Source: Basidiobolus meristosporus CBS 931.73
Lineage: Eukaryota > Fungi > Basidiobolomycota
Assembly: GCA_002104905.1 (NCBI GenBank)
Contig: MCFE01000319.1
Location: 32,039-96,038, forward strand
Length of the DNA stretch: 64,000 bases
Reading direction: 5' to 3'
A program made the position numbers and the translations under genes. This document shows positions 1 to 64,000 of the stretch, piece after piece (position 1 is the first letter of the stretch; every line of letters starts with the position of its first letter). A model generated the notes under the pieces. The model did no database searches and was not told the origin of the DNA. It saw only the letters and a list, made by a program, of their open reading frames with translations.

Positions 1-8
1 TATAAAAG

Positions 9-208
9 ATGGATTTGAAGCAACGCGAGACGTTCGACAACTGCCCGATACAGCGATCCGTGACATTCCGATTGTTGCGTTAAGTGCCAGCTGTATTGAA
101 AGTACGCAGAAAGAGTGTATATCCTCTGGTATGAACGATTTCTTGGCGAAGCCCGTGAAACTTGGAGAACTGAATCAAATGCTTCAGAAATGGCTCACCA
201 AACACTAA
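9..208 (+). CDS. Last exon (partial gene) of a hybrid histidine kinase / response-regulator receiver domain
   Basis: After a probable acceptor (aaag at 5-8) the frame reads DGFEATRDVRQLPDTAIRDIPIVALSASCIESTQKECISSGMNDFLAKPVKLGELNQMLQKWLTKH*, the classic C-terminal half of a receiver domain (DG.EATR, IPIVAL(T/S)A, GM.DFLAKPV). Not in the ORF track because it has no start codon in the window. Confidence 0.9.
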
Positions 209-1244
209 CTTGCATACTAGCCCATCCATTCTTTCCCATACACTAATTTAATCCGAATTCTATGTGTATACATCAAATACATATCCTTCGTGCCAAACCC
301 CATCCTCGTTGCCTTCATGTAATCATCCCACCGCGTTCGCAAGCATTGTTCCACTCCGCCCAACCTTCCATCGTTCCCATTTTGAGCATTTGTGTTTTTT
401 TTTGGATTGTAGATTCACCGCAAGTAAATATCACACATTCAAAGCTGTTCTTGACCTAGGCTGTTTCCTAAATAAACCGACCATTCGATCACACAGCTCC
501 CGCAGGGCTTAGTTGCCTCCGTCCCGAGGCACGTGGAGTCGAACATCATATCCGAGGTGGCATCAAATCTCCACCCTACGCTCAGGGTGCCAATGTAGGC
601 ATGATTGTTTGACGGTTGCGCGTGTCTGTGGCATTGAGAAAATCTTGGTTTGTTGAGGGAAAGAGGCCAGCATGGTTTATGTATTGATCGAGTCAAATCT
701 AATTTTGAGCAACCGGCATTTAATTTTGATCGGCATCCAGTCGGACAAATCTACACTTGGCCTCGATTGGCCTCCCACTCTGACCGCTGCCTACTGCCTG
801 CTGCCCGTCCACCCAACTCATCCACTCTCCTTCCTTGTCCTGTCTCCCGCATCCCATCACTCATCACTCACCAGTCACTGGCCAGGGTCACTAGCCAGCT
901 AATCAGCTATAGAGAATAGCCGGGGATTTCAATGGATCACGTATTCCCACTATGACCACCATCAGCCTCGTTCATTGTGTGCGCTTTTTGCCGCAGTTCA
1001 TTCTCCCCCCTCCTCCCCATCAGCCTGGCTTCCATACTGTGCACAAATGCAGATGCACCAGTGATGGTTGGCATGGGGAACGGAAGGCGGAATAGAAGGA
1101 CCGATGACTGGCCTTGTGTCAGCAAGAATGCACGTTGTGCCGATGATGATCGTGATGTCGCGTTGGCATTGACGATGGTGATGGCGATGAAGCTGGGGAG
1201 TGGTGGCGTGGAATGTTCTGGCCAACAAATCCTCGCCCTCAATC

Positions 1245-1800
1245 ACCCTCCCCTCCCCTCCCCTCACCCTTGGACCATAATATATGGCTAGACTGGTTTA
1301 GAGTTGGCAGATTCACGAGGTCGAGGTCGAGGTCTCGATGGTCTTTGATGGCTCTCGATGATCTTACCCATTAATCTTACCACTTCTGGATTGGCAATGT
1401 GGTATCCCAGCCTTCGATCCATATGGATCCCTGAGCTAGTCGGTCCCGGATATATTGGGCCGATATGGGTATGGATTTACTCTCGCATTCATACTCGCTT
1501 CCGCATCTGCACTCGCACTCGCACTCGCATCCCATCCCATTGCACTGCATTCCCTGTGAGACTACACCTCTCCCACCCCCCTCCTCCCCAAGCTGGGCCC
1601 AATTGCGGGCCGTTTAGTGGGCAGATTGGGCTGATGTACGGGTTCATATTTATGCTTGTGTGAGTGGGTGTGGGTGTGGAAGAAGGATACGGGGGCATGG
1701 AGCATGGATAGGCGTATGATTACGGGTGGATGTGGGTAGGGTAATGGTAATGGTAATGGCAATGGCAATAGTGAGGGTAAGGGTGAGGGTGAGTTTGGTA
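1245..1800. repeat. Cluster of short GC-rich microsatellites / low-complexity sequence
   Basis: (CCCCT)n ~1247-1263, (CGAGGT)3 1316-1333, (GCACTC)3 1509-1526, (GGTAAT)3(GGCAAT)2 1740-1769, GAGGGT-like repeats ~1773-1792. Confidence 0.7.
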
Positions 1801-2772
1801 GCATGAGTGTGATCAAGGATATAGACCCCTTGTTACCAAAATGAGTGATTCATGGCTCATAGCATTATCTTGTATGACCCACAGATATGGTATCACTAGT
1901 CCACGAATGAGGTGTGAACCTGGTGCACTTGCCAAGAAGGGGAATTCAGGCAATGCAGTAGGTGATGGCAGTGATGACGATGATGGTGATGATGGCAGCA
2001 AGGTAGGGACGAGGTTGATCCGGATACTGATGGTATTGATGAAGACAATAGTAACCTCCATGATTAGGCACTCGGTAGCATTGAGCGCCAGTACCAAGTG
2101 GAGTTTTGGAAGGTCATACTCCATTTGAAGCGGTTAATGGACACCATGTACCACTCGCTCTAGGATACCCCCGCAGTAGAGACATCAATGAATCTACGAT
2201 CCTTGCCGAGATATGATCTGAAACGTGGAGCTTATTGCATGTCCCAAATATGCTAAACAACGGTAAGATTGTTTAAATTGTCTGACCAACTTGGTCAAGC
2301 ATTTTGAATGATTAGCATATACTGTTCCACATTTGATTCATCGGGCTCACGTCTAGTACAGACCATCCCATGTGAATGTCCGCCCTGATCTATAAAACAT
2401 GGTGACCACATCCTGTGTAATATCCTACCCCTGGATAATCATCAGGCGTAGCGGGGCAGCAATGCTGGAGCATTTGCCAGTGGGCAACCGCCAAACTTCG
2501 GCATATCCTAATTAAGGACCATCGTTGGTTTTGGAATTACTTTATTGACTAGAAAAAAAGGAATATCAAATCTATACAACTTTCCCTTACGCAGGAATTA
2601 TCCCGGTCAGGTTCCAAGGGTATGATCTCAGCCCATTTGCAACATCCCACTGACCCTTACCTCAGTATGAGATGTCGCAGAGCACCCCTAGTTGTTCATG
2701 TATGTCTGATACAACCTCAAAAAACAATGATCATATAATGAAATAAGCAAACCATCCCCCTCTATGCTTGAA

Positions 2773-4310
2773 CTACACGCGCATCTGTTTGTTCAACACT
2801 GGGACATCGGTCGTTCGACTGAAGACATCTTCACCTGGTCCGCGGATGAATTTGGCCGGAACGCCATAAAGGAATACCCCAACAACCGAAAATACAATCG
2901 CCAACAGGAACGGGGGCCAATCATATTCCCCGAAAAACGTGAAGTGTAGACCGTCACCAACATTTCCTTCATGGATTGCACCATACACCATCACGGAGAG
3001 GAAGGATATAATCCATCCAGAAATGACAGATCCAGTGGTTACGTAGGGTTGCAGACGTCTCGAGAGGCCTAATAGGATTGGACAGGTGCAGCAGGAAGCT
3101 ATCATATTGGACAGCAAAAACAGATTCATCACTGGATAGCCTTGGAGAGAGACCACTACCAAAGGAATGTTCACGACCACCACGACCAGACGCGACCACC
3201 ATACGGATTTCCCCTTCAACAAGACAGAAGAAATACTGTCCACAAGAGCATTTTGAAGACTGTCAACGGCAGATTGGTTCATTGTAGCAGCCAAAACGGT
3301 AACCATAACAGTTATCCATATTGGTGCCTCGCCCCCTGCTCCAAGCAGGGTAAAAAGTACTGTGTTTGGGTTGGTAACTTCCAATCCGGCCCAGGCAGCT
3401 AAGAATCCGCAGAATCCCAAGAAAAAGATAACGACGGTGACCATTCCCATGGCAAATAGGGCGCCAGTTTTCAAGGCTTTGTCGTCAGCCGATGCCCAGA
3501 CACGTTGCCAGAAGCCCTCATTATAGATGGACGCACACGTTAAAGAGATGGGCATAACGGCAATTGCGGAATAACCGTAATAATTGGGGGCGATGTTTGG
3601 TGGAAGCTCCGATGATAGCGGCTGTCGGAACGTTACTGCGATATACACTGCCATGATGCCAACAAACAAAAGACTGAATAGTGCTTGGGCCTGATCAGTA
3701 ATAATCGATACGGAAAGGCCACCAGATGCAGTGTAGAGCATGGTCGACACACCAATAACCAAGACAATTGGGATGCGGTTGCTGCCGATTACCGTCTCAA
3801 AGAGGTCCCCGATGGATGTATATTCTGCTGTGAGTCCAATACTCATATTGAATAACATAATGATGGTCACCAGAGCCTGAAGTGTTGGGCTAAAGCGCCA
3901 ACGAACAAAGTCAGCCATAGACTGAACTTGTGGAAAACGTTCCTGGATTTTACCACCAAAAAACGCAACTACGAAAATAGGGATTCCACATGCTATAGCA
4001 TAAAAGGTAATTCCGATTATTCCAGCATACAACGCGTAGCTTGGAGGGCCAAATAGAGTCCTACAGGAAATAGAGTTCTAGCATCAAAGTCAAAGCGAGT
4101 CTCATCGATACCCATTTACCAAGCACCAACTGCAGCAGCATAGAAGCTCCAAGCGATCCTTGCAGTAGGTTGAGAGTTTCGTGCGGTCAAGAAAAAATCG
4201 GGGTTATCGTTCTTCTCCTTCATTTTTCGACTCCATATCAATGCGAATATTGCGAATCCAACACACACTACAACACTAGTGGTATACGCGGCAACGGGTA
4301 ATGAAGCCAT
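2773..4310 (-). CDS. Sodium:solute symporter (SSS) family transporter, 2 exons
   Basis: Exon 1 4310-4120 (MASLPVAAY...FFLTARNS...WSFYAAAVGAW) joins in frame across a 59-nt GTAAAT..TGTAG intron (4119-4061) to exon 2 (TLFGPPSYALYAGIIG...). About 13 hydrophobic segments and motifs F.TAR.S, YTASGGL.VSI.TDQ.Q and WQR..A typical of SSS/PutP/Dur3-like carriers. Substrate unknown. Confidence 0.88.
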
Positions 4311-5155
4311 TTTCTATTTCTGGACTGGACGAAGAATAAAGTTAATGATAAAAGTCTATGTTACTTTACCAGTGACAACTAAGCTTCAAATTGATTGAAC
4401 CGAAAAGCCACAACCCTGAAGAATCTCCGAAGCAGCCTTTATATAAGATAAGCAGTTGTCCAGATCATCTCGAATGATATGCAGACCGATCTATTATCGC
4501 TTCATGCAGATGTTGATAATACTGAAATCAATCCTGAAACCACTTCTGGTATGACTCACCTGCTGTGTTAGTCCCACCAAATCAGGAACTGCATGTTCTT
4601 ACTGGCCTTGTTGACTGAACAGTCAATTAGCGTTAATAAAATCAGCCAATATTTGAGCAGACGGCTTGGGCCGATCTAATTTGGAACAGAAATTACAAAA
4701 CCTCTGATACTCAAGTATCGAAGCATCTTTTTCAAGGTTATGGCTCACTTGGACTAGAATGCCTTATTGTAATGATCAATATAAAGATTGTGAGCATTGC
4801 ATTCTCTAAATACGTCATATCCTTAAATAATACTATTCTATCAACCAAAGCATGATAATCTTGTTAGCAACATTCTAGAACTGCATAGAGAAGCGAGCCA
4901 CATCCGCATCCTGCCCCAACACAACCCCGAAATCCTTGACAAGACTCCGCCCAGAAAAAGTTACCCGCATTGCCCACACCGATGACAGGCTGGAGAGAAC
5001 ATGGAGAAAACTTAAATTTCATGTGGCAATCCCTCAAACTTTATTTGCATGAAACTGGTTAAAGTTTGATGGTGCGATCATGATTCATTAGCTGTTCGTT
5101 CCATAGCAGTGCTCGAGATTTGTACATTGCATCGTTCCTTTTTTCGGATAACGAA

Positions 5156-5740
5156 TCATGGTTGGTTGAGGGGCTGCGCTACAACAGTAGGTTTCGAGAT
5201 ACAGCAACTGAGCTTGCTTGGATCTGTAAGTGTACGACCATCAAGCTTTAGTTTCGATTGTTCCAGGTAGTTCTTATTCAGCACATCGATGACCGCCAAA
5301 AATTTACACATCCGTAGGCTTTGATGGGGATTAGATTTTATCCGAGTATATACGAGGTGCCAGTTGCCATCAATCATTCCAATTAAATGTAGATGGTGAG
5401 TAAACCCCCATGAGTCAATGGCATTTGTCCCCAAACTTGGCCTCGTCTGGTGGTCTTCAATCGCCATGTGGCCAATTGGTCAATCTATAACCAGAATTTG
5501 AGATCATTCTCCCCAAGAGTCTCCAGGCCTTGTCGATATGGCCAATCAATGGTGACGAAACAAGGAATATGGAACTTGATGATATTTCGGAACTCTCCTA
5601 TGTGACACCATTCCGAAGGGACCAATGTCAATGAAGCTCAATTCTCAAATCATAAGCATTTCGGCTAGTGCTTCAGACAAATATCCGATAACCCGACCAG
5701 ATTGGCTGGTGGTTGCTGGGCATGCACCCTTGGTAAAATA
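5156..5740 (-). pseudogene. Possible highly decayed MT-A70 family (METTL14/KAR4- or METTL3-like) methyltransferase relic
   Basis: Stitched minus-strand frames give ..NIIKFHIP..DWPYRQGLETLGENDLKFWL*IDQLATWRLKT.. then HLHLIGMIDG..KLKLDGR, in the same order and roughly the same spacing as MT-A70 motifs W...G.GL(D/E).GR..L..WGY..(D/E)..W.KT, EHCL.G.KG and (K/R)L.LFGR. Stops and frameshifts present; matched by eye only. Confidence 0.35.
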
Positions 5741-6178
5741 AAGCACAAATTGAGATTTATGAAAACAGTACACTTCGCATTTGTACTAAAAGAACGAAAT
5801 GTTCTATTCTATTGGTGATACATACTGTGATCAAGATGGGACCAAAACTTCCTCATCTGGCCAGCACGTGGCTTTTGAATTCATATAGCGTGGGGAATCA
5901 TGTTATTCGTTCATAAAGGTTACTCGAGTGATTGGGTGGTCTTTGAGTGATACCGATCACTCATTTTCTAAATGCGGCTAATATTAGATTTCAATCGGTA
6001 TTATTCCGTTCGGTCTTCTACGGTTATAACTTATAAATGCGAGTGTGCTTGAATAAGCATCTTTTGGTTCCGCCAACAATTCCGAAATCCCCACATATGT
6101 TACTTCCCTTCACACTATAGAGAACGTCCAAAGATTTCAATCCCCTAAATCATTCTAACTTGAATCGCTCGAAGTGTT

Positions 6179-7387
6179 ATGACTCCTGGCACAATCGGTA
6201 TAGTCATTGCCGTGGCATTATATGACCTCTTCATCTTTGTAACAGTTGGTCTTCTGATCCATTTTCGGAAGGACCCATATTTCGCCCACCGTAACGTTGT
6301 GATAACCTCAATAATAGGCATTACGTCTGCGATATTGCTACCTGTAGTCTCTTTCTTGAATTTAATCCCAACCTGGCTATTTCTCTACTTGATCAATATC
6401 TGTTTCCCACTTGTCTTCATCTGCGTCACTGGGAAGGTTCTTCAGCTCACGTTCTTGTATTATTCGAGTCAAGCCAAACTAAATCATGGTGAGGACTACG
6501 CCTCAAGTCACAACTCGCAAACTAGTTTGTCCAGACCCGAGACGAATGTTTTCTATAGATACCATCGTTACTTCAATAATCGTGTTTGGTTTGTCTGGTG
6601 CGGCGTGGAGCTTACTATTTACATCATCTTGACCTCGATCATCCTTTTCTGCACACTCCCCCTCCCTTCCAACTTTGCGTCCATCCCCAGTCTTGCCTTG
6701 ATGCCCATATTCATTAGTTACTCTCTGCACCTTTTGATACAATGGCCAATCTTTATGTGGTATTTACGATCCGTCAACGATGCATTCCACATACGTTTTG
6801 GGCTCTCCGTTGTGGAAATAGTGGAGGTCATTAGTCTAATTGGTCTGATCCTCCGCTCTACACTCAGCTACATCAAGGTTCATTGGGAAGCTTATGCGAT
6901 TTATTGCGTTGTGCGAGTTGTTCTGATCCACATTGCAGTTGTGGTATTTCCCCTGTGGCGTCGCCCTCGATCTCCTCAAGCTACCGAAAAGTTCCTCCCT
7001 GTCTACGATCTTACCTCGTTGCTGTCAATTATGGAAGATCCGATACAATACGAAGACTTCAAAAGGTTTTCGCTTCGAATCTTTGCCGTCGAGAACACGT
7101 TGTTTTATCGCAGATGCATGGATCTCAAAGCCAATTCTCAAATGCCGGTGATTGTCAACAAAAAGGAGGTTGTCAGGATATATGATATGTTCATCCGACC
7201 CAACAGCGATATGGAGGTTAATATCACAGAGGACGTTCAAGCTGAGGTGACTCTTGCACTTCAAAGGCCGCTCAGCGAAGGATATCCTATCGATATGTTT
7301 GACAGGGCAATGGAGCAAGTCCTCGATATCATGTATCATGATATCTTTCCCAGATATCTTGCCCACAAAAATCATTTAAACGTTTAG
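6179..7387 (+). CDS. 7-transmembrane + C-terminal RGS-domain protein (GPCR-RGS fusion, GprK/AtRGS1-like architecture)
   Basis: Intronless 402-aa ORF. Seven hydrophobic segments in residues ~5-260, followed by an RGS box: LLSIMEDP..YEDFKRFS....AVENTLFY..C...IYDMFI.P.S..EVNI...MFDRA..QVLDIM..DIFPRYL. Confidence 0.9.
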   Translation: MTPGTIGIVIAVALYDLFIFVTVGLLIHFRKDPYFAHRNVVITSIIGITSAILLPVVSFLNLIPTWLFLYLINICFPLVFICVTGKVLQLTFLYYSSQAKLNHGEDYASSHNSQTSLSRPETNVFYRYHRYFNNRVWFVWCGVELTIYIILTSIILFCTLPLPSNFASIPSLALMPIFISYSLHLLIQWPIFMWYLRSVNDAFHIRFGLSVVEIVEVISLIGLILRSTLSYIKVHWEAYAIYCVVRVVLIHIAVVVFPLWRRPRSPQATEKFLPVYDLTSLLSIMEDPIQYEDFKRFSLRIFAVENTLFYRRCMDLKANSQMPVIVNKKEVVRIYDMFIRPNSDMEVNITEDVQAEVTLALQRPLSEGYPIDMFDRAMEQVLDIMYHDIFPRYLAHKNHLNV

Positions 7388-7793
7388 AAAGTCATCTCAA
7401 GGCAGCCATAGAGTGGGTACAACTTCCATACCCTATAGTATTTACCTCCGCACCATAACATCTTTCACTTTGTTTAGCATCAAAATTTATGTATTTCAAT
7501 CATTCATGTCCTTGGGCTTTACGCTCTTTAGAGTAATCATCTAACCCCTCTATTCTCATTTATTTATCTAAATGTACATAATCGACAAACATGTAAATAC
7601 ACTCTCTAAAGTGATCTTATTTTGTCTCGATGTATACCCCGGGGACTATGTTTTGCTTTCATTTGCACATGCACAGATGTTCAATTTAGTACCTCCAAAT
7701 CTGAATTCTCATAAATATTAATACGTAATTTAATAATTCCCCATTGCTAATCTGGATTAACCTTGATATTTATAGGGGGATGATAAAATAACA

Positions 7794-9497
7794 TTAGTCC
7801 TCCAATAAATGATCAATAAAAATAGAATCATCGAGATCGTCAAAATCGAGAACACTCGAAGCATCACTGTCCATTTCACTCTGTCCACAGCAGGAATAGG
7901 AATTTCGACTTTGATGGTATTGCTCCAAATACTCTTCTTGGCTAGAAATCATATGATAACTGGGGCTGGATTCTAGAATCTCGGAGGTAGTCATACCGGA
8001 GTTTGATATTATTTCATCCGAAAAGCTAATGTGTGGTTCAAACTTGTTCTCGGAAATTAGGCTTTCGTAGTCGGAATCAAATGAGTGAAGAGCAGAATGA
8101 GAGTCGTTAGATTGCGGTGTATTCAGCTGATTTGCCAGTTCCAAAATGACCGCCTCACTAGACTTGTACTCTAATTGCTATTCAAGGAGGATGTGTAAAT
8201 TTTAGTGTAGTTGAAGCTTTGAAAAGATTTTTACTTTGACGACTGGATCTTTCTCTCTCATCGAGTTACGAGCTATGGTCCATAGATTTTGTGAGATAGC
8301 ATCAGCCGTAGCATCAATGTTTTTCCCCTAAGAATAATCAAGCTGGATGAGACCATACTATCGATGTAATCCAATTTTCTTGAATACATCAATACCATCG
8401 GATAATCTATGGTTGCGCTCCGATGAGCCATTCTGGCAATTGAAGTGCTTATAGATGGTAGCCATCTTGTGATTGCAGCCAATTTCTACGAAGATCTGTT
8501 TGTGAATAATATATATATACCTACAGTATATCAAAATTCTCTTACCTTGTTGTAGCCATATCGAAATATCCTTGGACACAGAGGAATCAAGGATTCACCA
8601 ACCACTTTTTTGAGTATCTTCAACCAAAATTTATATGTAGTCTCTGGAGGTAGTGTTGGCAGATTACCGATCGTGGTGTTGTTCTTCCCCGATACTATTC
8701 TTAAAATAAATATTGAGTAAAGACGTCTCGTCATTTTGTCAACATTGGTCCTACATCGAATGAATCGCACTGTTATTTGAATTTCTCTTAAAAAAGCAAC
8801 TGGTTCATTGATATGACTTGTGAATGCGTATTCATCTGGAATCAAAACAAGCTCCTTACATGCCATTAAATCAAGTTGCTATTATATATAATGATACATT
8901 AGCACCTACATCGGATGGTTTATCTTGGGCCTGGCAAGAGCAACTTGTGGGATTCCATAGCTAATATATACCAGAGAATAATCATTGGTTAAGTATATGG
9001 CCTATTTGATCTATTGAGCTACCATAAAACAGAAACTATACCTGAGTGCTACTAAGAGCCTTTTTAAATACACAGGTTTCTGCAAGTTCGAAACCGGTGC
9101 TCTCATCGAAATCAACCTAATAGTATCGGTAGTTAAGGATCATAAAATATATCTCTTGTTGAATGGAGTCCACTCTTTAAAGCATTGACTGTCAGGCAAA
9201 AGATACTTGTATAGGGATTAGGCCATCACTTTGTATCTCCCACTGCTTGAGTTCCTCAATATCTAGTTCGTGTATGTCCCAATTGTTGCATACGTGATAT
9301 TCTACTCTTGGACTGCATTCCAATTGGATTGAGAACCTCAACTCTCTACTTCGAAATTTAGCACCTAAAAGTCGGCGCATTTCCAATATATTGAGGTCAA
9401 AAGGAAATTTGTATTCCACCCAATGGCCATTAGAAGTTTGAGTGCTGCAAGAAACGGTTTTGGGCGACCGTGACATAAGGGCAGAAGGTTCCTCCAT
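7794..9497 (-). CDS. Hypothetical multi-exon protein (~400 aa) with acidic Ser/Asp-rich C-terminal tail
   Basis: Consecutive minus-strand segments join in phase at GT-AG introns: exon 1 9497-9207 (MEEPSALM..IPIQ), exon 2 9116-9042 (VDFDES..SSTQ), a small ambiguous exon, QLDLMACKELV..YGYNK, IFVEIGCNHK..DGID, GKNIDAT..DPVVK, QLEYKSSEAVILELANQ..HLLED*. No family recognised; one internal exon is uncertain. Confidence 0.6.
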
Positions 9498-10498
9498 TGA
9501 AGTAATGATTATGGCAATCAAAAAAAGCAAGAAGTGTTTCCGCCACTCGTGTCGGTTATGGGTCAAATAAATTGAAGCATATATAGTGAGACATTTTAGC
9601 ATACATACAACTTGTACCAAGTATTGTTATACAACCACTAATACATATCAAAATAAAAACTATAGCATGGCATATAATGTTCCTTTTCTGTAAAGGTCTT
9701 CGAAAACGTTCCAATTCACCTATGAAGAATGAATACAAGAGCACTTCGCTTGAGACTTGACAAATGCCGATATATTTGTAATACTCGCATCAAATATGAT
9801 CAGTGATATATGATATTAGAAATTGGCCTTGATGGTTTTTTCAACTTTATTAGGCTACTATGGTATATCCATTTCTATGCATATACATTGTCGTATGGAT
9901 TTTGGCCTCGCAAGTTAAAACTTCGAGTTTCAGAAACTAATTTAATGGGGCACCCGTTGGTATAGGGTTCGTAATATACCGGGTTACTTGAAGTACTGTT
10001 GCCGAAGTTTCGTAGACCCTTTGATCACACTAAGCCGAAGTAGATTCTAATTGCTACATAGCTATATATCTTAACCAATGGCTCGGTCAATTCGAAAAGA
10101 CACAACGCTAGAATCAGATTAGCATGTATGATCTTTCATATAGCATGCTAAAATCGTTAGTGCAAGAGGGCTGCTTTAACAGACAATATACAGTAGAAGA
10201 AACAATTGTGTATTTTGCATAATCTGTGTCTCTATCGACTGTTTTCAACCGTGCTTATGAACAATAGAGTATTGGTGGCAACAGTTATTGTGTTAACATA
10301 TATATTCATAATTACTTAAAAGTAGTGGTTCCAAAATGCATTTATTGACCTTATATCCATTGTAATTCCAGAAATATATGATTCCAACGGCCTCAAAGGA
10401 CTCATAGTCAACAGGTTTTTGCTCCAGAATCTCACAATAAAAGAATGGCATAAGGCTCATGTTTGTCGTATTACATACTTGAGTTCCGCAACACGATC

Positions 10499-11176
10499 AA
10501 CATCCCTACTTTCAAGCTTGCTCTTGGTGAGTGGTAGTCTGAATCCTTTTTAAAAATTCTATTCAACTAACTCTTGGGTAGTTGGTGACGATGGTACTGG
10601 GAAACTACTTTTGAGAGGCGTCATTAGACTGGTGAATTGGAGAAGTAATATATTGCCACTCTTGGCGTTGAGATCCATCCTTTGACCTTCCACCCTAAAT
10701 ATGGACCTATATGTTTGAACACTTGGGATGCCGCTGGACACAAGAAATCTGGCGGCTTACGTGATGAATACTATGCCAAGGACAGTGTGTTATCATTATA
10801 TTTGACCTCACTTCTCGTATTTCCTATGGAAAAGTACCAAACTGGCAACGTGAGTTGGTGAGTTTGTGGGAATATTCCTATTGACCTATGTGGTAATAAG
10901 GTTGATATCAGAGAGAGAAAAGTCAAAGCAGATGCCATCAGTTTCCATCGTCAGAAGAGCTTTGGATATTACGATGTTTCTGCTAAAGCAAACCATAACT
11001 TCAAGAAGCCATTCCGTTGGGTGGCCCATAAGTTGGTTGGCAATCAAACGTTGAAATTTGCTAAATCTCCAGCCCTTTCTCCTGATGAAGCTGCAGTAGA
11101 CTCGAACCTCATGATACAATACTATGAGGAACTCGGAGCTGCTGCTAGTCTTCCTCTTCCCGTAAATGAAGAGTAA
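10499..11176 (+). pseudogene. GSP1: Ran/Gsp1 GTPase pseudogene, unprocessed (intron retained)
   Basis: Reads IPTFKLAL|[88 protein letters not shown]...YYDVSAK.N.NF.KPF.W.A.KL.G..PAL.P. Stops at 10625-27 (TAG) and 10646-48 (TAA), two frameshifts, and a 55-nt GTGAGT..TAG intron (10527-10581). Confidence 0.95.
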
Positions 11177-11382
11177 GCTCTGAAGTTAGTTGACAATCCA
11201 GGTCCTTTCTCAACATGGAACAAATTTGATATCAGAAAATCGCATGTTATCAAATAAAATGTTTCACCTATAGTGCTGATACAAATTTTAGCCACCTGAT
11301 TGGCTTTATCAAACGTGAATTATGTTCATACTTACATGGGCGATTTTCTTCTATACCCTTACTAGGTGAGTATAGGGTACCT

Positions 11383-12348
11383 ATGGCACGAAATAGCGAA
11401 AAACAACTGTCAGGACTGAATCGGTTTTTACGAGCACAAGAGGATGAGTGTCAGTAAACTGGATAATGTTCCCTGCGCTGTATTTAAATTACTAATCGGG
11501 ATCCAGTTTTAAAAGAGAAGATCCAGAAACGGCCACCACTGGTAGAACAGCGAATTGGTTATGTTATGCCCGCAAACGTCTGGTTTAACCCTTGAGTTTA
11601 GAAAACGTTGAATACGGCGGCTGAAGTTAGAAGTTGGATACCATCAATTAAGAAAGATATAAGCTATTGCTTGCATCATCTATCGGGGGTGCGAAATTAT
11701 GTAAGTCAGAGAAAGTAGGAAAAGTCCGATCACAAGGTTTATTCTTTTTTTAGTCAGAGAAAAAGATAGCAGAGTTTAGAGAACGACTACAGTTCCTCGA
11801 AAGAGAATATGAAAGGTAATATTTGGAAAATCAGCAACAAAGCGTAACTGTCCACTTACGATCACAGGTTTGTTAAGAAAGTCAGAGAGTTAGATCCTGA
11901 TGCAATAGGTACGCCTGGGGAGGCACACAAATATTATTCGAAACGGAAGGTATGATGTTGTACTATGCTTTGATGAGTATACCCTCTACTCATGCGTACC
12001 TGAAGTTGAAATCACAAGTAGAACCTGAGGCGGAACCAACCCAAACTAATGCGGTTGAGGGCCCTGTGATTCAGCTTAAAGTGTTGGAACAAGACGAAAA
12101 CAAATTGCTGACGCCAAGACCTGTCGTAAAACCCCTCAGCGAGGAGCAACAGAATCAACCCTTGGAGTTTAGGAAAAAACCCAGACTAAACGATGCTGAA
12201 ATTCGTACACAGTCCTCGGTAAGTTGATGTAATAGTCATGCCTGATGAAATAGGTGTTGAAGCTGAATGTTGATCCCACATTTAGAGTGGTGAAGGGGCT
12301 CTGCACCTAGTGTCTTCATATGGATCTGATACGGATGAGTCGGATTAA
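11383..12348 (+). CDS. ISY1-like splicing-family protein (divergent, ~6 exons)
   Basis: Spliced product MARNSEKQLSGLNRFLRAQEDE-FLKEKIQKRPPL-KTLNTAAEVRSWIPSIKKDISYCLHHLSGVRNY-SEKKIAEFRERLQFLEREYE-RFVKKVRELDPDAIG..., ending ALHLVSSYGSDTDESD*. The MARN.EK....L.RF start and RP....W...I.K.I...E..I.(D/E)....L..E....RELGG/DP pattern are ISY1-family hallmarks. All introns are GT-AG and in phase. Confidence 0.75.
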
Positions 12349-12940
12349 TCCCAGTCGAAAACTTTTTGACCAAGATTCGGGATCATACGTACTGACTGGA
12401 AATTTACCAGATTTAAGATTAAATGCTTAGGAAATCACATGATCCCAGTAACACTTGTAAGGAGGAAGGATGGAGCCATTTTAATAAACAATATGAGCAG
12501 ATGATTCATAAAGGTAATACGATCTGTGAATAAGGCATAGTTGATAGGTAGCATGACCAGGCGAGTAACGTGCAATGAATACAGGTACCAGTCGTATTGC
12601 TTACATCTCATCATGACCATTGGCGGGTATGGACCCTGGAGGTTTAGAAAGATCCGTGCTTGCACCAGTATGTTAATGCATCGTGTGGGCATAGTTTGTG
12701 GCGTTTCAATATATGTAGGACCTACGAGCTTCGACGGCTTTGCCCATTATGGGAAACCTCATACGTTTTCATTCCAATTGGGCAGTTACTCGATGGGCAT
12801 GGCATCTCCAACAGTCCACATGGGTAACGCTTGATGTCATAATGAAATCGATGTCAACACATGCGCTGTATGAACAACCAGCATCGACTCGGATACAAAC
12901 AATTGCGATAAACTTTATTTTAGTGTTGGCGGTGAGTGGT

Positions 12941-14303
12941 TCAGGGTGATAATGGCATATCATTGGAATCATCCAAGCGGTTGTGGAGTGCGTATATGTT
13001 GTGAAGTTTGGGAATGCTCCGTTGGTGGGGAGCCTCATAACGCTTGGTTATCCATTCCTTTTCGGCTCTAAAGTAGACCCATAGCCAACGTCTCATCACC
13101 TCCGCACCCTCCATGACAAATCCACTTGCAATGATCTCCTTCAGGTGCACATGGTCTGATAGCTTCAATGACCAACTAGTACGGAGGAAGAAATCCAATA
13201 GCATGGCCAAATAGTATATACTTGGTTCCTGGAACATCAGGATCGGTCGTAATAGTGGTGGATAAGACACTTTGCTTTGCGGAGAGGGCGTATTCCCCAA
13301 TCCCCAGTCCATAACAACATCCCAATAAAATGAGTAGATTGAATTGAACAGAACACACATGAGCCTAGATGCCATTAGATTAAGTATTTCGAATGGAAGG
13401 GAGAGAGATTCAAGCGACTATACCATAAGGAAAAAAGAACACTGTTTTCGTCCTCATCGTCGCGGTGCATCAATGCAGATAAAAGCACAACCGGGAAGGC
13501 TGAGGCGTATTTGACAGCGTTTGCCAGGTGTCTGGAGCCAGAGTCGTTGGAAGATATATATTCAGAAATACATTGGCGGAGTCTAAAAACAAATGGTAAT
13601 CTACGTAACAGCAGGATTCAGTATGAATTGCTATGATAGAACAGAGCCTTTACTAATAGGCAAGGCCTTGGGTTACTTACACAGTTATCAACGGGGCCAT
13701 CACATCCAATTTAAAATGGTCGGAGGAGCTCCCGGAAGAAGACAACTCGGCGGAATCGGTGAGGGAAAGAAAAGTACAGAAAGCTATGTATATGCCCACG
13801 CCGACTTTGGCAAAGCTAGTGAATATGTCGGCTAGTATGACATCACCGAAAGGGACATCTGAGCGAAGTGGAGAAAATACAATGCGCTTAAATGCACTAA
13901 ACGGATAATATGTCAGCCTGGGTTGGAAGGAAGCTAAAAAAGACGTGAAATACCTTAGAAAATTCAACCGAGTTTTCCTATATAATATATTAAACGGAGA
14001 GAGAGTCAAGAACGTGACAGACAGGTAGCAAAAGCCCGTAATAACCGAGGCATTCTTCCCATTTTCCATAGCTCTCCAAAAAAGCCAGAGGCTAAAAAGG
14101 GTTATGGAGGTAAATACGAAAGCTATCCGGTAGATCACTTGGTGTGGCCGTTTTCGAGTCTCGTCCAAGTTGAACAATAATCGAACATCAATCCCAATAT
14201 TTTCAAGTATGTGAAGATTGAATCCCCAGCCCCACACCCCAAGGTCTACTAATAATAGAGCGCGATACTCTAGAGGAACTGCACTTGACAGTAAGTCCCA
14301 CAT
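12941..14303 (-). CDS. ERD1: EXS-domain membrane protein without SPX domain (ERD1-like), 4 exons
   Basis: Motifs FGDVILADIFTSFAKV, LPFVFRLRQCISEY..RHLANAVKY, NSIYSFYWDVVMDWGL, LDFFLRTSWSLKLS.H and EVMRRWLWVYFRAEKEW are diagnostic of the EXS family. No N-terminal SPX domain. Confidence 0.88.
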
Positions 14304-15371
14304 GTCCCAGAAGCGGCTTTAGATTTTACAATAGAATAATGACAAAAATATGGACAAAAATGTTCGAAATCAAAAACAAGAGCTCCTTGATTTTTAGACG
14401 AGCGGAGGAAGTCTGCCAAAAATGAATTAAAGATGCGTTAAGGGTTCCAAGGAGAAAGTCCAGACAAACAAGATGTCAATAGGTCTGTGGATATACAGGC
14501 GGATGGTTATACAAACCGGAATACAAATCAAAGATCTCAAGGGCCAAGAATAGTATTTGCAAAACTAGATCAAGTTGGGGAAGATCAGAATTAAACTTAT
14601 TTAATTGGCACCTCGTAGTGTCTCCAAGAATAATCCTCTCCTCGGCGTCAATAGATATGGCTACCAATATGGTGTTATTAATTACAGTTCATCATTAAGA
14701 TATATTTAGAAGAATCTTATCTCACAAAGGATCTGGCGGCTTAACTGAGATAGGTGCTGTCATTGTTTCTATAAATCTACTGATTGATTCTCATATAAAA
14801 TAGAGAGCAGCCATTGGTCAGGTGGCCAAGACATGGGAAAAGTGCTGGATTCAACAACGATTTCTATTGAGACTGGTAATTTAATGAATCTGTATCAACC
14901 AAAGGAGAAGAATAATAATGAAGTGTACGGCTCATTACTGGGCTCAACTTCGCGGGCGCCATAATTGAGCAATCAAATGATCAGAAGATGACGAAAATAG
15001 AATACATAGTAGAGAGAAGGACTCGGGAAATCAAAAAATGCGGCACCACGGTTTCTATACAGTAACAAAGCAATAATGCAAAATACCAAAAATTCCATAG
15101 ATGAATTATACATGCACATTTAGTAAATCGGCATCAAATGCTCACCGAGCAACCATGATATACCTGAGTTGAAGCTCACAAAAGCATAATATTAGTTACT
15201 CGATATGGAGGCCCCGTGGCATAAATTTATCATCGTCGTCTTCAAAAACAGAAACTTGTCCTAAATTTAGACAAGCGGAGAAAGCGTCAAATCTCTGGGC
15301 GAAGGTAGTGTTCAATAGTGTGCGTGGATAGTCCAATGGTGTTGTCTTTTTAGTTGCCCCCCCTGATGAAT

Positions 15372-17429
<2,058 letters not shown>

Positions 17430-18967
17430 TTCTAAAAAAGTGTGGAAATAAAGTTGAGAGAGCCGCCTCAGACGTCTTTTTGAAGCGATTATGTTTATGA
17501 GCCCCTAAGTCACTTAATGATGCAATGTTATAAGGGGTGGAGTCCAAAAGTATTTCAGGGGATCTTTTTGAGCAAGTTTCTACGATTGGGTTGTGAAGTG
17601 ACCTCACTATCTGTGCTTGGTAGTGATCGTTATTTTAAGAAGTAGTACAAATGCAAAGAAAAAGATCAAAGCCCCACGATGTGATGCTCTGCGGAATGGA
17701 GTTGAAACGTTATTGATCTTGGATTGCATTAGAGCATGGGGACTGCATTTTGAGGTCTGGACACAATATATACTTGATGCCAACCTTTTCAATTCGGCTG
17801 CATATTGGCAGGTATTGCTAGTAGGGGTGTCACGTAGTTGCACGCATCTTCAACGTTGGAACTATTCCATCTATTACCACGGTATCCGGTTTTGGGCTGA
17901 TTACATTAATATACGAGCCAGGCTATCTTCATGTTCATATTGCTCACTGTGCAAATGTAGCAAGGTATACAGGATTACTAATGATTCCGCGTGTTGGTAC
18001 ATACTGGTCCGCTTCGCTGTGTTTCGTGCAACCTCTCATTTCATTGTCAAGGTGCAGATAGCTGGCACATTGTTTATATGTGGGGCTTCAGGGGCTTAAG
18101 CGAGATATTAGCCAGAGCAGGTAGTAATGCATGTCGGATCTCACGAATCCTGATACTGTGGCTCTAGACTGTTCTTTTGACACTAGTAGTTGCTACGTTG
18201 TAAAGGCGAAGCACGCTTCATACGGTATGAATTGTTTGTTGACTGAATTCTAGTTCAGACAGCACATTGAGTGAGTGCGATCTATCTATATGTAAATCAA
18301 TCGAAGAGAATTCTGATTCAGTTTCACCAGCGACTACATTTCATTAGGTTCGGCGCAAAGTTGATTATGCGCTAATTACATATTGGGAAAGCATCACTTG
18401 AACCCTCGAGTCTTGTGTTTTGGCCAAGAATTGCTGCAAGATAATGACAGTTGTTTCCATTTCAAGCTAAAAAAGCAGTCCATTCGGTTCTGTCTAATAT
18501 TTTTCCGGATTTAGTTTGATTGGGAGTGAGATCGAATCCCCTTGTGTTAGGGAGATAAGGACCGAAAGCGGAGAAAACCGCAGGTTTCACCAGATAGCTG
18601 AGCAAAGAGAGCAGTGCTTTGCCATCCAGGCATTGTAGGCGCGGAGAATGGCATGAGCCTCCAACGGACTCGAAGTGAATCCACTGTTGATATATCCGCG
18701 TCATAATGGCTGGAATGGAATCCACTAGCGTTATGGCGGATCTACCTGAATGATGTCGGGAGGGGCGCTGTTTGTTTGTAGGGATAGTACGCTTTTGCCC
18801 CTCTAATTCATTGAATCATAATATTGATGAATGAATGCTTTGCTGACATCTGTCGATTATCCAATAAAAATCCGTGTACAAAATTTGGTTATTCGAGATA
18901 ATACAATGTTGCTCGAATTTGTGTTCAAGCAATTCTCGAATTCCACTCTGCTATCCAGCATACTAGT

Positions 18968-20295
18968 ATGGACTCGTTCTCTGCCTTCAGTCAAAAGCTC
19001 AATCCACTTGCTAAGAGGCTCACGCAAAGTTTTGGACAAGCAAGACAAGTACGAAACAACACTTGATAATCTTCTACTCGCCTTTTTTAAAACTTTTGTA
19101 CAGCTTGCCCAAGAGAAATTTGGCGGTGCAGGTGAAATTACGCCACTACCTCAAGAGTATACCGACCTGGAGAAGGTTTTTCGTTATTCGTATCTTTAGT
19201 ATGTATTTCTATCCTCTAACTCACCACTGCTTCCGCCCATCAATTCCTTAGAAAGTTGAAGCCATACGCAGCATTCACGTTAATCTATTAAAAGTTACAC
19301 GTGTGTTTATGTCCGAAAGCTATGACTATCCTTTGCACCTCCAAGATTCGCTTGCTGATGTTTCCCGCACACTTGTCAAAGAATTCAAACAGATTGCTTT
19401 GGGTGAGCCTGGACAAGATGAGCTTGAATCTGAAGAAGCCCCCAAAACACTAAGCCATGCATTATCCCGTGCCTCCTCTAAGGGCGCTGAAGAAGTAGGT
19501 CTTGAAGAGCCGCTTGGTAATGAATCTTCATGTGGACTATCGCTACACAATACTAACCGAAGATACCTTCAGGCGCTGCCTTAGGTAAATTCTCTGCCGC
19601 ACAAGAGAAGATCGGCGACGAAAGGATGACAATGGTATTGTTGGATTTCTATTAGTTTGTTTGCGAACAAATGTGAATCCGTTGATTTTGGCAGCTTACC
19701 CACATGCTTTGCAGGACAACGATATCATGAAAAAATTCATTCATCCTTTCGATAACACATTGAGTACAAGTATTCAAGCCGCTTTGGTAGGGTTACTTGT
19801 ATTCTTGCCATCCTTTGATTTGTATATTTATTCTGTCACGAAAAGAGAGATCAAAAGAAAGTGAACACCGCTCGACTAAACTTGGATGCCGCCAAGAACA
19901 ACTTGAGTAATGCCACACCAGACAAGGCGGAGGCGGTAATGATTACTAGTGACAATTCTTCCCGAGGCAATATCGAGAACTCATCTTTTAGATAAAGTTA
20001 GAGATTGAGCAGGCCGAGATAAAGCTTCTCTCTGCGATCGAGGAAGCGAAGATTTCCATGAGAGCCGTTGTGGAGAATGTACGTACTTCATCAACTTGTC
20101 AGAGAATATCTACCTCTAGCATTAACTCCATTTGTTTGCACTCTCAAGCCCGAACCACTTCGTAACTTGGCTGATCTCGTTATGGCACAGCTTGCTTATT
20201 ACAAGTTGGGCTTCGAGGTGCTTAGTGAAATTGCGCCTGAAATCGATGAGATGCAGGTGACACAGGAGGCCCTGTACAGAAAAAGTAGAGAATGA
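18968..20295 (+). CDS. GVP36: BAR-domain protein Gvp36 (multi-exon)
   Basis: MDSFSAFSQKLNPLAKRLTQSFGQARQ|LAQEKFG..TPLPQEYTDLEK|..SESYDYP....S.AD..RT..PKTLSHALSRAS..EPLG..ARLNLDAAK..EIEQAE..PEPLRNLADLVMAQLAYYK..EVLSEIAPEIDEMQVTQEALYRKSRE*, matching fungal Gvp36 signatures. Confidence 0.88.
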
Positions 20296-20531
20296 TCGGT
20301 TCACAAACGTGCTCCATTTATTGATAAAGCGTAGAACTGCGGCGAGTTGATCAATTAATCTGCAAAGAAATCTGAGCAAATTGCTGAACATGAAATAAAT
20401 TTTTATCTATGGCATGTGAATTAAATTCGCCAAGAAGCTCCATGTTGGAAAGAAGCGTAGCAAGTGCATGGCTTGTAAACGCGACAGCATCAGTACGGAA
20501 CTAAATGGCTGGCTGAAATACTGGTATCAAT

Positions 20532-21567
20532 CTATTCGCGCTTTTGTAAAATCTTGTCAATCAGTCCAAATGCCAGCGCTTCCTCAGCAGTCATGAAATT
20601 GTCACGTTCCATCGCTTTCTCTATATGATGGTTTGCGTTAGTGGATGAGCAGAAAATGGGAACAAGCAACGCCCTACCGATCACTTGAAGGTCTTGCCCA
20701 GTGTGCTTGTTATAGATCTTGTTAAGGCGTTCTCTCGTTCGAAGGATCTCTCGCGCATGAATTGCTATATCACTAGCTTGCCCTGATGCACCACCACTGG
20801 GCTGGTGAACCATTATGCTAGAATGGGGAAGCGCGAAACGCTTTCCGGGTGCACCTACACAAGCACTCATTTAGTCTGGATTGGCATACCGAGCAGAGAT
20901 AGCCACAAGTTACCCGCTGCCAACAGCAAGGATCCCATTGAACATGCCTGTCCATTACAAAGAGTTGAAACGGGAGACTTGATGTATTGCATGGTATCGT
21001 AAATGGCCAGTCCGGCGGTTACACTACCACCTGGACTGTTGATATACAAGCTGATGGGCTTTTCTGGGTTTTCAGCCTCCAGGAATAATAATTGGGCAAC
21101 AATCAAAGAAGCGGTTCCATCGTGTACCTACAGTGGCAGTTGATATTGAAGAAGAATTGTCAATTAATGGCTGGAGTAGGGAGTCGGTTTGCTTGACGTA
21201 CCTGGCCATTCAGACAAATGATGCGCTCTTTCAGGAGTCTCGAGAAAATATCGTAAGAGCGCTCGCCTCTGGCCTGATTTATGGTTATTTGCGCGCTTAT
21301 AGTGAAGGAAAAACTGAATGATTCTCACCGATTGTTCCACAACAATTGGTACCAAATCGGATGTAATGGGAGTACCGTTGTAGGTTGGTGTTTTCGTTTC
21401 CGGAGAAAAGCCGAATTGAGCGCCAGACCAACCATAGTAAGACCTCGTGAATTGCTACCAGAAATAAGTCAGTTCCTCAAGTAACAAATCAACAACAATA
21501 AGGAAGGTTATGTCTTTGTTACCTTCAAGGCGGAGGAGCGAGTATAAGTGGAGATGGAGCGTAGCAT
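20532..21567 (-). CDS. CLPP: Mitochondrial ATP-dependent Clp protease proteolytic subunit (multi-exon)
   Basis: Arg/Ser-rich presequence ([15 protein letters not shown]), [74 protein letters not shown] (catalytic Ser), IMVHQPSGG (His), [12 protein letters not shown] (Asp). Confidence 0.96.
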
Positions 21568-22989
21568 GTTCAATAGGGCTCAAGTGAGAGAGGTGGTGTG
21601 CTTTTATTGAAAGGTGGTTCTTGTGTTGGAGGGGATCATGAGTGATTCTGCAGCCTATGAATAACGTAACAACCCATGAGGTTCATGAGAATTTTAGATT
21701 CCGTTAATTTCCAAACCATCCCGATCCAAAATCAAATTTATCTTCAACAATATGTTGGCATTGTTGAAAGTCCGACCTGAGAAAATTTCACTGTTTGGTT
21801 GTATGATCATCACATACATACGTCTATTTCACACAGAGCAATGACGTTTTCATCGTGCGAAGCTGTGAGTGGCATGACGCTGAGAGAAGTGAGGGGCAGG
21901 AGCCATGTGCCATCTAGTGCCGTTGTAATGCCCAAGTGATCTGTTCGATATTCATCAATTTATGTGAGCACGGTGGATTTCCTTGCGTCCCACTGTATAC
22001 ATAACGTTCATTGATAACATGGCATAATTCTTGCCCTATTGAACATTAACCCGGTTAATAGGCAATGTTATGAGATAGATGACTATATTCTTTTCATCAG
22101 TGAACAGTGGGTCCTACCTAATACGAACAGCCCAAACATAACGGACACTGTTGATTTCCAATTCATAAATCGCGCCGTTTCTTTAATGAATCCAAAGATG
22201 CCAATTGCTAGCCATGACCGTAATATATACTCGTATACAGAATACACATGGTGCCTGCTTCAGTAGCCACCATACCCGATCTCTCTTCTGGGTGCTGTCA
22301 AAGGGCACCTCAAGCATGTAGGGCACGCAAAATACTCGCCACTCTAGTAGCAACAGGAAAAATATACAATCACACTAAACCACAGTGAAGCTTCCTGCTA
22401 GTTTGCAAGTGGCTAAACCTCTCCTTATTTACTCACCAAGATGATTCTGGTATTCCCGAATGATTGAGCTTGTATGCCACTCATGTCTTGTTTGCTATCC
22501 GTTTGATCGTCGCACTCACTCGGTGAACTACACATAGCATGGATTACGTAACTAGCCTCTCTTTGGGACAATAATTGCCTACTGATGGAGCGTGGCTACA
22601 CGAGGTATTCGCCCACAAATCCAATCCTTGTTTGGTGTGAAACACCAGTTAGTTAGGCAGTCTTGCCACTGGCCATTGTGGGAGACTATCACGCCATTAT
22701 CGATTCGTTCAGCTAAATTCCATAGGGAATCATGCTACAAACACACGTTTCTATTCTTCTTTATATTGCCCTACTGCCAGTGCTTACCATAAGAAACCAA
22801 GGGGGTTGTACTGTTAAACCTGGCTTGTTGACAAGAGACCTCTGCAACTGGTACTAGACAGTGCAGCACATGATCGATAGATCCGTAGTGTGAGTACTAG
22901 CATGCCACAAATTCATACTTGGCCATTTTTGCAAATTATTCGGTTAATTCGTCAGAAGGGCGGAAACACTAACACGATTGGTAATTTCC

Positions 22990-24400
22990 AAGACCACATT
23001 ACAGTGACCCTCCAATGAGGACCCCTACACTTAATTCTTTTGTCTCTATTAACATTACCGAATCCCCATCTTTTGACATTGTATTTCCTCCGTTTATGAG
23101 TGTTAGTGGTAACTTGAAACCTTTGGAAGTGGAGAGGAAATACTGGTTTAGTTTAGTCCTAACCGAAGAGTGTATTGTCCTATCAGAAAATTCAGTACTG
23201 GATTTTTTGCCGGTATTCATACCTTTTCAATACGGTCTCATGATGGTTTTCCACCCCCCCCATATACTGCCATAAACTTGTATTGCTCATAACTTCTCAG
23301 TAAGATAGTGGCTGGGTTTCATACTTTGCTATGGAATAGCACATAGACCTACATATTGTATGTAGCACTGTGTCTATAGAAGTTAATGAGATGTTTAGGT
23401 GCAAATACAAAATATACAACATAAACCATATTTTCTCAATGTCCAGAATACTGAATTTCTCTACGCTTTGCAAGCCTGGATCCTCTTTGTACATGTTCTC
23501 TATGGCATTGTCAAAGTATTACCTCATACTTTCCATTCAGTCAATCATTAAGTAAGAAAAATTTTATCTGCCAACCCTTCCAATCCCTTCCAGCCTCTTG
23601 AAAGCACTCACAGCATGCAATGAGCCCAAAGCTATAGCTTTCTGAAATGTCTGCTATGTTATGGATTTTATATTTACACCCAAATATCGCATCAGCTTAG
23701 TCATTTAGATAGTAGGTTATAGATGTTGTAATTATTTGATTACACCCAAACCACTCATTAAATGTAAGATTCTACTTGGCTTATTGCTAACTTATAAATT
23801 ATCGATATTAGCTAATTCTTAGATTTAGTGAACCCTATGAGAAATCTCAATGTTGGAGTTCATTGGACTTTTAGCTGGTATTCTGATGGTATATTGCTGG
23901 TATTCAGCTGGTGCTTCTGCTTCAGATTTTCAGGTGCACTTTTTGGTGGAAGCAATGTGCAGCTGATTACTAAATTTGGCATGAATGCTAGTTGGCCTTG
24001 TCTCCTCTGGGAAAGGATGTCTGCTTATCTGCTGTGAGGCTAGTATCTGAGATATTGAGAATTGTCACTTTTGGAAAAGTTGAAATCAGCTGATATTATG
24101 ATGGTATTTTGCTGGCCTTTTGTGAATATTTTTCTTAGCGGAGGGTCTAGAAGTTAAAATGTTTTCAAACTCGTCCAATAGCCCCCAAACTTTGCATACA
24201 GCTTCCTGTAGCTCTTCTTGAAGCATTCTCAGCTTTGGTCTTACAAATTTCCCTTAAATGTGGATATCATGCAATTCTTCTGGTTCTCCAAATCACCTCC
24301 AATACTCCCTAAAATCTTGCAACAAATACTTTGGTAGTGGGAGAACTCAAAGGCTTCAAGTCTTTTATCAGACTTTATTTTGTAAATAGGTCATGGTTGA
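22990..24400 (-). repeat. Decayed dispersed repeat with coding remnants, interrupted by a MITE
   Basis: CpG-poor and stop-riddled. The minus strand aligns by eye with 52860-53210 (+): tgttgcaagattttagggagtattggaggtgatttggagaacc vs tgttgtaagagtcttggagatactggaagtgattgggagcac; tatgcaaagtttgggg in both; tatctaaatgactaagct vs gatctaagtgactaagtt. Shared peptide CKVWG.LD.FEN. Confidence 0.6.
23833..24145 (+). mobile_element. ~313-bp MITE-like element (CCCT...AGGG termini), copy 1
   Basis: Begins CCCTATGAGAAATCTC and ends TTTTTCTTAGCGGAGGG, with repeated GCTGGTATT-like subterminal motifs. Homologous over its length to the reverse complement of 59474-59794. No target duplication is visible at this copy. 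Confidence 0.75.
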
Positions 24401-27400
24401 GCAATATAAAGCAAGAGAATAAATATATTATACAAGGTCATAGCAATATGTGTCCATAGGTCCAGGTCTATGCAAGATGGATAACTCAATTCATATGCAA
24501 ATTTGAAGTAAGTGTACCATATTGAAATTCATTCCCAAAATAATGTAAAGGCAAAAAAATCATTATGTGCAAATAGTGCGGTGCTGTTTATTTACAATAT
24601 ACTAATCAGGGAAATCACACTTCCTGGTAATTAATACTGAGCCATTTCCGAGCCCCAGTTTGAAAACTCTGTACGATGACACCCCCACCAACAAGGCTAC
24701 ATCTCAAACTAGGGAATAAATACAAAACTTAATTTTTGCCAAGGCAAGATTGTTCTCGCGTATGGTGTGCCAAACCCATCCAGTGGCAAGATGTCAACAT
24801 TTCTACATGGGGAAATGTAGATTTTTGCCAACGTATGAGTACGAGTAAGTTCTGAAAATGGCTGGAATACCCGCAAAAGAAGTGGAGAATCCTGGCTTTC
24901 CTGCAGGAGTTTTGATTTCCATAAGCAGAATCAAAGGAAAGCTTGCGCAAGGAACATGCCAGTGACTTGTCACATTCTACAGAGTAAATCGCTTTCTATT
25001 GAGCTGATATTGAGTGAATTCTGCAATCTATAACCATGGCTGCGGGTTGTAAGAGTTTAGAGCAGCCGTTAAGCTAGGGGATCAGACTCGTTTTTGCAGT
25101 AGTATATTCAAAGACCCTCGGCACGTTAGAAGCTAAGGCATAAACCAACACCAAGCAGAAATCAGCTATTAATGTCCCTTTTCGAGAGGCATAACATGGA
25201 ACTACATGTTAGGCCTCAGGTAGAAACAGCAGCAGGGTGCATTGCTAGAAAAATGGCACGAGTAATCTGGTGATTTCAGCGTAGGGTCGGCGTAGTTTGT
25301 ATTCGATAAGTATTTTTAAGAAAATGTCTACACGCTCTATACTGGCCATCGTGCAGGGCCTGGTATTCCTGTATTCATATTTCAATAATACATGTAAACA
25401 TAAATATAAGGACTATGGAGCAGCTATGTACACAATGTGTTACGGTCACCACAGCACAATAAATTTTGAAATTTTAATGGTTAGTTGGTGATTAGCATGC
25501 CTTAGGATCTGTCCAACACTAAAGTTATTATGTATACTTTCATGATAAACAGGCTATTTCCGATACATTCCACGTCATTTGCACCAATTGCATTCAAGTA
25601 GTTGTATTCACTTATGGAGGGTACCTAATACTATAGCTACTATTTTGGCGCGAGAGAATATGAGCGCATATATTGAATCCATCGACAATTATAAGCGCCG
25701 ATCAGAAGAAGAGGGATGCCCATCCATTAATCAAAAGTGCCCAACGTCTCGTGCTGACTTTTGAAATGCTGACGAGGAGCTTGTGCTTTCAAAACCCCAT
25801 TAACAATATTTTGATTTTGATGTCTGTGCACTATGGGCATGATGCGAGGATATTCGTGAGTCATATATATCAAGTGTAAGGGGACCAATGTTGCATCATT
25901 CCTGATGATAGTAAGAAAACACATGAGGTATGTAGCTTAGTGGCATGTATTCCTGAGCAAAAATACGGTATATATATATATTTAAATTTATATATAATCC
26001 AGAAATTCTGAATGCAAAAAACAATTGCGACAAATTTTAAGATCACTATCATGCAACTTTGGATTTACATATGCATCACCAACTTGACAAATTCCATACA
26101 CCCTTATGGTTGCGACACGTAATAGCTAGTTGGCAACATTAGGAGTACCTCCTAAGTAGGATAGAACTGGCGTTGAGATACACAAAAGTATCACCTATTG
26201 TGTTACATTCCAAGGCCATAGACTGCGAGCAGGAGCTGTCGCTTGAATGGCCATGGTACTTATTGGTATAGATTTACATATGAACTTTATAATATCTGTA
26301 CTATTAGTGTCACACATATACTTACGTTTACAAATCCATAAATTTCTATAAATCCCTCACATATTTTTTATTAGTCCTGGACCAGCTCATTACTCAACGT
26401 TATCTTGAAAGTTACAATGAAAACTGTATAACACAACTGGCTGTGCAATAAGCCAGGGAAGGTTCTGGACCTGAAACACTGTCATCAGATGGCTGATGGT
26501 CTCACTGATTAGATATTTACGGAAAGCCGTACCTTGAGGACACGGAGTTAGAATTGCTAATGACGGCACATTATACTAACTGACCGCTAGGTAAAGTAGC
26601 AAACTCAAGGTACAGACTGATCTTTACAAGACTTTAGAATACTCCTAGTCATTAGGCCTGACCAACCAAGTCGGAGATGAATTTGCACCTCCACCATAGT
26701 AATTCATTAGGTGGTTGAACGAACTTTATAATGTATAGGTGATGTATTTGCAAACCTTCAATGCGGGGAATCCTCATGTTGCATACTCACATCTACTAAA
26801 AATAGAAGTGTGTCCTGATCGTAACTTAATATTTCATTTGATAGTGACTTCTTACCCGTATATCTCTAACCAATGAATAGTGGCGGAGCTTAAAACTTGG
26901 TACCTCCTGAAGGTATGTTGATAAGAAATCCGGCATAGTACACTTTAGGAATAAATTACGATCATTTTCAAAATATTACATGATGCACAAAACTCAATTG
27001 ACGTTGGTAATTCGATCAACCTAGCCGCTGAGGAACAGAATAGTCTTCCTTATTATCCATCTGCACCAGTGATATATGGCAACCTGAGGAATGCATGAAT
27101 TATACCCCCTTCTAAACCGAGCTGATTGGCGCAAGAGGTGGGCTATATGCCTTTCGAGTAGCTTCACTATTGATCATCTGGTTGTTCTTTTAAAGGAAAC
27201 TCAATTCAGCGATTTTATGGAGTTCACACGACAGTACAATTCTAAACCAGCCTCTTTGAAATCACACTGAGACTGATTCGGTAGTGCGCATCAATCAAAT
27301 GCTCTTCATCATCTTGAGCCTCATTGGCTCCAAAGGGAGCTGCCAGGCCTAGACCGCTACCGGCTAGATTTGGCTTCGATAGAGTAGCACTTTCTATTGG

Positions 27401-28748
27401 CCCAGTGGAGTTTGTGGCTGAGTTGCTATAGTAGACGACTAATTAGAGCGAAATGAATTCTCAACATCAAGTTTCCCATTGTTGTTTTCATGCGATCATC
27501 AGGGTTATTCTCTAACCAACAAAAGCCTATTCCCACAGTACGGCCTGTAAGCTTTTGAGTGACCCTTCGCAAGATCATCAACAGAATTAGTAGTAAATTG
27601 CGTTCCCCGTGACTAAATATACGTCATATTTCGAGACGTATTTTATAATTGGCGTTCTAGTACCCTGTTACTCAAATCCTAATATCACGACACCTCAACT
27701 GGCGAGTATTACACTGATCGAGGGTGTAACTTTACGGATATACAGTGGTAGCAAGAGTTGAAGTTTCGTTGTGTGTGTGTTGAACCAAATGCCATAGGGC
27801 CAAAGGGTGAGTTTTCTGAAGAGTAGCTATAATCGAACATACATGTCGTGGGTACGGCACCAAAGTGGCTTTGGCAAACGTTTAGCCATGATGTCCAAAT
27901 ATCGTATTCGAGGGGCTCACCATTCCAAGTTTCTTCCATTTTAAGACTAGGGCACAGATAACCAAATAGGGCCGATCAAGACTCTACCCACTAGTATCAG
28001 GATCACCCATATTTTAGGAAATCTTGTTTGTCGTATGGTTCTAGCGCTATTCGAACCGACAGCCTAGTTAGCTGAGAACTTGGGAGTTGACCATTGATCT
28101 GGCTTCTTCAACAAGCACCGCTAGAGTTGAACGACTTTGCTTTCGTTATCTACCTAGCTGTTCCCGTGTTTCTTCCGTATAGGCCCTACACTTCGCTATG
28201 GATTTCAAGAGATGGAATGGCTTCGAGTCGGAGACGCAGCCAAATATGATGTGCTACATTGATGCAGTGGATGGCTCTGCTTACAAGTTGCCAACAGGCT
28301 TTATTTAGCTTGATCGGCTCGACTGCTATTCAACCGAGACATGACATAATGGTGCATTAGATTAACTCACTAACCAATTCATTAGGATCAGTGGACAGAA
28401 TCCTTATAGTCACCATGTATGGATTAGACTGGGACAGATCAATTCGTCGTAAAGTTGTAAAGGCACTGGTTTAGCCACAATTGTGGAGTTTGTAAACGTA
28501 TCATTTTTCGGTAAATGGTATGTCTGTAAATACGCGAGCTCAGTATGATCAGGTGTAGCAAAGGACCTGTTACCAATAGCACGCAAGCTATTAATTGCAA
28601 GACATGCTATTGATCATTAATTACATCAACCTTTGTATAATTGACACTGATGTTTATTTATATACATAAGAATTAACAAGATCTACGGCTTTCTGCTCAG
28701 AAAACTCAGGCATAATATTATCTACAATGAGGATCGATCATAATGGAT

Positions 28749-29441
28749 TCAAGGGTTCAGGAGAGACTCGACTGAGAAGATCGAGTTTGTCCTTGAGGTG
28801 CCTTGAGGTTTCCGATCAAGCATGATAGAGGTTTGCCATTTGTATGCTGGAGTGAACAAGGGCTCGCAAGATTGGGTAAATGGATAATGACCAACAACCA
28901 ACATGGAATGCCCCTCGATATCAGTTGGTGTAATGGGGCTTGTCGGCTCAGAAGATGTCCATCTGTCGTTGTAAAGCCCGGCGGGTTTTGGGAGGGAGTA
29001 CACATCATCTTGGTATGGGAGGAATGGTGCAGGTCGAGATTTCTTACTCTTTGCGGAGCACAGGCTTACTTCCTCGGGCTTCCGCTTCGAAGCAGGGCTG
29101 GTGCCTCTTGAGGGATCTATCTGGGTATTTGCTGGCTCATTGGTACATGGCTTCTTTTCGTGAATACGCTTGTGTCTGAGCAGCTCGTCAGACCGCGCAA
29201 AGCTCTTTAAGCAACCATAAAAATCACAGTGATAAGGCTTTTCGCCTGTGTGAGTTCGAAGATGCCTAGTGCGATGTTCCAAGCGGTTGAAGGACTTATC
29301 ACAGAGATTGCAAGCATATGGGCGGGGCGCCTTCATTGCATTGGTTGCAATAGAGAAAGTATGGAAGTATGGGTTTGGCTTGGGGGACTTCTTATCCCTA
29401 TTGAGCAAGTTTGTGATGTTCAATGGTCCACTAGTGTTCAT
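28749..29441 (-). CDS. C2H2 zinc-finger transcription factor, CreA/Mig1 family
   Basis: [55 protein letters not shown] carries the CreA/Mig1 recognition helices RLEH.TRH and RSDEL.RH. Intronless, 230 aa. Confidence 0.9.
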
Positions 29442-30299
29442 TTTGAATGCGATAACAAAGATGTGAAGACACAGGAGACCCCTAGCCTATTTATAAGCCA
29501 TTAATGGACTTCAAAAATGGGGAGAACATATTTGGAATTTTGAGGGAATTACAATAACTAGGAAACAAAGACCTAGAACGAGCCTATGTGAAATTTGTAT
29601 CAGCAGATAATATTAAAGCTGATTGTCCAATCGCCTGGCAACTCTCCATTTCACCATTACTGGACATACCTCTAATGTAAAGACTGTGCGGATTGGGTGA
29701 TAGGATTCTATAGAAGCACAGGGTGGAGAAAGCCAGTAGCCTTTTTGAATGAAATATTGACTTATTATTGAATGAATCTCACTTTATTCTTTTCTTCCCA
29801 AGTCTTTCCTGACTCCGATCAACACATTATCGGGAATGCAGTAAATTCGTCAATGTGGAAAATATCGCGGGAATTTTTGTAGCCAGGCAGGGAATGTTCA
29901 CTAGATCTCATTTATTTCTGTGGTAAATATAGTGTTCGAACCTTTCAAACCATCTGTGCACTTAATATATCTTACATCTCGTGAGCATCTAGAATGAAGT
30001 CTGTCCATTTCAAACTCACGGAAGGCCGTATTAGTCGACCAGTCCTCTCCCCAAAGCTTATGAAATGGTGTATGGTACGCAATACAAATATTGCTGATTA
30101 TACAATGTGTGAATTTAATGGGTTAATCCAATGGGAGAGTAGTAGTTGTGACAGCACATATTTTGGCTGCAGTCGTGCCTCAATAGCACATACGCAAGAC
30201 TAGGTTCTTATCCATGATTCTCGATATGTCAGCCAATGAGAACCACCGTGTGGTTGGGATGCCATTGCTGTTAGCTGAGGAATGGTTGAATAGACTGTG

Positions 30300-32200
30300 C
30301 CAGCATTTCCTTAATCCGACAAACTCAATTTCTTTTGGCCATTTTCAAGCTTTACTGCCAGACATTTAGTATCGGCAGGGAATTTAAGGCAATGTTTATA
30401 ACAGGAAATCCCCTAGTAACATTGGGTGCAGACCCTTCTCAATTCGAGTCCAATATGGTGATATCATGGATAAAGCCTGTGATGATACCTGGGTACCTTA
30501 TCGTCATTTATTCAATTTCACCTAAATGAGCTAGCTAAACTATACAAATCACTACAGCTATGCCATTGCCTTTCTGGACGTCCTTCACCAACCACTCCAC
30601 GTAGCCTATAGGTATCACTCTGATTTAATCCACCTTCGTTCATCCAACCACATGGTGGGTAGTAAGCCACACCACATGGCCAGGTTAGACACTCTGTCGC
30701 CCAAGGACTCAGTTTCCCAAAACTAGAAGGCCAAACATGGACTTCCAAGGCAACAGAAAGCATGACATCCTTTGAGGTGATGATTGCGTCGGGGCTACTG
30801 AAAGGCTTCTGCTTGTGTGCCCCTTGCTACTGGACGTCCGAGGTTGAATGCGCACTGGCAGATTAATTTCGTGAAACTGGCTCTTGATCACTAGCTCCGT
30901 ATTAAACATATCCAAGTTTTAGGGTTACACACGTTGCCACCTAGAGATTGGTGTGATCGCTACAAAATCATATGACCAGTGATCGGTTGAATCACGAGTG
31001 ACGGAAGGATTTGCCACTGGATCTACTTGCCATGTAGACATATCCTTGAGGCAACAGCAGATCATTTAGGCTCTCACATCCACGAATGGGATACTCGACA
31101 GTTGCAAAAAAACTGGATACTTCTGGACCCATATAAAGAATCAGGGAAAATGGATTTATCTAGGGCAGAAAACCATTTTTCCTAGGAAGGGTTGTGCATC
31201 CTGGGTTGCGTATATAGTATATCCTCATGCCCTTTGGCTCCTCACCAATTTCGGCTGCAGAATTGATGAACGATGATAATCAGCTGCCCTACCTCATTGT
31301 CTGTTGCATGAGGTTGGGGTTTTTTATTTGTTGACTAATCTTGCACATCTCTGCCACAAGCCATCCTCCAAAGATGGAAATACTATAATAATCACAGCCC
31401 TAACCTTGAAAACACCGGAATTTTCCACCCCATATAACCAATTGGTACGTAAATGGGAGTCCAAATTCCAAGAATCCCATCCAGGTCCACACACATCAAG
31501 GCTGAAGTGCTTCTGCTCTCGGAAGATTTTGAATGCTCCAGCCTTTACAGGGAAATTCCTAATACGGAGGTCCACCTACGCACCTGTGGGCAATTCTGCT
31601 TATAGTCGCGCTAAGAAATCCATTTCTCCAAGTATCTGATACGAAGAGGTGTGTCCTGGTAGAGGAGGTGTGTGGTCCGTTACCAAATCTTCCGTGATTG
31701 CTTGGCAAGGAATCACGGGTAGGACAGTGGTGAGTGATCGAAGTTCATGAACAAGAACCACCGGAGGCATGTTGCATCGATCCTGTGGTACAATGAGTCA
31801 ATGCCTGTCACACGCTGATCATCAGTACAGTCACCCCAATAGAATTTGCCCCGCTATAACATCGAGTTTCGAGTTTCCTGATATTTTACAGGGGAAAAAC
31901 ATAGAATTGAGCTAGAGGTGCGGGGGAACTGATAAGGACTGAGCCAATGGAGTGTGCACCTTGGGAAATCCCCTTGTGACTTGATCGCGGATACGGTACA
32001 TGGATTTTTGGGATCGCGTCACAAGTGAAACATACATTCTTGCAGACAGTAACGTGGAGCCAGCTAAGCTTATACAAGGTGGTTGCAACCACTGTGCCAT
32101 GGATAGAGCGAGGCTTTTGTTCACTATGCAGTAGGCTAAGGAATTATGGAAAGGGCGTTTTTTGCTGGCATGCCTCAATTCTCATAACTGAAAAGAGGAT
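30300..32200 (-). mobile_element. Possible very old Ty3/Gypsy retrotransposon remnant
   Basis: Fragments in gag-protease-RT order on the minus strand: VCFTCDAIPKIHVPYP (knuckle-like), VDLDGILGIW (cf. DVILG.PW), QWHSCSDLYSL (cf. WRMCVDYR.L), YHHIGL (cf. GYHQIRI). All are weak and interrupted by stops. Confidence 0.25.
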
Positions 32201-35200
32201 TTGAACTGGCGGTTTTGCAGGATCAAAAAATGGAGGCATGTCCAGCTGTTACTGTATTGATCCGCCATTACGCGAGTTACCACATCCTTCAGATTGATAC
32301 GTGTGGGTCGCGTGGATGATGGTTGTCAGATCACCCGCCGATTGGTGGTTGCTTTCTTGTGCGACTTCACCAAAATGAATAAATTATTCTGGATTCCTGA
32401 CATTCGTAGCCCCCAAGGTTGGTTAGCTATTTATAAATACCGCTCTTTTATCCACCAGTAACATCCACCAGTATGATATAAGCAGTTAATCGTTCAAATC
32501 AGGGTGATTTTATGTTGCTAGAATGCACAGGCAACAGTTTCCAGATATTTTTCGCGGGCTTCCTATCAGCTTTGTGATATGGCACCAACGAGATTCTAGA
32601 CTCCCAAACTTTAAAAGAAATACCGCGGATCACAGTTTTTATCGTAGGAAATATAAGGTGGACTTTGACTCGAGCTCTTGGTAAGGGCCACAAAGAAGGT
32701 ATAATGAAACGCCCAAACAAGTTCTCCACTGGAAAGGAACCGCACACTACATTGAAAATGGATAGATTAAAGGTGCACTATAGTATACAATAAGATGGTT
32801 TGGGTTTGATAAGCCCACCCGAATATTTCAGCCCTTTCACAAGGTTGCCCGTCAGAAACCGAGGAACTCCTGGCAATGTTACTGTTGTAATAAACATCAA
32901 TTTGAAAATTGGCCTGGCAGATATCGGCATTATGTCCATCACCTCAATAGATGAGTATCCTCATTGTTTAGTCTGTATATTAAGCGCTGCATACAACGGC
33001 GTAGTATCATGAAACGCAGCTGAAGCAAAGTGCTGTGAAAATCCTCGCATTATCTATTTACTAGCGAGGGTAGCAGTGATAACATTTCATGACCTTTTGA
33101 TCCGAATCCATTTCAACTTCCGGCCTCGGTCGTAGTGTCAAATATGTAATGGGGGCTATGCTAGTCAGCCGACCACTTGGACCGAGAACCTTCCTGTGAA
33201 TTAAATTTGCGTACCTCAAAGCGCATTAAAATGTTTATGCGTGTGGTATTTAATATTCATGATCTTTGTGGAATCCGGAATGACACAGCATATTGCTGTG
33301 ATCTTATTGCTACTGAGGTCTTCTCGTATTTGAAGTGGATTGTAAAATATATTCACAAAGTGGTGTGCCAATCGATTCCAAGGCCTAAATAGGATGTCAT
33401 ATGAACTACTGCCTGCCTGTAAAGGAAGTCAAGACCTGAATGGATAAGCATATTGTGGGCCGTCGATGTATATTTCAACTGGGATTTCGTATATGACGTC
33501 GATGCAATTCGTAATGCATGAACTAATCAAGACACAGTCACAGATTTGAGCGTTTCCTTTTCTGGACTTCAGTTTGTTCACACGTAAGAGTATGGTCAGC
33601 ACATTAATCCCGTATATTTGTGTTATCAGCTGAGCAACCTCACATTTATTTTACCGAAGCGTCCCAAGGCATACCAGTACGCTTGGTCTTTGCAGGTGAT
33701 TCTGTCCAGTTGCTTCTGTCTCTCTTGTACATAATAAAACACCGCATTTTGTTACACAAATCTCAACCATACATTTCACACGGATGGAACTCGCTTAGCT
33801 GGTGACTACATTGACAAGCCCTTGCGATTCCCCTGGCTTTATACCATGGCCATACAGCACACGCACACAAACTGGACACTATATGATGGAGGCCTGAATA
33901 CATACCATACGTGTGGTATTCGTAGCATCCTTATGTTTACATGGCTCCATCGTACATCCCTGTGATTGGCCCAACGGGATGATTTTTGGTGAGGATGTAT
34001 TGGATAGGTCGAATTTATTGGCAACAGTGTAGTGATGAAGACCAAATCATGCCTAGAAAACGGACATCAACAAGATATCTTGTCTTGGGCTTCTGAAACT
34101 TTCGTAATGTCAGCCTTGAAAAGTAGCCCATTGACTCTCGGAAATCATACGTCACGCATTTTCCGGTTGTTTACAGCCTGTACTAGGGACAACAAACACC
34201 GGCCTCTCCAGATAAATAGACAAGGTGGCGCCGAGATATTCTATCCTCACACAACATGAAAGAATCCGCATGCAACGAAGGTAGACAAGAACGATCAGCA
34301 ACATCAGCCATCTCCGGGTTTACTGACAAGATGAAAGGCTCCATCCAGGTAACATATCCATCACAGATGGTCATGGAACCATCTCCTAACTGGGCTTGAG
34401 TTTAGCATGGAGTAGGCTCGCTGCTTCGAAGCAAGAGCCTCAAGAAAGAAGGAGAGTACAACATCCTTCGGGGAGATAGAAAGCTGAAAAGTCAAGGATT
34501 GGAGCCCAACATAAGAGCACCAAATGAGCACGAGGATTATGTGGGCTCCGACGAAAACTCGGACCTTAGGGTCTACTACACTGCGGGTGGAAGGCCTGAT
34601 CCAATCCATTACAACGGTTAACGTTTTAATCCAGACAATGGCCAGTCATTGGCCTGTCTTCATACGCGCATCGTCATATGGAGAGCTCTTTTTGGAAAGC
34701 TTATTCAGTTGCGATTTATGCATCCACCTCAGTCGATCGTGTACATATGTAATCCGCCATGATAGTCCCCTACCGTCACCAAGGCCTCCCTCTCTAATAA
34801 AAGCCAAGCGCGTTGCTTGAACTAGTCATTCCAAGTGTCCCAGCCATTACGCCATTGATGGAGCGCCATCCCCGCTGCGCTGAGCTCAATTCATGCTCAT
34901 GATCACTGTGTATTAGGATAAACCCGTCGTTTCAAGTTTGATAGCAGTCGGTAAGTGAGCAGCTAGGGCCGTTCTTGATGACTTCCGAATCGCTTGCAAG
35001 GCGTATGGTTAACTAAGTGATGGTATCACTTTCTGGTGTGCCAGCCAATGGGCCGCGTCGCCATGTACCAATCAAGAGAGACTCAGTAAAAGACAAGTTG
35101 ATGACTTCATCCTTGCTTGTAGTCGATCAGATCAAGAATGTGTAATCCAATAAAATTCACCAAGCCAAGACTAATTTACAGAGAATCATGTATCATGAGT

Positions 35201-35412
35201 TTCACGGTTTTCGGGCGGAGTAGCTCATTTCTCAGAAGCTGACCTAATCGTGAAGTGGGAATTGGAAAATATAAAACGAGTCATATGGTTGAGGTTCTCG
35301 TTCATCGTACTTTATGAATAACCCTCGAGCTACTCGCTACCGAACCGAATTTTGATTTTTTTATACTTGTATTATCAGTCGTCGCTGGGTTATCAACAGA
35401 AATTCTGCAATT

Positions 35413-38400
35413 ATGAGTCAAAGAATTGAGCAAGATCTTGACCTTTCATCACATCCTCAAAACGCTCACAACAGCGGCAAAGCTTCTCGTAAGAACCTCT
35501 GGGATCTAGTCTCCAATCCATTCTCCAGCGAGGGGCTTAGTACTAGTCCCAATCAACCCGAGACCAACTCCCCCAAACCCACAAAAAACGACAAGGTTGA
35601 AGCTAAACAGGTGAATTACATGGACTCCAGCAAATTTGAAGGCGGAACTACGACTCCTACCATCTCTAGCAATGTCTCCTCCTACCGGCAGTCTCCTATC
35701 CCAGGAAGTTATCCATCTCAACCTAATTCACCGGTTCTGGAATATCCCGAACTAAACGAAGACCCTAAAGAATCGGATATGACGGGGTCCAGTTTTCGCA
35801 ATTTCCCCACCTTTTTCCCACTCACTACCTCATCTACCACCAAGTCGAGCGCTAGGGAGGTTAGTGACGCGAGCTCCAGTGCCACGAAGCCTGAGAAATA
35901 CCATGCTAGACGTTCTAGTGCAGGATTCCTCAAGAGTAAAGGCTCGGCCAGTAATCGAAGATCAAGTGCCCATGTACCAACTCGCATCTCTGAGAAGCCA
36001 GAAACATCTACCACCGATAATACACAGAAGCCTTTGGTAGTATCGAGTCTTGAAGCGCCAGCGCGACCTGCTGCAAGTTTGGCAAGGTCTGAGGCAAGTG
36101 ACAACCAGGAGGATGACAACGCCCCACCTGACCAAAGTATATCTGGCTTTCCTACTGCGCTTGGTGCCTCAGCGATTACTGGTGTAGCAGCAATAACAGG
36201 ACATTTGGCGGGTTCTTCCAAACAACCCGGCGCCCATTCAGAGACCTCAAGCGCTAACGAGTTTAGCAAGACCATTGTGGTCCCAGGGGACGACAGTGGC
36301 ATGGATAGATCTACGAAACTGCCTATTAGATCTTCCTCTGGCGAAGAGGTATTGCGGCATAGCAAATTGTATTGATTTGGCAGAACCTAACATGCTTTTC
36401 ATTAGGATACCTTGCTGAGTGGAGGGGACCAAACTAAGCAAGAAGCTGAACTCGGTCAAAATCAACCAATTGCAGGCCTATTCTCTGACAGTACCAACAT
36501 TGAGCAAACACCACATGGTTCGCTAACGTCGGACATCAGCCTACCAACATTTACGTCGCCTAACGCCGGATCAATATCTGCATGGGAGGAGGTGACAGAC
36601 CCACGCAGCACTCGGGATCATTGGATAAATACCAGCGAAGTCATTAGTCAAGCAAGTCCCACCAGAGGGTTGGATTCTGAACCTGGTGAGAGCGATGATC
36701 TCGTCAAATCGATCAGTATTCATGGGCCATTATTTGCTACCTCTGACAATATTCACACTCAACAGCAGAGCATGCAGGATTCTAATCTACCATCCACTAC
36801 TCACAGATTAACTACGGATATTTCCCCTATCTTTGGGCAAAGCAGATTTGGAGAGGGTGAGGCCAACAGCCTTCATAACGATCAACTGCTCAATAGAAAT
36901 ACTGGTGAATACGCGAAGCTCACCGATGATTTGCAGGACTCTAATTTAGTTGGCCCGGACGATGCCATCAATACCACAGCTGAACAGTTCTCACCAGGAT
37001 CTGTAACATCGCACCAAGTAGAATCAATAGGTCTTTATGGCACAAGCACTGATAATTCGAACATGGCAAGCGACAAAGCAGTCATCGAAAGAGCGGACGA
37101 GGCACCCGCTGAGGTTGTTAGCGACGGAAATAACCTCACAAGTGTGTCAATAGGAATACTTGGAGGAACAGTGTTGGGGGCTGGCATGAGTAGTCTGTTC
37201 AGTGAAACAGATAGAAGTTCGGTTGAGGAAGTTCACAAGAGCGAATCCAGCCAATATTCCAAACTGGCAGGCGACTTGACTAACATCGACCCTGAACTGC
37301 AACAAGCGGGAATAAGAGAAAATACCGCTCAATTGAGCAGTTCGGGTGGATCCACTAATCTTGAAACTACTGATGGTGGATATTCTGAGAAGGAGGACAC
37401 GTCCATAGTAGGGGATGCGATATCGAGAAGAGTGAGGGGCGCAAATCTTGTCAACACCAGAGGTACTGTTACTGAAATGATCAATGAATCAGCAACCGTC
37501 AGCCTAAACCCTCTGGAACTACACGACATCATCCATCCTACCGCCGAATCCCAGGAAAGAGGAGTGATTTCGACTACTGTTGAGCATATCAAAAATAGCA
37601 TTGGTGGAACTTCTGACAACAATGAAGCCAGTGAAAGGAGCGGAATTATCAAGGGAATTGCAGGAGTATTAGGTAGTGCAGCACTTGCTGTGGGTGCTGG
37701 TAGTCTGTTAAATACTTCTGAGAGAAATTCGGCTGAAGAGCTACCTGAGAAGGTTGCAACTATAAGCTTACACTCCAATGACATAGACAGAATTCTGCAT
37801 AAACCTGGACCACAGCAAGGCAATATAGTGACAAATACAGCCGAATGGATAAAGAGCGCCACCGGGTTTTCGAATACTGATGAAGTGAATGAAGGAGGCT
37901 CCTATCGTAAAGGGATTATCGGCATATTAGGCGGAGCATCTGTGGTTACAGGAGTCGGCAGCCTTTTCAGCAGGGATGAAAGTTCTATAGACATCATGGC
38001 CAAAAATGCCGCAACAATCGGCCTACATCCCAATGAAATCCACAAGATCCTACATCCTTCAGTTGTACATCAGCCAGGGGACATCATCGGCAGAGCCACC
38101 GAGTGGCTCAAGAGCAGTACATCCAAAATCACAAGTGTCGGCGAAGAAAACGATGGGCATCTCTTCAGTGAAACGATTGCGGGAATATTAGGCGGAGCAT
38201 CGTTGGGTATTGGTGTCGGTAGCCTGCTCAACAAAAGTGGTAATTCCATCACGGATATGGCCAAAAACGTCGCAACGATTGGGCTACATCCTGATGAGAT
38301 CCACAGTATTCTGCATCCTTCAAGCGTTCCTCAACAAGGTAATCTGATAAATAGAGCTACTGAGTGGTTGAAGAGTGGTACAAAAAAACCCCCTACTTCC

Positions 38401-41400
38401 AGTGAAGAAAACAGTGGACATCACTTCGGTGAAGGAATTGCCAGAATATTAGGTGGAACGGCATTAGGTGGAGGCATTAGTAGTCTCTTCGAGGGAAAAA
38501 GCTCTAATCAGAGAATGGCCGAGGAGATTTCAACGGTCAGCTTGCACTCCGACGAAGTCACTGATATTCTGAATTCTTCAAGTATATACCAGCAGAGCGC
38601 TACCAAATGGACAGGCTCCAGTGTTACGAAGAGTGAAGGAAGCTACTTGAGTAAAGAAGGTGCTGGAATATTGAGTGGAGAAGTACTAGGAGTTGGTACC
38701 AGCAGCAACACGGGTCATAGCAGAGATACTTATGAAACTATAACCGACAGCTCCGAACTCAATAGCTCACAGGCAACATCTACGTATCTAAATTCAGACA
38801 TCTCAGGTGCCCTTGGAGCCACTGGCGAAGCACAGCAAGTTGGTACAAAGAGTAGTGCTACTGGATGGATGAACAATAGCACTTCTCAACAAGCCGACGT
38901 AAAGGCAGAGTGTGAAGAAGGTCATTTCAACAAAGGAGTGGCTGGTGTGCTAGGAGGAACGGCGCTTGGTGCCATTATCGGTAGCCAGCTAGATCAGTCA
39001 AGTAGAGGAAGTGGTTACGACAATACTGCTGAAAACACCGGGGTGACTGGACAGTACTTAGCAGGAAGAGCTCAGGCTAATCAAAGCTCAGGCGATATCC
39101 AACAGTACAACGTGGAAAGTAATCGCACTGATTGGACCGAGAATAGCCTACCAGGAGCTGGTATTGGCAGCCACTTGAGTGAGAGCAGAGAAATCCTTAA
39201 CAACGATGCGATTGAAAGCGCAACATCAGCAGGACTAAGTTCTGATGAAGTTACCGATATTCTTCAATCCTCCGAAGATGCTCATCTTGTTACAGGTGGT
39301 ACTCAACTTGGAGGCATGGGAAGCAGTACTACTGGATGGACACAGAGTGACACGTATGGACAAGCGAACACCACAGAAGGATATGAAAGAGGTCACTTCA
39401 GTCCCGGAGTGGCTGGTGTGCTAGGAGGATCTGCGCTTGGTGCCGCTACTGGTAGTCAGCTAGGTCAGTCAAGTAGAGGAAGTGGATATGACAATACTGC
39501 TGATAACGCTGAGGTGGCCGGGGAATACTCTGCAGTAGGCGCTCCGGCTAATCAAGACTCAGGCGACATCCAGCAGCACAATGTGGAAAGCAGTCGCACT
39601 ACCTGGACACAGAACAGCACATCTGGAGCGGCCGCTACTGAAGAAGAGACGGAAGGGCATCACTTCAGCAAGGGAGTTGCAGGTGTGATGGGTGCAGCAG
39701 TATTGGGAGCGGGAGTCAGTGGTCTTCTTCACAGAAGAAAGGAGGATACGGATGACAGACGCACTGAGAGCTCATCCGCAGACAACCAATACGACAACCA
39801 TGATGCTGATATTTCACAGCTCTCCAGCAAACCCGAACAAAGTGGAACTTCACTTGGCACTGGGGCTGGCCTAGGCAGTCACCTGAGTGAGACCAGAGAC
39901 AGCTTCAACGATGATGCGATAGAAAGCGCAACATCAGCTGGGTTGAGTTCGGATGAAGTCACGAATGTGCTTCAATCCTCCGAAGATGCCCTACCTGCTA
40001 TAGGAGATGGTCGACTTGAAGGCATGGGAAGCAGCACTACTGGATGGACAAGGAGTGACACGTATGGACAAGCGGACACCACAGAAGGATATGAAGGAGG
40101 TCACTTCAGTCCCGGAGTGGCTGGTGTGCTAGGAGGATCTGCACTTGGTGCCGCTACTGGTAGTCAGCTAGGTCAGTCAAGTAGAGGAAGTGGTGATGAC
40201 ATTGCTGCTGATGATACTGAGGCGACTGGGCAATACTTTGCAGTAGGCACTCAGGCCAATCAAAACTCAGGCAACACCCAACAGTACAATGTGGAAAGCA
40301 GTCGCACTGGTTGGACGCAGAACAGCACATCCGGGACGCCCGGTACTGAAGAACAGACCGAAGGGCATCACTTCAGCAAGGGAGTTGCAGGTGTGATGGG
40401 TGCAGCAGTATTGGGAGCGGGAGTCAGTGGTCTTCTACACAGAAGAAATGAGGATACGGATGACAGACGCACTGAGAGCTCATCCGCGGACAACCAATAC
40501 AACAACCATGAGGCTGATATTTCACAGCTCTCCAGCAAATCCGAACAAAGTGGAACTTCACTTGGCAGCGGGGCTGGCATAGGCAGTCACCTGAGTGAGA
40601 CCAGGGACAGCTTCAACGATGATGCGATAGAAAGCGCAACATCCGCTGGGCTGAGTTCGGATGAAGTCACGAATGTACTTCAATCCTCCGAGGATGCCCG
40701 ACTTGATAGCAAAGGAAGCACCACTACTGGATGGACACAGAGTGACATGTATGGCCAAGCGGACACCACAGAAGGATATGAAGGAGGTCACTTCAGTCCC
40801 GGAGTGGCTGGTGTGCTAGGAGGATCTGCACTTGGTGCCGCTACTGGTAGTCAGCTAGGTCAGTCAAGTAGAGGAAGTGGTGATGACATTGCTGCTGATG
40901 ATACTGAGGCGACTGGGCAATACTTTGCAGTAGGCACTCAGGCCAATCAAAACTCAGGCAACACCCAACAGTACAATGTGGAAAGCAGTCGCACTGGTTG
41001 GACGCAGAACAGCACATCCGGGACGCCCGGTACTGAAGAACAGACCGAAGGGCACGGCTTCAGCAAGGGAGTTGCAGGTGTGATGGGTGCAGCAGTATTA
41101 GGAGCGGGAATAAGTGGTCTTCTACACAGGGGAAAAGAGAACACTGATGACAGTCCTATTGAGAGTTCCTCCGCACACAACCAGTACAGCAACCATGAGG
41201 CTGATATTTCACAGCTCTCTAGCAAATCCGAACAAAGTGGATCTTCACTTGGCACTGGGGCTGGCATAGGCAGTCATCTGAGTGAGACCAGAGACAGCTT
41301 CAACGATGATGCGATAGAAAGCGCAACATCCGCTGGGCTGAGTTCGGATGAAGTCACGAATGTGCTTCAATCCTCCGAAGATGCCCTACCTGCTATAGGA

Positions 41401-44400
41401 GATGGTCGACTTGAAGGCATGGGAAGCAGCACTACTGGATGGACAAGGAGTGACACGTATGGACAAGCGGACACCACAGAAGGATATGAAAGAGGTCACA
41501 TCAGTCCCGGAGTGGCTGGTGTGCTAGGAGGATCTGCGCTTGGTGCCGCTACTGGTAGTCAGCTAGGTCAGTCAAGCAGAGGAAGTGGCGATGACATTGC
41601 CGCTGATGATACTGAGGTGACTGGGCAATACTCTGCAGTAGATACTCAGGCTAATCAAGGCCTAGGGGACACCCAACAGTACAATGTGGAAAGCAGTCGC
41701 ACCGGTTGGACACAGAACAGCACATCTGGAGCGGCCGCTACTGAAGAAGAGACGGAAGGGCATCACTTCAGCAAGGGGGTTGCAGGTGTGATGGGTGCAG
41801 CAGTATTGGGAGCGGGAGTTAGTGGTCTTCTTCACAGAAGAAAAGAGAACACTGATGACAGTCCTGTTGAGAGCTCATCCGTAGACAACCAATACGACAA
41901 CCATGATGCTGATATTTCACAGCTCTCCAGCAAATCAGAACAAAGTGAAACTGCACTAGGTACTGGGGCTGGCATTGGCATTGGCAGTCACCTGAGTGAG
42001 ACCAGAGACAGCTTCAACGATGATGCGATAGAAAGCGCAACATCCGCTGGGCTGAGTTCGGATGAAGTCACGAATGTTCTTCAATCCTCCGAAGATGCCC
42101 TACCTGCTGTAGGAGATGGTCGACTTGAAGGCATGGGAAGCAGTACTACTGGATGGACAAGGAGTGACACGTATGGACAAGCGGGCACCACAGAAGGATA
42201 TGAAAGAGGTCACATCAGTCCCGGAGTGGCTGGTGTGCTAGGAGGATCTGCACTTGGTGCCGCTACTGTTAGTCAGCTAGGTCAGTCAAGTAGAGGAAGT
42301 GGTGATGACATTGCTGCTGATGATACTGAGGCGACTGGGCAATACTTTGCAGTAGACACTCAGGCTAATCAAGGCCTAGGCGACACCCAACAGTACAATG
42401 TGGAAAGCAGTCGCACCGGTTGGACACAGAACAGCACATCTGGAGCGGCCGCTACTGAAGAAGAGACGGAAGGGCATCACTTCAGCAAGGGAGTTGCAGG
42501 TGTGATGGGTGCAGCAGTATTGGGAGCGGGAATCAGTGGTCTCCTTCACAGAAGAAAGGAGGATACGGATGACAGACGCACTGAGAGCTCATCCGCGGAC
42601 AACCAATACAACAACCATGAGGCTGATATTTCAAAGTTCTCTAGTAAATCCGAACGAAGTGGAACTTCACTTGGCACTGGGGCTGGCCTAGGCAGTCATC
42701 TGGGTGAGACCAGAGACAGCTTCAACGATGATGCGATAGAAAGCGCAACATCCGCTGGGCTGAGTTCGGATGAAGTCACGAATGTACTTCAATCCTCCGA
42801 GGATGCCCGACTTGATAGCAAAGGAAGCACCACTACTGGATGGACACAGAGTGACATGTATGGCCAAGCGGACACCACAGAAGGATATGAAGGAGGTCAC
42901 TTCAGTCCCGGAGTGGTTGGTGTGCTAGGAGGATCTGCACTTGGTACCGCTACTGGTAGTCAGCTAGGTCAGTCAAGCAGAGGAAGTGGCGATGACATTG
43001 CCGCTGATGATACTGAGGTGACTGGGCAATACTCTGCAGTAGACACTCAGGTTAATCAAGGCCTAGGGGACACCCAACAGTACAATGTGGAAAGCAGTCG
43101 CACCGGTTGGACACAGAACAGCACATCTGGAGCGGCCGCTACTGAAGAAGAGACGGAAGGGCATCACTTCAGCAAGGGAGTTGCAGGTGTGATGGGTGCA
43201 GCAGTATTGGGAGCGGGAATCAGTGGTCTTCTTCACAGAAGAAATGAGGATACGGATGACAGACGCACTGAGAGCTCATCCGCAGACAACCAATACAACA
43301 ACCATGATGCTGATATTTCACAGCTCTCCAGCAAATCCGAACAAAGTGGAACTTCACTTGGCACCGGGGCTGGCCTAGGCAGTCATCTGAGTGAGACCAG
43401 AGACAGCTTCAACGATGATGCGATAGAAAGCGCAACATCCGCTGGGCTGAGTTCGGATGAAGTCACGAATGTTCTCCAATCCTCCGAAGATGCCCTACCT
43501 GTTACAGGAGATGGTCGACTTGAAGACATGGGAAGCAGCACTACTGGATGGACAAGGAGTGATACGTATGGCCAAGCGGACACCACAGAAGGATATGAAG
43601 GGGGTCACTTCAGTCCCGGAGTGGCTGGTGTGCTAGGAGGATCTGCACTTGGTGCCGCTACTGGTAGTCAGCTAGGTCAGTCAAGCAGAGGAAGTGGCGA
43701 TGACATTGCTGCTGATGATACTGAGGCGACTGGGCAATACTTTGCAGTAGACACTCAGGCTAATCAAGGCCTAGGGGACACCCAACAGTACAATGTGGAA
43801 AGCAGTCGCACCGGTTGGACACAGAACAGCACATCTGGAGCGGCCGCTACTGAAGAAGAGATGGAAGGTCATCACTTCAGCAAGGGAGTTGCAGGTGTGA
43901 TGGGTGCAGCAGTATTGGGAGCGGGAATCAGTGGTCTTCTTCACAGAAGAAAGGAGGATACGGATGACAGACGCACTGAGAGCTCATCCGTAGACAACCA
44001 ATACAACAACCATGAGGCTGATATTTCACAGCTCTCCAGCAAATCCGAACAAAGTGGAACTTCACTTGGCACCGGGGCTGGCATAGGCAGTCACCTGAGT
44101 GAGACCAGAGACAGCTTCAACGATGATGCGATAGAAAGCGCAACATCAGCTGGGCTGAGTTCGGATGAAGTCACGAATGTACTTCAATCCTTCGAGGATG
44201 CCCGACTTGATAGCAAAGGAAGCACCACTACTGGATGGGCACAGAGTGACACGTATGGCCAAGCGGACACCACAGAAGGATATGAAGGAGGTCACTTCAG
44301 TCCCGGAGTGGTTGGTGTGCTAGGAGGATCTGCACTTGGTGCCGCTACTGGTAGTCAGCTAGGTCAGTCAAGCAGAGGAAGTGGTGATGACATTGCTGCT

Positions 44401-47400
44401 GATGATACTGAGGCGACTGGGCAATACTTTGCAGTAGACACTCAGGCTAACCAAGGCCTAGGCGACACCCAACAGTACAATGTGGAAAGCAGTCGCACCG
44501 GTTGGACACAGAACAGCACATCTGGAGCGGCCGCTACTGAAGAAGAGGCGGAAGGGCATCACTTCAGCAAGGGAGTTGCAGGTGTGATGGGTGCAGCAGT
44601 ATTGGGAGCGGGAGTCAGTGGTCTTCTTCACAGAAGAAAAGAGAACACTGATGACAGACGCACTGAGAGCTCATCCGCAGACAACCAATACAACAACCAT
44701 GAGGCTGATATTTCAAAGTTCTCTAGTAAATCCGAACAAAATGGAACTTCACTTGGCACTGGGGCTGGCCTAGGCAGTCATCTGAGTGAGACCAGAGACA
44801 GCTTCAACGATGATGCGATAGAAAGCGCAACATCCGCTGGGCTGAGTTCGGATGAAGTCACGAATGTACTTCAATCCTCCGAGGATGCCCGACTTGATAG
44901 CAAAGGAAGCACCACTACTGGATGGGCACAGAGTGACACGTATGGCCAAGCGGACACCACAGAAGGATATGAAGGAGGTCACTTCAGTCCCGGAGTGGTT
45001 GGTGTGCTAGGAGGATCTGCGCTTGGTGCCGCTACTGGTAGTCAGCCAGGTCAGTCAAGCAGAGGAAGTGGGGATGACATTGCCGCTGATGATACTGAGG
45101 CGACTGGGCAATACTTTGCAGTAGACACTCAGGCTAACCAAGGCCTAGGCGAAACCCAACAGCACAATGTGGAAAACAGTCGCACTGGTTGGCTACAGAA
45201 TAGCACATCCACTGTGGGCTCCAAAGAAGAAGAGACGGAAGGGCACCACTTAAGCAAGGGAGTTGCGGGAGTCGTGGGTGCAGCCGTTTTGGGGGCAGGA
45301 ACCCGTGGCCTTCTCCGTAAACGAAGTGAAAACCTTGATAATGATGCAACAAACACCACTAGTACAAGTAACTCAGGCCAGCCACAGCGAGGTGATGTTA
45401 AAAGTAGGACCTTTGAGGGTGTAGCAGGCGTTCTAAGTGGTACCGCGATTGGTGCGCGTCTTAGTGGATTGTTTGGGCGGAGAGAGAAGAACTCTGTCAA
45501 TGAGATGGTTCAAGAAGCTACGTCGGAACCCTTAGATGCCGAACAATTAGATGCCGCTATTCCATCATCGTCTAAACAAACTGATAGCAATATACTTTCC
45601 CAAGCTATGGAATCCATCAGGAACAGTTTTAATACCGCCACTGGCAATGATGGGGTGAATTCCAGTGATCAACACTCTAAAGAAACTGCACAAGCGTTAG
45701 GCGGAGCATCTCTAGGCCTCGGAGCTGGCTCACTATTCAAGGCTAGAAGAAGTTCAGTTGATGAGATGGTTACACGGGTTGCAAGTGTTGGTCTGCATCC
45801 TAACAGCATTGATCAGGTATTTAATACCTCGGATGAACCGGTGGAAAGTAACCAACTCCGCCCTACTGAAACGGCGGGTACAAGAAGAGTACAACCTGCA
45901 CCTCTACCTAGTATCAGTGGCAGAGCAGGAAATAAGATTCCCAGCGTTAAAAATGATAATCTTTTTAGTGAAGCAAGAAGATTTTCTATTGATGATATGG
46001 TCAGTAGGACAGCCACGGTTAGCCTCCATCCCGATCAAATAGGTCAAGCCACCAGCCCCCGACAGTTAGGAACTGAAGAAATGTCATCAAGAAATCGAAT
46101 CAAATCGGATGATATTCCACGGATTTTAGGTTCTAAGAGATACCCTGAAGCTTTTGAAGTCTCTCCAGTACAGACCACAGCATTACCTTCCGGAAGTAGT
46201 CTTGGTATCGGTGATCTATTTGCTAGTTCGCAGTCGAGAATGAATGCAAAACTAGAACCCGACAATGAACAATCGCCACTATCAAAAACGGTCGACGACA
46301 TTAATGCCAGGTTCAATCGGATGTTTGAGTATAATGAAAGCGATAGTCTTGACGATCCAGTGACGACCAGTGAACTCGGTGAAGATATGTCAGTAGGAAC
46401 AAATGAGGCTTCTACTCCAGCAATGCAAGACCTGAATCTTGCGAACAGATCTAATTTACATGACAGTAATCTACTCCCTTTCCCTGTTACCATGTCTCCA
46501 TCGCCGCCAACTAGTGCAAGACACCACCAACCAGCTGAACGGGATATCAGCCGATTGTTCGATGATATCCCCTATCCTCAAAAACATGAAGGGCCTCAAG
46601 GTGGTGATCTAGCAAGTGCAAATGTCAGAGCACTATTTGATGATATCGAGGCTCCGTCAAACGCTAGCTCACGTATCAAACGCTCTATTGGCGCAGAAGA
46701 GCTGTATGCAGATTCGCATGAAACTCCCAAACCGACCACTTCGGATGAGCATGGAGTGCAACGCAGATTCTATGGCTCTTCCGGAGTTGCTATTTCTTCA
46801 CTAACCTCTGGTCCAAGCGAGCCAAGACTGAGTTCTCCAACAAATAACCCTATCGTCTACTCTCATCCCAACATCTTACCAAACTTTGAAGCGCATGAGA
46901 ACCGAGCCTTGGTTTCCAAACAGAGTGGCTCTCATAATCATGAACAGAAGAGTGACATTAGTGATATGATTGAGAGAACGGCTGCAGTTGGCTTAGCGTC
47001 AGGTCTCATTGGCAAGGCCGTTGGCTCATCTGAGCCAGGTGAGAATCCACGCCTTAGTAGCAAGAATGATGCCTCAATTGCGGGTGCGAACATACCTTCG
47101 GATGATGGACTGGCTGAACGCAGAGCCAATTCTTCTCTTCATTCTGGCCAAATCAACCCTACATCTCAGGAACCCCGGTCAGAATATGAATTGGTTCAAG
47201 AGGAGATTCCTCAAAGAACTCTTGACCTCGGTGTTGATCCGCAACAGCTTGGTGATTCTACATCGAATGCATATAGCGGTGTGGGTTCTGAAGATATCAA
47301 CATCGTCTCTACTTCTAAGAACGTGTTAGATAATAACACACCTCATGCTGAAAGACTAAACCAAGAAACGATTGGCACCCTTGAAACGCAGACAAGCTCT

Positions 47401-49098
47401 GATGAGGGCTTCCTAAGCTCGACTGGCACTGCGTTAGCATCTGCTGTGGCCGCTGTAGGTGTAGGAATGAGCAGTCTGATCCACAGAAACAACGACACCA
47501 CTCAGAGCATATACGCCGAGCGTTATCCTACAATTCCCTCGGACGTCCCGATTAGTAATTTCGATGAGATCCAATCTGATATATGGGCAACCGAAGAGGA
47601 TTATCTTCAGAACTCAGCCATGGCTAGGGAGCATCCATCAGTACGCTCAGATGTCTTAATGTCAACCGATGACCCAGTTGAAAAGACAGCTTCAACTATG
47701 CCAATTCCGGTCACCCAACCAGCAGAGCTAAACAGACTTGAGATAGATCCCCCAACAAGTACAGAGCCCAATGGTGGGTTGCTGGGCAAAACTAGCACCA
47801 CTATTACTGCCGCTGCTGCAGCTATAACTACCGGAGTAGGGGCATGGTTGTATGGCAAACACAGCGTTGTTGAAACTGAAATGCCACGTTTATATCCCAC
47901 TGTCCCCTCTAATGTTCCTACCGGCAGATCAATCATACCAGAACTCCAGAATGTCAATTTCTCCACAAAGTACCCGACCGTTCGTTCTGATATTCCTACT
48001 GATGACGAAACAAACATCCTTTCAGTCGAGTCCACAGATCAAACTACAGTTATTGCCACTACCCTCGAGTCGAACGAAATGCCATTACCAGGTGCATACG
48101 TCGATGAAAGCAAGTTTGAAAGCCGGGAGAACGAAACGCGGTTAGATCATAGCGTAGAGGTTGAGGCTGGCAACAAGTCCACTCGCTCCGATCCTCCGCC
48201 ACAGTTTAAAGTAGCACTGGGTGCAGCTGGAGCTGTTGGTGCTGTTGTTGGTGCAGGCTATGCGTACCACAAACTACGCAAAGAATCTAGTCACGAGGCT
48301 ACGGATACTGAAGAAAGATTCTGGATTCTTCACCGACAAAAATCGCTTGAAGATATTGTAGAACACCGACCACCACCGTCAAATGGGCCAGAGCAGATCA
48401 CCCCCGATGAAGCAAACTTCTGGATAGAGCACCGACGTAAATCTTTAGAAGATATATTGCAGAATAAGCCCCTTCCTGCCACCAGCCAAGCAAAGAAGGT
48501 AAAAACCCCGACCAAATCCACACAAGATAACATCCCTCTTGCAATGGACACCTCCCTGTACTTTGTTCCTTCAAACAAATCTACCGTTGACAATGATTCA
48601 CCTCGCGGGCCAAGACAAAGAGCTATCTATAACGAACTGAATGCCAACTTGGAGCAAACCCCCACTGAATCGAAAACCAACGAACTTCCTGAGCCGGCAA
48701 TTCACTCTAACAATGAAGCCTCCACACCACAACAACCCATAACGCAAAGCACTACCCAAGTAACACCAATCCCGCAGTTGGCAGAAGATTACATAAGAAA
48801 CACTCAGCCCACAGCGTCGATTCCCCATAGAAACCCATCAGCGAAAAGTAACGAGGGGGAGATAACTGTACTAACCCAACAATCCCCGGCTACTACCGAG
48901 ATCGTTTCGACAACGAAAGGAAAGCATCCGGAGCTTGATCTTCACGAGTCGGACAGTGAAACCCACTTCACGGATCCAATTCAATCGCAAAATCAGCAAG
49001 TATCGAAGAACGGAACATTCAAAAAGTTCACTCGTACTGTGCGTAAGCGATTGAATTCGCTGCTGGGTGGCCGCAATCAAACAGGAACGGCACACTAG
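35413..49098 (+). CDS. Giant (~4,542 aa) Ser/Thr/Gly/Glu-rich repeat protein of unknown function, 2 exons
   Basis: Exon 1 35413-36348 joins in phase across a 57-nt intron (GTATTG..CTAAC..ATTAG, 36349-36405) to a 12.7-kb open exon 2. No signal peptide and no recognisable globular domain. Confidence 0.9.
38870..45320 (+). repeat. In-frame coding tandem array, about 9 units of 687-714 nt
   Basis: The anchor GGTCAC(T/A)TCAGTCCCGGAGTGG occurs at 39391, 40099, 40786, 41494, 42208, 42895, 43603, 44290 and 44977 (spacings 708, 687, 708, 714, 687, 708, 687, 687, all multiples of 3). Units are near-identical; both ends are degenerate. Confidence 0.97.
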
Positions 49099-50175
49099 CC
49101 ATTCAGTCCAGAACAGAGTCCAGACTGGCCCGTTATGAACCTATGCTTTAGATAATTTTCTTTGTGTAATCTACAGATCTAGTCAGTAAATAAACAGGTT
49201 GTTCAATATGAGCATCTTTCCCATGTAGACTCATCATGAGCAGTAAGGCTAAGGCACCGGCTATGAGCAGGGCCAATGTCTAAGATACGTGATAACCCAA
49301 ACTTGATTGAGTATTGAGGCTTGAATTCTCGGTATTCTAGAATCTTGCCAGACTTCAAGTCAAATATATGATATAATGGAGCAGACCTGCATTTGCTAAT
49401 CGACAACCACCTGTTATAGTGCCAAACAACATATAGTTCTCTGCTAGTGATTGGCTAATCAGCGACCTATCTTGGCCAATGTCAAGTCTTTCTTGACTCA
49501 TTCGGAATGCACAGCGTTTCCATTAAAGTTGCTCCTCAGATGGGTCGATTGATGCCAAACATCATGTGGGTATTTGTGCCATAAGCACGTGATGCTGCTG
49601 GGCCTATTCACTATGACTACCTGAACTAGTTACAGCCTGATCAAATCAGAGTGTACAACGAAGGATCCGAGCAGGCTGTACCGTGGTATTCGAGAAGTGA
49701 TGAATACTTATTAGTCTGGTATCTAATCTGCGCTTATGCTGATCCTCGGTAGCACCCGGTGATTGGAAGTTTCATGGAGATCGCTTGCATAAGGGTACGT
49801 AGCTAGTCAATTGCACATTTGTCTCAAAAGCAATGACATTGTGTCAGATATTTCATGTGGATACACAGGTACCGAAAGATAGGATTCATCAATCGATTCG
49901 CCTGAGGCCCGAATTGTTGCATCATCGTGCTATTTTTAATGGACTGTCTATTCATCTCCACCATGTTGGAGATTGTCATCATACTCGGTACATATTAATA
50001 TATTGTTTCATTTCATTCAGCTATAGGGGGCATATAATGTGAGGAATCTGTGGCAGATCGTATCCTGACCGGTCGACATAATTGGGCGGACAGGAAACGA
50101 GCGGTCACGTATAAGAACGGAAGGAAGCTGACCATGAGCTTATAAACTCCCACACTAATCCTTGCTGCCGGTCAG

Positions 50176-50757
50176 TTGTCCTCTCGAACTATGGTAGTAG
50201 CTAAATTGGCAACGAAATCACCAGCGATAGAGCTTCAACATCCGGCCATTCCGAAGGTTTCGCACGAGCATCACGTAGAAAAGATATCTTTCCCCGTTGA
50301 TGATGTCGGGGATCTGACTAAGCGAAAGACGCTCAAAGAGACCCCGTATCTAATCTCCACCACCAAATCAATGGTCAAGCAATCACAACGAAGTCCAGTA
50401 AACTTCGCCAGCTATGATCCCGGGCTTGACTCATCCATTCCTGACATCGATGAAGACTCTCTTGGGCCTTCCCAAAAGACACAATCCACCTCACGGTCCT
50501 TCACCATGTATACTATAGACCGGGATTTCGACCAGAGTTGCTTTGCAGATCGGAAGGCCACCAAAGCAGGTGGGTATTGGGATAAGACACGTGGCACGGT
50601 CAAGGTATGTTATGGCTGCTACCTCCTGAACCATACACTGTACTAATTAGGATTCAAGCGAACATTGGGGTTTATCTTCCACAAGAAGAAGTGGCGTATA
50701 GATGGCCAGTATCTCGTCACTCTTGGTCAACACAAAATTCGGGCCAGCACCGCTTAG
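50176..50757 (+). CDS. Small protein with CsbD-like C-terminus (5' end undefined)
   Basis: A 54-nt intron at 50605-50658 (GTATGT..TACTAAT..TCAAG) gives KAGGYWDKTRGTVK|RTLGFIFHKKKWRIDGQYLVTLGQHKIRASTA*, resembling the CsbD/Hmp1 pattern G.WD..KG.VK..LG. An acceptor-like CAG precedes 50176, but I could not find the upstream exon. Confidence 0.45.
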
Positions 50758-51030
50758 TCTCTGGTTTCGCTTCCCTTCTAGCCCAGCTTGGGCCAATAAT
50801 CACCCTTTTTATTTCGATGTAAATATATTATCAGCTCAGACTTGACCTTCCTGGAGTTCGTAGCTTGAGCGGAAATAAACCCCGCACCAAGTCAATAGAA
50901 GTTCTCGGACTGATCCGTAACAGCAGCTTCAAGATAAAGCCCGACCTAATCACCTTCATCCGACCAAATTAGTGCGTACCAAATAAATCTATGCTTTACG
51001 CTTGAAATGCCAATTGGTCCAACCAAGGGA

Positions 51031-52229
51031 TCACGAGTTGCCCAACTCCCGAAAAGTCACCAAACGCTCAATCATATCCCGTCGTTGGTCGACCTTTGTG
51101 CTGGGCTTTGCAAGCGGCGGCTGTTGCTTGCAGAAGCCACTGGCCACACGCTTCCCATCCCTGGGCTTCGATTTTGTACGGTCTCGCAGGCCCTGGAGAT
51201 CTTGTTGGTACTGCGAAAAGGGTAATGCCAAGTGGCACGCGTAAGCATAGTCAAGGACCTGGCTATTTACGACGAGTTTAGTTTAATAGACAATAAAAGT
51301 ATTGAAATCTAGACCGTTTACCTGTCCTTGGCTTTCACTCGCGCCTCTAGATTTTCTACGCAAGCGGGAATCCCCTGGATTTGATACGAAGCTTCCACCA
51401 AGACATTCCACAAGTGGACAACAAATTGACGTGACTATGCTCGTAAATCAAGGTGATTAGATACAGAGGTTTAGTTGAGGTATACGATTTACCAGTAGAC
51501 ATAGCTTAAACAACTACCTTCAGTTCAGTTAACCCCCAGGCTTGCAGCGTATCCTCTAAATTCTTGGGTACGGCTGGAGTTTGTTGGATCAGAGCGAGGA
51601 TTGTTTCCGAAAGGGATTCCAGAAGGGGGGATCTGATTTCCAGACAAAATGCCTGTTTGCAAATATCAACGAGTTAGCACCAAGAAGGACTTCAAACAAC
51701 GGGAAGCTGTACCTACTGCTTGAGTCAATACATAAACGTAAGGACGTATCCTACGAAAGTTGATCCTCTCCTGGCGGGGTTTTACTTGGTAGATGTTTGG
51801 AAGTTCTTGCCGCAAGAGATGTAATATCTTTTGTTTACAGTTCCAGTTGTATCTTTTCATGCGTTTTATCGTCCCTTTGGATAGCTAAACTGCCGGTCAG
51901 TACTCTCCGGAAATACGTGTACGTCGCGTAATGCTAAACAGTCGACCAACCAGATGTCGGTTTCGTTGGATCTCCAATTTGCAACTCGCTTGGTTGTATC
52001 TAGCCTGTGCCAATTGTAAGGCCTTGTCCATCGGATCGAAGTAAGAGCCTGTTGATTCCGTTACTATTGGTCTAGGGGTATCGGTGGAAGTTAAACGTAC
52101 CCACTGGTGGTTCCGAAAACACATGGGAGAGTATGTACATGGTGGGTCTAGTGCATCTGTTGGTAATCTCTCTGTTAATATGCTCGTATTATTCTCTGAG
52201 GCAAACTGTTTCTTAGTAGCACCAGACAA
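51031..52229 (-). CDS. Divergent PWI-domain protein (SRRM1/SRm160-like domain, no RS tail), ~5 exons; 5' end uncertain
   Basis: Not visible as one ORF. Splicing gives ..KQKILHLLRQELPNIYQVKPRQERINFRRIRPYVYVLTQA|AFCLEIRSPLLESLSETILALIQQTPAVPKNLEDTLQAWGLTELK|SRQFVVHLWNVLVEASYQIQGIPACVENLEARVKAKD|..ELGNS*. Compare PWI: KVNLEVIKPWI..KMMQINLTGFL..AREFMGELW.LL.SAQ....GIP. Confidence 0.65.
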
Positions 52230-52859
52230 CGAATATCTTTGGTCGTACCGCTCAAGTCATGTGACTGATGGTTCGGAAATTAGATTCCGGCATCATTGAA
52301 CTTGTTTGGTGAACTCTAAATCATACTGCATATTTTAAATGTGAACACTGGCTTTTACTTAATTATCAGATCGTGGGTTTTGATTTGGCATATTGCATGT
52401 ATGGATTCAGTGGTACCAGTCAGCCCATGAATCAGCTGTTCCTCATAAGCTAATCTCAATAATATCTTGTTTGATCTAAAGCATATTTATGAAGCAATTA
52501 ATGACTCACTAGCAACAGCATAGGTATGGTACTACAATTTGTCTTCAGATGAGGTGCAAAATATTTGAAAGGATTCAATGCAACCTTAATAAAAGACAGT
52601 TCAGGCCATCTCAAATGCAATACTTACTGAACTCCCTATGCTTCTAGTTTTGTTATAACAATCCCAATAAAAAATATCAAGCTTGGACTACATATGGTAC
52701 TTTACTAAAAATCTGCAGGTTTTTCACCACTGTTTTTTGGTAAAAATTTCCAGTATTTATATTTTGGGAGTCAGTGGGCCAACTACTATTATATTGGGTA
52801 TGAAGTGCTCTAGTTGTTGTAGGTTTGTAAGTACACCTAAATATTCTCCTTACTTGGTC

Positions 52860-53210
52860 ACTTAGATAATGTTGTAAGAGTCTTGGAGATACTGGAAGTG
52901 ATTGGGAGCACAGGTATATTATGTGGTTTTTGCTTAATGATTTACTCAATGTAAAAGTAGTATTTATAATTATACATAGACTTGGCAGGACAAGCTCATA
53001 GAATAGGTGTAGAAAGGTCCTAAGAACATTTATGCAAAGTTTGGGGCTGCTTGGACAACTTTGAGAATTCTCATGTTCTGGGTACCTGATATTCTGGTGG
53101 AAATATTTTAAGTGCCAACAAGAAATTACATCAATATTCTATAAGATTTCTAGGTAATGATCTAAGTGACTAAGTTAGGCAAATATTTAGGTGGAATGCA
53201 AATTCTTACA
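52860..53210 (+). repeat. Second copy of the decayed repeat at 23.0-24.4 kb
   Basis: Aligns by eye to the reverse complement of ~23640-24330 once the MITE is removed; CpG-free. Confidence 0.6.
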
Positions 53211-53214
53211 ACAG

Positions 53215-54441
53215 TGAGGACACTGTGCAAAGACTATTAAAAAAATTGCACCACAGATTTCTCAAAAGACTTATTCAAGATTTTTCATCACAACTACACA
53301 AAAGTGGCTTTTGATTGGTTCTCTCTCAATTCTCTCACTATCTGATCTCATACACTTAATCACCCCCCTACATGTGCATACATTAATTGGCTATTGCCTC
53401 TTTTTCATACTCTATACTTCCTGACTCAGCCAATGCTCTTACTTTTCATACATATAAATTAGTTATTTGTGTTCAATTTTCAGTTGTAAATTGATTGCCA
53501 ATTGTACTGACCTATACAAGTCCTTACACCCAATACTAACATTACGCCCTACCCCAAATGCAACAAGTTACTCCATTAAAATCTACCATTCAGCAAGTAT
53601 CTCTGCTGAACCACCCATTTTCCATCACTGTAGTGGGAACCCTATGGCTTTATGCCATTGTTCATTCACTAGTTTCCATACATCCTGGTCTTCAACTTAC
53701 ATTGCAAAGTCTAGCCCCTTAGCTTCCAGCCTTTGCAATAAACTCTTGCAATATTCAAGTGCCCTTTCTTGAGCACTGCTCTTGAAGAAGTGCTGCAACC
53801 TTTTGCTGTGCCTGTTATTGCCCCAAAATTCCACTGTAGGCATTGCAATAGACTTCTGAGATGTTGAAGTTATTCCTTTGTCTGTTAGTTTCTCTCCACT
53901 CTGTCTACAATGGAGGATGTGGAGGTAGTGGTAGGCAAATTGCTGCTCTCTGAAAACTCATCTACCTCACTGGAGTGTAGCTCAACCAGCTGCACTTCCA
54001 ATTCTTGAGAATACAGCTGCTATCTTCTTAACAAATTTTTGTGGATATTATGGGATTTACCCTGTTCTGGGCTTATGGTTTAATTGGTAAGAACCCCAGC
54101 CTTTTACTTATACTTCCCTGTCTCTGGCATGTGTAGATGTTTTCCTCTTTACCTCTTCCTTTATCACTGCCAGGTCTTTCACTGCTATTTTGTCTAAGTG
54201 CATCTTGTATTGAACTATATTTTCTCCTTGATAAATGCTGCACTGGCACATCCATTTCTACCTGCTTCTTCCTTAATTGAGCTCTTTGGGCAACTTGACA
54301 TTTCTTTGCCACTAGTATTGAGCTCTCAGCCCTGGTTGTGATGGGCTCCTGAGGAGACTTATGGTTTTTATCACTGCCAGGTCCTTCACTGCTACTTTGA
54401 CTGAATGCTTATTGAATGGAACTATACTTTTTCCTTGATTT
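53215..54441 (-). mobile_element. CCCTATG-family element, copy A (truncated)
   Basis: Co-linear with ~61210-62400 (e.g. cagatttc.caaaa, aagtggcttttgattggtt, ttgacctatacaagtc, tttatcactgccaggtc). The ORF remnant is on the minus strand. It ends where copy B begins. Confidence 0.8.
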
Positions 54442-54666
54442 CCCTATGGAAAGTGACTGTGATGATCCCATCAAGAGGCCATCACAGAATCCAAGTTCCA
54501 AGACTAAGAGGTATTGATCCCATCAGTACACTGTGCAAAGACCATTGAAAAATAATTGCGCCCCAGATTTCACAAAAAACATATTCACAACTTTCCATCA
54601 CAACAGTACATAAGTGGCTTTTGATTAGTCCTCTGCCAGCTCTCTCACTCTCCAATCCCTGACACT

Positions 54667-55012
54667 AGACTTGTTCCATTGGATAGTGCCACATTGAGCC
54701 ATGAGTGCCAAATAATGACATAGTTTGCCAGGGAGGCCTAGTGAGCCTATACTTGGCCACAGAGTGTAAAACATAGCTCTGCATCTTCATGCAAAGCAGC
54801 CCCTGAGTTTTGCCCATTGTACTGGAGAAAATCCATATTTTGACCTTTTTTTTTTGGATCAATGTTGTACATGATGTGTAAGAGCACAAAAGAATTGAAG
54901 ATATGCACCTGGTACTTAACACCCATGGCACTCTGAATCTAGCTCCTGTGGCTTGTATCATGTCACAAAAATGCATGGCACTATCTTGGTCCACTGGTAC
55001 TATCGGGCACTA
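54667..55012 (+). mobile_element. One-ended fragment of a PIF/Harbinger-like family element
   Basis: Begins AGACTTGTTCCATTGGATAGTGCCAC directly after ACT, the same TIR and target trinucleotide as the 55315 element. Contains repeated GGCACTAT/ATAGTGCC motifs. No second TIR. Confidence 0.75.
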
Positions 55013-55497
55013 TATTTAAATATTAGTCCTAAAGTAAGACCCATAGGTTTTTATTACTGCCAAGTCCTTCACTGCTACCATGACTGAGTGCTTCTTGTAT
55101 TGAGCTATGTTTCCTCCTTGATAAATACTGCATTGATACATCTGTTTCTGCCTGCCTGTCCCTTAGCAGCACTCTTCTGGCTATCTTATGTTTCTTTGTC
55201 ACTTGCTTGGAGCTTTCAGTCCTGCCTGTGACAAGCTTTCAGGGAGCCACTGGTTTTTAGCCATGAAACCCTTGTTCTTTGGCCTTTGGTAGGTTCTGCT
55301 ATTCTTGAGATACTAGACTTGTTCTGTTGGATAGTGCCACATAGTGCCAGCCTGTTTATGGTGCCGGATCAATCTGGCACTCTACGGCACTATCTGGCAC
55401 TATAATTTCTACCATGATGCCTGTGGTATGATACAGCTACTGGTAATTTTACTCAATCTTACTTATGTTGCTCAGAATAGTGCTTTCCTTGCTTTAT

Positions 55498-56382
55498 TTA
55501 CTCTTCATAATGCTCCAGACACATTTCTCTCAGTGGATGTCTTCTTGTATAAACATACTGTGCATTAATAAGTATCTTAACTATTTTACCTATTCTGCTG
55601 TTTTCTCCTATATATGACTTTCCTCTGTATTTACCTGCCAATATGCTGAATCTCTTCAGATATCCAAATGTGTGCTCTACCCTTACTCTGAAATGATTAA
55701 ATATCTCATTGTAGAGCTTCTGCTTCCTGCTAAGTACACCATTCCTTGGCTTCCTATAAGCTGTAATACATCCTAATCTCTGACAATCCTCTCCTATATA
55801 AGCTAAGTCTGCCATACATTTCTCCCCTCTACTGAATTCAGGATGATTCTCTACCCAGAGTGCTTTGTCATGCCTACTTCCAGCAAATGGCCCACTAAAC
55901 CAGATGATGTTACCCTCAATGTCAGACAGTGCTTGAAACTTCACACAGTGTGCCTTGTACTTGCCAGAATAAAAGTGTCTCTGCCCTCTAGAAGGTCTGT
56001 TAATCCTCACTGGTAAGGTATCCAAAATACTCCTGATATGGAACCTGTTGCTGAACACTCTGGGATATGGAAGTCTATTGGAGCTTCTGAACCTAGTATT
56101 CCAAGCTTGCTCAAAGTCATTCATACCCTCTGCAAGGTGGTTCTCCATTGCTGTCAGCTGGGAATGAAAGCTTCTAGGACTTTTGTTGCCATGGATGGTG
56201 GGATGAAACCTTGTAGGGCAATAGTTCTTGTAATAGCAGAGAAGCTTGACAAGGGATCTCCTTGAGTAGATTGGGGTTGATGGTCCACAGTACTTGGAAT
56301 AGATCTCCTCTAGTGTGTCAAAAGGAAATCCAGTGGTAGTGATGGGATTGATGAGAAAAGACCATTCAGATGAGTAAGTCAT
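55498..56382 (-). CDS. DDE transposase (DDE_Tnp_4; IS5/ISL2/Harbinger type), intact 294 aa
   Basis: Motifs ILDTLPVRINRP, FYSGKYKAHCVKFQ, GPFAGSRHD, MADLAYIG and NEIFNHFRVRVEHTFGYLKRFSIL; the D-D-E triad is present. Confidence 0.93.
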   Translation of the reverse strand: MTYSSEWSFLINPITTTGFPFDTLEEIYSKYCGPSTPIYSRRSLVKLLCYYKNYCPTRFHPTIHGNKSPRSFHSQLTAMENHLAEGMNDFEQAWNTRFRSSNRLPYPRVFSNRFHIRSILDTLPVRINRPSRGQRHFYSGKYKAHCVKFQALSDIEGNIIWFSGPFAGSRHDKALWVENHPEFSRGEKCMADLAYIGEDCQRLGCITAYRKPRNGVLSRKQKLYNEIFNHFRVRVEHTFGYLKRFSILAGKYRGKSYIGENSRIGKIVKILINAQYVYTRRHPLREMCLEHYEE

Positions 56383-56741
56383 ACTAAAATTGGTGGATGA
56401 TTGTATAAAGGCGGTTTGAATTGATTTGGCACAATCCGCCTTATTTATCTGATTTTTAATACATTATGGTTAAATCTCCATCAATTGCCACGTATCCCAT
56501 CATTATGTTGCAAAAATCATCCGCAAACAATGCCTTGATACTTTTATCGATGCTTTAATCATAGGTCTATAATCAAATAGGAAATCTGCGATTGATGTGA
56601 TCTGATCCGTGTCAACGCAATCCGAGATGCATCATGCATAATATATGGAGATTTCAACAATCACATTAGTTTTCATATATATATCATATAAGACCAGGTT
56701 GATGTCAATATACTGCTGTATAAGTATCCAAATCCGTTGCT

Positions 56742-57989
56742 ATGGTCCCCATACCAAGCCTCAACTCATCTTTAGTACAACCCAGACAAAACCCATCCCC
56801 CAGCTCACAAGCGCGGTCCGGACCGGAAAAGTCAATGTCGGATCCGTTTGAATTCTTGCCAAATGATTTTAGTATGGCCCAAGTGTCTATGATGAGCCTT
56901 CATACAGATATTTGGGCACTACTGATTAATCTAGCAGAACTAGATACCTCAGAGAGTCGACAAAGATGGAAGAATTTGAGTAGAAAGCTGTGGCATGAGT
57001 TCTACATCAAGATGCCAGCCAATGTATGTAAAAAGATATATAACAAGACAAGTATTGAAATCAAGAATGATCTGAGAGTGAGGGGATTTGACAAAGAAGC
57101 TGCACGGGAGTGATTTTGTGCGCAATTTGCACAGTACGGGCCGGACGCGTCTGTTTGTGCCTCAACTTTGGGAATCAAAGAGATTTTGAATGAGTTTTTG
57201 CCTCAAATGACTAATGTACTACGTGATATATTAGTAGAGCTAAGTGGCTTCCGAGAGCAATATACACAGGACTCATCCAGGCAACAGCTCCAAAGTATCA
57301 GACAGAGGGTAAGTGCATACCTTGAGGAATCAGATGGTGAGCTTCAGGAGGAAGAATACAGACCGCAAGCAACATCATCCAGATCGCGCCAGCACGCCTT
57401 GCTGGATTCCCTACCATCTCTTGCAACCACAGCGCACCGGTGCACGTCAGTCCAGAGTATGCCAACACCCTTTACCGGAACGCCCCGCCTCAAGTCAATG
57501 CGCGTTGGGTCAACGCGCGTGCTTCAGAGCAAAACTACGAGAACTCGCCAAACTGCTCATTTAGACACAAGTCCATTGGAGTGGACCAAGTCGTGTCAAC
57601 TTGCAGCATCACATCAAACTCAGCCAAGGGCCATCTCAACGCATCAAGGCGCGCCTGCGCGTGCCGTTTTGCCTGACCATCAGCAAGTTACTTCTGGTGA
57701 ACTGACTGATGATGACCAACATGAAGTGCCTCAACCACCAGAGCCCTTGGCAAGTAAAAGAATGCGTCAGCACGTGGCACTACAGGCCGGTTCAGTTGGT
57801 TCAGTCGGAGCAATTCAGCGCGGCCAAGCTGTAGCATTGCACTCATCAACTAGGAGGCAAAATACTGACTACAAATACACAAGTAGCCAAGATGATAGCC
57901 AGCCAGGAAGTAGTATAGGTGTGCAAAGTGAGTCACTACCAAATGCTTCAGTAGTAATCCCTGTGAGAAAAAAAGCCAGGAGAAGATGA
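56742..57989 (+). pseudogene. Myb/SANT (trihelix-like) accessory gene of the transposon, interrupted by one in-frame TGA
   Basis: ORFs 56742-57113 and 57168-57989 are in the same frame, with 18 open codons between them; the only break is TGA at 57111-57113. W..LINL..RQRWKNLSRKLWHEFYIKMPANVCKKIYNK fits the W..IS..L....R....C..K trihelix pattern expected for Harbinger ORF2. Confidence 0.75.
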
Positions 57990-59473
57990 TGCGATTGCTT
58001 TGAATCACTCACATTTGTAATGATCCCAACAACCCTTTTTTTTTGCGATCAGAATCAAGCCGTCGCAAATCAGTGATCATCAAATTTTTGATATAAGCAA
58101 TATCAAGGTCGTCTCACATTTGAGACAGAACCCCTATAAATAAACACCCTGCATATATATACGTCATCTGTAATACCAGTGCAGCTATTGGATCTGTTTT
58201 GCACCTACACAATTGCTTGCATGCTGGCTATGACACCTTGTCCAATCACTAGGATCAGGGATTTACTTGCTCAATGAGCAAAATGGGATATTTGATGGCA
58301 AATCAGGTAGCTTTTTTAGTAGTCAATGAGCCAATTGGGGGCTGCCAGCTTCAGGATACTTTTGGACCAATTAACCACTGAGATACCGTCCAATTGGAGT
58401 GAGGGTAACCAAAATGGTAAGTATTAGTGTAGTTTATAGTGTAATACACAGTTATTTCCATTTGCATTAAAGAAACATATCCAAATACCGGATTTTACCT
58501 GCCATAATAGTGGTATCCAATTGCGCACGTGATGCAAACATTACAAGTTGGTGCGATCATCCGTTCCAACCTCATCGTGTCAGATTGTGCCATAGTGTGT
58601 GAGATTGTCCCGCATAGTGCGAAATCGTCCAAGAACAATCCTTCCTTCTGGTAGCTATAATATCGCGCCCGATAGTTCTTTACAACCGTGGATCGCGCTG
58701 CACGCCCTGGCACGGTACAATGGAACAAGTCTACTATCTTAGCATACCAAAGCTGGCCCAAAATCTGTTTGCTTGCTTGAATCCAGGATGATTCTCATGG
58801 AACAGGTCAAGCACACTCTGCTTGGGCTTGTATTCCCAATAGCCCTACAGTATGCTGGTCTTAAGGTGATGCTGTGCTTGACTTCTAACGGCCTCTTGAG
58901 TATTAGTGCACTCTGCATCATAGCACTCAGCAGCTTCACAAATCTTGAATGTCTTTTGATTTTCAGGCTTGGATATAAACACCACAGTCTCTCCCTTCCA
59001 TACTGTGTTAGATTTTTCTGTGGGCATTATCTTTGGGTATTGTTGTTGTGCTTCAGAGACTGTATGGTGTTCCTCTGTTGTTAATCTAGGAAACTGCTCA
59101 ATTCTTGCCTGTGAGATTGAGCTACTTAGGTTCCTTCTTTGTGGCAAAATGCTGCATTCTCTACCTGGAATATTGATTGCTCTACACATATTATTCACTT
59201 ATCCTGTTTCTGGACTATTTCCTGATTTTTCTAGAACATTGCATCTATCCTATCAGCCATGTCACCTAGTTGCCTCATTGAGGCTCAGGTATGAGGTGAC
59301 AACTTACTTGCTAATACTGGTGGTGGCAATGTTATGATGGCCACTTGCAGGTCTTCAACCAAAGATACTGCATTTGGCACATTATCATCTCCCTGAGCAT
59401 TATAATTGGCATATGGCTTTGCAGAGAATCTCATTTGCCTTCTTGACTGAGAGCCTGAAGAGTCCACATTATT

Positions 59474-59794
59474 CCCTTAGAGAAAAAATTAAGAAAAGGC
59501 CAGCAAAATACAATCATAATATCAGCTGAGTTCCAAGTTTCTCAAAATTGACAACTCTCAATATCTCTGTTGTTGGCTCATGAGCAGGCAAGCAAACAAA
59601 CTCTCCAGTGGGTGATTGGGCCAGCTAGCATCCATACCAGATTTGGTAATTGACTACTCATTACTTCCATCAAAAATTGCATTTGAAATTCTGAACCAAA
59701 AACACCAGCTGAATACCATCAAAATATCATTACAATACCAGTAGAATACCAGCTGAAAATCAGCTGGATTCCAAGTTTGAGATTTTTCATAGGG
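59474..59794 (-). mobile_element. ~321-bp MITE-like element, copy 2, with 4-bp target duplication
   Basis: CCCTTAGAGAAAAA...TTTTTCATAGGG flanked by TATT (59470-73 and 59795-98). The empty site cattattaccttcagtgg is intact in copy D (~63330). Confidence 0.85.
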
Positions 59795-60134
59795 TATTAC
59801 CTTCAGTGGACATACTGTCAACAAGGCCTTTTTTGAATGTAGCCCTGCTTGTTGCACTGAATGTCAAAGCAAGCTGTTCAACCATTCTTCTGCTGCTGTC
59901 AACAGTGGGGTTTGGTTGGGAATCAGATAGGTTTGCTTTATTTTTTGAAGGCATATATGTGGATGTGAGTCAACCAATGGGGAAATAGTATTATATGTGT
60001 GTGTGTAGGTGGTGCCACAACTTTATATATAATGCTTACTATGGCAGGTCATCATTGAGACTTACACTCATGTAGGTGCATTGACAGCTGATCAGGATTG
60101 GATCCTCCTATGGGACTAGATTATTTTTCATGGG

Positions 60135-61121
60135 GCTTGCTGCAAAGAGGGAACTCAAGTTGCTCAATGTCACAGCCAAGAATTGAGGCATTTTCTAATT
60201 CAACAGCAGAGGAACACTGTACAGTCTTTGAAGCACAACAGCAATGCCTAAAGATAAAGCCCACAGAAAAACCTACCACAGCATGGGAGGGAGAAAATGT
60301 AATGTTTATACCAAAGCCTAAATATCAAATGATATTGGAGATCTGTAAAGCTGTTGAGTGCAATGATGCAGAGTGAGCTGATATTCAAGAGGCTATTCCA
60401 GATCTGGCACACCAACACCTTAAGGCCTGCATACCATGGGACCATCAGGAACTTAAGGCCAAGCAGAATGTGCATGACTTGTTCCATGAGCATTAACCTG
60501 GACTCAAACAAGCAAGCAGATTTTGGCCCAGCACTGGTATGCTAAGAAAGTATCTCCAGAGTAGCAGAAACTGCCAATGACAGAAGAATAAGGGTGCAAT
60601 GGCTAAAAATCAGCAGCTTCCTCAAGAGCCTTTTGTAAGCAGGGCTAAGAGATCCAAACAAGCATCAAAGAGACATCAGGTAGCTAGATGAGTCTCAATA
60701 TGGGAAAAGCAGGCAGACACAGTTGCACAAGCACAGCATTTATTAAGAAAAAGGTATAGATCCACAAAAGAAGAATTCAGCTAAAGTAGCTGTGATGGAC
60801 CTGGCAGTGATAAAAACCAGTAACTACCTCAGGAACCTGTCTCAGCATGGGATGGGATATCAAAACAAGCCAGAAAGAAGCATTAGATTACCTGCAAAGT
60901 GCCAGCAAGGGACAAGCAGGCCAAAACAGATTCATCCACGCAGTAGTTATTAAGGAGAAAGTGAGGTTTAATACTAGAGGAACTCAGACCAAGTAGCAGT
61001 GAAAAACATGCCAGTGAGAAAGGAAAAGGTAAAGTGAAAAAGTCTACTCATGCCAGAGTCAGGGAGGTGTGAGAAAAAAGCTGCAGTTCTTGCCAATCAA
61101 TGATGTAAGCCTGGAACAGAC
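60135..61121 (+). mobile_element. CCCTATG-family element, copy C (internal fragment, inverted orientation)
   Basis: Reverse-complement homologue of ~62030-63010 (aactcaagttgctcaatgtcacagccaagaattgag, ccatgggaccatcaggaacttaaggccaagcagaatg). Cut at the right by copy D. Confidence 0.85.
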
Positions 61122-63630
61122 CCCTATGAGAAGTTATTGTGATTATCCCGTCAAAAGGCCGTCACAAAGTTAATGTCCCGTCACTGAGAGGTACTCATCT
61201 TGTTAGGACTCTGTCCAGAGACCATTGAAAATAATTGCACCCCAGATTTCACAAAAAACTTTGTCAAAATTTTTCATCACAACAATGTATAAGTGGCTTT
61301 TGATTGGTTCCCTGCCAATTTGCTCACTTTCTGATCCTGGACACTCTATTGCCTCTTTTTCACACTCCTTACTTCCTGACTCAACTGTTTCTCTTACTTT
61401 TCATGCGTATGAATTGATTTATTTCCATTGAAACTTCAGTTGTACCTCAACTGCCAATTGTATTGACCTATACAAGTCTCTATACCCTACACTAACATTA
61501 AGCCCAACCCCACACTCAACAAGTAACTCCATTAAAATCCACTACTCAATAAGAATTTCTGCTGTAACGCTCTGGTTCCACAACTTTGGCAGGAACCCAA
61601 CAGCTTTATGCCACTGTTCATTCACTGGTTCCCACACGTCCTGGTCTTCAGCTGGCACTGCAAGGTCTAGCTCCTCATCTGCCAGTCTTTGCAATAAATC
61701 CTTGCAATATTCCAGTGTGTTTTCTTGAGCACTGTTCTTGAAGAAGTGCTGCAACCTCTTGGTGTGCCTATTAATGTTCCAAAACTTCCACTGAAGGCAT
61801 TGTGATAGTCTTTCAAGCTCTTGACGTTGTAGCCTTGTCTGTCAGTGGGATCTCCACTCTGTCAACCATGGAGGCTGTGGAGGCTATGGTAGACAAATTG
61901 CCTTTTTCAGCAAACTCATCTACCTTGCTGGAGTGTAGCTCAACTGGCTGCGCTTCCAACTCTTGTGAAAACAGCTGTTTTCTTGTTGGTAATTCTTCTT
62001 GGCTATGATGGGATTCAGTCTGTTCCTGGCTTGCAGCGCATTAATTGGCAAGAACTGCAGTTTTTTTTGCATGCCTCCCTGTCTCAGGCTTGGGTAGACA
62101 TTTTTCCCTTTACCTTTTCCTTTATCACTGCCAGGTCTTTCACTGCTACTTTGTCTGAGTGCTTCTTGTAAAGAACTACATTTTCTCCTGGATAAATTCT
62201 GCTCTGACGCATCTGTTTTGGCCTGCTTGTCCCTTGCTGGCACTCTTCTGGCAACCTGATGTTTCTTTTCAGCTTGTTTTGAGCTCTCAACTGCTAGTTG
62301 TGATGGGCTCCTGTAAAAGCTGCTGGTTTTTATCACTGCCAGGTCCTTCACTGCTACTTTGACTGGGTGCTTCTTAGAGTGGTACTATGCTTTTTCCTTG
62401 ATAAATGTTGTGCTAGGTGCATCATGTGTCTGCCTGCTTGTCCTTAATTGGCACTCTTCCAGCTACCTGACATCTCTTTGACGCTTGTCTGGAGCTTTTG
62501 GCCCTGCTTGTAACAGGCTCTTGAGGAAGCCCTGGTTTTTAGCCATGGCACCCTTGTTCTTCTGCCTTTGATAGTTTCTGCTATTCTTAAGATACTTTCT
62601 TAGCATACCAATGCTGGCCCAAAATCCATTTGCCCATTTGAATCCAGGATAATGCTCATGGAACAAGTCAAGTGCATTCTGCTTGGCCTTGAGTTCCTGA
62701 TGGTCCCATGGTATGCCAGCCTTAAGGTGATGGTGTGCTAGACTTCTGACAGCCTCTTGTATATTAGCCCACTCTTCATTATTGCACTCAATGGCTTCAC
62801 AGATCTTCAATGTCTTTTGATTTTTAGGCTTTGTATAAACACCACATTGTCTCCCTCCCATGCTGTGATAGGTTTTCTTGTGGGCTTTATCTTTGGGCAC
62901 TGTTGTTGTGCTTCAAAGACTGTACGAGTGTTCCTCTGCTGTTACATTGGGAAATGGCTCAATTCTTGGCTGTGACATTGAGCTACTTGAGTTCCTTCTT
63001 TGCAGCAAAGATACTGCTTTCTCTACCTGGATATTGATTGCTCTACACGTATTATCTGCTCATCCTGTTTCATGGACTATTTCCTGATTTCTCTGGGCCA
63101 TTGCATCTATCCTATCAGCCACTGCACCTAATTGCTTCATTAATGCTTTGGTATGAGCTGACAACATACTTGCTAATATGGGTGGTGGTGATGTCTATCA
63201 TGGCCACTTGCTGGTCTTCAACATGAGGGTACTGCATTTGCTACATTCTCATCTGCCTGAGCATAACAGTCAGCTGTGGCTCTGCAGAGGTTCTCAATTG
63301 CCTACTTGACTGAGAGCCTGAGGAGTCCGCATTATTACCTTCAGTGGGCATCACTATTCACAGTGGCCTTTTTTGGATGTAGCCCTGCTTGTTGCACTGA
63401 ATGTCAAAGCAAGCTGTTGTCCAACCATTCTTTGTTGCCATCAGCGGTAGGTTTTGGTTGAGAACCAGACAACTTTGCTTTATTTTTTGGGCGCATATAT
63501 ATGGAAGTGAGTCAAACCAAAGGGGAAATAGTGTCTACATATACATGTGTATGTGGTGCCCAAACTTTATTTATAATGCTTACTATGGCGGGTTCATCAT
63601 TGAATCTTACATTCCTGTAGACTGCAATGA
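61122..63630 (-). mobile_element. CCCTATG-family element, copy D (most complete), with decayed ORF of roughly 600 codons
   Basis: Starts CCCTATGAGAAG with three CCGTCA subterminal motifs. Minus-strand ORF remnants include IQEAVRSLAHHHLKAGIPWDHQELKAKQNALDLFHEHYPGFKWANGFWASIGMLRKYLKNSRNY, a duplicated KVAVKDLAVIK block (~208-nt period, 62121/62329) and LQHFFKN..EYCKDLLQRLADEELDLAVP..WHKA. No DDE motifs seen; the right terminus was not found. Confidence 0.8.
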
Positions 63631-64000
63631 TCTCAAATACCAAGATCTGTCTTCAAGTTCATCATGAGTATTGACCAACAAAGTGATATATACGCGTTAT
63701 GTTGTTGAAGGTCAAACTGTTTGCCCAATGGACAAGACTACTTTGACTCAACACCATAAGAGAAGAGAAAAAAGATCCATGTGGCTATTGTGACAAGCTC
63801 TCAGCCATGAAGCATGCAGACAGCATAGGAAGTATTACAAGGATCACGGCCAGTGTTTTGCCACCCAAGTCATATTTGACCATTCATTGGTCACTACTGT
63901 ACCAACATTATCTAGCTGGCCAGTTGATACTTCTATATTGGCACCTGGCCATATCTGTCACCTTGCGCAAACTGAGTCAGGTGAGTTTGTGACACCTTTA

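Follow-up and report, generated by a model that had tools for sequence, protein, structure and literature searches.

The Pfam families Gly-zipper_YMGG (PF13441), Rick_17kDa_Anti (PF05433) and Gly-zipper_Omp (PF13488) consist mostly of small bacterial envelope proteins. Like the segments described below, they carry a hydrophobic stretch of ~19 residues with Gly at every third or fourth position, and a glycine-rich membrane helix is also found in the MICOS subunit Mic10 (DUF543, PF04418). A giant fungal protein whose two ends bind different targets is known in Leashin (Lah), which combines an N-terminal domain for Woronin-body binding with a C-terminal domain for targeting to the septal pore and, to our knowledge, has not been described as bearing a glycine-zipper array. 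Leashin tethers Woronin bodies in filamentous ascomycetes (PMC2690989, PMC5345055) and has a membrane-spanning segment ~220–240 aa from its C-terminus (PMC5345055). Woronin bodies occur only in Pezizomycotina (PMC7559983).

Here we analyze K493DRAFT_378576, a giant protein of Basidiobolus meristosporus CBS 931.73 that can be likened to Leashin by overall design alone. Its repeat module is new, whereas the glycine-zipper element within that module belongs to a known motif class, and the protein is at present an orphan of interest, not a new system.

Gene model and terminal regions

The analyzed window is a stretch of 64,000 nucleotides of contig MCFE01000319.1, and all nucleotide coordinates below refer to it. 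Within this window, K493DRAFT_378576 is a two-exon gene on the plus strand, on which all features listed here lie. The two open reading frames (35413..36375 and 36412..49098) are joined via a 57-nt intron (36349..36405) with GT and AG boundaries and a CTAAC branch site. Exon 1 (35413..36348) encodes a hydrophilic N-terminal part of 312 aa with short conserved blocks, ~40% identical to the orthologue in Basidiobolus ranarum, and exon 2 (36406..49098) comprises 4,230 codons and a stop. The spliced product of 312 + 4,230 = 4,542 aa is identical, residue for residue, to the deposited NCBI hypothetical protein K493DRAFT_378576 (P0001). An earlier sequence-only reading of this DNA described a giant acidic protein rich in Ser, Thr, Gly and Glu; its length of 4,540 aa has to be corrected, but the composition (S 13.6%, G 11.5%, T 9.2%, A 8.5%, E 7.2%, D 6.6%) is indeed acidic and rich in Ser, Gly and Thr. 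The protein has a mass of 473.7 kDa, a pI of 4.58, a net charge of −317 and a single Cys. Given that the first 40 residues are hydrophilic, a signal peptide is absent by inspection, as had been proposed.

The 12.7-kb open frame with a canonical intron and a product identical to the deposited model, the dN/dS of 0.37 among the young repeat units, and the B. ranarum orthologue with its conserved N-terminal region, similar modules and nearby intron demonstrate, at the level of sequence, that this is a real protein-coding gene maintained by selection. Inspection of the neighboring ORFs revealed no functional context, and no mention of the gene was found in the literature on the locus tag or on Basidiobolus with "glycine zipper".

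The N-terminal region contains a conserved block with the tripeptide NPF (residues 26–38; 35488..35526) that is nearly identical in B. ranarum (P0003). This NPF could bind EH domains, which we take as a lead only. The first Gly/Ala-rich hydrophobic segment (residues 243–266; 36139..36210) has a summed insertion energy of +4.7 kcal/mol and is not conserved in the alignment with the B. ranarum orthologue.

The unique C-terminal region of ~1,000 aa (46096..49095) has no family match in Pfam or NCBIfam. It contains three hydrophobic segments, namely a Gly/Ala segment (47425..47481) followed by YPTIPSDVP (47524–47550), a second segment (47797..47853) followed by YPTVPSNVP (47893–47919) and YPTVRSDIP (47971–47997), and a third (48211..48267), after which come HKLRK and FWIxHRxKSLEDI, the latter in two copies (48316–48366 and 48415–48465). 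The third segment lies 276 aa before the protein end, compared with ~220–240 aa for the membrane-spanning segment of Lah. The C-terminus had been described as a basic amphipathic helix; a basic segment with amphipathic character is present at residues 4518–4534 (49021..49071), with a helical moment of 0.54 against a shuffle mean of 0.30 (6% of shuffles reach 0.54), but eight more residues follow it. Separately, the protein has five kinase-type RRxS sites where 1.0 (sd 1.0) would be expected, a number too small to support a conclusion.

The repeat module and the growth of the array

A profile HMM built from three modules yields 41 matches in the protein, 37 of these with iE < 1e-4, and none in 20 shuffled versions, in line with the claim that one module recurs more than 20 times. 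By motif, exon 2 contains 23 Trp motifs, 23 glycine zippers and 14 short helices of the third element. Glycine thus recurs every 3–4 residues within hydrophobic segments in 23 pattern matches, and the hydropathy profile has 32 peaks. The tripartite design attributed to the module applies only to ~6 older copies in exon 2 that have all three elements (exon-2 aa 387–466, 473–557, 559–644, 646–730 and 3062–3142, and a partial one at 311–382), and in the young array the module is split into three subtypes: Trp motif with polar zipper, Trp motif with zipper and HRRK, and degenerate zipper with helix. In alignments, the ~87-aa module consists of a short amphipathic helix, a glycine zipper flanked by His/Phe/Lys before and basic residues after, and a helix-turn-helix resembling S-x-D-D-M ... 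A-T-x-G-L-H-P-D-E-I-x-x-I-L. Trp, which had been named as a module element, is not conserved: B. ranarum has V, H or S at this position, as do two of the B. meristosporus modules. The description of the hydrophobic parts as hairpins does not hold either, as the zippers are single segments of 19 residues. Approximately 30 of these are evenly spaced along the chain, most of them within the ~87-aa module.

The copies differ in age. Old diverged modules of ~87 aa, four of them complete and three-part, occupy exon-2 aa 225–812 (37078..38841) and are mutually 35–53% identical. An older proto-unit (exon-2 aa 813–972; 38842..39321) leads into the young array of eight full units of 229–238 aa, or 687–714 nt each (39322..44907), which share 90–96.5% nucleotide and 84–95% amino-acid identity, with a mean dN of 0.051, a mean dS of 0.137 and a mean dN/dS of 0.37. 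The array ends in a partial, more diverged unit (exon-2 aa 2835–2989; 44908..45372), after which come diverged modules (exon-2 aa 2990–3230; 45373..46095) including the complete one at aa 3062–3142 (HMM match iE 2e-18). Accordingly, the proposed arrangement of old copies flanking a young array stands, with older copies of 19–53% identity on both sides, although "near-identical" overstates the similarity of the young units. The array escaped Tandem Repeats Finder, whose maximum period of 500 is shorter than the unit.

Most of the chain is predicted to lack structure, consistent with the earlier description of a disordered matrix: AlphaFold models a single module at a pLDDT of 52.8 and a three-module stretch at 30.3, with short helices as the only recurring elements in both models, and by the charge-hydropathy boundary three of the five regions count as disordered, the old-module and post-array regions as folded. 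Kyte-Doolittle means of the zipper segments reach 1.8. Summed insertion energies, calculated from single-position scale values (Hessa 2005) without position or length terms, range from +2.4 to +7 kcal/mol for all hydrophobic segments, so that by this simple scale none of the zippers is clearly membrane-spanning. Most zippers have an acidic/His flank before them and many have a basic residue or cluster after, HRRK being the strongest.

Relatives and family membership

When the module HMM was searched against 1.84 billion proteins, all three module elements were found only in the protein itself and in its B. ranarum orthologue, K7432_016467 (KAK9678991.1); as far as these sequence searches reach, the gene is found only in Basidiobolus. 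Over its N-terminal ~500 aa the orthologue shows 40% identity and the same conserved blocks; its three-part modules are the same in design and ~31% identical, Val occupies the Trp position, and a 58-nt intron lies near the position of the B. meristosporus intron. The known sequence of this protein stops at 850 aa, as the 3,094-nt contig breaks off within the module region.

More distant similarity is confined to the zipper. Three proteins of Mucor hiemalis (CAO3657017-19; P0002, P0007 and P0008) and a relative from Logan (P0004) share only a 29-column zipper with basic tail, 59% identical to that of Basidiobolus (hhalign probability 96%). They have 5–8 such zippers, ~73 aa apart in a polar matrix, but lack the Trp helix and the third helix, their N-terminal regions are unrelated to that of K493DRAFT_378576, and they are about one quarter of its size. 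That, among 1.84 billion proteins, only those of Mucor share the zipper indicates that the zipper itself is under constraint, and the sharing may reflect either common descent or convergence. Word searches for giant relatives (2.3–7.4 kaa), for mid-sized relatives of the N-terminal region (825–2,625 aa) and for relatives of the Mucor protein together recovered only the protein itself, the B. ranarum orthologue and P0004. Two further candidates, a secreted, repeat-bearing protein from Amylocystis lapponica, a basidiomycete (P0005, E 1.6e-4), and a protein on a phage-like contig (P0006, E 7.9e-4), are probable chance or analogous matches and were rejected.

The claim that no described family has the design of this module is upheld by Pfam, NCBIfam and PDB sequences, which contain no credible match, and by the 1.84-billion-protein search; an ESM Atlas feature search with the module region and with exon 1 yielded no usable hit, its scores of ≤ 0.84 being leads only. 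The Mucor relatives score above the Pfam cut-offs of PF13441 and PF05433, whereas the best single B. meristosporus module reaches 11.9 bits against the PF13441 cut-off of 28.9, and a Pfam scan of 900–1,230-aa pieces of the protein found none of PF13441, PF05433 and PF13488 at E ≤ 1. The pieces scored 36–37.5 bits against DUF5305 (PF17231; cut-off 29), a family with no known function. However, one unit alone reaches only 13.3 bits (E 0.056) over profile positions 99–172 of 217, and the piece score therefore probably adds up partial matches of a composition-like kind that recur with the repeats. Membership in the Mic10 family was rejected, given that the weak match at the profile end scores 17.8 bits against a cut-off of 24.1 and covers only 21 profile positions.

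Possible functions of the zipper chain

We tentatively favor, at somewhat less than even confidence, the possibility that K493DRAFT_378576 is a cytosolic multivalent tether or scaffold whose zippers attach to membranes or to one another. Given the absence of a signal peptide by inspection, the protein would stay on the cytosolic side. Each zipper would act as a weak anchor of marginal hydrophobicity, dipping into the surface of a membrane so that its basic flank faces acidic lipid heads. The acidic Ser/Thr/Gly/Glu spacers would hold the chain in solution and in an extended state. The unique N-terminal region with its conserved short motifs and the C-terminal region with three hydrophobic segments and a basic amphipathic tail would each provide a specific attachment point, and the recent amplification of the 229–238-aa unit would have lengthened the chain and added anchors. 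This reading is suggested by zippers that are marginal (energies of at least +2.4 kcal/mol) and mostly the same way round in their flank polarity, and by the absence of a fold in the AlphaFold models.

The same features bear on other interpretations. The zippers might bind each other within or between chains, in sticker-and-spacer fashion, and form a reversible cytoplasmic gel, condensate or plug, for example, one that seals pores or structures the cytoplasm, instead of binding membranes. Many weak, identical hydrophobic segments amid long acidic spacers fit such self-assembly, as does the lack of a confident AlphaFold fold, and small-xxx-small motifs are well established to drive tight helix-helix packing; but the net charge opposes self-association, and the aromatic/His flank before the zipper with basic residues after resembles membrane-interface features, so we find this explanation rather doubtful. 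Complex prediction for four copies of one module (score 0.02) speaks neither for nor against it. Still less probable, in our estimate, is a polytopic integral membrane protein in which the zippers are true transmembrane helices, for instance, paired within each young unit, with 20–30 crossings and long acidic loops on both sides. The 19-residue length and hydropathy of the segments would suit such helices, the Mucor zipper matches the Pfam "Glycine zipper 2TM domain" (27.4 bits, cut-off 24.2), each young unit has a polar and a more hydrophobic, HRRK-bearing zipper that could pair in-out, and an N-S-T sequon lies in the loop between the two. Known glycine-rich transmembrane helices are likewise only marginally hydrophobic, and a membrane-spanning state is thus compatible with the insertion values. 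These values nevertheless count against crossing for every segment, as do the missing signal peptide and the unusual task, as we see it, of moving dozens of highly acidic loops of 70–200 aa across a membrane. Moreover, each old module has a single zipper, these zippers share one flank polarity, and equivalent repeats of one charge polarity cannot all fit one alternating transmembrane topology.

The hydrophilic, acidic composition, rich in Gly, Ser and Thr, and the predicted disorder would also fit a giant LEA- or hydrophilin-like spore protectant against drying, the alternative put forward in the earlier reading. Neither LEA nor hydrophilin families appeared in Pfam scans (E ≤ 1 and E ≤ 10), and hydrophilins are not known for hydrophobic zippers at regular spacing or for conserved ends, which makes this role very unlikely. 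Finally, confinement to one genus and the lack of a known domain could point to a non-functional or fast-decaying open frame, or to an assembly artefact that inflates the array; we give this hardly any credence in view of 4,230 codons without a stop, the dN/dS among the young units and the conserved blocks in the B. ranarum orthologue. The young units are not collapsed identical copies because their DNA differs by 3.5–10%.

Extending the multivalent tether to a broader and more speculative form, which we consider unlikely though not far-fetched, K493DRAFT_378576 could be the largest member of an undescribed "poly-glycine-zipper" class of early-diverging fungi, with the zipper and the design common to Mucor, in which a disordered chain with dozens of weak anchors, each a single helix, would staple or mold an intracellular membrane or connect two organelles. 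If so, the tethering principle would be unlike that of known two-ended tethers. For the gene itself, the array indicates that a protein can gain ~2,000 residues by recent tandem amplification and remain under selection, and genes with such arrays break short-read assemblies, as exemplified by the B. ranarum orthologue. If the zippers are membrane or self-association anchors, the protein would represent a natural extreme of multivalency, with ~30 weak anchors on a flexible 474-kDa chain, and would offer a defined module of ~87 aa that could be tested in yeast or in vitro.

Gene model and composition of the giant protein

The giant gene is real. An ORF scan of the forward strand of the window detects two reading frames, 35413..36375 and 36412..49098, which are bridged by a 57-nt intron (36349-36405) that runs from GT to AG and contains a CTAAC branch site. 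Exon 1 (312 aa) and exon 2 (4,230 aa), 4,542 aa in total, together reproduce exactly, as checked by script, the database copy of the protein (P0001), to which a word search led with 100% identity ('hypothetical protein K493DRAFT_378576 [Basidiobolus meristosporus CBS 931.73]', 4,542 aa). The exon sequences or this deposited protein were used as queries for the searches. The gene is mentioned nowhere in the literature searched.

The protein (473.7 kDa, pI 4.58, net charge -317, one Cys) is abundant in S, G, T, A, E and D. Its N-terminus is hydrophilic and has no core resembling that of a signal peptide, in line with the sequence-only reading. Close to this end, an NPF-containing block (35488-35526), nearly invariant between B. 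meristosporus and B. ranarum, may be a binding motif for EH domains of the endocytic machinery. At the opposite end, ~1,000 aa are unique and include three further Gly/Ala hydrophobic segments, three copies of a YPT-x-x-S-x-x-P motif and two of FWI-x-HR-x-KSLEDI; the basic amphipathic segment previously noticed near the terminus is indeed present. A second, small module type occurs twice in the C-terminal region (47425-48000) and consists of a hydrophobic Gly/Ala segment, His or Lys, ~14 residues and then YPT[IV]PS[DN]VP; a third copy of the latter motif type stands alone. Upstream of the gene, on the reverse strand, a 230-aa ORF with C2H2 zinc fingers (28749-29441; Pfam zf-C2H2, 35.8 bits) has no apparent connection to it.

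The repeat module and the young array

A profile built from three old modules produced 41 matches in exon 2, 37 of them with iE < 1e-4, and none in 20 shuffles. The three parts of the complete module (~87 aa) always follow one order: a short amphipathic helix with a helical moment of 0.38-0.48, a non-amphipathic glycine zipper of 19 residues, and a helix-turn-helix that starts with S-x-D/E-D/E-M and ends with L-H-P-D-E-I-x-x-I-L. The proposed tripartite module thus exists, but only ~6 copies are complete (exon-2 aa 387-730 and 3062-3142), not more than 20. Kinase-type RRxS sites number five by motif count (35908-35967, 45688-45702, 45919-45933 and 48430-48444), against 1.0 expected from shuffles, and three of them immediately precede an S-x-D/E-D/E-M/I helix start.

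In the central young array (39322-44907, forward strand), eight full units of 229-238 aa are flanked on both sides by partial and older units. Within each unit, the module has turned into three subtypes: Trp with a polar zipper, Trp with a zipper and HRRK, and a degenerate zipper with a helix. Described earlier as near-identical, the units share 90-96.5% DNA identity; with this detail and the copy number corrected, the original observation holds overall. The mean dN among the units is 0.051 and the mean dS 0.137 (ratio 0.37), so the reading frame is under selection. The array also has a distinct base composition (GC 0.50-0.52, purine-rich coding strand). Unit lengths are, in order, 236, 229, 236, 238, 229, 236, 229 and 229 aa, and the unit junction differs between the two length variants, one carrying 'ALPAIGDGRLEGMG' and the shorter one 'ARLDSKG', a pattern that hints at duplication of blocks exceeding one unit.

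Relatives of the module

The expectation that no described family would account for the protein was borne out, in that Pfam, NCBIfam and PDB sequences gave no credible match. The sole score above a Pfam cut-off is to DUF5305, a family without known function: pieces of ~1,000 aa reach 36-37 bits, but one unit by itself reaches only 13 bits and covers part of the profile. We read the piece score as a sum of composition-like partial matches. An HMM search of 1.84 billion proteins with the module profile matched only five other proteins. Beyond B. ranarum, nothing came up in word searches aimed at giant relatives or at mid-sized proteins related to the N-terminal region.

The orthologue in that species (P0003, K7432_016467) is 40% identical to the giant protein over the N-terminal ~500 aa, where the two have about nine conserved blocks in common, one with NPF, and its modules are ~31% identical to those of B. 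meristosporus. Its gene has a 58-nt intron close to the B. meristosporus position. The reading frame is still open where its 3,094-nt contig (L001:1-3094) stops, inside the module region; apparently, the repeats broke the assembly, and therefore the full length of the orthologue lies beyond what the contig shows. The Trp motif pointed out earlier is found in two of the three B. meristosporus subtypes, but B. ranarum has Val at that position, so Trp is not a defining residue.

Proteins from Mucor hiemalis (P0002) and a Mucor-like relative (P0004) contain 5-8 zippers at a spacing of ~73 aa. In profile-profile comparison with Basidiobolus, only 29 columns align (zipper and basic tail; 59% identity, probability 96%), and the N-terminal regions are unrelated. 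The Mucor zipper exceeds the Pfam thresholds of both Gly-zipper_YMGG and 'Glycine zipper 2TM'. In P0002, two further M. hiemalis proteins (P0007, P0008) and L003:88-2889, the zippers are near-identical and lie within a His/Asn/Asp-rich matrix; these proteins have few relatives, a word search giving only one. The marginal matches P0005, a secreted repeat protein of Amylocystis lapponica, and P0006 are probably analogous. P0006 (408 aa) is encoded on a phage-like metagenome contig (L002:4354-5580), two genes past a GpA-type terminase; it repeats elements in a similar order (Gly/Ala hydrophobic segment, basic cluster, short acidic helix approximating 'G-L-x-P-E-E-M'), and its match to the module profile has an E of 7.9e-4.

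The repeat module is undescribed. Its glycine-zipper element is a member of a known motif class, and zippers strung along a giant disordered, presumably cytosolic chain are a new variant.

Membrane propensity and possible function

AlphaFold2 models of one module (11-row alignment) and of three modules have mean pLDDT of 52.8 and 30.3, respectively, and both contain the same recurring short helices without tertiary packing. When single-position values of biological hydrophobicity (Hessa 2005) are summed without position terms, all hydrophobic segments come to at least +2.4 kcal/mol, and the polar zippers of the young units reach about +6 to +7 kcal/mol. As helices inserted by the translocon, these segments are thus at best marginal. 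Most zippers are preceded by an acidic/His(-Phe-x-Lys) flank, and many are followed by a basic residue or cluster.

Function can only be inferred. The dN/dS value and the conserved orthologue in B. ranarum make a non-functional ORF unlikely. The protein may be a polytopic membrane protein; a simple transmembrane topology of alternating orientation is at odds with equivalent repeats that share one polarity. It may also be a self-associating gel or condensate protein, or an LEA-like protectant. The lack of a signal peptide, the strongly acidic spacers, the marginal zippers and the uniform polarity of their flanks favour, as the most likely reading of the sequence, an extended multivalent chain in the cytosol.

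Among known designs, the closest is that of Leashin/Lah, a giant tether of ascomycetes with a membrane segment close to the C-terminus (PMC2690989; PMC5345055); the likeness is one of design only. In the cytosolic multivalent chain favoured here, the zippers would dock weakly into a membrane surface or zip to each other, and the conserved unique ends of the protein might provide specific attachment.
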